Source: Mobula birostris (taxonomy: Eukaryota). Taken from it: 64,000 nucleotides of DNA. Both the position numbers and the translations under genes were made by a program. Shown in pieces: positions 1 to 64,000 of the stretch (its first letter is position 1; each line of letters begins with the position of its first letter). A model generated the notes under the pieces. The model was not told where the DNA came from and made no database searches. It worked only from the letters and a program-made list of their open reading frames with translations. The stretch lies in contig NC_092381.1 in NCBI RefSeq assembly GCF_030028105.1, positions 83,602,505 to 83,666,504 on the forward strand. Reading direction: 5' to 3'.

Positions 1-610
1 ATGCTCATGTCCACATCAACGGTATTGAAATTGAGAGGGTGGAGAGCTTCAAGTTTCTAGACACGGACATCAGCAACAGACAGTCCTAGTCCAACCACAT
101 TAACGTCATGACATGCAAGCTCACCAACACCTCGATTTCCTCAGGAAACTAAAGAAATTCGACTCTGACCAATTTTTATCATTGCATTGTCTAGATGCAG
201 GACGTCTTGGTACGGCAACTGCTCTGTACGTCACCATAAGAAACTGCTGGACCCATCTCAGCACATCAAATGAACCAGTCTACCCTCTACGGACTGTCTA
301 TTTCTTGCTGCCTCAGTAAAGCAGCCAGTATCATCAAAGAGCCTCCCAAGCAGGACATTCTCTGTTCTAATCTCTCACACCGGACAGAAAATACAAAAGC
401 CAGAAAGTACCAACTAACGGTCTCAAGGACAGTTTCTATCCGACTGTTAGCAGACTCTTCGAACCGATCTCATGCACGGTAAGATGGACTCTTGGCCTCA
501 CAATCCACCTCATGAGGATCTTATACTTTATCATTTACCTGCACTGTACTGTGAGTAACTTCTACACTTTATTCTGCATTGTTATTGTTGTACCTTTTTT
601 ATTGTATAAT
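1..610 (+). mobile_element. Rex1/Babar-like LINE, 3' fragment (degenerate)
   Basis: Decayed RT C-terminus ([14 protein letters not shown]; KAASIIKEP) followed by a T-rich 3' UTR. Confidence 0.75.
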
Positions 611-1939
611 GCTGCAGATCTTTCCAAAGCCCAGACTGAAATTCTGTAAAGCCAGCAAAAAGCAAGCCAGTCAAAGGCCTCTAGATGGGTTCAAGTTAAG
701 TTTCCTGGCAGTAATGCACTTTATTGACTTAGCCTTAAGGATACTGTCACTAAAGCATTTTTGAACCATGCCCAAGATACATAACACTATTATTCTAATC
801 CCTTCAAGCCAACTCATCCCTCATTATTACTGACATTCTAGTGCAGTATGCTGCAATGTTTCTATTGCTATTTCTTCTATTTGTGTCTTCTAACAGGAAC
901 ACAACTCCAACTGATGTATTTAACCATGACTGTACTGCGAGTTTAACAATTAATGTCATACTTATTGCTCCCATGATCAATAATAATTACACTGCACTGT
1001 ACACGTATTATCTGTTCTAAGAGGAGCACATTTATGGAAACCAAAAATGTCATTTTGATAAACAAGTATTCTATGACCATGTGCATTCATTACAACTGCA
1101 GCTAGATTATTTTTCATAACTATGATTTATAATCCACATTTTGCATCTCAAGGCTATACAATAAAGCAGATTAAATGATTAATTTTATTCATAAAAGCAT
1201 AAAGCGTGTTACATGTGTATTGCTAAATCCTATTTTTGACCTTGGGCGTATGTGGATAAAGCATGAGACTTCTGCCATCTAGTGGCAATATCCAGTAGTG
1301 TGTCATATCATAAACTGAGCTCCAATTAACAATGTATCCAGCATTTGCAGTATCACGTGTCTCCAATTCAACTGATTCAGCCTTCTTCAATGTAACTCAA
1401 CATTACACTGCACATTAAGGTGCATATTATTCTGCTAAACCTGAATGGAATTCATGTTCAATGGAATAAAATGCCAGATTTCTCATATGCGCCAGTGCCT
1501 TCTCAGTGATAAGTTGACAGTACTTATTTTTTATTCATGGGACCTATAGACAAGACATTAGTGATTGAATTCACAATGCAGTCATATTAATAACTGCTTA
1601 TTAAAGTGGCTTGTTAAACGAAAGGTAAGGGGATTACTGTATAAACTTATTCTTAGACGAGCTGCACAAAATACTTAAAAACATGCATCTGCAAAACCTG
1701 TTGCCTGTGTTTGTTGTCAAAACTACCATCTTTCAGATGGGAATCTAAGTTGAAACTCTGTCTCCTCTTAGGCAGAGATAGATGCAAAATATTCCATGAG
1801 ACTATTCAAGCTCAGGGGCATTCTTCAGGTGACTTTATCAATATTCCTTCATCAAACATCATCTGCAACAGATGATCGTGGTCATTATTGTTTTGCCAAC
1901 TGATGGCATAACTTATCATTGTGGATATGTGGTTATTGG

Positions 1940-2395
1940 AGAAAGTCCCGAGGAGGTTCGCAAGGATGATTCCAAGAATGAGGAGCGTTTGACAGCTTTG
2001 GTCCTGTACTTACAGGAATTTGGAAACCTACCGAATGTTGAAAACACTAGATAAGGTGGATGTGGAGAGGATGTTCCCTATGGTGAGGGTATCCAGAACT
2101 AGAGGGCACAGCCTCTAAATGAAGGGATGACCTTAAAAGGGTAAGGAAGAATATTTTTAGTCAGAGAGTAGTGAATCTGTGGAATGCTCCGCCACGGACT
2201 GCGGTGGAGGCCAAGTCCATGGGTATATTTAAAGCAAAAGTTGATAGTTTCCTGATTGGTCACGGCATCAAAGGTTATGGCGAGAAGGCAGGTGTATGGG
2301 GTTGAGTGGAATCTGGGATCAGCCATGATGGAATGGCAGAGCAGATTCGATGGGCTGAATGGCCTAATTTCTGCTTCCACATCTTATGGTCTATT
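1940..2395 (+). mobile_element. CR1 LINE 3' fragment
   Basis: Typical CR1 3' end (cagagagtagtgaatctgtggaat ... gggctgaatggcctaatttctgct...tcttatggtct). Confidence 0.8.
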
Positions 2396-2713
2396 TTTTC
2401 TTTATTGCACATCTCTGCACTTCAGAAAAACATCATTGGTTGATTGCCTGTTGCTTTGGAATATCCCAAGTTAATGTGGAAAAATTTCATTGGAATACAA
2501 TTTGTCTTCCTAAATTTGCCTGTACCTTCCAATAGATAAAAGGTATGTGTTGAAGATACTATATTCTACTGATGGTACCTATAACAAGACAATAATTACC
2601 AAATTCAAAATACAGTGGTGCTTGAAACAAAGATTGAAGGGGCAAGCAATAAGCATAGAAAACATACAGCACACTACAGGCCCTTTGGCCTACAATGCTG
2701 TGCTGAACACATA

Positions 2714-4066
2714 CACTCTATCCTCATTATATGCGTCTTCAGACTATGCGAATTCACAGTTATGCGAGGAACCTATTTCTATCAACGTCTCATTATACGC
2801 GTCCAAAATTCACAGTTATGTGACGAGCACTGCCTTCCCGCCAATACGAGTCATGTGCGCACACCTCACAGTCTCACTGTTGGGACGAGAAGCACCGCTT
2901 TCCTGCCAATACAAGTCAGGTGTACGCGCCTCACAATCTCTCTCCCGTCACTCTCGCATTGGTTTTGGCAAGGTGCGGATGCGCGATCTTAAACTTCTGT
3001 TGGTTTTATCTACAGTGCAGTGATTTTGTGCTTGAAATATTTAATTATGCCTCTTAAGTGTCCAATGTCATGTCTTGGGACCTCAGCCAAGCGGCAGAGA
3101 ACCACTTTAACACTTGAAAAAAAAGTTGGATATTATAAACAGCACAGCATCTACTGCCCGGAACAGAATCTTGCCTTTAAAGTTCTTTTGTTGCTTGACA
3201 ATGCTCCAGCCCATCCTACACATTTGGACAGCATTCATCCTAACATAACAGTACATTGCAACACACATCAAAGTTGCTGGTGAACGCAGCAGGCCAGGCA
3301 GCATCTGCATAACAGTACATTTCCTGCCGCCTAACACAACATCGCTGATTCAACCACTTGACCGGTGTGATCCACATTCAAGGCGTGCGTATTTTTTTTT
3401 TTTTTTACGGTGAACTATCTCTCAGATGCTGCAAGCAACAGACGATTTTGAAAATCCCGGGAGTTTACCAACAGTGAAGGAATGGTGGAAGTCGGAACAC
3501 AAATGGCGATGGACATGGACCCAAGTTTAGAACGGAGTCAGCATTTCAGTCGTTCCCTGCCTTCAACCCTTCTTCCCTACAAGCAAATTTATGCTGAAAA
3601 GCAAAATGCTGCCAAGCAACAACCGGCACCACCTTATGTAAATCACTGTAATCTTTCTGCTGCCGGCAGTTCTAAGAGTTCTGTGAGTCTTCATTCACCC
3701 CTTGCTGTGCTTGATATTATCCTGACGACCACAACCAACCATGTCATCTATGTAAAGCTGCCCGACACCACAACAACCACTCGTCTCCTGGAGCGAACAC
3801 ACCTGCCACTGGTGAGTACTGCACGTCAGAGGATGATAACTTTCTATGACTTATTACATTGAATATTACCTTAAATTGATTAAATGTAATACAAATATTG
3901 TCTTGTAGTTCTGATTTTGTGTCGTATTGGTATAAAAATGTGAATAAGTTACAGGTAAAACATATTTAGGAAGCCCTCTGGAAAGCATCCCTATTTTCTC
4001 CATTTAAATAATTATTCACATTATGTGTCAAGGAACTTATCCCTCGCATATAATGAGGATAGGGTG
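2714..4066 (+). mobile_element. Tigger/pogo-like DNA transposon, internally deleted
   Basis: 22-bp terminal inverted repeats (cactctatcctcattatatgcg / cgcatataatgaggatagggtg) with TA on both sides. Transposase remnants AKRQRTTLTLEKK, KVLLLLDNAPAHP and FLPPNTTSLIQPLD. Confidence 0.92.
3258..3307. mobile_element. 50-bp Penelope-derived insertion with 14-bp TSD
   Basis: CATAACAGTACATT duplicated at 3244-3257 and 3308-3321; insert nearly identical to part of the 44.7-kb element. Confidence 0.8.
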
Positions 4067-5509
4067 TACTTACTTTAGAAATTACCTTGGGCTACCCATA
4101 GCCCTCTATTTTTCTAAGCTCCATGTATCTATCCAAGAGTCTCTTAAAAGACCCCATCATATCCGCCTCCACCACAGTTGCCAGCAGCCCATTCCACGCA
4201 CTCACCACTCTCTGCGTAAAAAACTTACCCCTGACATCTCCTCTGTACCTACTTCAAGCACCTTAAAACTGTGCCCTCTCGTGTTAGCCATTTCAGCCCT
4301 GGGAAAAAGCCTCCAACTATCCACATGATCAATGCCTCTCATCATCTTATACACCTCTACCACTGTCTGCCTTCTTAACTACACAGTCAATCTGCACAGC
4401 AGCTTTGAGTGTCGTATGCTCTCGGACCCCAAGATCCTTCTGATTCTCCACACTGCCAAAAGTTTTATCATTAATACTATATTCTGCTATCATATTTGAC
4501 CTACTAAAATGAACCACCTCACACTTATCTGGGTTGAACTCCATCTGCCACTTCTCAGCCCAGTTTTGCATCTTGGTTTTATTTTAGGAAGATAATTCTA
4601 TGAGGAGTTTCCCCCAATTCTGTTAAGTGTACACACTTCTGGAAATCTTTTAATAGAGAAAATTTAACAACATTTATCCCAGTATCGCTGATTGTAGGAC
4701 AATTCAAGATAAGGAAACTGCAGTACTTTCAGTGCATATCTCAGTCATTAGCGGCTTCATTCTCACATTAATGCTCTCCCATAAACTAGTTTCTAATTTT
4801 AATTCATGAACTGGGAGAACAAAGAACAAAACACAATGCAATTTGATCCTGTTTGATTTGGGTTGATAACCAGGATAATATACCTCAAATTTCCATTTCC
4901 TTAGCAGTTTTTCAAAAACCTGCATTCAGATACAAATCATCTACATTATCACAAGCAAGTAATTTGGGCGAGTGTTCTCCTGGACGAACTGTTGAGTGTC
5001 CAAAGGTGAGAAACACTCAGAATTTCTCCCCTCAGTTACTCGAGAGTTTTTAAAATTTGCAACTCTCCCAGAGATTGCATGGCAGCTCTGAGTGCTGCAT
5101 TGCATAGCATCACTCAGCAGGTCGCCACTCCCTGGGGCAGGCTAGGTGGACCCTGATGTTATTTTGGAGAGGAGGAGAAGGATTGTCAGTTTCAGCAGAT
5201 TTGTCTGGAAGTGAAAGGAGGGCAGATCTTGTAGTGCAGAAACTAAAGGGGCAAAGTTAAATCGGCTCTCATGAAAGCTGTGCCACTTACCAAGATCACA
5301 GCCTTTCTTGCACCTTATGCACTCTCCTGTCTGACTCTCATATCCTACAATTTCCTCAGCACCCAAACACCTATTGATTGCAGCCTTGAATGCGGTACTA
5401 CTGTGGTATTCTTGAGGGATTGAAAGAGCCCTTTCAGCACTGAGCATCAATTCACATTGGACTATTGATCCACAGACAGCACAAGTCCAAGTTGCCAACT
5501 TTCATAGAT

Positions 5510-5684
5510 CAGGGGATCCCAACTTGAGGTCTATGGACCACTTACTTAATGGAACACACACAAAATGCTGGAGGATTTTGCGTTGTGCTGCTTTTGATTT
5601 CCAGTATCTGCAGATTTTCTCGCGTTTGTGGTTCACTTGCTTAATGGTATTGGTCCATGGCATAAAAAAGGTTGAGAACCCCTG
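5510..5684. mobile_element. Short hAT-like MITE containing a Penelope-derived insert (5553-5633); other MITE copies at ~13866-13945 and ~18430-18509
   Basis: CAGGGG..CCCAAC / GGTTG.GAACCCCTG ends. Insert flanked by CACTT(A/G)CTTAATGG at 5539-5552 and 5634-5647. Confidence 0.7.
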
Positions 5685-5689
5685 GGCTG

Positions 5690-6360
5690 GATAATACAGC
5701 AGGTGGACTTTGAGGATGAGGAGGAAATAACAAAAGCAGCAGTACATGTGGAGAGGGAGGTAGAGAAGGCGCATGTCACACTTGGCTTCTTTGGTCACAG
5801 CATAAGAGTACAAAAGCTGGAAAGTCATGTTTGGTTAGGCCATATTTAGAATCTTGTGTACGGCCCAGTCACTGCACTTCAGCAAAGATGTGGACACTCT
5901 GAAGAGGGAGAAGGTGGTCACCAGGATGTGCCCAGATTGGAGAGAATTAGCTGCAAGAAGTTGGACAAACTTGGAGTGTCAGAGGCTGAGGGGAGATTCA
6001 GCAGAAGTACATAAAATTATGAGGGGCAAATAAAGGGTAGACAGTCAAAATCTTCCCCCTCCCCTTGGGTGGCACTGTCAAATACTAGAGTGCATAGGCT
6101 TAAGGTGAAGGACAGAAAGTTTAAAGATGATCTGCAAATCGGGTTTTTGTTTTAAAGGAGAATGGCGGTTACTGGAATGTACTGCCTGAATAGGAGATGG
6201 AAACAGGTATGATAATCACATTTAAGAGGCATTTAGATGGGCTCACGACTGGTAAGGAACAGAGGGATACACACCATGTGCAGAACGGTGGGATTAGTTA
6301 GATTATCATGGTTGGTGCAGATATGGTTTGCCAGAGGGCCCATTTCAGTGCTGTACTGAT
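5690..6360 (+). mobile_element. Old CR1 LINE 3' fragment
   Basis: Degenerate CR1 RT C-terminus and 3' UTR motifs (ttggttaggccatatttaga..., gaggggagattcagcagaagtacataaaattatgagggg). Confidence 0.65.
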
Positions 6361-6632
6361 CTTCGTAACAAATGAGTTTTGCCTTATCGTCGTAGGACCA
6401 TTTTTAATTCAGATCCACCTCCATGAAGGTTAATTGGATACTGGCCTGTAACTCAGGAGCTTCTGAAATCAACTTCAGCCACGCTTGTCAAATGGCCCAC
6501 CACAGATAAGACTACATTTGAGATCCTTGCTCTCTATGGCTTAGTACAGAATAGTGAAAGTTACACTGTAAAGTAAAATATTCTTAACGTGAGGAGAAAT
6601 AGTAAACAAAACAACTGCAAGTTTCTACTTAC

Positions 6633-6706
6633 ATGTATGGACCAGGAAGGCCGCCAAGTGCATTGAAGCACAGACATGTGTCCTCTACTATAACAGGGCC
6701 TTGGAT
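6633..6706 (-). CDS. ITPA: ITPA coding exon 4; downstream exons not located in the window
   Basis: tag|IQGPVIVEDTCLCFNALGGLPGPY+AT|gtaagt; contains the catalytic VEDT and GLPGPY motifs; 74 nt. Confidence 0.96.
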
Positions 6707-8579
6707 CTAAAGAAATAAAGTTGATATCTGTTAAATTTCACTATGTAGCTATAATCCGAGGTCTTCATATTAGCTTAAGATTGGAATTCACTACCATTTG
6801 TTTATTGTGCTGTAGAGACTCCCAGCAGTTTGGTTCTCTTGGCAAATTACCCTTTTCATCACCTGACTTTTATGATGAAAAACAGCTATAGATAGCAGCT
6901 GATGAAACACCTACCTGGAACACTGGCTGGACTATGTCCTCTGGGCAGAGGTGAACGCCATAAAACAAGTACTAGCAGATGAAAGTTCAGGTCTGTGGAA
7001 TCACAAACTCCATTGTACTTAGCATTTTCAAACTCCATTTTAGGCTCCGGCCAGTAACAGTACCATTGCGTTTATTGCCCAGACTGAATTGCTCTTGAGA
7101 AAGCGATGGCTATCTGCCGTCTTGAACTGGTGCAAGCCGTAGAGTGTTGCCGGGTAAGGAACTGCGGGATTCTGGCCCAGTGAAATGAAGGACCTGCGGT
7201 GCATTTCCCTAGTCAGGATGATGGTCACCTCGGAGGGGAACCTGCGGGTGGCGGTGCCACTGTGCAGCTGCAGCCCTTGCCCTTTGTGATGGCAGGTTTG
7301 CTGAGCTTGGGAGCTGCCACCAGAGTAGCTTGGGTGAATAACCACGGTGCCTTTTTTTGAGATGCTACAAGCTGAAGACGCCGAGAAGGGATGAATGCTT
7401 AGGATGGTAGATGGGATGACAATCAAAAGGGCTGTTCTGTCCTGGATGGCACTGAGCTCCTTGAGGGTTGCTGAACATTACACTCATCCAGGCAAATGGA
7501 GAATATTACAGTACATGCACTGCAGATGGCAGAAAGGCCCTGGGCTGTCGGAAAATGAATCATTCACTGCAGGATAACCAGCCTCCAATCCATTCCTGTT
7601 GCCACATTATTAATGTAACAGATCTAGTTACGTTTTCTGGTCAATGGAAACCTCCAAGATATAGATGACAGAAGATCTGGTGATGATAATGCCACTGAGA
7701 GAGACAGGTGGGTGGTTAGACACTTCCTTGTCGGAGCAGTACTGGTCAAAATGCATAGCACGCCAGACCGCTTCATTTCACAGTCAGCCATGTGGGGCTT
7801 ATCTGGAAACGTGTATAGCCCACGCTGGGCAAGGGTGGCAGATCTTCTCTCCTGAAGATTTTTAGTGAAGCAGATAGGTAATATCATAACCTGGGAGGAT
7901 TTCATGCTCTTTTTAGTTACAGACTGCTTAGAATTTTATTTTTCCAGTCCATAAACTGTAGGTCATTAATTGAATTTTAATTTCACGGCTGCCTTGGTGG
8001 GTTTGAACTTGGGTCACTGAGTTGTTTACACAGTTCCCTGGATTACTAGTCCGATAACTTAAATGGCAAACCAACAGCATCTGTGCAGCAAAGGCTTATG
8101 AAACAATTGCCCAGTCATTCCGCACACCCAAGAGTGAAATGTGAAGAACATACACAATCTAGAAAATAAAAAGTAGTGAAAACAATGGCATAAAAATTAT
8201 AGTAGTATTAGAGAACTGTATAAAATCAGCCATACAGTACTAGAGTCATTGTACTCGACTGGCATCTGTACATCAGCCAAAAATCTACAGGCTTGTTTTG
8301 AAACCCCTTCTGGTTCTCCAGTGTTTTTCAGGAAAAGAAATCTACCATCCCTACTCTGCCTGGCCCACAACTGATTGCTGGCCCATCAACTCTCTACTGT
8401 CTCTCAACAGAGGTGGCATTTAGGGATGGATAATCTTGAATCATGGTCGGTATGTCCACATTACCTAAACAAATAAACAATTTAAAGAATTCTAGCTATT
8501 GTACACTTTTTGGAAAATTATGTGATGATCATTCATAAGCACTCTGAGCAGACGATAAGAATCTGTGATGAGCACGTAC

Positions 8580-8644
8580 CTCTCGAGCTGCTTCCTGACA
8601 TTTCTTTATTGAAATTTCATCTGGCTCACCCTGGTACTCTGGTA
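8580..8644 (-). CDS. ITPA: ITPA coding exon 3
   Basis: cag|(L)[21 protein letters not shown]|gtacgt; 65 nt; phase consistent with exon 2. Confidence 0.96.
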
Positions 8645-8732
8645 CTGGAGAAAAATTATTAAAGCACAAATGTCTTATCTTCTAATTTTCATCAAATGTT
8701 ACGACTAAAGTAAAACAAAGAATGTTACTTAC

Positions 8733-8790
8733 AGTCAATCTTTTTGGAAACAAGTGTGAAAGGAAACTTGTCACCTAGAATTTGAACAAC
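8733..8790 (-). CDS. ITPA: ITPA coding exon 2
   Basis: cag|VVQILGDKFPFTLVSKKID+T|gtaagt; 58 nt; continues exon 1 in frame. Confidence 0.96.
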
Positions 8791-9013
8791 CTGTTCACAA
8801 ACAACAGAGTAAGATTAATTAAGGATTCGAACTAAAGGGCTTGTATTTACACAATCTTGGGCTATTTTTAAAAAGATAATTTTGTCATGATATTTTTGTT
8901 GCATATTAAAATCATCAGTGTGTTGACTCACCAAAACCACTTCAACATAAGCATAAAGGAGATGAGAACTGTAGAAATAACATCTTATTCACTCCTCCCT
9001 CCTTAAATGGTTC

Positions 9014-9569
9014 ACTGAAGCGTGTGAGATGTGCCTTCCACCCAACATCCACAAAGTCAAGGGCCACTGCCAACTTGCCCGTCAGATCAATCTTTCCTCC
9101 GGACAACAGGGTAGCACCACCAGCCCAGAGATTCTGGTTAGACTCCGTAAGCCATGCTGGGAAAGCCAGATTGGTCTATGCCCGACACCAGGTTCCCAAA
9201 GCAGGCACTCTATCCTGAACTTTGATATTGAAGCAGATTTTCAGAAGGACAGAGAAAAAGACTCAAGGATAATCTAAATCATAACAAAATTCCCACTTCT
9301 CTCTGGCTATGAGCACTTAAAGTGGCGATGAAGAACTTGGCCTGTTATTGAGTACCTCGAGACACACATTGACGGCACACAGAGATTCTGCATATGCAGA
9401 GCACCATCTCATAAACACCCTGACTAGCCACACCATGCACCTCCAACCCCATGGTGTGGAATGTCTATGGCTCCCACATCGGCCCCATTAGTCTCTTCCG
9501 AACCCATAGACCTGCAGAAGAGGCAAATTATCCTTTCCCAGGGACTAACTCTGCTGGGGAATAAATCAT
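9014..9569 (+). repeat. Unclassified repeat, copy A of an inverted pair
   Basis: Reverse complement of 15966-16447; near-identical translations appear on opposite strands in the ORF track. Confidence 0.9.
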
Positions 9570-9944
9570 AAATCTGGATTTTTGGAAAAGACTCTACTGC
9601 CATATTATCCTTTGAAACAGGCCAGTATGACCACAAACTACACCTTGGTGCTCCCAAAGTACTGGAACTCTTTCTTGTCTCCTGGTAGAAAGCATTGGGC
9701 AGGAGGTTCTCTGTAATCTGAAGGCAACTGGTGAGAGACAGAAAGCAAATAACTATAACTTTTGATGTTTATGTGAATGATTGATCCCCACCACCCGGAT
9801 CATGCCATCTTCTCACAGCTACCATTGGGCAAGGGGTACAGAAGCCTGAAGCCACACAGCGCCAGGTTACAAGTCAGCTAGATGCCTTCAATCATTTAGT
9901 TCATGAACCAATCAGCACAATACTAATCTTCAATTGCAGAAAAA

Positions 9945-10705
9945 TGAGTGAATATTATCAAAGTCAAACCAGTGGTCTCTACATTTCCATCCAAGCTAAC
10001 CCTATTTACGTGCAATATTGGCTGTCCCGACCTTTTGCAATTTCCAAGCCTTCTCGAGTTGGAAGAGAAAGGAAGAATACCAGATGATGATCTTCAAGTA
10101 TACTGTGCCCACCTGGGTGAGCTGCATAAAGTCACATCAGAGAAATTCCAGGATCTTCCCTTGATCCAAATTCCAGATTGGGTAATAGATCCATTCCAGA
10201 ACACTTATAATGAGGAATTAACAGGAAGGATGGAGGAAGAACTGATCTCACCACAAAATAACTTTTGAGCTGAAACCAGGGTTTAAAAAATAATTGGTTG
10301 CAGAAAGAAATCTCTGAACACCATCTTGAACTGTGGAAAAACGCCAGGATCTTCTTTAGGGCCCTTCCAACATTATGCTTAGTGGAGCACGGTATCAGTG
10401 CAGTCACCCAACTTCTTTCAAAGCAACAGAACAGATTGCAACTTACTGAACTTGGGGATCTGAGACTCCATCCAAGTGACATTCAGCCTGATATCACTGC
10501 ACCAAGCCCATCCATCTCATTGAAAGGTGAAAAAGCAATGAAATAGTGAATAGTTGGACTACTAACGTACACTCTAAAATTGTTAATGAAAATTGTTTTT
10601 ACTGAAATTGAAGAAATAATGTTATTTGCAGCTTTAAATAGATTTGAATATTTGCAATTATTTGTCACTGCTTTGAATTTACAGTTCCTATTTTCTTTCA
10701 CTGTG
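9945..10705 (+). mobile_element. hAT/Charlie (ZBED8/SCAND3-like) transposase C-terminal remnant, interrupted by CR1; 3' end resumes at ~13460-13535
   Basis: Remnant peptides QIPDWVIDPF and LCLVEHGISAVTQLLSKQQNRLQLTELGDLRL, typical of Charlie-type hAT C-termini. Confidence 0.8.
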
Positions 10706-10716
10706 CATTGTAGATC

Positions 10717-13457
10717 AAAATGGGCAGGAATGGCTCCTTCAAGTGCCAGGCTTTAGATGTTTCAGAAAAGATAGGGAGGAAGTCAAAAGAGATGGGGGCG
10801 TGGCACTGATCAGAGATAGTGTCACGGCTACAGAAAAGGAGGAAGTCATGGAGGGGTTGTCTACAGAGTCTCTGTGGGTAGAAGTTAGGAATAGGAAGGG
10901 GTCAATAACTCTACTGGGTGTTTTTTATAGACCACCCAATAGTAACAGGGACATCTAGGAGCAGATAAAGAGACAGATTCTGGAAAGGAGTAATAATAAC
11001 AGGGTTGTTGTGTTCGGAGATTTTAATTTCCCAAATATCAATTGGCATCTCCCTAGAGTGAGGGGTTTAGATGGGGTGGAGTTTGTTAGGTGTGTTCAGG
11101 AAGGTTTCTTGACACAATATGTAGATAAGCCAACAAGAGGAGAGGCTGTACTTGATCTGGTATTGGGGAAATGAACCTGGTCAGGTGTCAGGTCTCTCAG
11201 TGGGACAGCATTTTGGAGATAGTGATCAGAATTCTATCTCCTTTACCATAGCATTGGAGAGGGATAGGAACAGACAAGTTAGGGAAATATTTAATTGGAG
11301 TAAGGGGAAATACGAGGCTATCAGGCAGGAACTTGGAAGCATAAATTGGAAACAGATGTTTTTGCGTAAACGTATGGAAGAAATGTGGCAAATGTTCAGG
11401 GGGTATTTGCGTGGGGTTCTGAGTAGGTACGTTCCAATGAGACAGGGAAAGGATGGTAGGGTACAAGATCTGTGGTGTACAAAGGCTGTTGTAAATTTAG
11501 TCAAAAAGAAAAGCGCGTAAAAGGTTCAAAAAACTAGGTAATGATAGAGATCTAGAAGATTATAAGGCGAGCAGGAAGGAGTTTAAGAATGAAATTAGGA
11601 GAGCCAGAAGGGGCCATGAGAAGGCCTTGGTGGACAGGATTAAGGAAAACCCCAAGGCATTCTACAGGTATGTGAAGAGCAAGAGGATAAGACGTGAGAG
11701 AATAGGACAAATCATGTGTAACAATGGAAAAGTGTGTATGGAACTGGAGGAAATAGTGGAGGTACTTAATGAATACTTTGCTTCAGTATTCACTACGGAA
11801 ACGGATCGTGGCGATTGTAGGGATGACTTGCAGTGGACTGAAAAGCCTGAGAATGTAGATATTAAGAAAGGGGATGGGCTGGAGCTTTTGGAAAGCATCA
11901 AGTTGGAGAAGTCACCGGGACAAGACGGGATGTACCCCAGGCTACTGTGGGAATTGAGGGAGGAGATTGCTGAGCCTCTGGCAATGATCTTTGCATTATC
12001 AATGAGGACGGGAGAGGTTCTGGAGGATTGCAGGGTTGCGGATGTTGTTCCCTTATTCAAGAAAGGGAGTAGAGGTAGCCTAGGAAATTATAGACCAGTG
12101 AGTCTTACTTCAGTGGTTGGTAAGTTGATGAAAAAGATCCTGAGAGGCAGGATTTATGAACATTTGGAGAGGCATAATGTGATTAGGAATCATCAGCATG
12201 GCTTTGTTCAAAGGTAGGTCATGCCTTACCAGCCTGATTGAATTTTTTGAGGATGTGACTAAGCACATTGATGAAGGTAGAGCCGTAGATATAGTGTATA
12301 TGGATCTTAGCAAGGCATTTGACAAGGTACCCCATGCAAAGCTTATTGAGAAAGTAAGGAGGCATGGGATCCAAGGGGACATTGTTTTGTGGATCCAGAA
12401 CTGGCTTGCCCACAGAAGGCAAAGAGTAGTGGTAGACAGGTCATATTCTGCATGGAGATCAGTGACCAGTGGTGTGCCTCAGGGATCTGTTCTGGGACCC
12501 CTACTCTTTGTGATTTTTATAAATGACCTAGATGAGGAAGTAGAGGGATGGGTTAGTAAATTTGCTGATGTCACAAAGGTTGGGGTGTTGTGGATAGTGT
12601 GGGGGGCTGTCAGAGGTTACAACAGGACGTTGATAGGATGCAAAACTGGGCTGAGAAGTCGCAGATGGAGTTCAACTCAGATAAGTGTGAGGTGGTTCAT
12701 TTTGGTTGGTCAAATATGATGGCAGAATATAGCATTAATGGTAAGACTCTTGGTAGTGTGGGGGATCAGAGGGATCTTGGGGTCCGAGTCCATAGGACAC
12801 TCAAAGCTGCTACGCAGGTTGACTCTGTGGCTAAGAAGGCATACAGTACATTGGCCTTCAATCGTGGGATTGAGTTTAAGAGGTAATGTTGCAGCTATAT
12901 AGGACCCTAGTCAGACCCCACTTGGAGTACTGTGCTCAGTTCTGGTCGCCTCCCTATAGGAAGGACATGGAAACCATAGAAAGGGTACAGAGGAGATTTA
13001 CAAGGATGTTGCCTGGATTGGGGAGCATGCCTTATGAGAATAGGTTGAGTGAACTTGGCCTTTTCTCCTTGAAGCGACAGAGGATGAGCGGTGACCTGAT
13101 AAAGGTATACAAGATAATGAGAAGCATTGAACATGTGGATAGTCAGACGCTTTTCCCCAGGGCTGAAATGGCTAGCATAAGTGGGCATAGCTTTAAGGGA
13201 GTAGGTACAGAGGAGACGTCAGGGGTAAGTTTTTTTTAAACGCAGAGTGGTGAGTGCGTGGAATGGGCTGCCGGTGGCAGTGGTGGAGGCGGAAACAAAA
13301 ACCGTAGGGTCTTTTAAGAGACTCCTCGATGGCTACATGGAGCTTAGAAAAATAGAGGGCTATGGGTAAGCCTAGGTAGTTCTAAGGTAGGGACATGTTT
13401 GGCACAGCTTTGTGGGCCGAGGGGCCTATATTGTGCTGTACATTTTCTGTGTTTCTA
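10717..13457 (+). mobile_element. CR1 LINE, most of ORF2 (APE endonuclease and RT), frameshifted, with 3' tail
   Basis: [40 protein letters not shown] (degenerate ADD) and [12 protein letters not shown]; 3' end tgtgctgtacattttctgtgtttcta. Confidence 0.95.
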
Positions 13458-14881
13458 AAATTCTTTATAGTTTTTATGCAATGGAGAGGAGGGCGCTGGG
13501 GATTTGGTCTGGGAGACAAGGGGGCGGTAACCACATCTGTAACTGAACTGCATGACCTCACTCATCGCCAGGTTTTGACCTATTCACTCTTCCTGGATCC
13601 TACGGCAGAAACAGAATCTCCCTATCACCGCACACTTCCGCCTAATTTTGCATCAGCAGCACATTCGGAACCTTCCAGTTTGTTCCCACCCCCAGGGTAT
13701 TAACATAAACTTTAAGCAAATGAAGGGCAAAAACCAATTCCTGTGGTACTCCACTTGTGACAGTCAGAAAAGGACCCACCTATTTCAACTTTATTTCCTA
13801 CGTGCTTTCAGTCCTTGTACTTCCTCCAATCCTTTAAACTGTTAATTCAGGCTTCACCTGCTAATGTAGGGTTCCCAGCCTAGGATCCACAGACTCCTCA
13901 GTTAATGGTAGGGGTCCATGGCATAAAAAAGGTTGGGAACCCTTGTTATTATGTTTCATCTCTTCAAATGCCATTTACTTCCTTATGAGATTGTTGGTAT
14001 TTGACTGCTGGAGCTGAAAATTCCCTGTCACCTGGCCTACCACTTGCCCTTGTCAATCATTATGATCCACATTTCAAGTTAACATTATCACTGGCCACCT
14101 TTCTAAACCATCTAAACCTCTTATTCATAGAATCCTCCTTTCTAATGACAGATAAATTCTTCATAAGTGAACGGGGCAATTGGTTAAGGTAGTTGTGTTG
14201 CAGCTTTATGAAGCTCTGGTTAGGTCAGTTTTGGAGTGCAGCATCCAACTCTGGTCACCTGATGAGAGGAAGAATGTGGAGACTATGGAGGAGGTGGAGA
14301 AAGAGATTTACCAGGATGCTGTCTGGATTAGAGAGCATTTGCTATAACGAGGGGCTGGACAGACGTGGGTTGTTTTTTTTCTGGAGCAGTTGATACCGAT
14401 GAAAGACCGATAGAAGTTTATAGAATTAAAAGAGGCAAAAATAGATTAGGCATTTTTATCAATTCTATGGTCAAAACTAGAGGATACGCATCTAAGGCGA
14501 GAAGTTCAAAAGAAAATACACAGGACAAGCTTATTTTGCACTCAGACACAGTAGAGCCGTTTAAGCGACTCTTAACACTTGAATATGCAGAGAATGAAAG
14601 GATACGGACCATGTGCAGGCAGAAGGAATTAGGAGACATCAGCTTAATTAGCTCATCGGGGGCCGTAGAGCCTATTCCAACACTCTAACAGTAAAAAGGT
14701 ATCACCCCAACATTTTATCTTTTTGGGTATCCCCGTCAATGACTGGGATTGCATTGAGTTTTAATTGATGTTCAACATTCTGAAACTTATTCCTGGAATT
14801 CCGCAACCCAGTACCAAACACCAAGAAATTATAAACCGATGGGAAAACAATTAGATTTTAGAATAAAGCAGCCCTACCTAC

Positions 14882-14944
14882 CTCTTCCAGTTTCTTAGCG
14901 TTACCGGTAACAAATACCACGTTTCCGACTTGTTTCCCAGCCAT
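14882..14944 (-). CDS. ITPA: Inosine triphosphate pyrophosphatase, coding exon 1
   Basis: Reverse complement reads ATG...MAGKQVGNVVFVTGNAKKLEE, followed by a GTAGGT donor. FVTGNAKKLEE is the conserved ITPase N-terminal motif; 63 nt, phase 0. Confidence 0.96.
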
Positions 14945-15125
14945 CTTTGATCTCGCCAGGGATTCCAATAGGCGAAAACGCTTCCGGGTAAGAGCAGGAG
15001 TCCCTCACGGATTGGTTGTTGATAGTGGCGTCACCCGCTCTGCAACATGTCAACCAATGGATGCATTCGGAGACCGGTCGGCGGTCCAATCAGGTGCATT
15101 GGAACCTTGACCTGGATTGGAATAG
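14945..15125. promoter_or_regulatory. Bidirectional ITPA/METTL13 promoter with six CCAAT boxes, an ETS/GABP-like site and a CRE half-site
   Basis: CCAAT/ATTGG at 14965, 15011, 15054, 15086, 15098 and 15116; CTTCCGG at 14981; CGTCA at ~15029. CpG-rich, no obvious TATA box; lies between the ITPA ATG and a plus-strand donor at 15185/15186. Confidence 0.75.
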
Positions 15126-15185
15126 TCTCTGCACGTTGTGTGACTGAGTGAGTGAGAAGGGACTGGAGTAGCGATAGCGAAGCAG
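15125..15185 (+). other. METTL13: Probable non-coding first exon of METTL13 (start approximate)
   Basis: GCAG|GTAATA donor at 15185/15186 just downstream of the CCAAT cluster. The ATG exon has an acceptor-like ttctgaag|G at 17955/17956 and no CpG island of its own. Confidence 0.5.
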
Positions 15186-15965
15186 GTAATAGACCAAACG
15201 CAGTTACAATCTAAAATTAAAGGTTTCTCTGGTGGTTACGCCTTTCTCTTTCAAAAATTTCTGCAGAAGTTTAGTAGGAGAAAATTCTTATGGAAAAATA
15301 ATAAATATTGAGGCGGAGATTGGGTTATCAGTTTGGTAAATTAAAAGTTAACGATTTCAGTGCCTGTTTTTTTTAGGATATGCAGCTTAGTTTTTTTTTG
15401 CATTCTATAGTTTATGAGCAATAAACTATAGATTTGATGAAGATCGACATTGTTGCATTTAGTGATTTGGAAAAAAAGCATAAAATGAGAAATACAGTAT
15501 TTGCAGAGAGAGAATCAGTTAATGGTTCTAGTTAATAGTCTCTCATCATAACAGTTCATCAGAAAGGTAGAAGTGTGCTTGTTAGCAGTGGGGGACGAGA
15601 AAAGACAGGAATGAGAGTATTTGGGGGGAAAAGGAGTATATCAGGAAGGGCCAGATAATGAAAGATTTCTTGTGTATTTATAAATCCGAGAGAATTTCCA
15701 TGACTATAATTGCTATAAGACCATATGATACAGGAACAGTTTTAGGCCATTTCATCACTACCGATTCTCCTGCCTTCTCCCCATATCCTTTCATGTCCAG
15801 ACTAATCAAGAATCTATCAACCTCTCCCTAAAATATACGTTTGTACATAAAGACTTAGCCTCCACAGCTGCCTGTAGTGACACATTCTACAGAATATCAA
15901 CTCCATTGAAACAATGTCATGGTATTGGCAAAGCAGAAGTAAAATAGAACACATGCTTTTGGATG

Positions 15966-16447
15966 ATGATTTATTCCCCAGTAGAGTTAGTCCCTGGGAA
16001 AGGATAATTTGCCTCTTCTGCAGGTCTATGGGTTCGGAAGTGACTAATGTGGCTAATGTGGGAACCACAGACATTCCACACCATGGGGTTGGAGGTGCAT
16101 GGTGTGGCTAGTCAGGGTGTTTATGAGATGGTGCACTTTAAGTATTCATGGCCAGTGAGAAGTGGGAGTTTTGCTATGATTTAGATTATCCTTGAATCTT
16201 TTTCTCTGTCCTTCTGAAAATCTGCTTCAATATCAAAGTTCAGGATAGAGTGCCTGCTTTGGGAATCTGGTGTCGGGCATAGACCAATCTGGCTTTCCCA
16301 GCATGGCTTACTGAGTCTAACCAGAATCTCTGGGCTGGTGGTGCTACCCTGTTGTCCGGAGGAAAGATTGATCTGACGGGCAAGTTGGCAGTGGCCCTTG
16401 ACTTTGTGGATGTTGGGTGGAAGGCACATCTTCTCACACGCTTCAGT
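15966..16447 (-). repeat. Unclassified repeat, copy B of the inverted pair (lacks ~75-80 bp present in copy A)
   Basis: High identity to 9014-9569 in inverted orientation; adjacent (TG)n tract at ~16481-16497. Confidence 0.9.
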
Positions 16448-17963
16448 TGAAAATCTGACCACGGCTTGGAACTCGGTCTTTGTGTGTGTGTGTGTGTAAA
16501 TGCCGGCAATTGCTGATGTTGGGGTGTCGTTGGTTCTGGGATGCAGTCATGTAGGTTAGATAGTTCCTGTTAGCTCACCTCCTGCAGGACCTTAGTGTGC
16601 AGTGAGGCACAAGTGTCTGGGTAACGGTGCAGTGCTGTTGGACATTGACCTTTGCCTGATACGTGTTCTGTTGTAGCCCCATGGCACAGGCTTTCCTGCT
16701 GTCATTGGAAGTGCCGCTTTTTATTATCTGGCTTCCATTTGGGGCCAGTTGGGGAGTATGTTGAAAAAGTTCAAAGTAAATTTATTGTCAGAGTACATAT
16801 GTTACCATATGCAACCCTGATAGTCATTTTCTTGTGAGCATACTGAAAAAATCTACAGAATAATGACTATACTGTAACAGGATCAATGAAAGTCCGCTTT
16901 CAACCAGCGTGCAGAAGACAACAAATTGTGCAAATACAAAAAGAAAGAAATAATAATAATATTAAATAAATAAGCAATAGATATTGAGAACATGAGATGA
17001 AGAGTCCTTGGAAGGGAGCCTATTTCAATGATGGGGCAAGTGATGTCACTGAGGTGTTTTTTTGATGGAATCAGTTTTGATTATCTAAAGTATGGAACAG
17101 ATTTTTCCAGAGTCCTGTCAGCAACAAACTGGCCAGGGTTTGTATGCCAGTTTGCATCTTTATCCCAGCAGGTTATGTAAGTATTGTGCTTTTTAAGGCA
17201 ACACATAGAGGAAGTGACTTTATTTTAATAACATATTTCCTGTCCTTGTAAGTCTGTGAAGTATGTGCTTCACTTTGAAGATTTTATTGTGCTAAGATGG
17301 TTGCTGTTTCTGCTTAGGACATTGGGATGTGATGGTGTTGATCTGAACAAAATCCCATGAAGCAAAGCACAGGCTCAGCCTGAATGAACCAGAACGATTG
17401 AGGCTTTACCAGTGAGGAACTCAGACTGGACAGCTTGTTGAATTGTCAGCATTTTTATTTTAATGATTTATCTTACACATTTTAATCCTGATTTTTCCCT
17501 TTACATAACTTTGGATCTGCCAAAGGAGACTTACTTCCATGCCCCTGGATTCAGTATCCCAGTTTGTTTAAAAAAAATGCTTTGTGTTGTATCAAATTTT
17601 CAGGTTGGCCAGAGAATAGTTATTTTGTCATGTAAAGATGATAAGCCTGTTTCCCCCAATTCATTAACATCCCAAAGAAAATCGTGCTGTAAAACTTCAA
17701 GTATTAGCTTTGCATATCTAATTCAGAGTGGCCCTTAAAAAGTCAAATCTGTAGTTTCTGTACTAAAGGACATATGTTTGAATACCTACATATTTTACAA
17801 AAAAAACCAGTGTGGCCTCATTATTGTAGGTGAGTAATTTTGAGATTTTTCATTTGATTTGTCACGCTGTTGTTGACTGAAAAGTGGGCATTAGAAACAT
17901 GTAGAAAAATGAAATAAATTGGAAAGTGTTAACAAGTTGTGTCTAATTTCTGAAGGATTGAAA

Positions 17964-18116
17964 ATGAATTTGCTGCCGAAGTCTTCGAAAGAGTTCAGTT
18001 CTGCTGAATATTGGGAGACGTTCTTCAAGAAGCGGGGTGGAAGTGCGTTTGAGTGGTATGGGACCTATGTGGATCATTGCGCAGTGCTGCACAAGTATAT
18101 TAAGCCCAAAGAAAAG
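17964..18116 (+). CDS. METTL13: eEF1A lysine and N-terminal methyltransferase, coding exon 1
   Basis: MNLLPKSSKEFSSAEYWETFFKKRGGSAFEWYG...KPKEK|gtacag; 153 nt. Confidence 0.96.
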
Positions 18117-20825
18117 GTACAGTCATTATCTAATTGTACTCTATGGAAATTCAGTATTGTTTGAGTGCTTTAAAAAATTCTATTGGTTTCCTTTTCTGTT
18201 CGTATTTTCGATTCAAGGGAAGAATCTATTAACACTTTCTAGTGGATGCTTTGTGCAATCGAGATCGATTGTCTGCCTGCAGACAGTATGACTCCCTTTT
18301 TGGCTTGAAAGAGTATGTCCGGACAGTTGGGTATCACACATGAACGACATGAAATTTTGTTTTGATCGAGTAGCTTAAGGTGCATTAATGTTTGGGGATC
18401 ACTGCAGAGCTCGAGGACACACTCAAGGCCAGGAGTTCCCAATCTGGGGTTCACAGACCCTCTGGTTAATGGTAGGGATCCAAGGCATAAAAAGATTTGG
18501 GAACCCCTGATCTAGGCTAAGAGGCCAGGGCCGACACCTTTTGTCCATCAGTTATTATGAGGTTAGTAATGCAGAGGGTTAGGCCAACTGAGTTCAAGTC
18601 CCACCATTGGAAGATGTGATATTTAAATTTAAAAAGAAAGTCACTAGTAGTGAAGATCACAAAACTATTGGATTGCCATTAAAAACCCACCTGATTCAGG
18701 GAGGAAAATCTTACCATTCTTACCCAGTCTTGCCTTTATTTAACTTCAGGTCCTTCAATGTCAATACTCCCTGAAATGACCTGGCAAGCTATTCAGTTCA
18801 CGGGCAGTTAGGGAATGGACAAGAAGTACTGGCTGTGTCAGTGGCACCCCTCAAGCAGACAGTATAGAACAGTACAGCACAGAGCCAGGCTGTGCTGAAC
18901 ATTATGCTGAATTAAATTAAATCTCTTCTGACTGTGCGTGATCCATGTTCTTCCATTCTCTGTATGTTCTTGTGTTTATCTAACAGCGTATTGAACACTA
19001 ACATACCTGCTCCATCATTCCCGCTGGCAGCCCATTCCAGGTACACGACACTCACTGTGTGTATGAAAGAGATCAAAAACACCTGCTCCGCCATCTTTAA
19101 ACTTTCCCCTCTCATCTGAAATGCATGCCCTCTAGTACTTGACATATCTACACTGATGAAAAATTCTGACTGTCTACTCTATCTTTGCCCCTCATAATTT
19201 TATAAACTTCCACTTTTTTAGATAAATCCTGAAGGAATTTTATTCTGTGTCTCAAATCTTGGGTAATGATTTGTGGATTCTGTAACTTGAACATATGGTC
19301 CTACCTGTGCAGTGTTAGTAGTCGACATCTGAAGCTGGTGATGGGGTCAGTTATCTCCGCTGTGGGTGAGACTGCACAGTGTACAGGTTTAGTTACTGAG
19401 ACTCCTTCATTACCACTGTGACTACACTTAAAAAGCGCATCATTTGTTATAAAATGCCTTAGGATGCTGTAAGGTTCCAAAACGCTCAATATAGTTCCAA
19501 ATCTTTTTACCCTGGGAAGCCTGTCATAACTACGAGACACAGCTTACACTGTGGCCGCCTGTCCAAACTTCTTGAAGGGATCCAGTGAGCTCTTGATTTG
19601 TGAGGACAGCTGCTGGAAGATGCCGCACTGTCATTTAGCCTGAGGTTGAAGGATGCAATCTTGCCAGTGACATGCACATCCTGAGAACAAATTAAAAAAC
19701 AACTCAATCATGGGATTTGTGGCTTTGTAATAATAGTCTATTTTCAGCCCGTGGTTCCTCATTTTCCATTTATACAATCTGCACTCTCAATATGATAACT
19801 TTCTCTACTGGGGTAAATGAACCCTCCAGCTCTCTTTCTGTCCTTTCCTCCATAAAAATAGTGCGTGTAGAATGCTATGCTCTCTCAATATAAGGGTCTG
19901 GCATGAGCCCTTTTTTGACTATTTGTTGTTAAGGGGGTAGATTTGAAAGTAGATGAGATGTGCTGGTTTGTGGAGACTGGGATTGGAGAGGATGAAGAGA
20001 AACTCCTCTGAACCAACAAATGGGTGGGTACAGTAACATAGTGATTAGCACAACGCTTTACGGCATCAGTGGACAGGTTCAATTCCCCCCGTTGCCTGTA
20101 AGGAGTTTGTATAGTGTTAAAACGGTGGGATGGAAGCTGTTTGAGTTTGGTGCTATGTTTTCAGGCTTTTGTATTTTTGCCAAGTAGGAGAGAAGAGAAG
20201 AGAGAAGGTGCAGATTGGGAGGGGTCTTTGATACGTTGGCTACTTTTTCAAGGCAGTGAGGTGTAGACAGTTCATCGAAGGGAGGCTTATTTTTGTGTTG
20301 TGCTAATCTCCCTTGGTAATTTTGATTTTAACCCACCGTCTCATTTAATTATGTCCTGTTCAAGTTTACTATCTCCTTTTCCCTCCCTGCCCCAAAAGAT
20401 TCCCCATCATGGACACATCTGCACCTTGACCTTGTGACCTCTTCTTGGCTTTGATATTTTCATGATGTTGATCATGGTAAGGATTATCTCTGCTCATCTC
20501 CTTATACCTCTCTCCATCTCCAGTCCATCCGTAGCCCCCTCAGTTGTTCTTCCTTCCGTCTGTACCTGTCACTGGAAAAGCTCTTGTCTCGTTTACTCAG
20601 ATTCATTGCATCTAAGTAATGTCTCCCCGCGAGAGTTTTGGAGACTACCTCATTAAAAGTAATTGAGATGGAAGTGGAGTAATTATTGAAAGATTGAGGG
20701 CCATGGGGATCTGGCGCAGAGAGATAGAGTTGAGGCTTGGGGTTGATGGGCTCTGATCGTCCTGAACGATGTGGCCTACTCCCTGTACTCATTCTCGTTT
20801 CTCTTCCCTCCGATCTGTTCTCCAG

Positions 20826-21576
20826 GTCCTCGTTGTTGGCTGTGGTAATTCTGAGTTGAGCGAGCAGATGTATGATGTTGGTTACCAGAACATCACCAAC
20901 ATCGACATCAGTGAGGTTGTGATCGGTCACATGAAGGAACGGAATGCAGCTCGCCGGCCAGCAATGGCCTTTATGAAGATGGACATGATGCAGATGGATT
21001 TCAGCGACTCCCAGTTTCAGGTCGTGCTGGACAAGGGGACCCTGGACGCTGTCATGACAGACGAGAGCGAGGGGACGCTGCGCAATGTGGAGAGGATGTT
21101 TGCGGAGATCGGGCGGGTCCTGCAGGTGGGCGGGCGGTTCCTGTGCATCTCGCTGGCGCAGGAGCACATCGCGAAGAAAGTGGTGAGCCACTTTTCCCAA
21201 GAGGGCTGGCCCGTGCGAGTCCACGCCTTTGAGGAGCAGAGCGAGGCCAGTCGGCAGTTCGTGATGCCAGTGTTCACCTTCGTGTTCACCAAGTTCAGGA
21301 AGCTCCCTGGAGCCGGGCAGAAGATCGTGGAGATGTGCGCCGAGGAGCGGGAGAAGCCCCTTCGCCTGGAGAGCACGGAGCAGCTGTTGGAGTTGGTGAA
21401 GGCACGGCAGCAGTATGCACTGCTCCGAAACCACCTGACCAAGGGCTCCAGCAGCGGGGAGAGTGTCTCCCTCACCCTCTGCAACAGGGAATCTGGGAAA
21501 CCTCGCTACACCTTCCACGTTGTTGATCAGCCCTCCGTGAAACCTACTCATGCAAACAACTTTGCAATTTTCATAG
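20826..21576 (+). CDS. METTL13: METTL13 coding exon 2 (N-terminal class I methyltransferase domain)
   Basis: ccag|VLVVGCGNSELSEQMYDVGYQNITNIDIS...LDKGTLDA...NNFAIFI+G|gtgagt; 751 nt; contains SAM-binding motif I. Confidence 0.97.
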
Positions 21577-22359
21577 GTGAGTGCAATCCTGAGGTGTGGG
21601 GCAGGGCTGAAGGGTTCTCTGAGGGAGTTTGTGCCGTAAGGCAGCTTGTGATGAGAAATGGAGATGCCATGGATTGTAAATCTTCATCAGTTCCTGGGTG
21701 ATCTGTGTTGTAATTGGTTTATTAATGCACCATGTACCAAGGTACAGTGAAGAACTTTGCTTTGCATGCCATCTGTACAGATCATTTCAGCGTATCAGTA
21801 CACTGAGGGAGCACAAAGGACAAACAATAACAGAATGTGGAATTCTGTGTTACACTCAGAGAAAGTGCAGTGCAAGGCAGACAACAAGATGCAAGGCGTG
21901 ATGAGGCTGATTTTGAGCACCGTTGTCCACCTTATCGTACAAGAGGTCCATTCAGTAGTCTTATAACAGTGGGTGAAAAGATGTCTTTGAGCCAGGTGCC
22001 ACAAACTCTCAGGCATTTGTATCTTCTGCCTGATGAGAGAGGGTAGCAGAGAGAATGCCTGAGGAGGGAGGGGTCTTTGATTAAACACGAGGGATTCTAC
22101 AGAAGCTGAAAGTCCAGAGCAACACAACAAAACACTGGAGGAGTGCTTCCTCTCGCACAGAGTGCGTCCTCCAGCATTTTGTTTGGGGTCTTTGTTAAAC
22201 TGGCTGCTTTGCCATGGGGGAGAGGCTGGTTTTTGTCATGTGCTGACCTGTGTCCACACGTCATTAGCTTAGACTAAAAGTAAGTTTTTTTCCTCGCCTT
22301 TCTAGTGAGTTCCATGAGGTTGCTGCATTGTACAATACTGTGTGGAAGTCTCAGGCACC

Positions 22360-22743
22360 CTATATGATTCCAGATGGTGTGGCCTCCACAGAGCCCTGAT
22401 CTCAAAATCATCGAGGCTGCCTGAGATTACTTGGAGGGACAGAAGCAAGTGAGACAGCCAAAGTCTGCAGAAGAACTGTGACAAATTCTCCAAGATGCTT
22501 GGAGGAACCTGCCAGCCAATTTTCTTATAAAACTGCACAAATGTACCCAAGAGAATTGATGCAGTTTTAAAGGCAAAGAGTGGTCACAAAAGTATTGATT
22601 CGAGTTAGTTTTTCACGGTGTACTGCTCTTAAATTTATACTCAGTTTTCTGATATTTAGAAACTTTACATTTCATTAGTTTTGAAAGAATCTTCACTTTA
22701 CAGAATGTTTTTTGCATCTGCCTGAGACTTTTGCACAGTACTG
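22360..22743 (+). mobile_element. Tc1-like transposon, 3' fragment
   Basis: Encodes WPPQSPDLKIIE (Tc1 WPxxSPDLNPIE motif); ends ...gacttttgcacagtactg followed by TA. Confidence 0.8.
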
Positions 22744-24874
22744 TACATATGAATTAAATTCCTTGCAGGAGGTTGAGGTTGTGTCTATGTACCAAATCAG
22801 CTTCAATAAGATTTCTATACCTGCAGCATCTCACCGCTTGAAAGGAAAGATTTCTACATTTTCTTATGATGAGGTGACTATTTGACGTATCCACCTGGCT
22901 TTGTGACTGATCATGCAAGCTACTGCTGCACATTGGGTTTCCAGGGAGATTATGTACCTGCCCCCTCCAATCATTGAAGCAAGTTATGGCAGATTGACTT
23001 TGTTTTTGACAACTGCTATAATTATCAGAGAACTCTTGAGCATAGATGTGTGCCAGCTGTTTCAGTAACAGAGAAGAGCACTACAACGTATGGGAAAGCT
23101 CTGTATCTGCCTGATAATGTGGAAAATAGTCCTGATGCACCTTAATCGGAGCAGATTCTATCTGATTAATACCAGACAGTCAGTTTACTCTCAGTCACAC
23201 TGAAGTTATCATACATCCCTGCACTTATTCCCCAATAACCTATATGCCAATGCCAGTTTGGATTTCACCCACATCAGTCACAGATGTGGGTTTCGACTGA
23301 TTGCCCTTGATGTCAAGTTGGTATTTAATTCAGTACAGCAACAAGAAAACTGGGTAAAATTGAAGTTGATGGTCAACTTGGAGGAAAGGCACCAGCAGTT
23401 AGTTGTATCATTGCACAAGAAAGATGCTGGTAATTATCAGAGGGCAATCATCCCAGGACATCACTGGAGGAATTCCTCGGCCTTCTAACTGCTTCATCGC
23501 CTCTCGCAAATGGGGATGGTTCACTGTGGATGATGCAATGTTCAACTCCATTTTCATGCATGCTGTTAGCCCTATTCAGGCATGAGCTGATGGTAGCAAC
23601 TAACGTTCAAAGCACTAAGGTGCCAGGCAATAAATGACTCCAGTAGGGGTGAGCCTGGATGTTCAATGGCTTTGCCATTGCCCCATAGCGGAAATATTGC
23701 AGCCTAGGCAACATCCTGGTGAATCTCTTTCCAGTGCAATCACATCGTCCCTATAACCTTGCGTCTAGCCCAAAACGTCAACTCTTTATTCCTTTCCACT
23801 AATGCTACCTGACCTGCTGAGTTCTTCCAGCATTTTGTATGTGTTGCTTTTAACTCTAGCTGAGGTTTAATCAATATTTTATAAAAGTAGACCAAAGCTT
23901 CTCTGCTCTTGTATTCTTTGCCATATCTATTACATGCAAGTATTGCACATAATATCTTCACAGTCTTAAGCACTTGTGGTGCAAACTTCAGGGCTCCTTA
24001 AACTTGTTCATTAAGGTCTGTCCATTGGTCTACCCTTGTTAATGCTTCCCAATTGTTTTTCAAATTAAATTCCATTTGTTAGTGCTCAGCTGTCTTATCA
24101 ATTGATCAGTATTATTCATCACTATCAACAACACAAGAGTTTTATGTCTAGTTATTGTTGAGAAAGCTGCGATCCCCTTCTCTTTATATTATATTACTTC
24201 TCAGTGGTTGGACCACATATTTCTCTCTACAATCAGTGGGTGGGGTGTGCACCATTGGCAAAATTCATTGAGGTTGCTCATTCAAGCTTCTCCAGGAGCA
24301 CCCTGCAGAACCAGCCTCTACCACCAAAAAGGACAACAGCAGCAGCTGCAGGAAAGTGCCAGTGACTGTGAATCCCTTTCCAGATCAGACGCTATCCTGT
24401 GTTGTAAATGTATCACTGGTCCTTTCTCACTGCTGCCTCCAGACCTGGAAATCCTGACACAGCAGCATCGTGAGTGTACTCTCACTGTTATCCCTGGCTC
24501 TTCTGTGGAGTTCATTTATTCTCTTTGTTACTATAGGGGTTTCTTTGGAGATGATACGGTTTCAAAGACAGGGAAGCTTTTTTGTTGATCACAATAAATT
24601 GCCACCATTGTCTTGGTGAATTGTAGAGTCTGGGGAAAGTTGGTAAGAATGTGGGGGAAAAATAGGGGATTAAAGGTGGATTAGTTTAAATGTGTAATTG
24701 ATGGTTGTGTAGACCCGGTGGCCTAAAACACCTGCTTCTGTGTTGTATCTCAAGGCTTGCAGTAGTTCCTGAAGGTTGCTCTTCATCATCTTCAGGGGAG
24801 GGCAATGAATGTCCCTGGTGCCCAGGTTCCCAAAATGAATCTGAACGAAAAGTCATTTTTTCCTGAAATGTTTG

Positions 24875-26632
24875 CTTTATACTTATAGTTTATTGTTGCC
24901 AAACAATTGATACTAGAACGTACAATTATCACAGCGATATTTGATTCTGTGCTTCCCACTCCCTGGATTACAAATATTAAAAATTAAAAATAGTAAAAAA
25001 TTAGTAAATATTAAAAATTTAAATTATAAATCATAAATAGAAAATAGCAAAATGGAAAGTGAGGTAGTGCAAAAAAACCGAGAGGCAGGTCCGGATATTT
25101 GGAGGGTACGGCCCAGATCTGGGTCAGGATCCATTCAGCAGTTTTATCACAGTTGGAAAGAAGCTGTTCCCAAATCTGGCCTTACGAATCTTCAAGCTCC
25201 TGAGCCTTCTCCCAGAGGGAAGAGGGACGAAAAGTGTGTTGGCTGGGTGGGTCGTGTCCTTGATTATCCTGGCAGCAGTGCTTCGACAGTGTGCGGTGTA
25301 AAGTGAATCCAAGGACGGAAGATTGGTTTGTGTGATGTGCTGCGCCGTGTTCACAATCTTCTGCAGCTTCTTTCGGTCTTGGACAGGACAATTTCCATAC
25401 CAGGTTGTGATGCATCCTAGAAGAATGCTTTCTACGGTGCATCTATAAAAATTAGTGAGCGTTTTAGGGGACAGGCCAAATTTCTTTAGTTTTCTCAGGA
25501 AGTAAAGGAGCTGTTGGGCCTTCTTGACAGTGAACTCTGCTTGGTTGGACCAAGTCAGGTCATTTGTGATATTGACCCCGAGGAACTTAAAGCTTTTGAC
25601 CTGTTCCACTTGCGCACCACTGATGTAAATGGGGTCGTGCGGTCCGCTACTCCTTCTGAAGTCAACAGCCAATTCCTTCGTCTTGTGGATGTTGAGGGAT
25701 AGGTTATTGTCTTCGCACCATGCCACCAGGTTCTTAATTTCCTCACTGTACTCAAACTCATCATTACCAGAGATACGGCCTACAATTGTAGTGTCATCAG
25801 CAAACTTAGATATTGAGTTTGATGGAAACTTGGCTACACAATCACGGATGTACAGTGAGTACAGCAGGGGGCTGAGTACACAGCCTTGTGGGGCACCGGT
25901 GCTCAGAGTAATTGTAGAGGAGAGCTTGTCCCCAATTTTTACAGCCTGGGTCCTGTCTGTGAGGAAGCTGAAGATCCAGCTGCAGATCTGAGTGCTAAGG
26001 CCCAGGTTCCGGAGATTAGGAATCAGTTTATTTGGAATGATGGTATTAAAGGCAGAGCTGTAGTCAATGAAAAGGAACCTTACGTATGCGTCTTTATTCT
26101 CCAGGAGTTCTAAGGAGGAATGTAGGGCCAGAGAGATGGCATCTACCGTTGACCTGTTGCTCCGGTAGGCGAATTGCAAAGCGTCGAGGTTGACCGGTAG
26201 GCTGTGGTTGATGTGTGCCGTAACCAGTCTCTTGAAGCACTTCATAGCAATTGATGTCAGAGCCACAGGTGGATAGTCATTCAGGCATGCCACCTTGCTC
26301 TTCTTCGGCACTGGGATTATCGTTGCCTTCTTAAAACACGAGGGGATCTTAGACTGAAGCAAGGAGCAGTTGAAGATGTCAGCAAACACTCCAGCTAGCT
26401 CGCTTGCACAGGCCCTGAGAACCCATCCTAGGATGCCATCTGGGCCCGTCGCCTTCCTTGGATTTATCTTCAGGAAGGCTCTTCTGACATCCTCCTCGGT
26501 GACGATGAATCTCGATGCCACCAGGTCCGGTTCATCTGGAGGGAGTGGGATGCTCCTGTTCTGTTCGAATCTTGCGTAGAATACGTTAAGTTCGTCAGGA
26601 AGAGAAGCGCCATAGTTATTGATATTCCCACC
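24875..26632 (-). mobile_element. Young 5'-truncated Rex1/Babar-like LINE with an uninterrupted 465-codon RT frame (25124-26521)
   Basis: [53 protein letters not shown] and KFADDTT; 3' UTR also present at 30566-30780 (+). Confidence 0.93.
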
Positions 26633-26779
26633 TTTTTTTTTGCGCCTAGTGATTTTTCTTTCTTTCTATCACTTTCTAAGATGTTGCTGATTTTTTTTAA
26701 CCTCTTATCTGCTGTAATGTCTGACATGGTGTAAAGTACTGTTGAACCTAGGGTGATACAGAACAGAAACATGTTCTTT

Positions 26780-27132
26780 ACCAGTCCCAATCGCCTTTTC
26801 CCTCTCTCACCCCATCTCCTTGTCTGCCCTTCGCCACCTCTGGTGCTCCTCCTTCCTTTTCGTTCTTCCACGGCCTTCTGTCCTCTCCTGTTTGATTCCC
26901 TCCCACCTTCTCCAGCCCTGTATCTCTTTCACCAATCGACTTCCCAACTTGACCCCTCCACCTCCCGGTTTTAACTATCACCTTGTGTTCCCCCCCCCCC
27001 CCCACCTTTTAACTCTACTCCTCATCTTTTTTTCTCCAGTCCTGCTGAAGAGTCTCGTTCCCGAAACATCGACTACTCTTTTTCATCGATGCTGCCTGGC
27101 CGGCTGAGTTCCTCCAGCATTTTGTGTGTGTT
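26780..27132 (+). mobile_element. Penelope-like element 3' end / pseudo-LTR with degenerate hammerhead motif; second copy at ~41615-41936
   Basis: Pyrimidine-rich repeat ending cagtc-CTGCTGA...GAAACATC-gacta...gatgctgcctggcc..ctgagttcctccagcattttgtgtgtg. Confidence 0.7.
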
Positions 27133-28021
27133 TTTCAGCCCAACTAGTCCATGCTGACCAAGACTCCCCATCCAAGCTAGTCCCATTTGCTAGTGTTTGG
27201 CCCATAACCTTCTAAACCTTCACAACCCATGTATCTTTACAATTGTCTTTTAAATGTTGTTACTTTACCTGAGTCAGTCACTTTTTCTGGCAGCTAATTC
27301 CACATACTACATGCCACCTTTTTGTTGCCCCTCAAGTTTCGATTGAATTTTCTCCTCTCTTACCTTAAACCTACGCCCTCTTAGAGTACTGTCTACAGCG
27401 CTGGTGGCTGTTATAGGAAAGATGTGGTTAAATGGAAGACATTTGCAAGGATGTTGCTGGGACTAGATTGCCTGAGTTTAAGGAGAGGTTGGCCAGGCTA
27501 AGTCTTGATTCCTTGGAATGTTTAAAATTATGAGAAGCATAGGCAAGATGGTTGAGAGGTGAATAAGTACTAAAGACTGGAGCTGATCAACTGGCTAGAG
27601 TGTTCACCGATATCTTTAACACCTTGCTTTGGCATTCTGAGGTACCCACCTGCTTCAAGCAGGCTGCAATTATACTGGTGCCTAAGAAGAACATAGTAAC
27701 CTGCCTCAATGACTATCATCCAGTAGCACTGACATCCAATATGATGAAGTCCTTTGAGAAGTTGATGAGGAAGCGTACCAACTCCTGCCTGAGAAGTGAC
27801 TTGGATCTGGCACAACAGGTCCACAGCAGATGCCATTTTGTTGGCTCTTCACTCGACCCGGTACGATCTGGACTGCGAAGGATGCTCTTCATCGACTACA
27901 GCTTAGCTTTCAATACTATCATCCTCTCAAAAATATTCAATAAGCTTCAATTGGCCTCAATACCTCCTTGTGCAATTTGATCCCTGATTTCATCACTTGC
28001 AGATCCCAGTCAGTTTATATT

Positions 28022-28304
28022 AAAATCTGTCACGAGCCTTGTGGCCCTTTAGTCTGGTGCTTATGCCGGTTTCCATGGTGTGAAGCGACTGAGAGTATGA
28101 GACACCCCCCTGGATAGGACGCCAGTCTATCACGAGTTTTTAACCCCCAGCATTTTTGCGGGTACTCATTCTCAGCTGGGTAGACTGGAGCATTGTATGG
28201 TTAAGCGCCTTGCTCAAGGACACACATGCTACCTCAGCCGAGGCTCGAACCCACGACCTTCAGATTGCTAGTCCAGCGCCCTAACCACTTGGCTACATGC
28301 CACA
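28022..28304 (-). mobile_element. tRNA-derived SINE with CORE-like central domain and 15-bp TSD
   Basis: CAGTCAGTTTATATT at 28007-28021 and 28305-28319; A and B boxes on the minus strand; same family as 43994-44296. Confidence 0.88.
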
Positions 28305-28391
28305 CAGTCAGTTTATATTGGCAAAAACATTTCCTGCAAAATTTTCATTGGCACAGGTGCACTTCATGGCTGTGTGCTTTGCCCCCTACTC

Positions 28392-29132
28392 CAGGGGTCC
28401 CCAACCTTTTTTGCACCGCGGACCGGTTTAATATTGACAATATTCTTGCCGACCGGTGGGGGGGGGCGGTGGTGTGCAAGTAGAGTTAAACTCACCTCAA
28501 CATGTCTTTTACAGTTAGGGTTGCCAACTTTCTCACTCCCAAATAAGGGACAAAAGTAGCAGTCGAATCCCGGGACACTTTACCCCCAGAAAGACTACCA
28601 TGACCATGAAGCCTTACGCGGCACCTGTGTGCGCATGCGCGTTAATGCCGATTTTTTTTTTCCCACAAATCGATTTTGCCTTCATCTTCCTGACTATACT
28701 GTACATACATTATTTCTACTTTATATAGGCTGTGTATTTATCATATCATTCCTGCTTTTACTATATGTTAGTGTTATTTATTTTCGCTGTTATTTGGTAT
28801 GATTTGTTAGGTTATTTTTGGGTCTAGGTACGCTCAAAAAATTTTCCCATATAAATTAATGGTAATTGCTTCTTCGCTTCATGCCATTTTGGCACAAAAG
28901 GTTTCATGGGAATGCTCTACCTTAAGGGGGGAAATATGGGACAAACCAATTTAGCCCAATATGCAGGATGTCCCGGCACATACGGGACAGTTGGCAACCC
29001 TATGTTCAAGTTCAACAGTGCGTAACAGGGAAAGGGAAAAGGTGCAGCTGACTCATATTGCTTCCTCACGGTCTGGTAGCACAGGCTTTGCGGCCTAGTA
29101 CCAGTCCACAGCCCGGTGGTTGGGTACCGCTG
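28392..29132. mobile_element. Non-autonomous hAT element with 8-bp TSD, containing an inner TAGGGTTGCCAAC...GTTGGCAACCCTA module (28516-29002)
   Basis: CCCTACTC at 28384-28391 and 29133-29140; imperfect 15-bp terminal inverted repeats. Confidence 0.88.
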
Positions 29133-29849
29133 CCCTACTCAACTCATTTTATACTTATGATTGTGAAGCTAAGCACAGCTCCAAAGCCATATTTAATTTT
29201 GCTAATGGCACCACTGTCATTGGACGAATCAGCATATAGGAGGGAGATTGAAAATCTGGCTGAGTGGTGCCACGACAACAACCTTTTACTCATGACCAAG
29301 TTGATTATTGGCTTCAGGAGGAGGAAGCCAGAGGTTCTTGAGCCAGTCCTCCTCAGTTGATCGGAGGCGGAGAGGGTCAGCAATTTTAAATTTGTTGGTG
29401 TGATTATTTCGTAGTATCTGTCTTGAGTCCAGCGTGTAAATGCCATTACAATGAAAGCACACCAGAGCCTCTACTTCCTTAGAAGTTTGTGAAGATTTGG
29501 CATGTCATCTAAAACTTTGACAAACTTCTAACAGGGTAGGGGAGTCCAAAACTATCAGGTATAAGTTTAGAATGAAAGGGGAAAGGTTTAAAAGGGACTT
29601 GAGGGATAAGTTTTTCACATAGTGGGTGGTGAATGAATGGAATAAACTTCCAGAAGAAGCGGTTAAGGCAAGTACAATAGAATCAAATACGAAGCAGTTG
29701 AATAGGTATAGGAGGGGCAGGCTTAGAATGATATGGGTTGAACATTGGAAATTGGGAGTAGCTAGATGGCCACTGTGTTTGGCATGGACTCACTGGTCTG
29801 AAGGCCCTGTATCTATGCTGTATTGCTCTTGATTCTCTATCCCAGCTCT

Positions 29850-32800
29850 GAGATTCAGCAGGGAAGGGAAGAGCGGAAGTGAAAGGAGACGCGATAGTTT
29901 GGGGGACGGATAGGACATCCTGTGGCTACAAAACAGAAGGTAGGGTGGTGTATTGCCTTACAGGTGCAAGGCTCCAGGATGTCTCAGAGCGGCTGCAGAA
30001 GATTCTTGGGTGGGAGCATGAGTAGCCAGAGGTTGTGTACATTGACACCAATGACATAGGTAGAAAGGGGGAAGAGGTCCTGTGCAGTTAGTATGGGGGA
30101 TGAGGGAAGAGGCTGAAGAGCAGGTCCTCCCAGGTAGTAATCTCTCGATTACTCCCAGTACCATGTGCTAGTCAGAGCAGGGATAGGTTGATAGTACAGA
30201 TGAATGAGTGGCTGAAAGTAGTGCAGGGATGCAGATTTCTGGATCATTGGGATTTCTTCTGGGGAGGGTATAACCTGTACAAAAGGGAGTTGTTACACCT
30301 GGACCCGAGGGGGACCAATTTCCTTGCGGGCAGGTTTGCTAGAGCTGTTGGAGAGGGTTTCAACTAATTTGGCAGGGTTATAGGAACCGGAGTGATAGGG
30401 TTGAGGTTGGGCCAGTTGGTATGTAAGTAGATGCAGTGTGTCGTGGGAAGGACAGGCAGATGATAGGGAAATATTGCAGTCAGTAGGATGAGTTGAAGTG
30501 TAACATGGGGGCAAAATTGAAAAGGGTGATGAATACAGGATGAAGGTATTTTTGAATGTACAGAGCCATAATCTCCAAATATCCAGACCTGCCTCTCGGT
30601 TTGTTTGCACTACCTTACTTTCCCTTTTCTATTTTCTATTTATGATTTATAATTTAAATTTTTCATATTTACTATCTATTTGTACTCCAGGGAGCACAAA
30701 GAGCAGCAACAAATATCACTGTGATGATTGTACGCTCTAGTATCAATTGTTTGGCGACAATAAAATATAAAGTAAAGTATACAGAATAAAGTAAATGATC
30801 TTATAGTGCAGTTAGACATCGTTAGGTATGATGTTGTGGGCATCACTGTTGTGGCTGAAAGGAGATCATAATTGTGAGCTGAACATCCAAGGATATGCAT
30901 TGTTTTTAAAGGACAGGCAGAGGGGGTGGGTTAGTTCTGTTGGTAAAAAAAAAATGAAATTAAATCCTTAGAAAGATAGGATCGGAATATGTAGAAACTT
31001 TGTAGGTAGAGTTAATAAACTGCAAAGGTTAAGAAGTCCCTGATGAGAGTTATATACAAGCCTGCAAATAGTAGCCAGGACGTGGGATATAAGTTTCAAT
31101 GGGAAATAGGAAAGGCATGTAATAAGGACAATGTTACGATGGTCATGGGTGATTTCAATCTGCAGGTAGATTGGGAAAATTTGGTTGGTGCTGGATCCCA
31201 AGAGAGGGAATTTGTAGAATGCATACGAGATGGCTTTTTAGAGCAGCTTATGGTTGAGCCCACCAGGAGAAAGGCAATTCTGGATGGGGTGTTGTGTAGT
31301 GAACCAGATTTGATTTAGGGAGCTTAAGGTAAAGGAACCCTTGGGTGACCATAATATGGTAGAATTCACCCTACATTTTGAGAGGGAGAGGCTAAATCAG
31401 ATGTGTCATTATTATAGTGTGGTAAAGGGAATTACAAATGCTTGAGAGAGGAGCTGGCCAAAGTTCAAAATAAAACTTAGTATCAGAGTACATACATGCC
31501 GCCACATACAAAGCTGAGAATGTTTGTCTGCGGGCATATTTAGCAAATCTATAGAATGGTAACTATAAATGGGATCTGTAAACTGTAAACATCAGGAACT
31601 ATAAAGTGTAAACAAACTGTGCAAATGCAGATAATAAGTAAATAGCAATAAATAATGAGTATGAAATAACAAGAAAAAAGAGTCCTTAAATGAGAGTAGC
31701 TATGAGTAGTAGCTATCTTGAACCTGGTGGTATGGGTTTTGAGGGACTTGTACCTTCTACCTAATAGCAGCACTGAGAAAAGAGCATGGCCTGGGTGGTG
31801 AGGACCTTTGATGATGGATGCTGCTATTCTACGGCAATGTTTCATGTAGATGTGTTCAATGGGCGGGAGGGTTTAACTAATAATGTACTGGGCCAAATCC
31901 ACTACCCTTTGTAGGATTTTCCATGCAAAGGCATTGGTGTTCCCATACCAGGTTGTAATGCAGCCAGTCAGCACACATTTATCGAAGTTTTCGTGGATTT
32001 TTGATGACATGCTGAATACCTGCAGACTCCTGAGGAAGTAGAGGCGCTATCGAGCTTTCTTTGCAATTATATTTTTAGGATGGGTCCAGGATATGTCCTC
32101 TGAGACGGTGACACCCAGGAATTTGAAGATACTGACCCTCTCCTCTTCTGATCCTCCGATGGTTACTGGCTCATGGACCTTTAGTTTCTCTCTCCTGAAG
32201 TCTACAATCAATTCCTTGGTCTTACGACATTGAGCGAGAGGTTGTTGTTATGACACAACTCAGCCAAATTTTCAATCTGCCTTCTGTATGCTGATTCATC
32301 GGCACCTTTGATACTGGCCACAACAGTGGTGTCATCAGCAAACTTGTAGATAGTGTTGGAGCTCTACTTAGCCAGTCATAGATGTAAAGTGAGTAGAGCA
32401 GGGGGCTAACTACACATCTTTGTGGTGCTGCTGTGCCAATGGAGACTGTGGAGGAGGTGTTTTTGCCGATCAGAATTGACTGGGATCTACAAGTGAGGAA
32501 ATCCAGGATCCAGTTGCACAAGGGAGTATTGAGACCCAGGTCTTGGAGTTTCCTGATTCGTTCAGTGGGGATGATGGTGTTAAACTCTGGTTAGGCCACA
32601 CTTGGAGTACTGTGTCCAGTTCTGGTCACCTCACTATAGGAAGGATGTGGAAGCATTGGAAAGGGTACAGAGGAGATTTACCAGGATGCTGCCTGGTTTA
32701 GAGAGTATGCATTATGATCAGTGATTAAGGGAGCTAGGGCTTTACTCTTTGGAGAGAAGGAGGATGAGAGGAGACATGATAGAGGTGTACAAGATATTAA

Positions 32801-35128
32801 GAGGAATAGATAGAGTGGACAGCTGGCGCCTCTTCCCCATGGCACCACTGCTCAATACAAGAAGACATAGCTTTAAGGTAAGGGGTGGAAAGTTCATGGG
32901 GGATATCAGAGGAAGGTTTTTTACTCAGAGGGTGGTTGGTGCGTGGAATGCACTGCCTGAGTCAGTGGTGGAGGCAGATACACCAGTGAAATTTAAGCGA
33001 CTACTAGATGGGTAAATGGAGGAATTTAAGGTGGGGGGGCTATATGGGAGGCAGGGTTTGAGGGTCAGCACAACATTGTGGGCCAAAGGGCCTGTACTGT
33101 GCTGTACTGTTCTGTGTTCTATAAATGCCGAGCTGTAACGGATCCTGATGTATGTGTCTTTGCTGTCCAGATGTTCCAGTTGATCAGAGGAGGATAATAG
33201 CAAGGTGTTGGCAGAACAGCAATGGCTGGAATTTTGGGGGCAATTTGAGGGCACAGTATAAATTTATCCCAAAGATGAAGTGTTCTAATGGGAGGATGAA
33301 GTAACTGTGGCTGACAAGGGAAGTCAATGATAGCATAAAAGCAAAGGAGAGGGCATAGAATATAGCAAAAATTAGTGGGAAGTTAGAGGCTTGGGAAGCT
33401 TTTAAAAACTAACAGAAGGCAACAAAAAGCAGAAAAGATGAAGTATGAAGGTACGCTAGCCAATAATATCAAAGAGGATACCAAAGTTTATTTTCAGATA
33501 TATAATGTGTAAAAGAGAGGCAAGAGCGGATATGGTTCCACTGGAAAATTACACTGAAGAGGTAGTAATGGGGGACAAAGAAAAGGTGGATGAACTTAAT
33601 AAGCATTTTGCGTCAGTCTTCACTGTGGAAGCCGATGGGAGAGTGCCTGATATTCAAGAGTGTCAGGCAGAAGTAAGTGTAGTTACTATTACTAAGGAGA
33701 AGGTGCTTGGGGAAACTGAAAGGTCTGAAGGTAGATAAGTCGTTGGACTACACCTCAGGGTCCTGAAAAAAGTGGCTGAGGAGATTGTGGAGGCGTTAGT
33801 AATGAATTTTTAAGAATCACTGGATTCTGAAATGGTCCCGGAGGACTGGCAAATTGCAAATGTCACTCTTTAAGAAATGAGGAAGGGAGAAGAAAGAAAA
33901 TTATGGGCTAATTATCCTGATAGTGATAGTCAGCATGGTTTCATTCAGGGAAAATTTTCTTTGACAAATCTTTTGGAATTTTTTGAGGAAATAGCAGGCA
34001 GAATAGACAAAGAAGAGTCAGTGGATGTTGTTTACTTGGATTTTCAGAAGACCTTTGCCACACATGAGGCTGCTTAACAAGATAAGAGCCTATGGTATCA
34101 CTGGAAAGATACTAGCATGGATAGACGATTGGCTGATTGGCAGGAAGCAAAGATTCGGAAAAAGGGGGCTAATTCGGGTTGGCTGGCAGTGATATGCAGT
34201 GTTCTGCAGGGGTTGGTAATAGGACCGCTTCTTTTCACATTAATATGTCCACAGTTTGGATGACAGAATTGATGGTTTTGTGGCCAAGTTTGCAGATGTT
34301 ATAAAGATAGGTAGAGGGGCAGGCAGTATTGAGGGAGCAGATAGTCTGCAGAAGGACTTGGATAGATTGGGAGAATGGACAAAAAAGTGACAGATGGAAT
34401 ATAGTGTAGGAAAGAGTATGGTCATGCATTTTAATAGAAGGGATGAAGGTGTAGCCTATTTTCTAAACAGGGTGTAAATTCAAAATTCAGAGGTGCAAGG
34501 GGATTGGGAATCGTTGTACAGGAGTCCCTGAAGGTTAACGTGCTGGTTGAGTTGGTGGTATAGAAGGCAAATACAATGTTAGCATTCATTTTGAAAGGAC
34601 TCAAATACAACAGCAAGAACGTGATGCTGAGGCTTTATGAGGCATTGGTCAGACTGCACTTCGAGTATTGTGAGCCATTTTGGGGCCCCTTATCTAAGAA
34701 AAGGTGCACTGGCACTGGAGAATGTCCAGAGGAAGTTCACAGGAATGATTCCAGAAATGAAAGGGTTAACTTCGGAGGCATGTTTGATAGCTCTGGGCCT
34801 GTACTCACTATTTTCTTTAAAAATGAGGAGTGATGTCATTGAAACGCAGCCTCAGAATAGAGGGAGGTCCGTTTAGAACAGAGATGAGGCGGAATTACTT
34901 CAGCCAGAGGGTGGTAAATCTGTGGAATTCTTTGTCATGGACTGTTGTGGAGGCCAAGTCATTGGTATATTTAAAGCAGAGGTTGATATGCTCTTAGCTA
35001 ATTAGGCATCAAAGGTTACGGGGAAAAGGCAGGAGAATGGGGTTGTGAGGAATAATAATCAGGCATGATGGAATGGCAGAACAGACTAGATGGGCCAAGT
35101 GACCTAATTAATCTCCTATGTCTTATGG
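29850..35128 (+). mobile_element. Near full-length decayed CR1 LINE (ORF1 esterase-like remnant, APE, RT, 3' end) hosting nested insertions
   Basis: Remnants VMGDFNLQVDW, ELNKHFASVFT, QHGFIQGKFSLTNLLEFFEE and LYEALVRLHFEYC; CR1 tail tcctatgtcttatgg. Confidence 0.85.
31468..33178 (-). mobile_element. Rex1/Babar-like LINE nested in the CR1, itself split by a young CR1 3' end (~32584-33121, +)
   Basis: CNWILDFLT and AASIIKGPHHPGHALFS on the minus strand; inner ERRRMRGDMIEVYKI...FFTQRVVGAWNALP with tail tgtactgttctgtgttcta. Confidence 0.85.
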
Positions 35129-35319
35129 CAGGGGTCAGCAACCTTTTTGCCTCTGTGGGCCAGATCACGTATTAATGAGCGGATGGTGGGCCAGGTAAAT
35201 GCCATAAAAAACTTGAAATATGGGGATTATCCATTTAAATACATCTAGTTACGTTTTGCCTCAAATTAATGAATAACGTATGCTAGAAAAGCATTTGTGC
35301 TTAAGGTTGCCTACCCCTG
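35129..35319. mobile_element. hAT MITE with 8-bp TSD
   Basis: TCTTATGG at 35121-35128 and 35320-35327; ends caggggtcagcaacct / aggttgcctacccctg. Confidence 0.88.
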
Positions 35320-35773
35320 TCTTATGGTCAAAGTATGAAATGTAGCCTTGGTCCTTAAGAACCAAATGTTCCTATGTGTGCCTCTCATGATTTTATATGT
35401 CCCAAGAACTTGCGTAACAAGTTATTGGACGATAAGTAGATTGACCCAGAACGGGGAGCAAAGACATTCTCTGAACCTCTATGGTTCAAATGGATGAGAC
35501 CAAGTGGATTTCAAAGGCTGTGTCCTCAGCGTTAACTGTTGTGGTCAGTTTTGAATTTCCAACAGAGTTAAAGGGTGTGGACCCCAAATTCTCCCTACTC
35601 AAGGACTACCTTTGGTCCAGCAGTTAAAAAAACTGTCTTGTTGAAACCTATAGTCTAGTCACTCATGCAGTATATTAAGTGCCTTCTATGTGGCTGTTGT
35701 AGGGTTTGCAGTGGACAAGGGGAAGTTACCCACCGAGGACATTCTGCGTTGGTTTAATATAGCTTCCTTGTAG

Positions 35774-35973
35774 TTCCACAGGGCAGAGAAACTGAATGGA
35801 TCTTCGGAACTGACGAAGGTCGGAGACAGCTCGGCAAAACTGCTGCATTCAAACGTCTGTTGGTGGTGGCACTGCACCGTGACCAACTTTACCAGAGCAT
35901 GGATGCTATTCAGAAGGAGCTTTCGGGGAAGGTGATGGAGTTGGCTCCTTATGGACTTCCACCAGGTCAACAG
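35774..35973 (+). CDS. METTL13: METTL13 coding exon 3
   Basis: tag|(V)PQGRETEWIFGTDEGRRQL...APYGLPPGQQ|gtaact; 200 nt. Confidence 0.96.
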
Positions 35974-38009
35974 GTAACTACTTACTGCATGCATGTAAAT
36001 ATGTTGTTGAAAGTTAGAGGTCTGATGCTTCTGAGATGCAGCGTCTCCTCGATTGTCCTCTTTGCTGGTAACTAGCTTTGAGCTTGAGAGGAAAAGGGGC
36101 AAAGTTCAGTGAAATAATTTGTTAAGCGCATGGTCAGTAAATTGAGTGTTCTGATTTACTCCTCTGGCTGGTTTGCCTATTTGAGTGGTGAAGTAATTTA
36201 TCTTATCCTAGAAGTTAGTTATTGGTAATTTTTTCATCTTTTCAGAAGACATGCCCTTGAATGTCTTGGGTTCAGCAAAGTTTTCTTTTAAATTTACTGA
36301 TTTTTAAGGTTGTTAAATCACTTCTCTGCCTCCTTGCCAGCGTTTCTTCTCAGTTCTTTTCCTTGTCGGGTTCAAAGATGTTAGAAATAATCTCTTGTAA
36401 AACCAAAAGCCAGAACTACAACCATGACCTGGGTTTTTTTTTGATGAGTGAAATGTTGCACAAAGATAAATTGAATATAGTTTAAAACATGAATCCTTTT
36501 ATCCCAAGATTAAAGCAGCAAATTATCATTGTTCCCTGATCAAGAGTTCATTAGATTTAAAGTTGGGGATATTTATAGCTGATATACTATGCACTGCCAC
36601 ATAATCCGTCTTGTGGTCATATATGGTAATGACAGGAGTATCTTGGTATGGTGAGGTTTTGAATGCTATTTATAGTGGAGACGTAAATATCTTTTGTCTA
36701 TGAATGAAGAACATTCTAATGCAGTTCCAAATAAAATGCTGTATCTCCAGAACACAGAAATTATAGGTTACACTTTCTGCTGCTTTGTGATTAAAAGTCT
36801 CAGCATCTTAATATATAGTATAATCACACTTCTGTTGTCTGGAGATGTGAAGATTTCCAGACATCTTGTCTCTAATCTTGATCATCCTAGAAGGCAAGTG
36901 ACTGATGGACTATGTAATCAAGAAGATGCTTTTTGTATAATTTTCTTTCCTCCTCCTGAATTGAAGAAATTTAATAATCTCTTGTCTCTTAAATGTTAAA
37001 GCATAATAGAATCATAAACAATTTATGACATTGGCCCTCTGAGCCTCTGTTTATTGAAAATGAGTTATTCAGTCTAATCCCATCGTCCACCACCAGACTT
37101 GTGGCCCTTGTAAATCTCTTCAGGTTGACATTCAAGACCAGATTAAATGTGATGAAGGTTTCTGCATCTTCTGTTCTTTCAGGCAATAAGTTCCACATTG
37201 CTACCACCACCCTCTGGGTGAAAGAAGTTTACAAACAATAACATTGAAATATATGCCCCGTAGTTTTTGGAAGTACTTTTCTAATTCCATTGTTACCTCT
37301 TACACCTCAATTGACTCTCTCTCTGTTCCTAAGGAAACAACCCTAGTTCATTCAGTCTTTCTCATATTTACGGTTCTAGCTGTAATTTTGTTAGATTTCT
37401 AAATCCATACAAAAACTAAAGTCATTTGTTGGAGTTCTGTCTAAGGCCATTTCCCAGCTTCCAATAAGATTTTGTGAGTCCCTGCGACAACTGTGGGGTA
37501 GGGAGAGAAGAGCAACTGTCCACATTGTCTGAATTTCTCAACTGCGTTCACATTTATCATCTCCGGTTTCAGTGTGAGGTATCAAGGTTGATTGTGGGTG
37601 TTCCAGGGGAGTTGCTACCAAGCTTAACACCTGGAACTTGGTGGAACACACAAAAAGCTGGAGGAACTCAGCAGGCCAGGCAACATTTGTGGAGGGTAAC
37701 GGACAATCGCCAATTCAGATTGAGAATCTTGAGACTGTCCCAAGATACTAGGTGACATGCTGAGTTTCTCCAGCTTTTTGTGCATTGCTTCAGATTCCAG
37801 CATCTGCAGTCTCATATCCACCTGTCACTTAATTCCCAGAGTTCTGATCAAACTGTTGTTTGACTCATGATGGGTTGAATATCGCCTCATGTTTCTTTGG
37901 TGGGTGAATATTTCCAGTTAATAGCTTTTGAGCTATCTCCTGTAAGGGCTGCTGAGGTTTAAGACATGCCCTCATATCAGTATGCAGCAGTGAATACTCC
38001 ATGAACTTT

Positions 38010-38704
38010 GGTTGACTTGTTCTCTGATCTTGGCAATTTACTTGCAAAGGTTTCATCACCATCGGAGACATCATCATTATGCTGTTGATCATGTTATGTC
38101 TTTTGAATGCTTGGCCTCTATGTACTTATCAATCAGCTGATTGGTCGCCGTATCGGAAACTCAGTTGTGATGTGGGGAGGAAATCTCGTTGCTGATTGGC
38201 TGTGTGGTGAACTTCATGCATTGTGGTTAGGAATTGTTTGCATTGCCTCATAAATAGGATCAAGGTTTACGTGTTTGTCTACAGAATTGTTCGTGGAAAA
38301 ACCACGCTTCTCAGAAATCCCTTGCGTGCCGCATGTTTGATTGTGCCATGACTTGCACTGATGCCCAGTTGAATTTATGTCCCTTTCGATCTTTGTGGGT
38401 AGAGACTAGGGACAGTTGGTCATGCCACTTTACAGCCAGTTGATGTTCATGGGTCCTTGTGGATAATTTTCTCCCAGTTTGACTGAGATAATACCTGCAG
38501 CAGCCACATAGCCAATCAGCGACGAGATTTCCTCCCCACATCACAATTGAGTTTCTGAAATGGCAACCAATCAGCTGATTGGTAAGTATATAAAGGCCAA
38601 GCATTCAGTGTACACACCACAATCAGCAGTGCACTGATGATATCTCCTCATATGGTGACAAAATGTTTGCAAGTAAATTGCCAAGATCGGAGAACAGCTC
38701 AACC
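38010..38704 (-). mobile_element. 5'-truncated Penelope-like element with GIY-YIG endonuclease remnant and inverted pseudo-LTRs
   Basis: YLSQTGRKLSTRTHEH...GHKFNW...RHARDF*EAW resembles the PLE GIY-YIG C-terminus; ~200-bp inverted arms at 38010-38207 and 38502-38704. Confidence 0.85.
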
Positions 38705-38913
38705 CAACCACCAACCATCCGGGTGAGACATTTTCTGAATTACTTCCAATTCCCTGGATTTGTTGCATGTCTAGCAATGTGGTTTCCCGTTATCCACGTG
38801 CAGTGGGTTGATAGATTGACAATTTCAAGCTCTGATAGCCAAGACAGAGCTGTTGATCAATGCAGGCATGAGATTGTCTGCATTTCTGTCCTAACAACTG
38901 CATTGTTATGCAG

Positions 38914-39109
38914 GTCCCATTTCTTTCAGTTGGTGGAGATATCGGGGTTCGCACTACCCAGTATCGCGGTGTGAGTGACATTAGTGGCGAGTATGTCATT
39001 GAAGATGTAAAGGGAGAGGATGACAACTTTTACCGGCACCTGATATTCCTCAGCAACGTTAATGTGGTGCAATCGGAGGGTAAATTATTGCACAACGCTT
39101 CCAAGTCAG
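38914..39109 (+). CDS. METTL13: METTL13 coding exon 4
   Basis: cag|VPFLSVGGDIGVR...LIFLSNVNVVQSE...SKS+G|gtaacg; 196 nt. Confidence 0.96.
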
Positions 39110-40401
39110 GTAACGTTTTCATGTTTAGCTGTAGGCTGAGAAAACTCTGGTGCTGTGTTGTTAGCCCATAGAAAAACTGCAACGTGAACAAATATATGAA
39201 AAGACAAAATATCCAGGAATATCCCACTTTCCCAGGGTGTCAAATGACTTGTTGCTTCAAAACTCTCTTTACTGCTTCATTGCTTGACTGTGCATTGAGC
39301 ATTGACAGCTGCTGTCCATTTGTTCCGCATACTGAATATATGGTAGATGCTGCGTACTGTATATGCTGCCTTTATCTTTGCAATTAAACATTTGCATGGT
39401 TTTTCTGTGTGCTGACATAATGAACGAAAAGCCTTTAATGCCGATGGAAATCTTCACCCAACCTTCTTTAAAACTGAATTTCAGGAAGTAACGGCAGTGA
39501 TTTAGATGATTATTCTGTTTCATAGGTTAGTTGGCCATATGTTACCCCAGTGCACTTGGAATATGGGAGAATTGGGGTAGGATGCAGTGGATGGATTGTC
39601 TGGAATAAGTGGGGAATGGGATCGGTCTGAGGGTTGATAGACACTCTGGGCTGCATGTCTCCTGTGCTGTAAGAAATGTGAAAAACATATATGCAAAACG
39701 TAGGTGGGAAATTGTATTAAGTACAAATAATTGACGAAGTTCATGTGAGAAGTGGAGCAGTTTTCACAGGAACCTCTGCAATAAACACATGCCTAACCCC
39801 TAGGCTAGCCACGCCACTTGATACATTCCTCAGGTGGCCTCTCACTGTGAACTGGCAGGCAGTGGAACATTACCTGTGGTAAACTAGTTGAGTTCGTGGA
39901 AGGCATTTTGTGTGTATCTTTTTTTCCTGCATGAATTGCATAGGACCAAATTTTATTCCATATCTCCAATTTTGCTAATATGAAATGGTAATGCAGTCAT
40001 CCTCTTGACGGCTTTGCAAACTAATGGTGACAAATTCAAAGCACTATACTTGTCAGACCAAAGAACTTCACCCTCTATTTATATTTTCTCTGCGTATTTT
40101 ATGGATAAAGGTGAGAGTTCTCTCTAGTTTATTTTCAGCTTTCCTTTTAACAGCAGAATGTGTTGTGCAGAGTCAGTGTTGTCTCCTCATCAACTGTGGT
40201 CTCTCATTTTGATGATAACTAATATGGCATACACAAAATTTTGCATTAGATTTAACTCCTCCAACTGAAAACCCACCCACCTACAGGAAGGATGAGAGAA
40301 AAAGAAACACAAAGGAAGTTATTGTGTGCATTTGCTTTTTAATTAGGACTTGAAGGTGAGTGTTGAATATTTCTTCATATTATTTTGTTTTCCTCAAATA
40401 G

Positions 40402-40581
40402 TTTCAAAACATAAAAAGAAAAAAAAAGACAAGAGGAAAGGGCAGTTGTGCTTGGAAGATGAGAGCAATTTGAATCCAAAGCTTGGCCAGGCTGTAGACA
40501 AAAGCTACCTCTGCTGCAATCACCATCGAGCCATGATTGCTGGCTTGGTTCTACTAGGTAACAAAGGTGGTTTTCTTCCAG
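40402..40581 (+). CDS. METTL13: METTL13 coding exon 5 (Lys-rich linker)
   Basis: tag|(V)SKHKKKKKDKRK...VDKSYLCCNHHRAMIAGL...FLP+G|gtaaga; 180 nt. Confidence 0.94.
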
Positions 40582-40729
40582 GTAAGAAGGTAAAATGGAA
40601 AGGATTGGATAAGTATTCAGTAAATATTTATATTGTGTCCTTAGTGTAGTGAAATGACCCAAAGTGCTTTGGAGGTGCATAATTGGCCCAACATTAGCAC
40701 TGAACCAATTACAACAATGGTCAAACACT

Positions 40730-41422
40730 TCAAAGTTCAAAGCAAATTTATAATCAAAGTACAGATATGTCACCATATACTGCCCTGAAATTTATTTTCT
40801 TGTGGGCATACTCAATAAATCCATAATGGAATAATAACCATCACAGAATTAATGAAGGACTGCACCAACTTGGGAGTTCAACCGGTGTACAAAAGACAAC
40901 AAATAGTGGAAAGGCAAAAAGGAAGAAATAATAATAAATAAATAAATAAACGATATATAATCGAGAACATGAGATGAAGAGTTCTTGAAAATGAGTCAAT
41001 AGGTTGTGGGAACATTTCAATGATGGGGCAGGTGAAGTTATCCCCTTTGGATCAAGAAGCCTGATGCTTGAGGGGTAATAACTGTTCTTGAACCTGGTGG
41101 TGTGAGTCCTGAGCAGCGACAAGAGAGCATGTCTTGGGTGGTGGGGGTCCCTGATGATGGATGCTGCTTTCTTGCAACAGTATTTCATGTAGATGTGCTT
41201 AATGGTGCAGAGGTCTTTACCTCTGATGGACTGGGCCATATCCACTACTTTTTGTAGGATTTTCCATTCAATGGGATTGGTGTTTCCATACCAAGCTGTG
41301 ATGCAGCCAGTCAGTATACTCTCCGCTGCATATCAATAGAAGTTTGTCAAAGTTTTAGAAGCTCTGCCAAATTTTTGCAAACTCTTAAGGAAGTAGAGGC
41401 ACTGCCATGCTTTCTTTGTAAT
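40730..41422 (-). mobile_element. Rex1/Babar-like LINE 3' fragment; related copies at ~16770-17045 and ~48965-49900
   Basis: KKAASIIRDPHHPRHALLS...TTRFKNSYYPS; shared 3' UTR (aaagtaaatttatt...atcgagaacatgagatgaagagtc). Confidence 0.85.
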
Positions 41423-43289
41423 TCGTAACTTGGTCAATGTAGTTTTGAAGGGAGGTTTAAGGAGATGAGATGTTGATATAGTTGTCCAGGCTTTTCTTTT
41501 CTGGACGGAGTTAATTTAGGGAATGGTTGGTTAGGGTGAGGTAAAAGGATCAGTAAATGATAGTGATAGAAAGAGGGTGGAGTTAGAAGGAACAGACACT
41601 TCATCTTACTCTGTGCCCACCCATCTCCTCCCTCTAGTGCTCCCCCCACCTTTTCTTTCTTCCATGGCCTTCTGTCTCTTTCACCAATCAACTTCCCAGC
41701 TCTTTACTTCATCCCTCCCCCCCCTTCAGGTTTCACCTATCACCTGGTGTTTCTCCCCTCCCCCACCTTTTAAATCTACTCCTCAGCGTTTTTTCTCCAG
41801 TCCTGCTGAAGGGTTTTGGCCCAAGATGTCGACTATACTTTTTTCTATTGATGCTGCCTGGCCTGCTGAGTTCCTCCAGCATTTTGCGTGTGTGGCTTGG
41901 ATTTCCAGCATCTGTAGATTTTCTCTTGTTTGTGTTTGGAGTTAGAAGGAAGTTTCCTGTTTCGTGATGATGCAACACCTGAGGTTGTCTCCTGGTTATT
42001 TCTTTGGCATGTTAATAATTTAGCAAGTGCTTCCCTGATGTGTTAGTTTTACATTGTGTCTTTATTGGAAAATAATATTTATGTACACAATGTGGTGATA
42101 CCCTGAAACATCTTTTACTTTAAATTGCAGATTTAGAAAGTGAAAGTGGAATGATAAGGAACGTGAAAGTCAAATGATAAGGAAAAAGGGCAAAACAGAT
42201 AGATGGCACCAGCATAAACTACTTAGACAAACTGTTTCCTTGCAGTTGGTGGGGGGGGGGGGGAGTGCTCTTTGGTGATTGTGTCACTAGATTACTGGTC
42301 TGGAGGCCAGAACAATAACCAGTAATGAAACAAAAGGAAAAAAATGCCAGAAACATTCACACATCAGGCAGCATCTGTGGGAAGGGCTGCAAATGTTAAC
42401 ATTACAGGTCAGATGGCATCTGTAAGAGCTCTTTCAGCTTTCCAGCATCAGCAGATTTTTTATTTAATCCTTAATAACCAGTAGCAGGCTGGAAGACCTA
42501 GTGACAGAAATGAGACAGGAAAGAAGTGTTTATTCACTTCCCTCTGGCCAGTCTGCAGTGCTTCACTTTATTTATTTTCAGAATATGCATGATGTTGACA
42601 GCCGCAATCATTACCCTTGTTAAAGATAGTGCTCGGCAGCCCTGAATTGCTTGTGTCTGGGTGATAATGGAGGGGAATTTTGGAATACTGGCCACACATA
42701 ATTTCTGATTTTGCTCTCTTCATTTAGAAACTAACTCAAGTTGTATGAATTTCCTTTTTCTCTTTAGTTAGTTTCCTTGCACTCGGGCTATAAAGAGCCT
42801 GTTAAGGTTAAAGAATTGTTAAAGTCTAAATGCGCTGCTTCATTGTATTGCTCATTGATTTGTCGGGAGTCTCTGAAGGGCTGTCGTTCCCAATTACTTT
42901 GAAGTGCCAGTGTTGGCAGAATACTACAGCTGCAGAGACCTTGCTGAGTTATTAGTGTTTTCAGTAGATTGAGATGTAGCCTCAATGCTGCAGGGCCTGT
43001 AACTTTGTCAGACTTGATTTTGCTCTGCTTTAGAAATGAGTTTAAGTTGCATGAACTTAATGTGGCTCTTTAGTTTCTTTTCCCTCTGACTATAAAGTGC
43101 CTGTTATATTGAAGAACCGATGCAAATATAAGCAGCTTTAGGTGTTATCTAATTTTCATGATAAAAAGATGTGAACGATATAGAAATGTTTCCCCTTGGA
43201 GTGATACACTTCTGATCTTGATCTAAAATGTGCTTGCTTCATTGCGTGACATTATACTGATGCCCAGTCTTCACTCTTACCCTCTTCAG

Positions 43290-43502
43290 ATGCTGCGATC
43301 TCTCTGCTGGTGATTGGCCTTGGCGGTGGGAGCCTTCCATTGTTTATTCACGACTTCTTCTCCCAGTCGACCATTGATGCCATTGAAATCGATCCTGAGA
43401 TGTTGGAGGTCGCGACCAGGTGGTTTGAATTTTCCCAGGACAATCGAATGAAGGTGATTCTGGCAGATGGCTTGCATTATATACGTACACTTGCAGATGA
43501 AG
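43290..43502 (+). CDS. METTL13: METTL13 coding exon 6 (C-terminal spermidine-synthase-like methyltransferase domain)
   Basis: cag|(D)AAISLLVIGLGGGSLPLF...IEIDPEMLEVATRWFEF...ADE+G|gtaaga; 213 nt. Confidence 0.96.
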
Positions 43503-43993
43503 GTAAGAAACGTAGATTGGCAATATTTGCAAAGCAGCAATTTATTCCTTTCTCAATATTTTTCATCCTTCTTGTTAATGTTTATGTATTTTTTCTGAAT
43601 CTTCTTTAAAAACGCTATTAATTCTGGATTCCTATTAATAGTTGAGCATTTGAGAGTATGTCGGCACTTGCATCTCTTCCAAAAAACAGTGCAGCACTCC
43701 CTCAGTACTGCATTGGAACATCAGCCTAATTTGAACAACATAGCAGGGGTCTCTTTATTATCACATTTCTAGATGCAATTACTTACTTTCTGTTAAGATT
43801 TGATAATTGTGAAGGAATCTTTTGAGCTTATAGCGATGTTTCATTTGTTACTCCTCATACCAGCTTGCTTTTGCATTCATCATTTCCCTTGTTTCCTCTG
43901 CTCCTCCCTATTTAAAGATTATGTTGCCCAGAATGACAGGATTTTAGTCAGGCAAAATATTTAGAAATTGGGATCCAGCTTTGGGTTGTCATG

Positions 43994-44296
43994 TGGCGTG
44001 TGGCCAAGTGGTTAAGGCGTTGGACTAGTGATCTGAAGGTCGTGAGTTCGAGCCCCAGCCGAGGCAGCGTGTTGTGTCTTTGAGCAAGGCACTTAACCAC
44101 ACACTGCTCCAGTCCACCCAGCTGAAAATGGGTACCGGCAAAATGCTGGGGGTTAACCTCGTGATAGACTGACGTCCTATCCGGGGGGGGGGGGTGGGGG
44201 GGTGGGAGTCTCACACTCTCAGTCGCTTCACGCAGCAGAAACCGGCATAAGCACCAGCTTGATGAGCCTATAAAGCTCAGGACAGACTTTAACTTT
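43994..44296 (+). mobile_element. tRNA-derived SINE (A box TGGCCAAGTGG, B box GTTCGAGCC, CORE-like domain) with 14-bp TSD
   Basis: TTTGGGTTGTCATG at 43980-43993 and 44297-44310; tail gactttaacttt. Confidence 0.9.
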
Positions 44297-44680
44297 TTTG
44301 GGTTGTCATGGAGTCAGGGTGATGGGGTCCACCAGCCAGCTACTGGAGGTTGATTGATCTTCCAGATTTTATAATGTAGCAGTGCTACCTCACTTAGCCA
44401 TAATTTTCTTCAAGTATGGCCCAGTCAATAACTTGCATTTCCAGTCAGAAGACCCTGTATTTCAGATCCTGGTCCAGGGATTTGAATGCTAAAGTTCAGG
44501 CTGACATGCCAAAGCAGTATTGAGGAAGTGTGTTAAGCTGTACTGAAAATTATTAAGCAGGGCCCCACCTACAGTCTCAAGTGAATGTAAACAAAATCCT
44601 CGGGCACTATTTTTGAGTTGCTTGATGAAGATGTTCTTGGGTTTATTTAACCCTCAGCTGAACTATGAAATATAAGGACT

Positions 44681-44898
44681 AAAACAACAGGAATTCTGCA
44701 GATGCTGGAAATTCAAGCAACACACATCAAAGTTGCTGGTGAATGCAGTAGGCCAGGCAGCATCTCTAGGAAGAGGTGCAGTCGACGTTTCAGGCCGAGA
44801 CCCTTCATCAGGACTCCTGACGAAGGGTCTCGGCCTAAAACGTCGACTGCACCTCTTCCTAGAGATGCTGCCTGGCCTGCTGCGTTCACCAGCAACTT
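44681..44898. mobile_element. Penelope-derived fold-back (hairpin) insertion with 15-bp TSD
   Basis: TGAAATATAAGGACT at 44666-44680 and 44899-44913; inverted arms 44728-44813 and 44815-44900 with 4 mismatches. Confidence 0.9.
44779..44815 (-). ncRNA. Minimal type-I hammerhead ribozyme motif (Penelope-associated)
   Basis: Minus strand reads AGTC-CTGATGA-AGG-GTCTCGG-CCT-GAAACGTC-GACT: stem I, CUGAUGA core, stem II, GAAA, palindromic ACGU in place of stem III, and a GUC cleavage triplet. Confidence 0.8.
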
Positions 44899-46473
44899 TG
44901 AAATATAAGGACTGCTGACTTTCATAGTGTTTGTGTGGGTGTTCTATGCAAATGTTATATCTTGTGCTGTAATAAGTAATCAGCTAACAAGCCATTCAGA
45001 AAACCGATGGTTCAGCATCTGCCTCACTGGGTAGTGCGTACAGTGTCTGCTCACCCCAGCCTTTGGTTTCTGCATCCCCTTCCACCAGCACGTGTCCTGA
45101 TTCCTGTACTCCCATTAAAAATGTCTGCTGTTCTTTATTTTCTCTTGCACTGACTTAACACTTGATTGACACACTGTAGTGTCACCATACAGCATGGTTT
45201 TATAAAATTGAATTGAAAAATGTTTGGAATGTTAACAAAATAACATCTGATGGTCTGGAAAATCTCCGGCTCTGGCACCACCAAAGACCCAGGCAGCTGG
45301 TTTACTAGGGTTTATCCATATCACCATGTCCAACAATACTGAATAGAATGTAAGTTAATTGTTTGTAAGCAAGTGTGCGCTTCATGTATCTTCCCGTCTA
45401 CTCCAGCAATGAAACCTGTCTCTTAGTACAAGGTAAGTCCTGTTGAATCAAGGGGCAAATCCCATCCAGGTGTGCATTTGAAGCCACCACCACCAGCTTC
45501 ATTGCCCGCCAAATAGAATGAATTTTCATCAGTCCCTTACTCTCTGCTCCCTGACACTTGCCTGCTGTCAATAACCTGATAGCTTGTTAGTCTTTCAATG
45601 TGACAGGCTGTGGCCAGGAAGCAGAGACAAAATTCGTAGCTTGGATTGTCCTATTAAATTTAACAGGATTCAAGGAAAACTTGTCCTGCTTCCGGGATTT
45701 AATTCATTCCACAGTGTTTACTCCGCTGACAGTGAAATACACTTCAGCTTTTATTCCACTTAATTTATTTTTGGTTGAGGATCCTTATTCTAGGAGGGTG
45801 AAATGTAATGGAAAATGTTGCTGCTTTCCGCAATCTTTAAGATGTACGTAGTCACTGTGGCTGTGTTCTAAACAGGGAAAAGAATTGTAGATCAAAGATT
45901 TTCTTGCATGGTGTTGGCTCTGACGTACAATTCAAATGATGGTGCAGTTTTCGTCTTTGTCCCTGGGGATTCATTTGTCAAAGTCGACTGATATCCTAGA
46001 TATCTTTTACGCCTGTTTGAAGTGGAAAATTAACTGAGTTGGGCAACTCAGTCTTCCATTCTAAATTCTTTCAGTTCCTTAATAAGCATACTGTAGCCCC
46101 TTTAATAAACTGTCAAGAAATTTCCTTGACATCTTTGTTGGGATTGGATATGATGGTGCATTTTTAGTCATGAACAGAATAATTTAGTGTTTGTTGTGGT
46201 GATTGAAACTTCCACAATACTAAATCGGCACGAAAGGCAAAATTTGCTCTGTGTGTTATTCTTTGTGCTTACTTTTGATAGCCGTCCATCTGTCAGATTG
46301 TATTCATCACCAGCAGTTTGGAGAAAGACAGTTTGGAACCAGGCCCTTCAGCTCACTGAATCTACTGTGTACCAACTAACAAGCATCTGTTTGCACTGCT
46401 CTGGCACTTTTTTATTCTCCCACATTCTCATCAGTTCTCTTCAGCTCTTGCACCGGGGCAACTTGGAGTGGCT

Positions 46474-46682
46474 TGTTTTTCATTTGGGGCCCTTAGCTCC
46501 CAAGTGGAGGATAGGGCATCGTCCTCTGAAATCGATGGTACAGTTGGAGTTAATCAATGCTTCTGCAATCTGTTGCATTCACTGTACAGGGGATTGGCCT
46601 GTAGAGCGTCACCAGAGCCCTGTTGGCCAGCCTTAACACGTTTCTACCTCTCACAACGGGGACAGAGGGTTGGACATTGAGA
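46474..46682 (-). mobile_element. 209-bp retroposed insertion with 17-bp TSD, possibly an RTE-type SINE or LINE 3' end
   Basis: GGCAACTTGGAGTGGCT at 46457-46473 and 46683-46699; the minus-strand end gatgccctatcctccacttgggagctaaggg resembles RTE 3' ends. Confidence 0.65.
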
Positions 46683-46948
46683 GGCAACTTGGAGTGGCTG
46701 ATTGACCAAATATCCTGGGATGTAGGAGGACATGCATGGTCACAGGAAGAAAGTGTAAATTCTACACTGACAGCACCTGGGGTGAGGGTTGATGGGTCTC
46801 TGGTCCTGCAAGTCAGTGACTATACTAGCTCAGAATTACATCTTTAGTTCAGTCACTATTTCTCCCCTGCCCAACCTACAAATTTTGATTTAGGGGTTCA
46901 AGTAGAACAGATATGAGGAATAAAATGATTTTGTTTTCATTACTGCAG

Positions 46949-47080
46949 GGAGTGGCTCCTATGATGTTATCATGTTTGACGTGGATAGTAAAGATGCTAC
47001 CCTTGGAATGAACTGTCCTCCACCAGCTTTTGTAGACCGGGCATTTCTCCAGAAAGTACGAAGTCTTTTGGCACCCCGAG
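46949..47080 (+). CDS. METTL13: METTL13 coding exon 7
   Basis: cag|(G)[28 protein letters not shown]...LAPR+G|gtgaat; 132 nt. Confidence 0.96.
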
Positions 47081-48230
47081 GTGAATGATCTTTTCCTTTT
47101 GCAATATTTTGTAAATCTGAGTCGTAGTTAACTGTATCTGTTCTACAGAACAGACTGTCAACTATTATTGTCAGTCAACTATAATCTGTGCCTGCAAGTT
47201 ATCAGATAAGAGTTCACCACCTACAAGTTTTGCAAAATGTTATTTGTGCAAGGTTTTGTTCCCTGCATTTAAAGGAGCAATGCAGCTCATCTTTTTGTTT
47301 TTAGGAAAGTGTATTAGGTTTCTGCAAACAATAAACATGTATTTGTCATAACATTCTGCATAGTTAAAATATTGCTTCTATCAGGTGTGGTCGGTTCTAA
47401 CTTTCTTGCCACCAGGCTGCAAGGTTTTGTCTTCAAGCCCTGCATTTATATTGAATACTTACTCTAAGCAGATGCTTCACTGCTGTGTGGGTGGAAATTA
47501 CACCAAATTCTATGCTTTCGTTTAATCACATTTGTTGGATGTACTAGTTCCTATCTAATGGAAGGTTCCCATCTTTCTACATACAAAATGAATTCATAGG
47601 TCTGGAGTAAGAGTGGGAATATGATATAGGGATAAGTGAAAGACCATTACTATTGGTTCGAAGGTCCAACAGCCTTTTCTTCTATTTTCTGTGTTTTTAC
47701 ATTTAAATTTGTGTAAGGTAAGATCAGTGTGATTGGGGCAGTACAGCTTGCAGGGAGATCATGTAGCTCATGGTTGGTGTCGTCTTTTTTCTCACTTTTT
47801 CTCCATATTATTTCTCTTCCTTGCAAGATATGTTCTGCTAAACAAAACTTGCACTAGAAAATTGGAAAACAGTGATCTTTGGATGTGCAATCCATGTCAG
47901 TAAAATTGCTGCATCTAATAAATTAGGATTTTGGGCACTTACCTGTAAAACTGTATCCCTAAGCCCATAAGGGAATGACAAAAGATTTCTGGTGGGTAGG
48001 AGGTGTAGTTTGTTGTGGCAGTAAGTTTGATTGGATTAAAGTGAAGTTGCAAAGGAAATTTATTTTCTTTATGGTGCCTGTGCCATTTTTTTTGCATAAC
48101 TTTCCAAAATCTATGGAATATGCCAGACTAGGAATATACTTGCTGAATGTAAATATTTAAAGATGTTCCTCAGCTGCCGAAATGCTATCCACTTTTGTGT
48201 TTTAATTAAAGTTCACTTCAATTGTTTCAG

Positions 48231-48505
48231 GACTCTTCATTCTAAATCTGGTTTGCAGAGACGACAGACTGAAAGAAAAAGTCATGGCAGACATCAAATT
48301 GGTTTTCCCCCTCGTTTACTTGCAGAAGATTGAGGGTGAGGTGAATGAAATATTGTACTGCCAGTTGTCCACGGAACTCAAAACCGGTTCTAAACACCTT
48401 CTTAACGCAGGTCAGATATTGGAAAATGATCTGAGAAAATCTGGCAAACACTGGGACCAAACCTACAGACTCGCAGAGATGTTGGAGAAAGTTACAATTG
48501 TGTGA
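48231..48505 (+). CDS. METTL13: METTL13 last coding exon, with TGA stop
   Basis: cag|(G)LFILNLVCRD...IEGEVNEILYC...LEKVTIV*. The eight exons sum to 2100 nt = 699 aa plus stop, with all phases consistent. Confidence 0.96.
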
Positions 48506-49559
48506 AAATTAGGTCACTGGATTAGATGTAGACACAAAAAGATTAATGTTTATTGTTTGCAGTGACTTTCAGTGTCATTAACCAGGGATATGAACTTGGA
48601 AGTCTTCAAACATTCATCACTATTTGCTTAAATCAACGTGTTTACTTCAAGTACATGTGTGCTGCTCAAATTGCATTTCATCATTTGTCTACTTTGTTTT
48701 TCTTTAGTACAAGAAACCTTTGAATCTTTTTTGATTTGAGCAAAAAGAAAAGAGGAGTTATGTTCACTTCGAAATGAAATTTGTTGGAGATGGTGAATGC
48801 CCATTTGAACTGTTGCAGCTCCTGTTAATGAAAGATCTTATTGCAGAACCCTATTTCAGGGTTTTGACCCAGTGATGATGGGGATGTATTTCAATATGAA
48901 GAATGTGTATAACTTAAAGGGCAACCTGTGTATGGTGGTATTTCAATGTGCTGGCTATTCTTGTTCAAAATTGAAAGTAAATTTATTATCAAACTACATG
49001 AATTTCATCATATGCAATCATGAGGTTTGTTTTCTTGCGGGCATACTCAATTAATCCACAATAGAATAATAACCATAATAGGATCAACGAAAGACCTCAC
49101 CAACTTGTGTGTTCAACCAGTCTGCAAAAGACAACAAACCACGCAAATACAAAAAGAAAGAAATAATAAATAAATAAGCGGTAAACATCGAGAACATGAG
49201 ATGAAGAGTCTTTGAAAGTGAGTCCATGGGTTGTGGAACATTTCAGTGATGGGGCAAGTGAAGGTGAGTGAAATTATCCCCTTTGGTTGAAGAGCCTGAT
49301 TGTTGAGTGCTAATATCTGTTTCTGAACCTGGTGCTGTGAGCCTTGAGGCTCCTGTACCTTCTTCCTAATGGCAGTAGTGAGAAAGGAGCATGCCCTGGG
49401 TGGTGGGGGTCCCTGATGCTAGATGCTGCTTTCCTGTGATAATGCTGAGGAGGGCCTTACCTATGACGGACTGTGCTATTTGTAGGATTTTTACGTTTAG
49501 GGCATTGGTGTTTCCATACCAGGCTGTGATGCAGCCAGGCAATATACTCTCCACTACAC

Positions 49560-50091
49560 CTCTTGTTGTATTACAAACTGCTCTGCATGGAATTTTACAT
49601 TCCCCTCCCTGGGGGTGCAACAGAAAGTAGCTGCACTCTGTGTCGGATACAGTATATAGACATAAAATGCACGCTCCGTGGCAATTCACCAAGCCAAAGT
49701 TGTAGATGTCATGCTGTATCTTCGCAAAGTCCTCAGGAAACTGAGGCGCTGCTGTGCTTTCTTCATTATCGCCCTTTCGACTGAGCTCAGGACAAGCCGT
49801 CTGAAATGACAGCACTGAGGAATTTAAAGTCACTGACCCTCTCCTCCTCTGATGAGGACTGGTTCATGGACCTCTGCTTCCCTCCTCCTGGTCAATAATC
49901 AACAACCATGAGAGCAACTCAGTGTCAGTCCTTGTTCTTCTAACTGCCAGTTGGCGAGGTGCTGAAAAAGGCTTGGTGAATTGCCACAGAGTATGTACTG
50001 TATCTGACACAGATTGCAGTTACTTTCTGTCGCACCCCCAGGGAAGGGTACGTAAAATTCCGTGCAGAGCAGTTTGTAATACAACAAAAGA
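49560..50091. repeat. Local inverted repeat (49560-49695 vs 49970-50091)
   Basis: ttgtattacaaactgctctgca...ggcaattcaccaagcc versus its reverse complement ggcttggtgaattgcc...tgcagagcagtttgtaatacaa. Confidence 0.88.
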
Positions 50092-51289
50092 TGCAGGAAC
50101 TGCGTCATTGGTTATTCCAAAACTCTTGATAAGCAATGTGGGGGGGAAAGTTTATTTGTATTAATAATGAGGGTTCCTTTACGATAAAGGAAAAACTTCC
50201 CAAGAAACATACGTAAGAATTTGGGAGGAAGTGATCAGTGGCCAAACTTCTTTGAATCTAGTTGTGTTTAAGATCCTAATATATTTTCCAATTTAACTTG
50301 TCAGAACTGGGAAGGGAATGGAGAGTGAAAAACTCGCAGGACATGTTCAGAAGTCCTAACGCAGTACAGAGATTGTGTGGATGTTGCAACAAACGTTCTA
50401 TATCACTGCCTTGTTTGACTTATCCCATAGAGTTAAAGAAGAGCTGTAACTACTGGGAGATAATGTGGACATGGGGAGACATGTAGACTTTGCCAGTATC
50501 TGGTAGTTGACCTGTTTTTTTTAGTAGATTTTGGTTGCAAATTGCACATTGACTTTTTTGAGCCAGTACAACTGCTCTCATTAGTGTCCCATATTCACCT
50601 ATTCCAATATTTAAATGGAATATCATGGTTCTAATAAACCGTTCTTGGGAATTGGATGTTATTTTACTTTTTGTTGCCAATATATGGTTACTTAGATCTG
50701 TGGAACACAGTGAGAAATGCTCAATCAATAAATTGTTTTGTTTTATAGACAGTAATAACAAATGTAGCAATTGAATTCAGCATACCTAGATCTAAAATAT
50801 GTAATAACTATATTAAATCATTAATTTATCAAACTTAATACTACCAATATATTTGGGAATACTTAAATTTAAAGTTTTTTTTATATGTGGCCTATGACAT
50901 TATGGCTACGTATCTTCACAATTGTGTGAGTTTGAAAACAGGAGGATTTCCCTTGGACAGCTCCTAATATTTTCTGCAGTCATCATATTTATAAATCTCT
51001 CCTAAGAGCATCTTGCATTATTTAAAAGTTTTGATTTTACTTTCCACATGCTTAATACACTTTTATCATTTTGGTGAGTTTGCTGTAATTGCCTTGCTTT
51101 TTTTGTGATGTTCCTGAAAAAGAAAAGAAATTTCTTTGGGTTATTGGGGTTGGAGATTTTTTTGTGCATGCATAACACATTACATTGAATGTGTTGGCTT
51201 CAATTAACTTCAAAGGTGCATAACCAGCCCACATCCTTCTCCAACATCTCGATGCTGATTGCTGAAAAGTTATACCCAACGCTCAATTC

Positions 51290-52220
51290 TTAGGCAGTCT
51301 GTCGGGAGCGAGGAGGACTTCCTTCCACTCTGGGTTTATGGGAGCAGATGTGGCAAATGAAGCCACTTTGGAATAGCAGAATCTTCAATAAAGCATGTAG
51401 AGGGTGGATGGGTGGAACATGAGTTAGTGTTCTCCTTCTGCCTCTTATCAGGCATCTCTTTGTTCTCAACAAGTCCTTGAAGTTCTTAATAACATCCTGA
51501 ATCCCCCTTTGAGTGATCGTCAGCTGCAGTTTCCCACCAGTCAGTGGGGTGGTTGCACTTCTTCAAAGAAGGTTTGAGCACATCCTTATTGTTGTTGATG
51601 AAGTCTATGTAGAACGTATCACTCATCCTTTCATGCTTGGATGAACAAAATGACAATGCTCTGGAGGTTACTCTCTAAGTGTACCCAAAACACAAGTGTT
51701 ATATGATTTTGGAACTTGGCCACTGACAGAATTTGACCTTGTTTCTGGATAGGAGCCACTGTGAGTTAAACAGTTTCCTAATAATTTTGAAGATTAGCTC
51801 CACTCCCATAGGAAGTTTCTTTGAGGTGAGGTGCAACATTACAATAGGAAAGACTGAGAAAAATGTTGGGCCAATGATGCAACCTTATTTGATTCTACTC
51901 TTTACTAAGATGTTAACTACCATTTCACCATTCGGTTAGTATCATGGTTTCCTCGCTACTCTGAGCATTGGCAACCAAATTTGAGGAGAATTTTCTACAA
52001 TTCCTCCGGATCATGAGGTTCAAAAAAGTCATGTATATTGGTTAATGCTGTTCCATGCAAAATATTATGGAACTGTCTTCTGGTAAATATCATAACTACT
52101 GTGTTTCCAGATGTTTGGAATCCACACTTAGTCTCAGAGCAGCTTTTCAGATACATGGAGGAGATAGTGCCCAAGGTATCTGGTGATACGCTGATGCAGC
52201 TGTCAATCAAATACCTGACA
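51290..52220 (-). mobile_element. Old RTE/BovB-like LINE remnant
   Basis: 3'-end-like ggcagtctgtcgggagcgaggaggacttccttccactct; degenerate RT segment VKSRIK*GCIIGPTFFS on the minus strand at ~51850-51910. Confidence 0.55.
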
Positions 52221-52494
52221 AATTTTGATCAGATGAGATTAGAAAATAAAATTATTTTACATTTTGAACACTTTTTGTTCTTGAATATATATTTAAGTTT
52301 AAAATTGTTCTACATCTTCAGTAGAGGACTGCTATGTAATGTTGTTTTGTTGCTGACGAAATGTTTGAGGTTTTTTCAATCCTGGTGCTTTTGTCGTATT
52401 ATTCCATGAAATTCATTGAAGATATGTGCGTTGAAGTGAATTAAAATGTGGCCAAGAGATGAAGGTTAACTGCGTCTCTTATGGATACAGGTTG

Positions 52495-52800
52495 GGTGCC
52501 AAGGTGGCATTGTGGTTGGCGAGATGTTTTTGCAGCTCAGGGCATCGGAGTTTGGAGCTTAATCCCAGTGCTGTCTGCTAGGATCTCTGTATGTCCTCCC
52601 TGTAGAATGTGTGGGTGTTCTCCGGGCGCTCCAATTTCCGTCCACAGTCCAAAGATGTACTAGGTAGGTTAACTGATCATTGCAAATTATCCCGTGGTTG
52701 GGATAGGGTTAATTGCCATTTTTTGGGGGTTGCTGGGGCAGTGTGGCTTGAAGGGCTGGGCGGCCTACTCTGCACCACATCACTAAATCAATAAATAAAT
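52495..52800 (+). mobile_element. tRNA-derived V-type SINE; related copies at ~20025-20110, 53500-53890 and 57470-57690
   Basis: V-domain-like gggtgttctccgggcgctccaatttccgtccacagtccaaagatgtac; CR1-like tail with (AAAT)n. Confidence 0.7.
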
Positions 52801-55800
52801 TCATATAAACAAAACTGGAGTAGATCTGCTTCAGAAGAAAATTGTACTCCCACGTTTTATCTGATTAGTGTTCAGTGAATTTTCCTTCGTTACATCTATC
52901 ATTAGGCAATTTAAAATAAAGCACAGAAAACTCAGCAATTCTCCCAATTTAAATGTAAGCTTTCTTATGTATGTGAGCACTGAATATAAATTTATTATTT
53001 TGTAATTGGCAGTTGGTGGATTTGTTTAATTAATGTTCCATGGCTAGTTTCATAAAATTGCTTAACTTCCTCTTTCAATATTTTTATTAATATATAAATT
53101 GCATAAATACAAATACAAAATTCATAAGGATACAAGTAATACGAATTACGTTACATTTAAATCACAGTAACAAGATCACAGTATCCCATATTCCAAATCA
53201 ATCATGCAGGAAAAAAAAAGATTGAATTATGAAATGAAATAAAATAAAATAATTTAACTCCTGAGTCGACGTGGATTCACAAATAGAAAATTGTAATTGA
53301 GCCAGTTAAAAATGCCATCATTCTTTTTGTTTTGTAATTTATTTTTTATTGAAGTTCATCATCAAACAAACATTTCCATAAGATGTATTTCAGATACTGT
53401 TCATATATATCATATATGATCCAAGCAGGAAAGTGTGATACTTGGTGTGTTCATGGTAGCTTAGCTGACAAGGAAACTGGGTCAGGCAGCATGCAATTAG
53501 TCACTGCACAGTGGAGCAGTGAGTAGAGCAGCTGCCTCATCGCTCCTGAGCCGCGGGTTCAATCCCGCACTCCGGTGCTGTCTGTGTGGAGTTGGCATGT
53601 TACAAAGTTCGAAGCAAATTTGTATCCGGCAGCACAGTAATGTAGCGGTTAGAGTGAAGCTATTCCACTTTGGGGTGTTCCGGAGTTCAAGAGTTCAATT
53701 CTGGTGCCATCTGTAAGGAGTTTGAATGTTCTCCCTGTGAACCACAACGGTTTCCTCAGGGTGCTCCAGAGTCCATTTAGTAGGTTAACTGGTCATTGTA
53801 AATTGTTCTGTAATTAGGCTCCTGTTAAAATAGGTTGGTTGCTGTTGCATGTGGCTCGTTGAGCCAGATGGCCCTGTTATATCTAAATTCGTAACTACAA
53901 ATTAAACTACCACAAATGTAGCCAATAAATAAAAGCTGACTGAAGATGGAGCTATTGCATATGATCTGAAGAGTTAAGGAACAGATTGCGGCAGATTGCC
54001 CAGCTGATACCTTCTGTGAAGGAACTAATGCAGGAGAAGCCTTTTAGACCATTTGATTTTTAATGGAGTGAGCTTCTGGCTTTCTATTTTAAGTTTATCT
54101 TCCATTTGCAGAGACCTAGTAACATAACACTGCCATTTAAAAATAAATTCTGTGGAAATCAGTTCTGGTATATTCTTCCCATGGTAGAATATATTGCAGG
54201 CATCTGGAGAATAATTCCCATGAGAGTAAGTTGAAGGCATCCACCACCTCAGGACTCTTCTGGGGTCATAATGTGATCTGAAACTGATGCAAATTTTAAA
54301 TTATCCTAGCACTGTGTACAAACAAAAAGCAATTTGATATTAACACACCGAAGAGTCTCGGCCCAAAATGTCGACTGTACTCTTTTCCTTCAGTGCCGCC
54401 TGGCCTGCTGAGTTCCTCCACCACTTTGTGTGTGTTGCTTGGATTTCCAACATCTTGTTTGATGTTAATGCAACCTACTGTCATTTTCAAAGCTGCCGAT
54501 AGATTTTCCATGTAGTTAATTTCAAGCTAATTGATATATTTAATGTAATCATAACATAGAAATATTTTGAGATTGTGTAAGTGTAATCTATTGGTTGTTT
54601 TTATGGGGCTATGTACACAACTTTAAAACAAAACTATTATTTGATCAGAAACTTGTAGGTTCAGAAACCTGATCACAAAATTTTGACTGAGATTGTCAAT
54701 ATCGTTCTTTTGGATGAGTCTTAAAACTGAGAATTGCTGCTGTGTTTATAAAATGCTACCAAACATACAACTGCTGCCAGCTGGGAAGCAGGTTGTGGGA
54801 CAGCTTCTACCACCAGGCCATCAGACTGCTTAATTCATGCTGATACAACTGTATTTCTTATGTTATATTGACTATCCTGTTGTACATACTATTTATTATA
54901 AATTACTATAAATTGCACATTTAGACAGATGTAAATTGTTTTACTCATGTATGTGAAGGATGTAAGTAATAAAGTCAATTCAATTCAAAATGAATAGGGA
55001 GGTTGTTCCTGGTGTCATGGGTAGTTTTATGCCTCATTCAATATTATGCCTTTTTTAGGTGTTTACATCTACTCTGCTGTTTGTGGAATTATGCATGGGT
55101 CATTAGTTGCTGAATTATCAGCACTGGAACAGTAATTAGACTTCAAAATATTCAGTGGCTGTAAACTGCTTAAGAACATTCTGAAGTTATGAACAATGCT
55201 ATGTTAATGTTGATATCATGAGGCAAGTGTTTTGTTTTTATTGAGTTTTCTAAAGAAATGAAAATAATTTTCTCTGGTGAAGAAGGAAGGCGCATTGTGC
55301 TTGGGATATAAGTGGCATCAAAGGAATTATATTTACTCTTATTGTGAATTGTATGAGTTGATGTTATTTTGGAATCCCAAGCATGTGCTTTATGAAAGCA
55401 ACACACACAAAATGCTGAAGGAACTCAGCAGGCCGTGCAGCTTCTATGGAAAAAAAGTACAGTCGACGTTTTGGGCCGAAGCCCATCGGCAGGATTGGAA
55501 GAACCCGTCGGAACCACCATGTGCTTTATTATCTCTGCCACGATGGTAATCAGGAAATTGAAATCTATTTGTTGTTGACTTCTTTACATTTTGCTAAACT
55601 AAATGCCCTCAGGAAAGTGAGAGCTACTGCTTGTCTCATTCTTAGATTGTGCCAAGAATGTTCAAAATTGCTAAACTAGTTTATGCAATCAATGCATCTT
55701 TAAGAAATGATAACTTATTTATCATGCTGCTACTTTGTGAAACAAACAATTGCGGTTATGGTGCCCAAGATAGCATGTGCAGTAATGTTGTCTCAAATAC

Positions 55801-55949
55801 CTGTTTAAGTGAGGTATTAAATAACGGATTTTGCAAAATTTGTTCTGTGTGCTTAAGAATATGCGTGGTGACTATGGAATATGGCAAAATGGCTGGTAGT
55901 TTTACAGTGCAAAACTGAATTGTGCAATGCAACTTGTAATTACAGTATT

Positions 55950-56520
55950 TAAAGAAAAGTCCGGCGAAGTAACTATCGGGGCTGTACTCTGCAAGTTAAT
56001 CGTGCTTGCCGCTCCCGGACTGACCGGATCCGAGTGCGGCTGCGCGCAGGCAGACCGTTAAGTGTCAGCCGGAGAGCGGAGTGAGGACGGTCGCGGGGCG
56101 GCTCGGAGCTGGAGGGTGCGGGCTGGGTTGGGTGGGGTCCTTCCCGTGGCTGGGAGTCAGGGCTACCGTGAGGTGGCCGTCTTGATTTCGCGTCTGTGTG
56201 TGCGGTTTCCGTTCTTCGTACGGTGGGCCCCAGTGGTCGGCCGGCTGGTGGGGTCGGTCGCCATGGGCAACCGTGGGATGGAGGAGCTCATCCCCATGGT
56301 CAACCGCCTGCAAGATGCCTTCTCCGCCGTCGGCCAGAGCTGCAAGCTGGACCTGCCGCAGATCGCGGTGGTGGGCGGGCAGAGCTCCGGCAAGAGCTCG
56401 GTGCTGGAAAGTTTCGTTGGCAGGTGAGGAACCAGGCACGGTGGTGGGGAACGTGTATTTGGGGGAGAGGGGTGGGTGGTGAGTGATTAATCCGCATGCG
56501 CGCAAAGTTTGGTGGAATCT
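55950..56520 (+). promoter_or_regulatory. CpG island / promoter and 5' region of the dynamin gene
   Basis: Abrupt rise in GC and CpG content; NRF1-like TGCGCGCA at 56041 and GCATGCGCGCA at ~56494. Confidence 0.75.
56263..56423 (+). CDS. DNM3: Classical dynamin coding exon 1 (GTPase N-terminus and P-loop), most likely dynamin-3
   Basis: Kozak GCCATGG; [53 protein letters not shown]+AG|gtgagg; 161 nt. The GQSC segment and position downstream of METTL13 match human DNM3. Confidence 0.88.
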
Positions 56521-58364
56521 TGCTGTGCGCTTTTTGCTCCTCCCCTAAATGCTCCCAATCCAGAATTCCACAACTGCGGAGCGCTTTGGGATACGACTAG
56601 AAAGGGAAAGACTGCAAGAAACGCAATCTTCTTTACCAGTTCTTTCGGGGATCCGTGTAGGATGAGTGTGTATGTGTGGTTGATGCTGGCTCAGGAGCCC
56701 AAGGGACAATTTCTGATCCATATCTCACGATGATTTCTTGTCTCTCTGTTTTAAGTTTAAGATCGCCATTCGGCTCACATGACTGGGTGTCTTAAGTATT
56801 AGTATTTATTGTGGATGTCGTAATTGCTGCTAGAAAATGAATGGTTTGGTGCCCTCTTCTCTCAAAGAGGAAAATCCCATGGTACCAGCAGTCTCCAGAT
56901 TATTGAGGGGCCGTTCTTGAGAACTTATCACAATTTCCCCCCAGGTCAAAACGAGCAATTTCAACGGGAGTCGATTAATATAAACATTTTTATTCTCTTT
57001 TGTGTGATGATACAGAATTGGAATGCTCCACATCCATCGGCTGGTTACATATATACATTTTTTTGAAGACTGGTTGCCTTTCCAATTAACTAACTGCTAC
57101 ACTTTTCCATAATTCTTGTGGATGTTTCCATTCCTGTTACGAACTTTCCCATGAAAAAAATTCTGTAAATATTTAAGGGAGGATTTGTGTAAAGTTGGAT
57201 TCGGCAGTCACGGCTTCTGTAAGTATGATAGAGCATGGTACAGTATTGTACCAACATTTGTCATGAAGTAGTGGTGTGATGCTATTGATCTTTTGACATG
57301 TTTAGCACTTTAAATTTGTGTATTCCATATCTTCATGATTTATATTTTACAGTTTTTACTCCATTTTATGTGGAATATTACAGAATAATTTTTAAAAGTT
57401 CACTGTTAGGATTAAGTGTTGAATGGGTTGTCACCAGCCCATTTCTCACGTTGATGCTCTTTGGTGTGTTCCTGCTACTGCTTATAAGGAGTTTGTATGT
57501 TCTCCGCATGGGTTTCCCATGGGTGCTCCGGTTTACTCCCACATTCCAAAAACCTACTGGTTGGTAGGTTAATTGGTCATTGTGAATTTTCCCATGATTC
57601 GGCTGGGATTAAATCGGGGGATTGCTGGGTGGTGCTGCTTGAAGGGATGAAAGGGCCTACTCCATGCTGTATGTCAAAAAAATAAAATAAAGCGAAATCA
57701 GATGCTTTACAAGTGCATTTAGAAATGCAGTCAGCAACAGTTCAAGATTCTGATACAGGTCCTTAACCGGAAACATCACAGATACTGGCTGACCCACTCT
57801 TCCAGCAGTTTTATTTTGCCTCCAGGTTATATCATCTGCAGTCTTTTATGTCAACAGTTCATACACTTGTGGCATTTCCTTGAGCTGGAATTTTCCAGAG
57901 CATAGATGTTTCATGACATGTCCCTTAAATTATCCTTCAGCATTTCCATTTAAATTCATTAAAGTGTGAATTGGTTGTGAATGACTTGAGGTAACAGAGC
58001 ATTTGCAATTGTAGTGAACAATGGGCCAAACAATGAACCAGGGAATTATAAGAATTAAGTGAACAGACCGAAGAGCTGAGGGAGAAGGGGAAGGAGGTGA
58101 TAAATTCAGATGCAGAAAAAAGGTTAATAATTTTGAAGTCTGACGTTTTAAAATCTGCAAACTGAAACAACTAAGGAATGACTCCATGCTAATTGTTTAC
58201 TTCATAGGTCAGCAAGATTGTTTGATATTTTTTTAAAAAAAACTCTACTTTTAATGCATTTGTGATTTTAGTCACTAGATTTGATTTTATGTTGTGATGA
58301 GTTGAGTGGGCAATTAATATGGAAATCTTAACAATTTCATGAGTGAAGTGCTATGATTTGCTGT

Positions 58365-61200
58365 TAGAAACATAGAAATAGAAAACCTACAGCATAATAC
58401 AGGCCCTTCAGCCCACAATCCTGTGCGGAACGTGTACTTACTTTAGAAATTACCTAGGGTTACCCATAGCCTTCTATTTTTCTAAGCTCCATGTACCTAC
58501 CCAGGAGTCGCTTATCCGCCTCCACCACCATTGCCGGCAACCTATTCCACACACTCACCACTCTGTTATTAAAAAAAGACTTAACCCTCATATCTCCTCT
58601 GTACCTACTTCCAAGCACCTTAAAACTGTGCCCTCTCCTGTTAGCCATTTCAGCCCTGGGAGAAAAGCCTCTGACTATCCACACAAGTCAATGCCTCTCA
58701 TCATCTTATACACCTCTAACAAGTCACCCTCTGTCGCTCCAAGGAGAAAAGGCCATGTTCACTCAACCTATTCTCATAAAGCATGCTCCCCAATCCAGGC
58801 AACATCCTTGTAAATCTCCTCTGCACCTTTTCTATAGTTTCCACATCCTTCTTGTAGTGAGGTGACCAGAACTGACCACAGTACTCCAAGTGCGGTCTGA
58901 CCAGGGTCTTATATACCTGTAACAGTACCTCTTGGCTCTTGAATTCAATCCCACGGTTGAAGAAGGCCAGTGCACCATATGCGTTCTTAACCACACAGTC
59001 AACCTGTGCAACACCTTTGGGTGTCCTATGGGCTTGGAGCCCAATATCCCTCTGATCCTCCACACTGCCAAGAGTCTTACCATTAATACTATATTCTACC
59101 ATAATATCTGGCCTACCAAAAAGAACCGCCTCACACTTATCTGGGTTAAACTTCATCTGCCACTTCTCAACCCAGTTTTGCATTCTATTGATGTCCCGCT
59201 GTAACCTCTGACAGCCCTCCACACTATCCACAACACCCCCAACTTTTGTCATCAGCAAAGTTGCTAACACATCCCTCTACTTCCTCATCCAGGTCATTTA
59301 TAAAAATAACAAAGAGAAGGGGTCCCAGAACAGATCCCTGAGGCGCACCATCGGTCACTGACCTCCATGCAGAATATGACTAGTCTACAACCACACTTTG
59401 CCTTCTGTGGGCATGCCAATTCTGGATCCAAGCAAGGTCCCCTTGGATCACATGCCCCCTTACTTTCTCAATGAGCCTTGCATGGGGTACCTTATCAAAT
59501 GCCTTGCTGAAATCCATATACACTACATCTACTATTCTACCTTCATCAATGTGTTTAGCCACATCCTCAAAAAATTCAATTGGGCTCGTAAGGCAAAACC
59601 TGCCTTTGACAAAGCCATGCTGACTATTCCTAATCATATTATGCCTTTCCAAATGTTCATAAATCCTGCCTCTCAGGATCTTTTCCATCAACTTACCAAC
59701 CACTGAAGTAAGACTCACTGGACTATAATTTCCTGGGCTATCTCTACTCCCTTTCTTGAATAAGGGAATAACGTCTGCAATCCTCCAATCCTTGGAACCT
59801 CTTCCATCCCCATTGATGATGCAAAGATCATCGCCAGAGGCTCAGCAATCTTCTCCCTTGCCTCCCACAGTAGCTTGGGGTACATCTCGCCCAGTCCCGG
59901 AGACTTACTTAACTTGATGCTTCCCAAAAGCTGCAGCGCATCCTGTTCCTTAATGTCTATATGCTCAAGCTTTTCAGTCCGCTGTAAGCCATCGCTATGA
60001 TCACTAAGATCCTTTTCTGTGGTGAATACTGAAGCAAAGTATTCATTAAATACCTCTGCTATCTCCTCCGGTTCCATACACACTTTTCCACTGTCACACT
60101 TCATTGGTCCTATTCTCTCACGTTTTATCCTCTTGCTCTTCACATACCTGTTCAATGCTTTGGGGTTTTCCTTAATCCTGTCTGCCAAGGCCTTCTCATG
60201 GCCCCTTCTGGATCTCCTAATTTCATTCTTAAACTCCTTCCTGCTAGCTTTATAATCTTCTAGATCTCTATCATTACCTAGTTTTTTTGAACCTTTCGTA
60301 AGCTTTTCTTTTCTTCTTGGCTAGATTTACAACAGCCTGTGTACATCACAGTTCCTGTACCCTACCATCCTTTCCTTGTCTCATTGGAATGTACCTATGC
60401 AGAATGCCACACAAATATCCCCTGAACATTTGCCATATTTCTGCAGTACATTTCCCTGAGAACATCTGTTCCCAATTTATACTTCCAAGTTCTTGCCTGA
60501 TAGTCTCTTATTTCCCCTTACTCCAATTAAACACTTTCCTAGCTTGTATGTTCCTATCCCTCTCCAATACTATGGTAAAGGAGATAGAATTGTGATCACT
60601 ATCTCCAAAATGAGCTCTCACTGAGAAACCTGACACCTGATGAGGTTCATTTCCCAATACCAGATCAAGTACAGCCTCTCCTCTTGTTGTCTTATCTATA
60701 TATTGTGTCAGGAAACCTTCCTGAACACATATAACAAGCTCCACCCCATTGAAACCCCTTGCTCACGGGGAGATGCCAGTCAATATTGAGAAGTTAAAAT
60801 CTCCCACCTCGATAGCCCTGTTATTATTACACCTTTCAGGAATCTGTCTCCCTATCTGCTCCTTGATGTCCCTGTTACTATTGGGTGGTCTGTAGAAAAC
60901 ACCCAGTAGAATTATTGACCCATTCCTGTTTCTAACTTCCACCCACAGAGACTCAGTAGACAATCCCTGCATGATTCCTCCTTTTCTGCAGCCGTGACAC
61001 TATCTCTGATCAGCAGTGCTAAGCCCCCACCTCTTTTGCCTTCCTCCCTGTCCTTTCTGAAACATCTAAAGCCTGGCACTGGAAGTAACCATTCCTGCCC
61101 CTGAGCCGTCCAAGTCTCTGTAAGGGCCACAATATCATAGCTCCGAGTGCTCAGCCATGCTCTAAACTCATCCGCTTTGTTCATGATGCTTCTTGCATTG
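58365..61200 (-). mobile_element. CR1 LINE with almost complete, frameshifted ORF2, in dynamin intron 1
   Basis: NARSIMNKADE...IVALTETW (APE start) through RT motifs to the tail tagaaacatagaaatagaaaacctacagc; same subfamily as 10717-13457. Confidence 0.95.
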
Positions 61201-62119
61201 TTCACAGGCTTTAATGCCATTGGCAAATTTGCACATTCATTGTTCCCATGCTATTATTTCCTTGCAACAAATTCTAATCCGGATTTCAGAAAGTTCAAAT
61301 ATTTAAAAAAATGCAATGAAACACAAATCAGAAAACTTAGTTTTAAAGGATAAGGGAAAAATTAGCTTTGGGGAATCTTGCAGTATTACATGTATAGAAA
61401 CAGGCCCAGTGATCTACGTTGTCCACAGTGACAAGTATCCATATAGGCAAATACTGTTTTTATTCCTTCTCCTATTTTCAACTCCCCTCAGTTAGTTAGA
61501 TCTTTCTTTTCTCATAGGGTTCTCTGGGTTTAATCTTTTGTGTTAATATCACAATATATGCAGTCCTTCTAATTAAGATACTTCCATGGTATTATTCAGT
61601 GGAGTTTCAGAGTTTAGACCCAGTGACAATGAAAGACTGGTAATTGCAAGTCTGGATAGTGCATGGCTTATTGGGGAATCTACAAATGATAGTGTTCAAA
61701 GGTGTGTATTGCTCTTGTTATCTTTCTGACATGGACCACAGGCTTGAGAGGTGTTCTGCGTGTAAGTACAGTGTATTCTTTGGATGATACTTACCAGTCT
61801 TTGTGCAGTGGTAGTATGAATTCAGTGTTTAGTGTGGTTACTGGGGTGCTCAGACCTTGATTTCATCAATCATGTCGACGAATGGAGTATTCTGACATGT
61901 TTCTGATTTTTGTCCTGTGGATAGTAGACTGTCATTGGAGTGTCAGCGAGTGAGTCATGACCATTGGATATCCAGATCTCATCTACTCTCAGAGGCATAG
62001 CATTTATGTGGTTTGTCCAGCTGAGTTTCTGGTCAATGGTGACCCCCAGGATATTGATTTAAAAATTATATACAAGAATATATACAGGTGTCCCCCGCTT
62101 TTCGAAGGTTCGCTTTATG

Positions 62120-62964
62120 TGTTACGTACCCCGTAACTGGGTTGCCAAACCAGCAGAAATGGATCACTCAGTTGGATTACTGGAACTAAGAAAGTTTTAT
62201 TAAAGAAGTAAGCAACACAGTACTCTAATCAAAAGGATAATGAATACAACAATTCAGCAATGATAAACACACATGTACACAGAAACTAGGATAATAGGAT
62301 CAATCAAGCTCTATCGTCGTCTAGGGGTAAATGACCAGTTTCAAAGTGACGCAAAGTTCAGTTCAGTTGAGTTGAGTTCAGTTCACAGTAATCACTGCCG
62401 TGGGAGAGAGAGAGAGAAAGCGAATGAATATTCAAAAACGGCTACCACACAGACCTTCGATATTCCTCGCAGTCAGCTTTCGGGCGAGCCCCTTGTAATG
62501 TCTTCTGAGGTCACCGACTGTGACCCCTCCATTCCTCTACAGTGAACCTGGCACCCAGGCAAGGGCGGACACACACACCAGCTTCTCGCCGATCATTCCT
62601 TTCCACCCTGTGCGTCTATGGCTTGGTCCCGCGACCAGCCCTCCAAAACTTTCACCGACTTGTGGGAGGCGCACCGCTTCCAGGGTCTCGTTACCTCGTG
62701 GTGTCGTGTGTGTCTTGCCTTAGCGAACCTGTCCCTTTTTATTCCCCTGCTGGGGTATCGCCTGTCCATCACTTCAAACAGTTCAGGGTTCAAAGAGGAG
62801 CCGGTCTTGACAGCTCTCCTGTCTCTTCATTAACATCTCCAAATGCTGCTCCATTGTTTTCCTTATCTCTCTTTCTCCTGAAGACAGGTGGCAGACCAAC
62901 TGCTGATCCCACTGGTGCCAGCACAGGACAGTTAACATCTTAGTCTATGTGTACTTTCGTCACA
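62120..62964 (-). mobile_element. Solo LTR (845 bp; Gypsy or ERV type), TG...CA ends, 4-bp TSD
   Basis: TGTTACG...CGTCACA termini; TATG at 62116-62119 and 62965-62968; AATAAA on the minus strand at ~62196-62201. Confidence 0.88.
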
Positions 62965-63679
62965 TATGAAACCTCACTGTTATGAAAGACCTACATTAGT
63001 ACCCTGTTTTCGCTTTCAGAAGGTGTTTTAACTGTTATGGAAAAAAAGCGGCGCGCGATAAAAGACAGTGCACGCCCCGAGCAGCCGCTCTTCCCGGATT
63101 CGGAACGGCATTGCATTAACACGTGCCTGTAAGCAGCCGTTTGCAAGATGAGTGCTATGGTATCGGAAAAGCCTAAAAGAGCTCTTAAGGGTGTTACACT
63201 TAGCGTAAAACTAGACATAATTAAGCATTTCGATCGTGGTGAACGAAGTAAGGACAAAGTGAGTTTGGCTTGTGGAAGCTGACGAACATGATGTTGAAGA
63301 GGTTTTGGCATCCCACGACCAAGAACTGACAGATGAAGAGCCGATGCAATTGGAAGAAAAAAGGATAACAATCGAAACTGAATGAGTAATGATAAAGTAC
63401 GACTTTAATTTTGAAAGGGTACGTCGGTTTAGGGGATATTTGCAGGATGGTTTGAGTCCTTACCAAGAACTGTGTGATAGAAAAATGCGCGCAGCTCAAC
63501 AGTCAAGGAAGCCTAGCCACAGCAGACGACGAACCTCAACCTTCGACATCAAGGCGAGCAGTCATAGGAGAAGATGAGCTGCCTGCTCTAATGGAAACAG
63601 ACGACGAGATGACACCTCAGTGTCCCACCACCCTAACCCCCGGGCCTCGGACAGATACCGATTCATGGAGAATGCAAAG

Positions 63680-63900
63680 GCAGCCGGGAGGCACACAGCA
63701 CATCTTTAAGAAAAAAGCCGAAATAAACATGCTAATTAATTAGGTGCCGCCGACACATAATTGTCAGCCCAGATCAGAGACGATGCAATCGGAAATCGGC
63801 ACTGATCTGGGCTGACAATTACATGCCGGGCGGCACCTAATTAATTAGCATGTTTGTTTCGGCTTTTTTCTTAAAGATGTGCTGTGTGCCTCCCGGCTAC
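63680..63900. repeat. Hairpin with ~98-bp arms inside the Tigger-like element
   Basis: gcagccgggaggcacacagcacatctttaag...cagatcag versus ctgatctg...cttaaagatgtgctgtgtgcctcccggctac; ~24-nt spacer. Confidence 0.9.
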
Positions 63901-64000
63901 CGCTGCACCCCTGCATGCTTCGCGGCAATGTATCGCTCGGTGGCCTGGAGGGTGGGGTCCACTGCACCACTCAGTCTAACTCACCATCATCCGTGTGCTC

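Follow-up and report, generated by a model that had tools for sequence, protein, structure and literature searches.

A young insertion with head-to-head, hammerhead-bearing repeat ends in a METTL13 intron of Mobula birostris is probably a Penelope-like integration product

In a 64-kb stretch of Mobula birostris DNA (the whole stretch analysed, hereafter the window), an intron of METTL13 carries a young insertion of 218 bp, which consists of two head-to-head ends of a hammerhead-bearing repeat. We consider it quite probable that this insert is a dead, one-off integration product of a Penelope-like element (PLE) and not a hairpin that copies itself. Both origins had been suggested in the original prediction. 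The PLE integration product is supported by the one-sided tail, the inverted arms and the short duplication, whereas the mobile, retrozyme-like element found no support, as the junction of the METTL13 insert occurs at none of the four other inverted loci of the window, which are older copies of a sister family. Altogether, the insert displays four traits of PLEs: a hammerhead within a terminal repeat, a tail on one side, an inverted, 5'-truncated head-to-head copy and a short duplication of an AT-rich site.

METTL13 was found on the plus strand with eight coding exons, and the intronic location that had been proposed for the insert was confirmed. Among named proteins, the closest one belongs to Mobula birostris (95% over the frame of the large exon), and the exon product matches PDB 5WCJ. 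The distances from the insert to the splice sites are 1.2 kb and 2.0 kb. Long double-stranded RNA had been anticipated in the METTL13 pre-mRNA, and folding indeed predicts an 87-bp hairpin there, which could be useful to the host as a substrate of ADAR or Dicer that regulates METTL13. Such a role is nevertheless very improbable: the insert is apparently missing in two relatives, and it lies at the distances given above from the splice sites with no sign of conservation. Run X9, which is RNA by guess, contains 4,353 contigs of the repeat family and leaves the intronic flank of the METTL13 insert uncovered. The same intron harbours a tRNA-headed SINE-like repeat (43992-44292), a second copy of which is found at 28020-28304. 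A 513-amino acid open reverse transcriptase frame with a LINE-like character and an ALKBH8_N match is located in a METTL13 intron on the minus strand (25124-26665). Downstream of METTL13, a dynamin-family coding exon begins at 56062-56427, which may reflect the synteny of METTL13 and DNM3.

The insert is flanked by perfect direct repeats of 15 bp with the sequence TGAAATATAAGGACT, as the original prediction had it, and its coordinates hold (Table 1). The probability of finding such a repeat by chance is about 6e-7 when a slack of +/-10 nt is allowed at both ends. Since the right arm extends into the duplication with its last 3 nt, the true length of the duplication is 12-15 bp. The predicted fold-back around one central base was likewise confirmed, with arms measured at 87 nt and four mismatches at 44744, 44749, 44807/44821 and 44791/44837. 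All four are C:G to T:A transitions, and their contexts have no motif in common. The left copy contains 46 nt (44681-44726) without a partner in the right arm, and the PLE-type tail lies within this segment; before 44682, loose ends are present in 293 contigs of run X1 and 299 contigs of run X5. The right end lies around 10 nt away from the usual inner terminus and shows 7/8 microhomology to the target (P of about 4e-4 in that register), and at the one mismatching position the base of the element is present. As RNA, the insert folds with -181.6 kcal/mol (z -26.8), and none of 200 shuffled sequences was equally stable.

Table 1. Features of the METTL13 insert and its surroundings (positions in the window)
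Feature	Position	Strand	Basis or remark
METTL13 intron 6 (sixth of seven coding introns), GT-AG	43503..46948	+	exon map
Left copy of the target-site duplication	44666..44680	+	73% AT; match of the organism B contig ends exactly at 44680
Right copy of the target-site duplication	44899..44913	+	first 3 nt fit the element too
Left arm of the fold-back, 87 nt	44727..44813	-	arm alignment
Right arm, an inverted, tail-less copy (unit 3-89), 87 nt	44815..44901	+	arm and unit alignment
Head-to-head junction GGACTCC, self-complementary except for the central C (44814)	44811..44817	+	1-nt arm overlap
Full unit of 135 nt in RNA sense, hammerhead 5' end to outer 3' terminus	44681..44815	-	
Tail of about 35 nt, from the outer terminus (unit 133-135) to the inner termini of relatives (unit 93-100)	44681..44716	-	left arm only
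Microhomology (7/8) of the element end to the target at 44661-44668	44894..44901	+	target immediately left of the duplication
Minimal type-I hammerhead, complete: helix I of 4 bp, CUGAUGA core, bulged A, helix II of 4 bp including G10.1-U11.1, GAAA, CG helix-III remnant	44780..44815	-	motif descriptor
Broken hammerhead copy, the only sense copy in the METTL13 pre-mRNA	44813..44848	+	arm comparison

The age of the insert was assessed by comparing contigs of relatives over positions 44300-44815. A single-copy contig of organism B matches positions 44300-44680 with four differences in 381 nt; the match ends at the last base of the duplication, and the contig continues for another 1,688 nt that are unlike the element. 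The match of a contig of organism C ends at 44677 and is followed by 99 nt. These comparisons strongly indicate that the insertion site is empty in both organisms, and empty sites in relatives would make the insertion young, i.e., later than a split of about 1% divergence. It is almost certainly not an artefact of assembly or of a folded-back read. Palindromes are a known class of artefacts; however, the arms differ at four positions, the duplication is perfect, similar structures recur in the window, and a contig of X1, which may be the source sample, crosses the left junction and extends to 44703. From the flank divergence of 1%, 0.9 arm differences are expected versus the four observed (P 0.014), and P rises to 0.05-0.13 when CpG hypermutation is allowed. 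The excess of differences weakly favours two separate templates for the arms. At 44744 and 44749, it is the right arm whose base agrees with the majority of the family (around 69% and 98% of the X1 depth, respectively).

The motif of the left arm had been described as an intact minimal type-I hammerhead on the minus strand. It is indeed complete; the helix II register proposed for it did not hold, since an alternative with a bulged A and 4 bp including G10.1-U11.1 is more stable (-6.0 versus -4.6 kcal/mol). With the better register, the usual G10.1-C11.1 pair is absent from both arms. A minimal-hammerhead descriptor matched once in the 64 kb, on the minus strand with the core at 44811, compared to 0.017 matches per shuffled window in 60 shuffles. 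The covariance models of Rfam returned no hammerhead match for either motif, merely generic hairpins under the gathering score, which weighs little for minimal motifs that lack helix III. In the right arm, the change of GAAA to AAAA, by which G12 is lost, and the broken helix I were both found as originally described. The complete hammerhead is antisense to METTL13, with a cut predicted between 44784 and 44783. Folding models of the minus strand, where the antisense arm is transcribed first, leave the core bases unpaired with a probability of less than 0.002, and the plus strand is predicted to form the same hairpin. As the motif would be buried in a hairpin on either strand, the hammerhead is predicted to be inactive and to be a passenger of the insert. 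A mobile double-hammerhead element is thus not borne out: each strand has one motif, that of the pre-mRNA is broken, and both are buried by the hairpin. A dimer of the two motifs acting in cis was ruled out, because the motifs lie on opposite strands and no transcript contains two sense motifs. The fold-back point does coincide with the 5' boundary of the ribozyme, although this boundary lies around 30 nt upstream of the cleavage site. Formation of the junction by self-cleavage was rejected, since the junction is located that far upstream of the cut and the core is retained. The retention of the core upstream of the predicted cut suggests that the template was uncleaved and that cleavage did not set the junction.

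The window contains 11 related loci. At five of these, including the METTL13 insert, both orientations exceed the 99% null and are arranged head to head. The inner ends of the inverted loci differ, with unit positions 80/74, 54/74, 52/53 and 104/16 at the other four and 3/1 in the METTL13 insert. These four sister-family insertions with different junctions are located at 5539-5647, 22072-22195, 37631-37810 and 42364-42464, the first of which is flanked by a 14-bp duplication with 13/14 identical positions. The one-sided tail of about 35 nt is found at four of the five inverted loci, where the longer arm extends to unit 119-135 and the shorter one to unit 89-100. Duplications of 11-15 bp were detected at six of ten loci tested, with 60-91% AT, and the hammerhead core is broken in seven of eight spans examined. 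The only other window copy of the same subfamily, a simple 49-bp piece at 3258-3306, has a perfect 14-bp duplication (span 3244-3321), ends at the inner start site and matches the variants of the right arm. Longer, pLTR-like sister copies at 41578-41951 and 26780-27135 contain a pyrimidine-rich region upstream of the hammerhead, and the former is flanked by a perfect 15-bp duplication. Run X1 contains 44,374 contigs on the unit. In three runs, the depth summed over the unit exceeds that of the flank by a factor of about 2e5-9e5, which is an order of magnitude only and no copy number. The family may thus comprise roughly 10^5 copies or more. Two exact patterns gave no match in collections of metagenomes, viruses or prokaryotes. 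Unrelated to the hammerhead family, a near-perfect palindrome of 235 bp (88%) with MITE-like features is present at 63673-63907, and two more long inverted-repeat pairs at 38007-38707 and 49554-50096 are possibly non-autonomous DNA transposons.

Could the 218 bp move as a unit, i.e., as an independently replicating, non-autonomous hairpin of the retrozyme or MITE type? The clean duplication, the young age, the intact core of one arm and the fact that both arms end at the ribozyme boundary are in accordance with such an element. It is quite improbable, however, given that its junction has no second copy in the window and that it carries one motif per strand, which is buried and has its junction away from the cleavage site. 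Moreover, the tandem array that defines animal retrozymes is missing. The joint listing of X1 also leans against a multi-copy hairpin: among the joints listed (the best 15 of 45 and 12 of 96 rows, which cover a part of the joints), the junction of the METTL13 insert is absent, and joint depth does not exceed 67 at flank depths of 9-17. The repeat might instead be a short retroposon unrelated to PLEs that contains a hammerhead-like motif. The frequency of broken cores fits this reading, as does the search for a parent ORF: no reverse transcriptase or GIY-YIG ORF adjoins the window copies (Pfam, 73 and 29 frames), a protein search with the open frame in the arm yielded only two exonised copies and no PLE protein, and another with a frame from the long sister copy had no match. 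As no such ORF is linked to the repeat, its assignment to the PLEs is based on motif and architecture. Both of these make a non-PLE retroposon improbable, since a minimal hammerhead with a bulged nucleotide and a palindromic remnant, a one-sided tail of 35 nt, inverted copies and the lack of a poly(A) or tRNA head are PLE traits when taken together.

The junction of the insert coincides with a boundary at the start of helix I that appears to recur in the family. Among the listed joints with intervening letters, which are the best-supported ones and not independent of each other, nine of 12 start at 44811-44815, eight of them with three letters or fewer. Loose ends at the helix-I start rank among the top rows of each of the four runs, where their proximity to the end of the reference means that they may be due to clipping. 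In X1, about 4,300 contigs continue past the end of the stretch compared to 103 loose ends at 44814, which marks the boundary as a hotspot and not as a rule. Several of the listed joints, which are multi-copy, connect 44812-44815 with 44778-44781, which are the two strands of helix I, and may be stem-primed fold-backs or tandem duplications of 35 nt. Two unrelated Mobula gene models (P0121 and P0122), an isoform of STARD3NL and an uncharacterised protein, contain the repeat as coding sequence; both enter it at the same residue (V-SPDEG) and leave it at VCC, which corresponds to the inner site. Exonisation through a splice acceptor is a possible explanation for both models. In the sister copies at 41578-41951 and 26780-27135, a T-tract followed by CCAGTCC precedes the helix-I start, and TTTAA is found at -30. 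We take this arrangement to fit a TATA box and an initiator whose +1 is the A at the end of the left arm, in agreement with the initiator consensus. It fits equally well a branch point, a pyrimidine tract and an AG acceptor in front of the T that starts the right arm, and Drosophila Penelope, in which the end of an intron is the 5' end of helix I, is a precedent for the latter. The boundary at the 5' end of the hammerhead would accordingly be either a transcription start or a splice acceptor.

Analysis of termini, arms and junction suggests that the insert likely arose by priming at both ends of the target at two start sites, with the cDNAs joined at the recurrent RNA boundary. A PLE protein would cut both strands of the AT-rich site 12-15 nt apart, and each 3' end would prime reverse transcription inside uncleaved pLTR RNA. 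The left end would be primed at the outer site, whereby the tail is kept, and the right end near the inner site, shifted around 10 nt inward by the 7/8 match to the target. Both cDNAs would stop at the recurrent boundary, i.e., the transcription start or splice acceptor at the 5' end of the hammerhead, pair via their self-complementary GGACTCC ends and be repaired into a palindrome. If both ends are primed in this manner, the same junction may recur independently, and recurrence alone would be no proof of a mobile hairpin. Tentatively, the hairpin may be read as the fossil of a symmetric double priming by a PLE dimer, in which two separate RNAs, each with its 5' end fixed at base one of helix I, were copied onto the two ends of a single staggered cut and the run-off cDNAs were joined head to head. 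According to the available sections of PMC11167929, the PLE protein of the anole cuts AT-rich DNA on both strands and extends both, two internal start sites define the tail, uncleaved RNA is used with no requirement for hammerhead cleavage, and the protein was modelled as a dimer.

It is possible, if rather doubtful, that the insert shares this PLE origin and derives from a single cDNA, which folded back, took itself as a new template or was self-primed on antisense RNA and was then joined to the far end of the target by microhomology. To our knowledge, a hairpin needs a loop of more than 1 nt to act as a primer, which argues against this single-cDNA route, although the near symmetry of the junction fits it. 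The microhomology at the right end, where the base of the element is retained, is consistent with the annealing of a fold-back strand, the joints linking the two strands of helix I are as expected from a stem-primed fold-back, and the arm differences are compatible with later mutation at high CpG rates (P 0.12-0.13). On the other hand, the short arm of the other inverted copies terminates in the inner start cluster (unit 93-100) and not at random positions. Twin priming of the L1 type inverts a sequence without duplicating it, and its action on one RNA stretch was rejected for this reason. Arkhipova et al. (2013) proposed self-priming on antisense RNA from palindromic junctions (PMC3846280, in the text available), whereas the extension of both strands in vitro (PMC11167929, likewise) speaks for priming at both ends.

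The value of the insert is mechanistic and does not lie in a ribozyme element. In the sections available of the literature, the origin of the inverted repeats and tails of PLEs is unsettled, with antisense self-priming, endonuclease resolution and two start sites as proposals. Ray genomes appear to hold at least 10^5 short copies, some with empty sites in close relatives, and the arm-by-arm comparison of such young copies could show, with no experiment needed, whether a one-template or a two-template model applies. If double priming is true, internal priming around 130 nt from the 5' end would yield ORF-less miniatures by default, which would explain why rays have so many copies, and young species-specific copies would settle the origin of inverted pLTRs. 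Furthermore, inserts of the METTL13 kind bring long predicted double-stranded RNA into introns.

The covered literature, which includes few subscription papers and has Repbase and Dfam outside its scope, contained no account of the ray family and no proposal that inverted pLTRs arise by double priming, and the words "penelope" and "ribozyme" do not occur in the accessible text of bioRxiv 10.64898/2026.10.27.761883. The following comparisons refer to the available parts of the cited papers. Closest to the insert are the insertions of EN+ PLEs with an inverted pLTR and a tail (PMC3846280, PMC8557442, PMC2377424), for which an inverted 5'-truncated copy, a tail of 30-40 bp at one end and a short duplication are typical (PMC3846280, PMC8557442). 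The head-to-head copy, the tail at one end and the short duplication are shared with the METTL13 insert, as are the palindromic junction and the hammerhead in the repeat. Unlike these insertions, the METTL13 insert has no ORF between its repeats and measures 218 bp in all, and the duplications at the ray loci are 11-15 bp long compared to 8-10 bp for the insertions from rotifers.

Poseidon of Anolis carolinensis (PMC11167929) has in common with the ray repeat a spacing of about 35 nt between two termini downstream of the hammerhead, the AT-rich targets and the uncleaved template; the available text of that paper offers no explanation of inverted copies, and the ray repeat differs in that no conserved ORF start is apparent within its hammerhead. 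With animal non-LTR retrozymes (PMC7229834; bioRxiv 10.64898/2026.07.22.740005), the insert shares its non-coding nature, the type-I hammerhead and the relation to PLE pLTRs. Retrozymes, however, are same-strand tandem repeats with complete hammerheads that give rise to circular RNAs, while the METTL13 insert consists of just one inverted pair, each strand of which bears one motif, and one of the two motifs is broken and dead. The minimal hammerheads of metazoan PLEs (PMC4209133) likewise possess a short helix I, a bulged base before helix II and a palindromic helix-III remnant. Helix II, however, comprises 7-8 bp in the Schistosoma families and 4 bp in the METTL13 insert, in which G10.1-U11.1 replaces the conserved G-C of PLE hammerheads and the motif is buried in a perfect hairpin. 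The same study described dual motifs 100-700 bp apart on opposite strands as early as 2014, as well as widespread solo motifs derived from truncated PLEs. The METTL13 insert is thus likely an ordinary kind of PLE integration product, which follows a pattern that has already been described.
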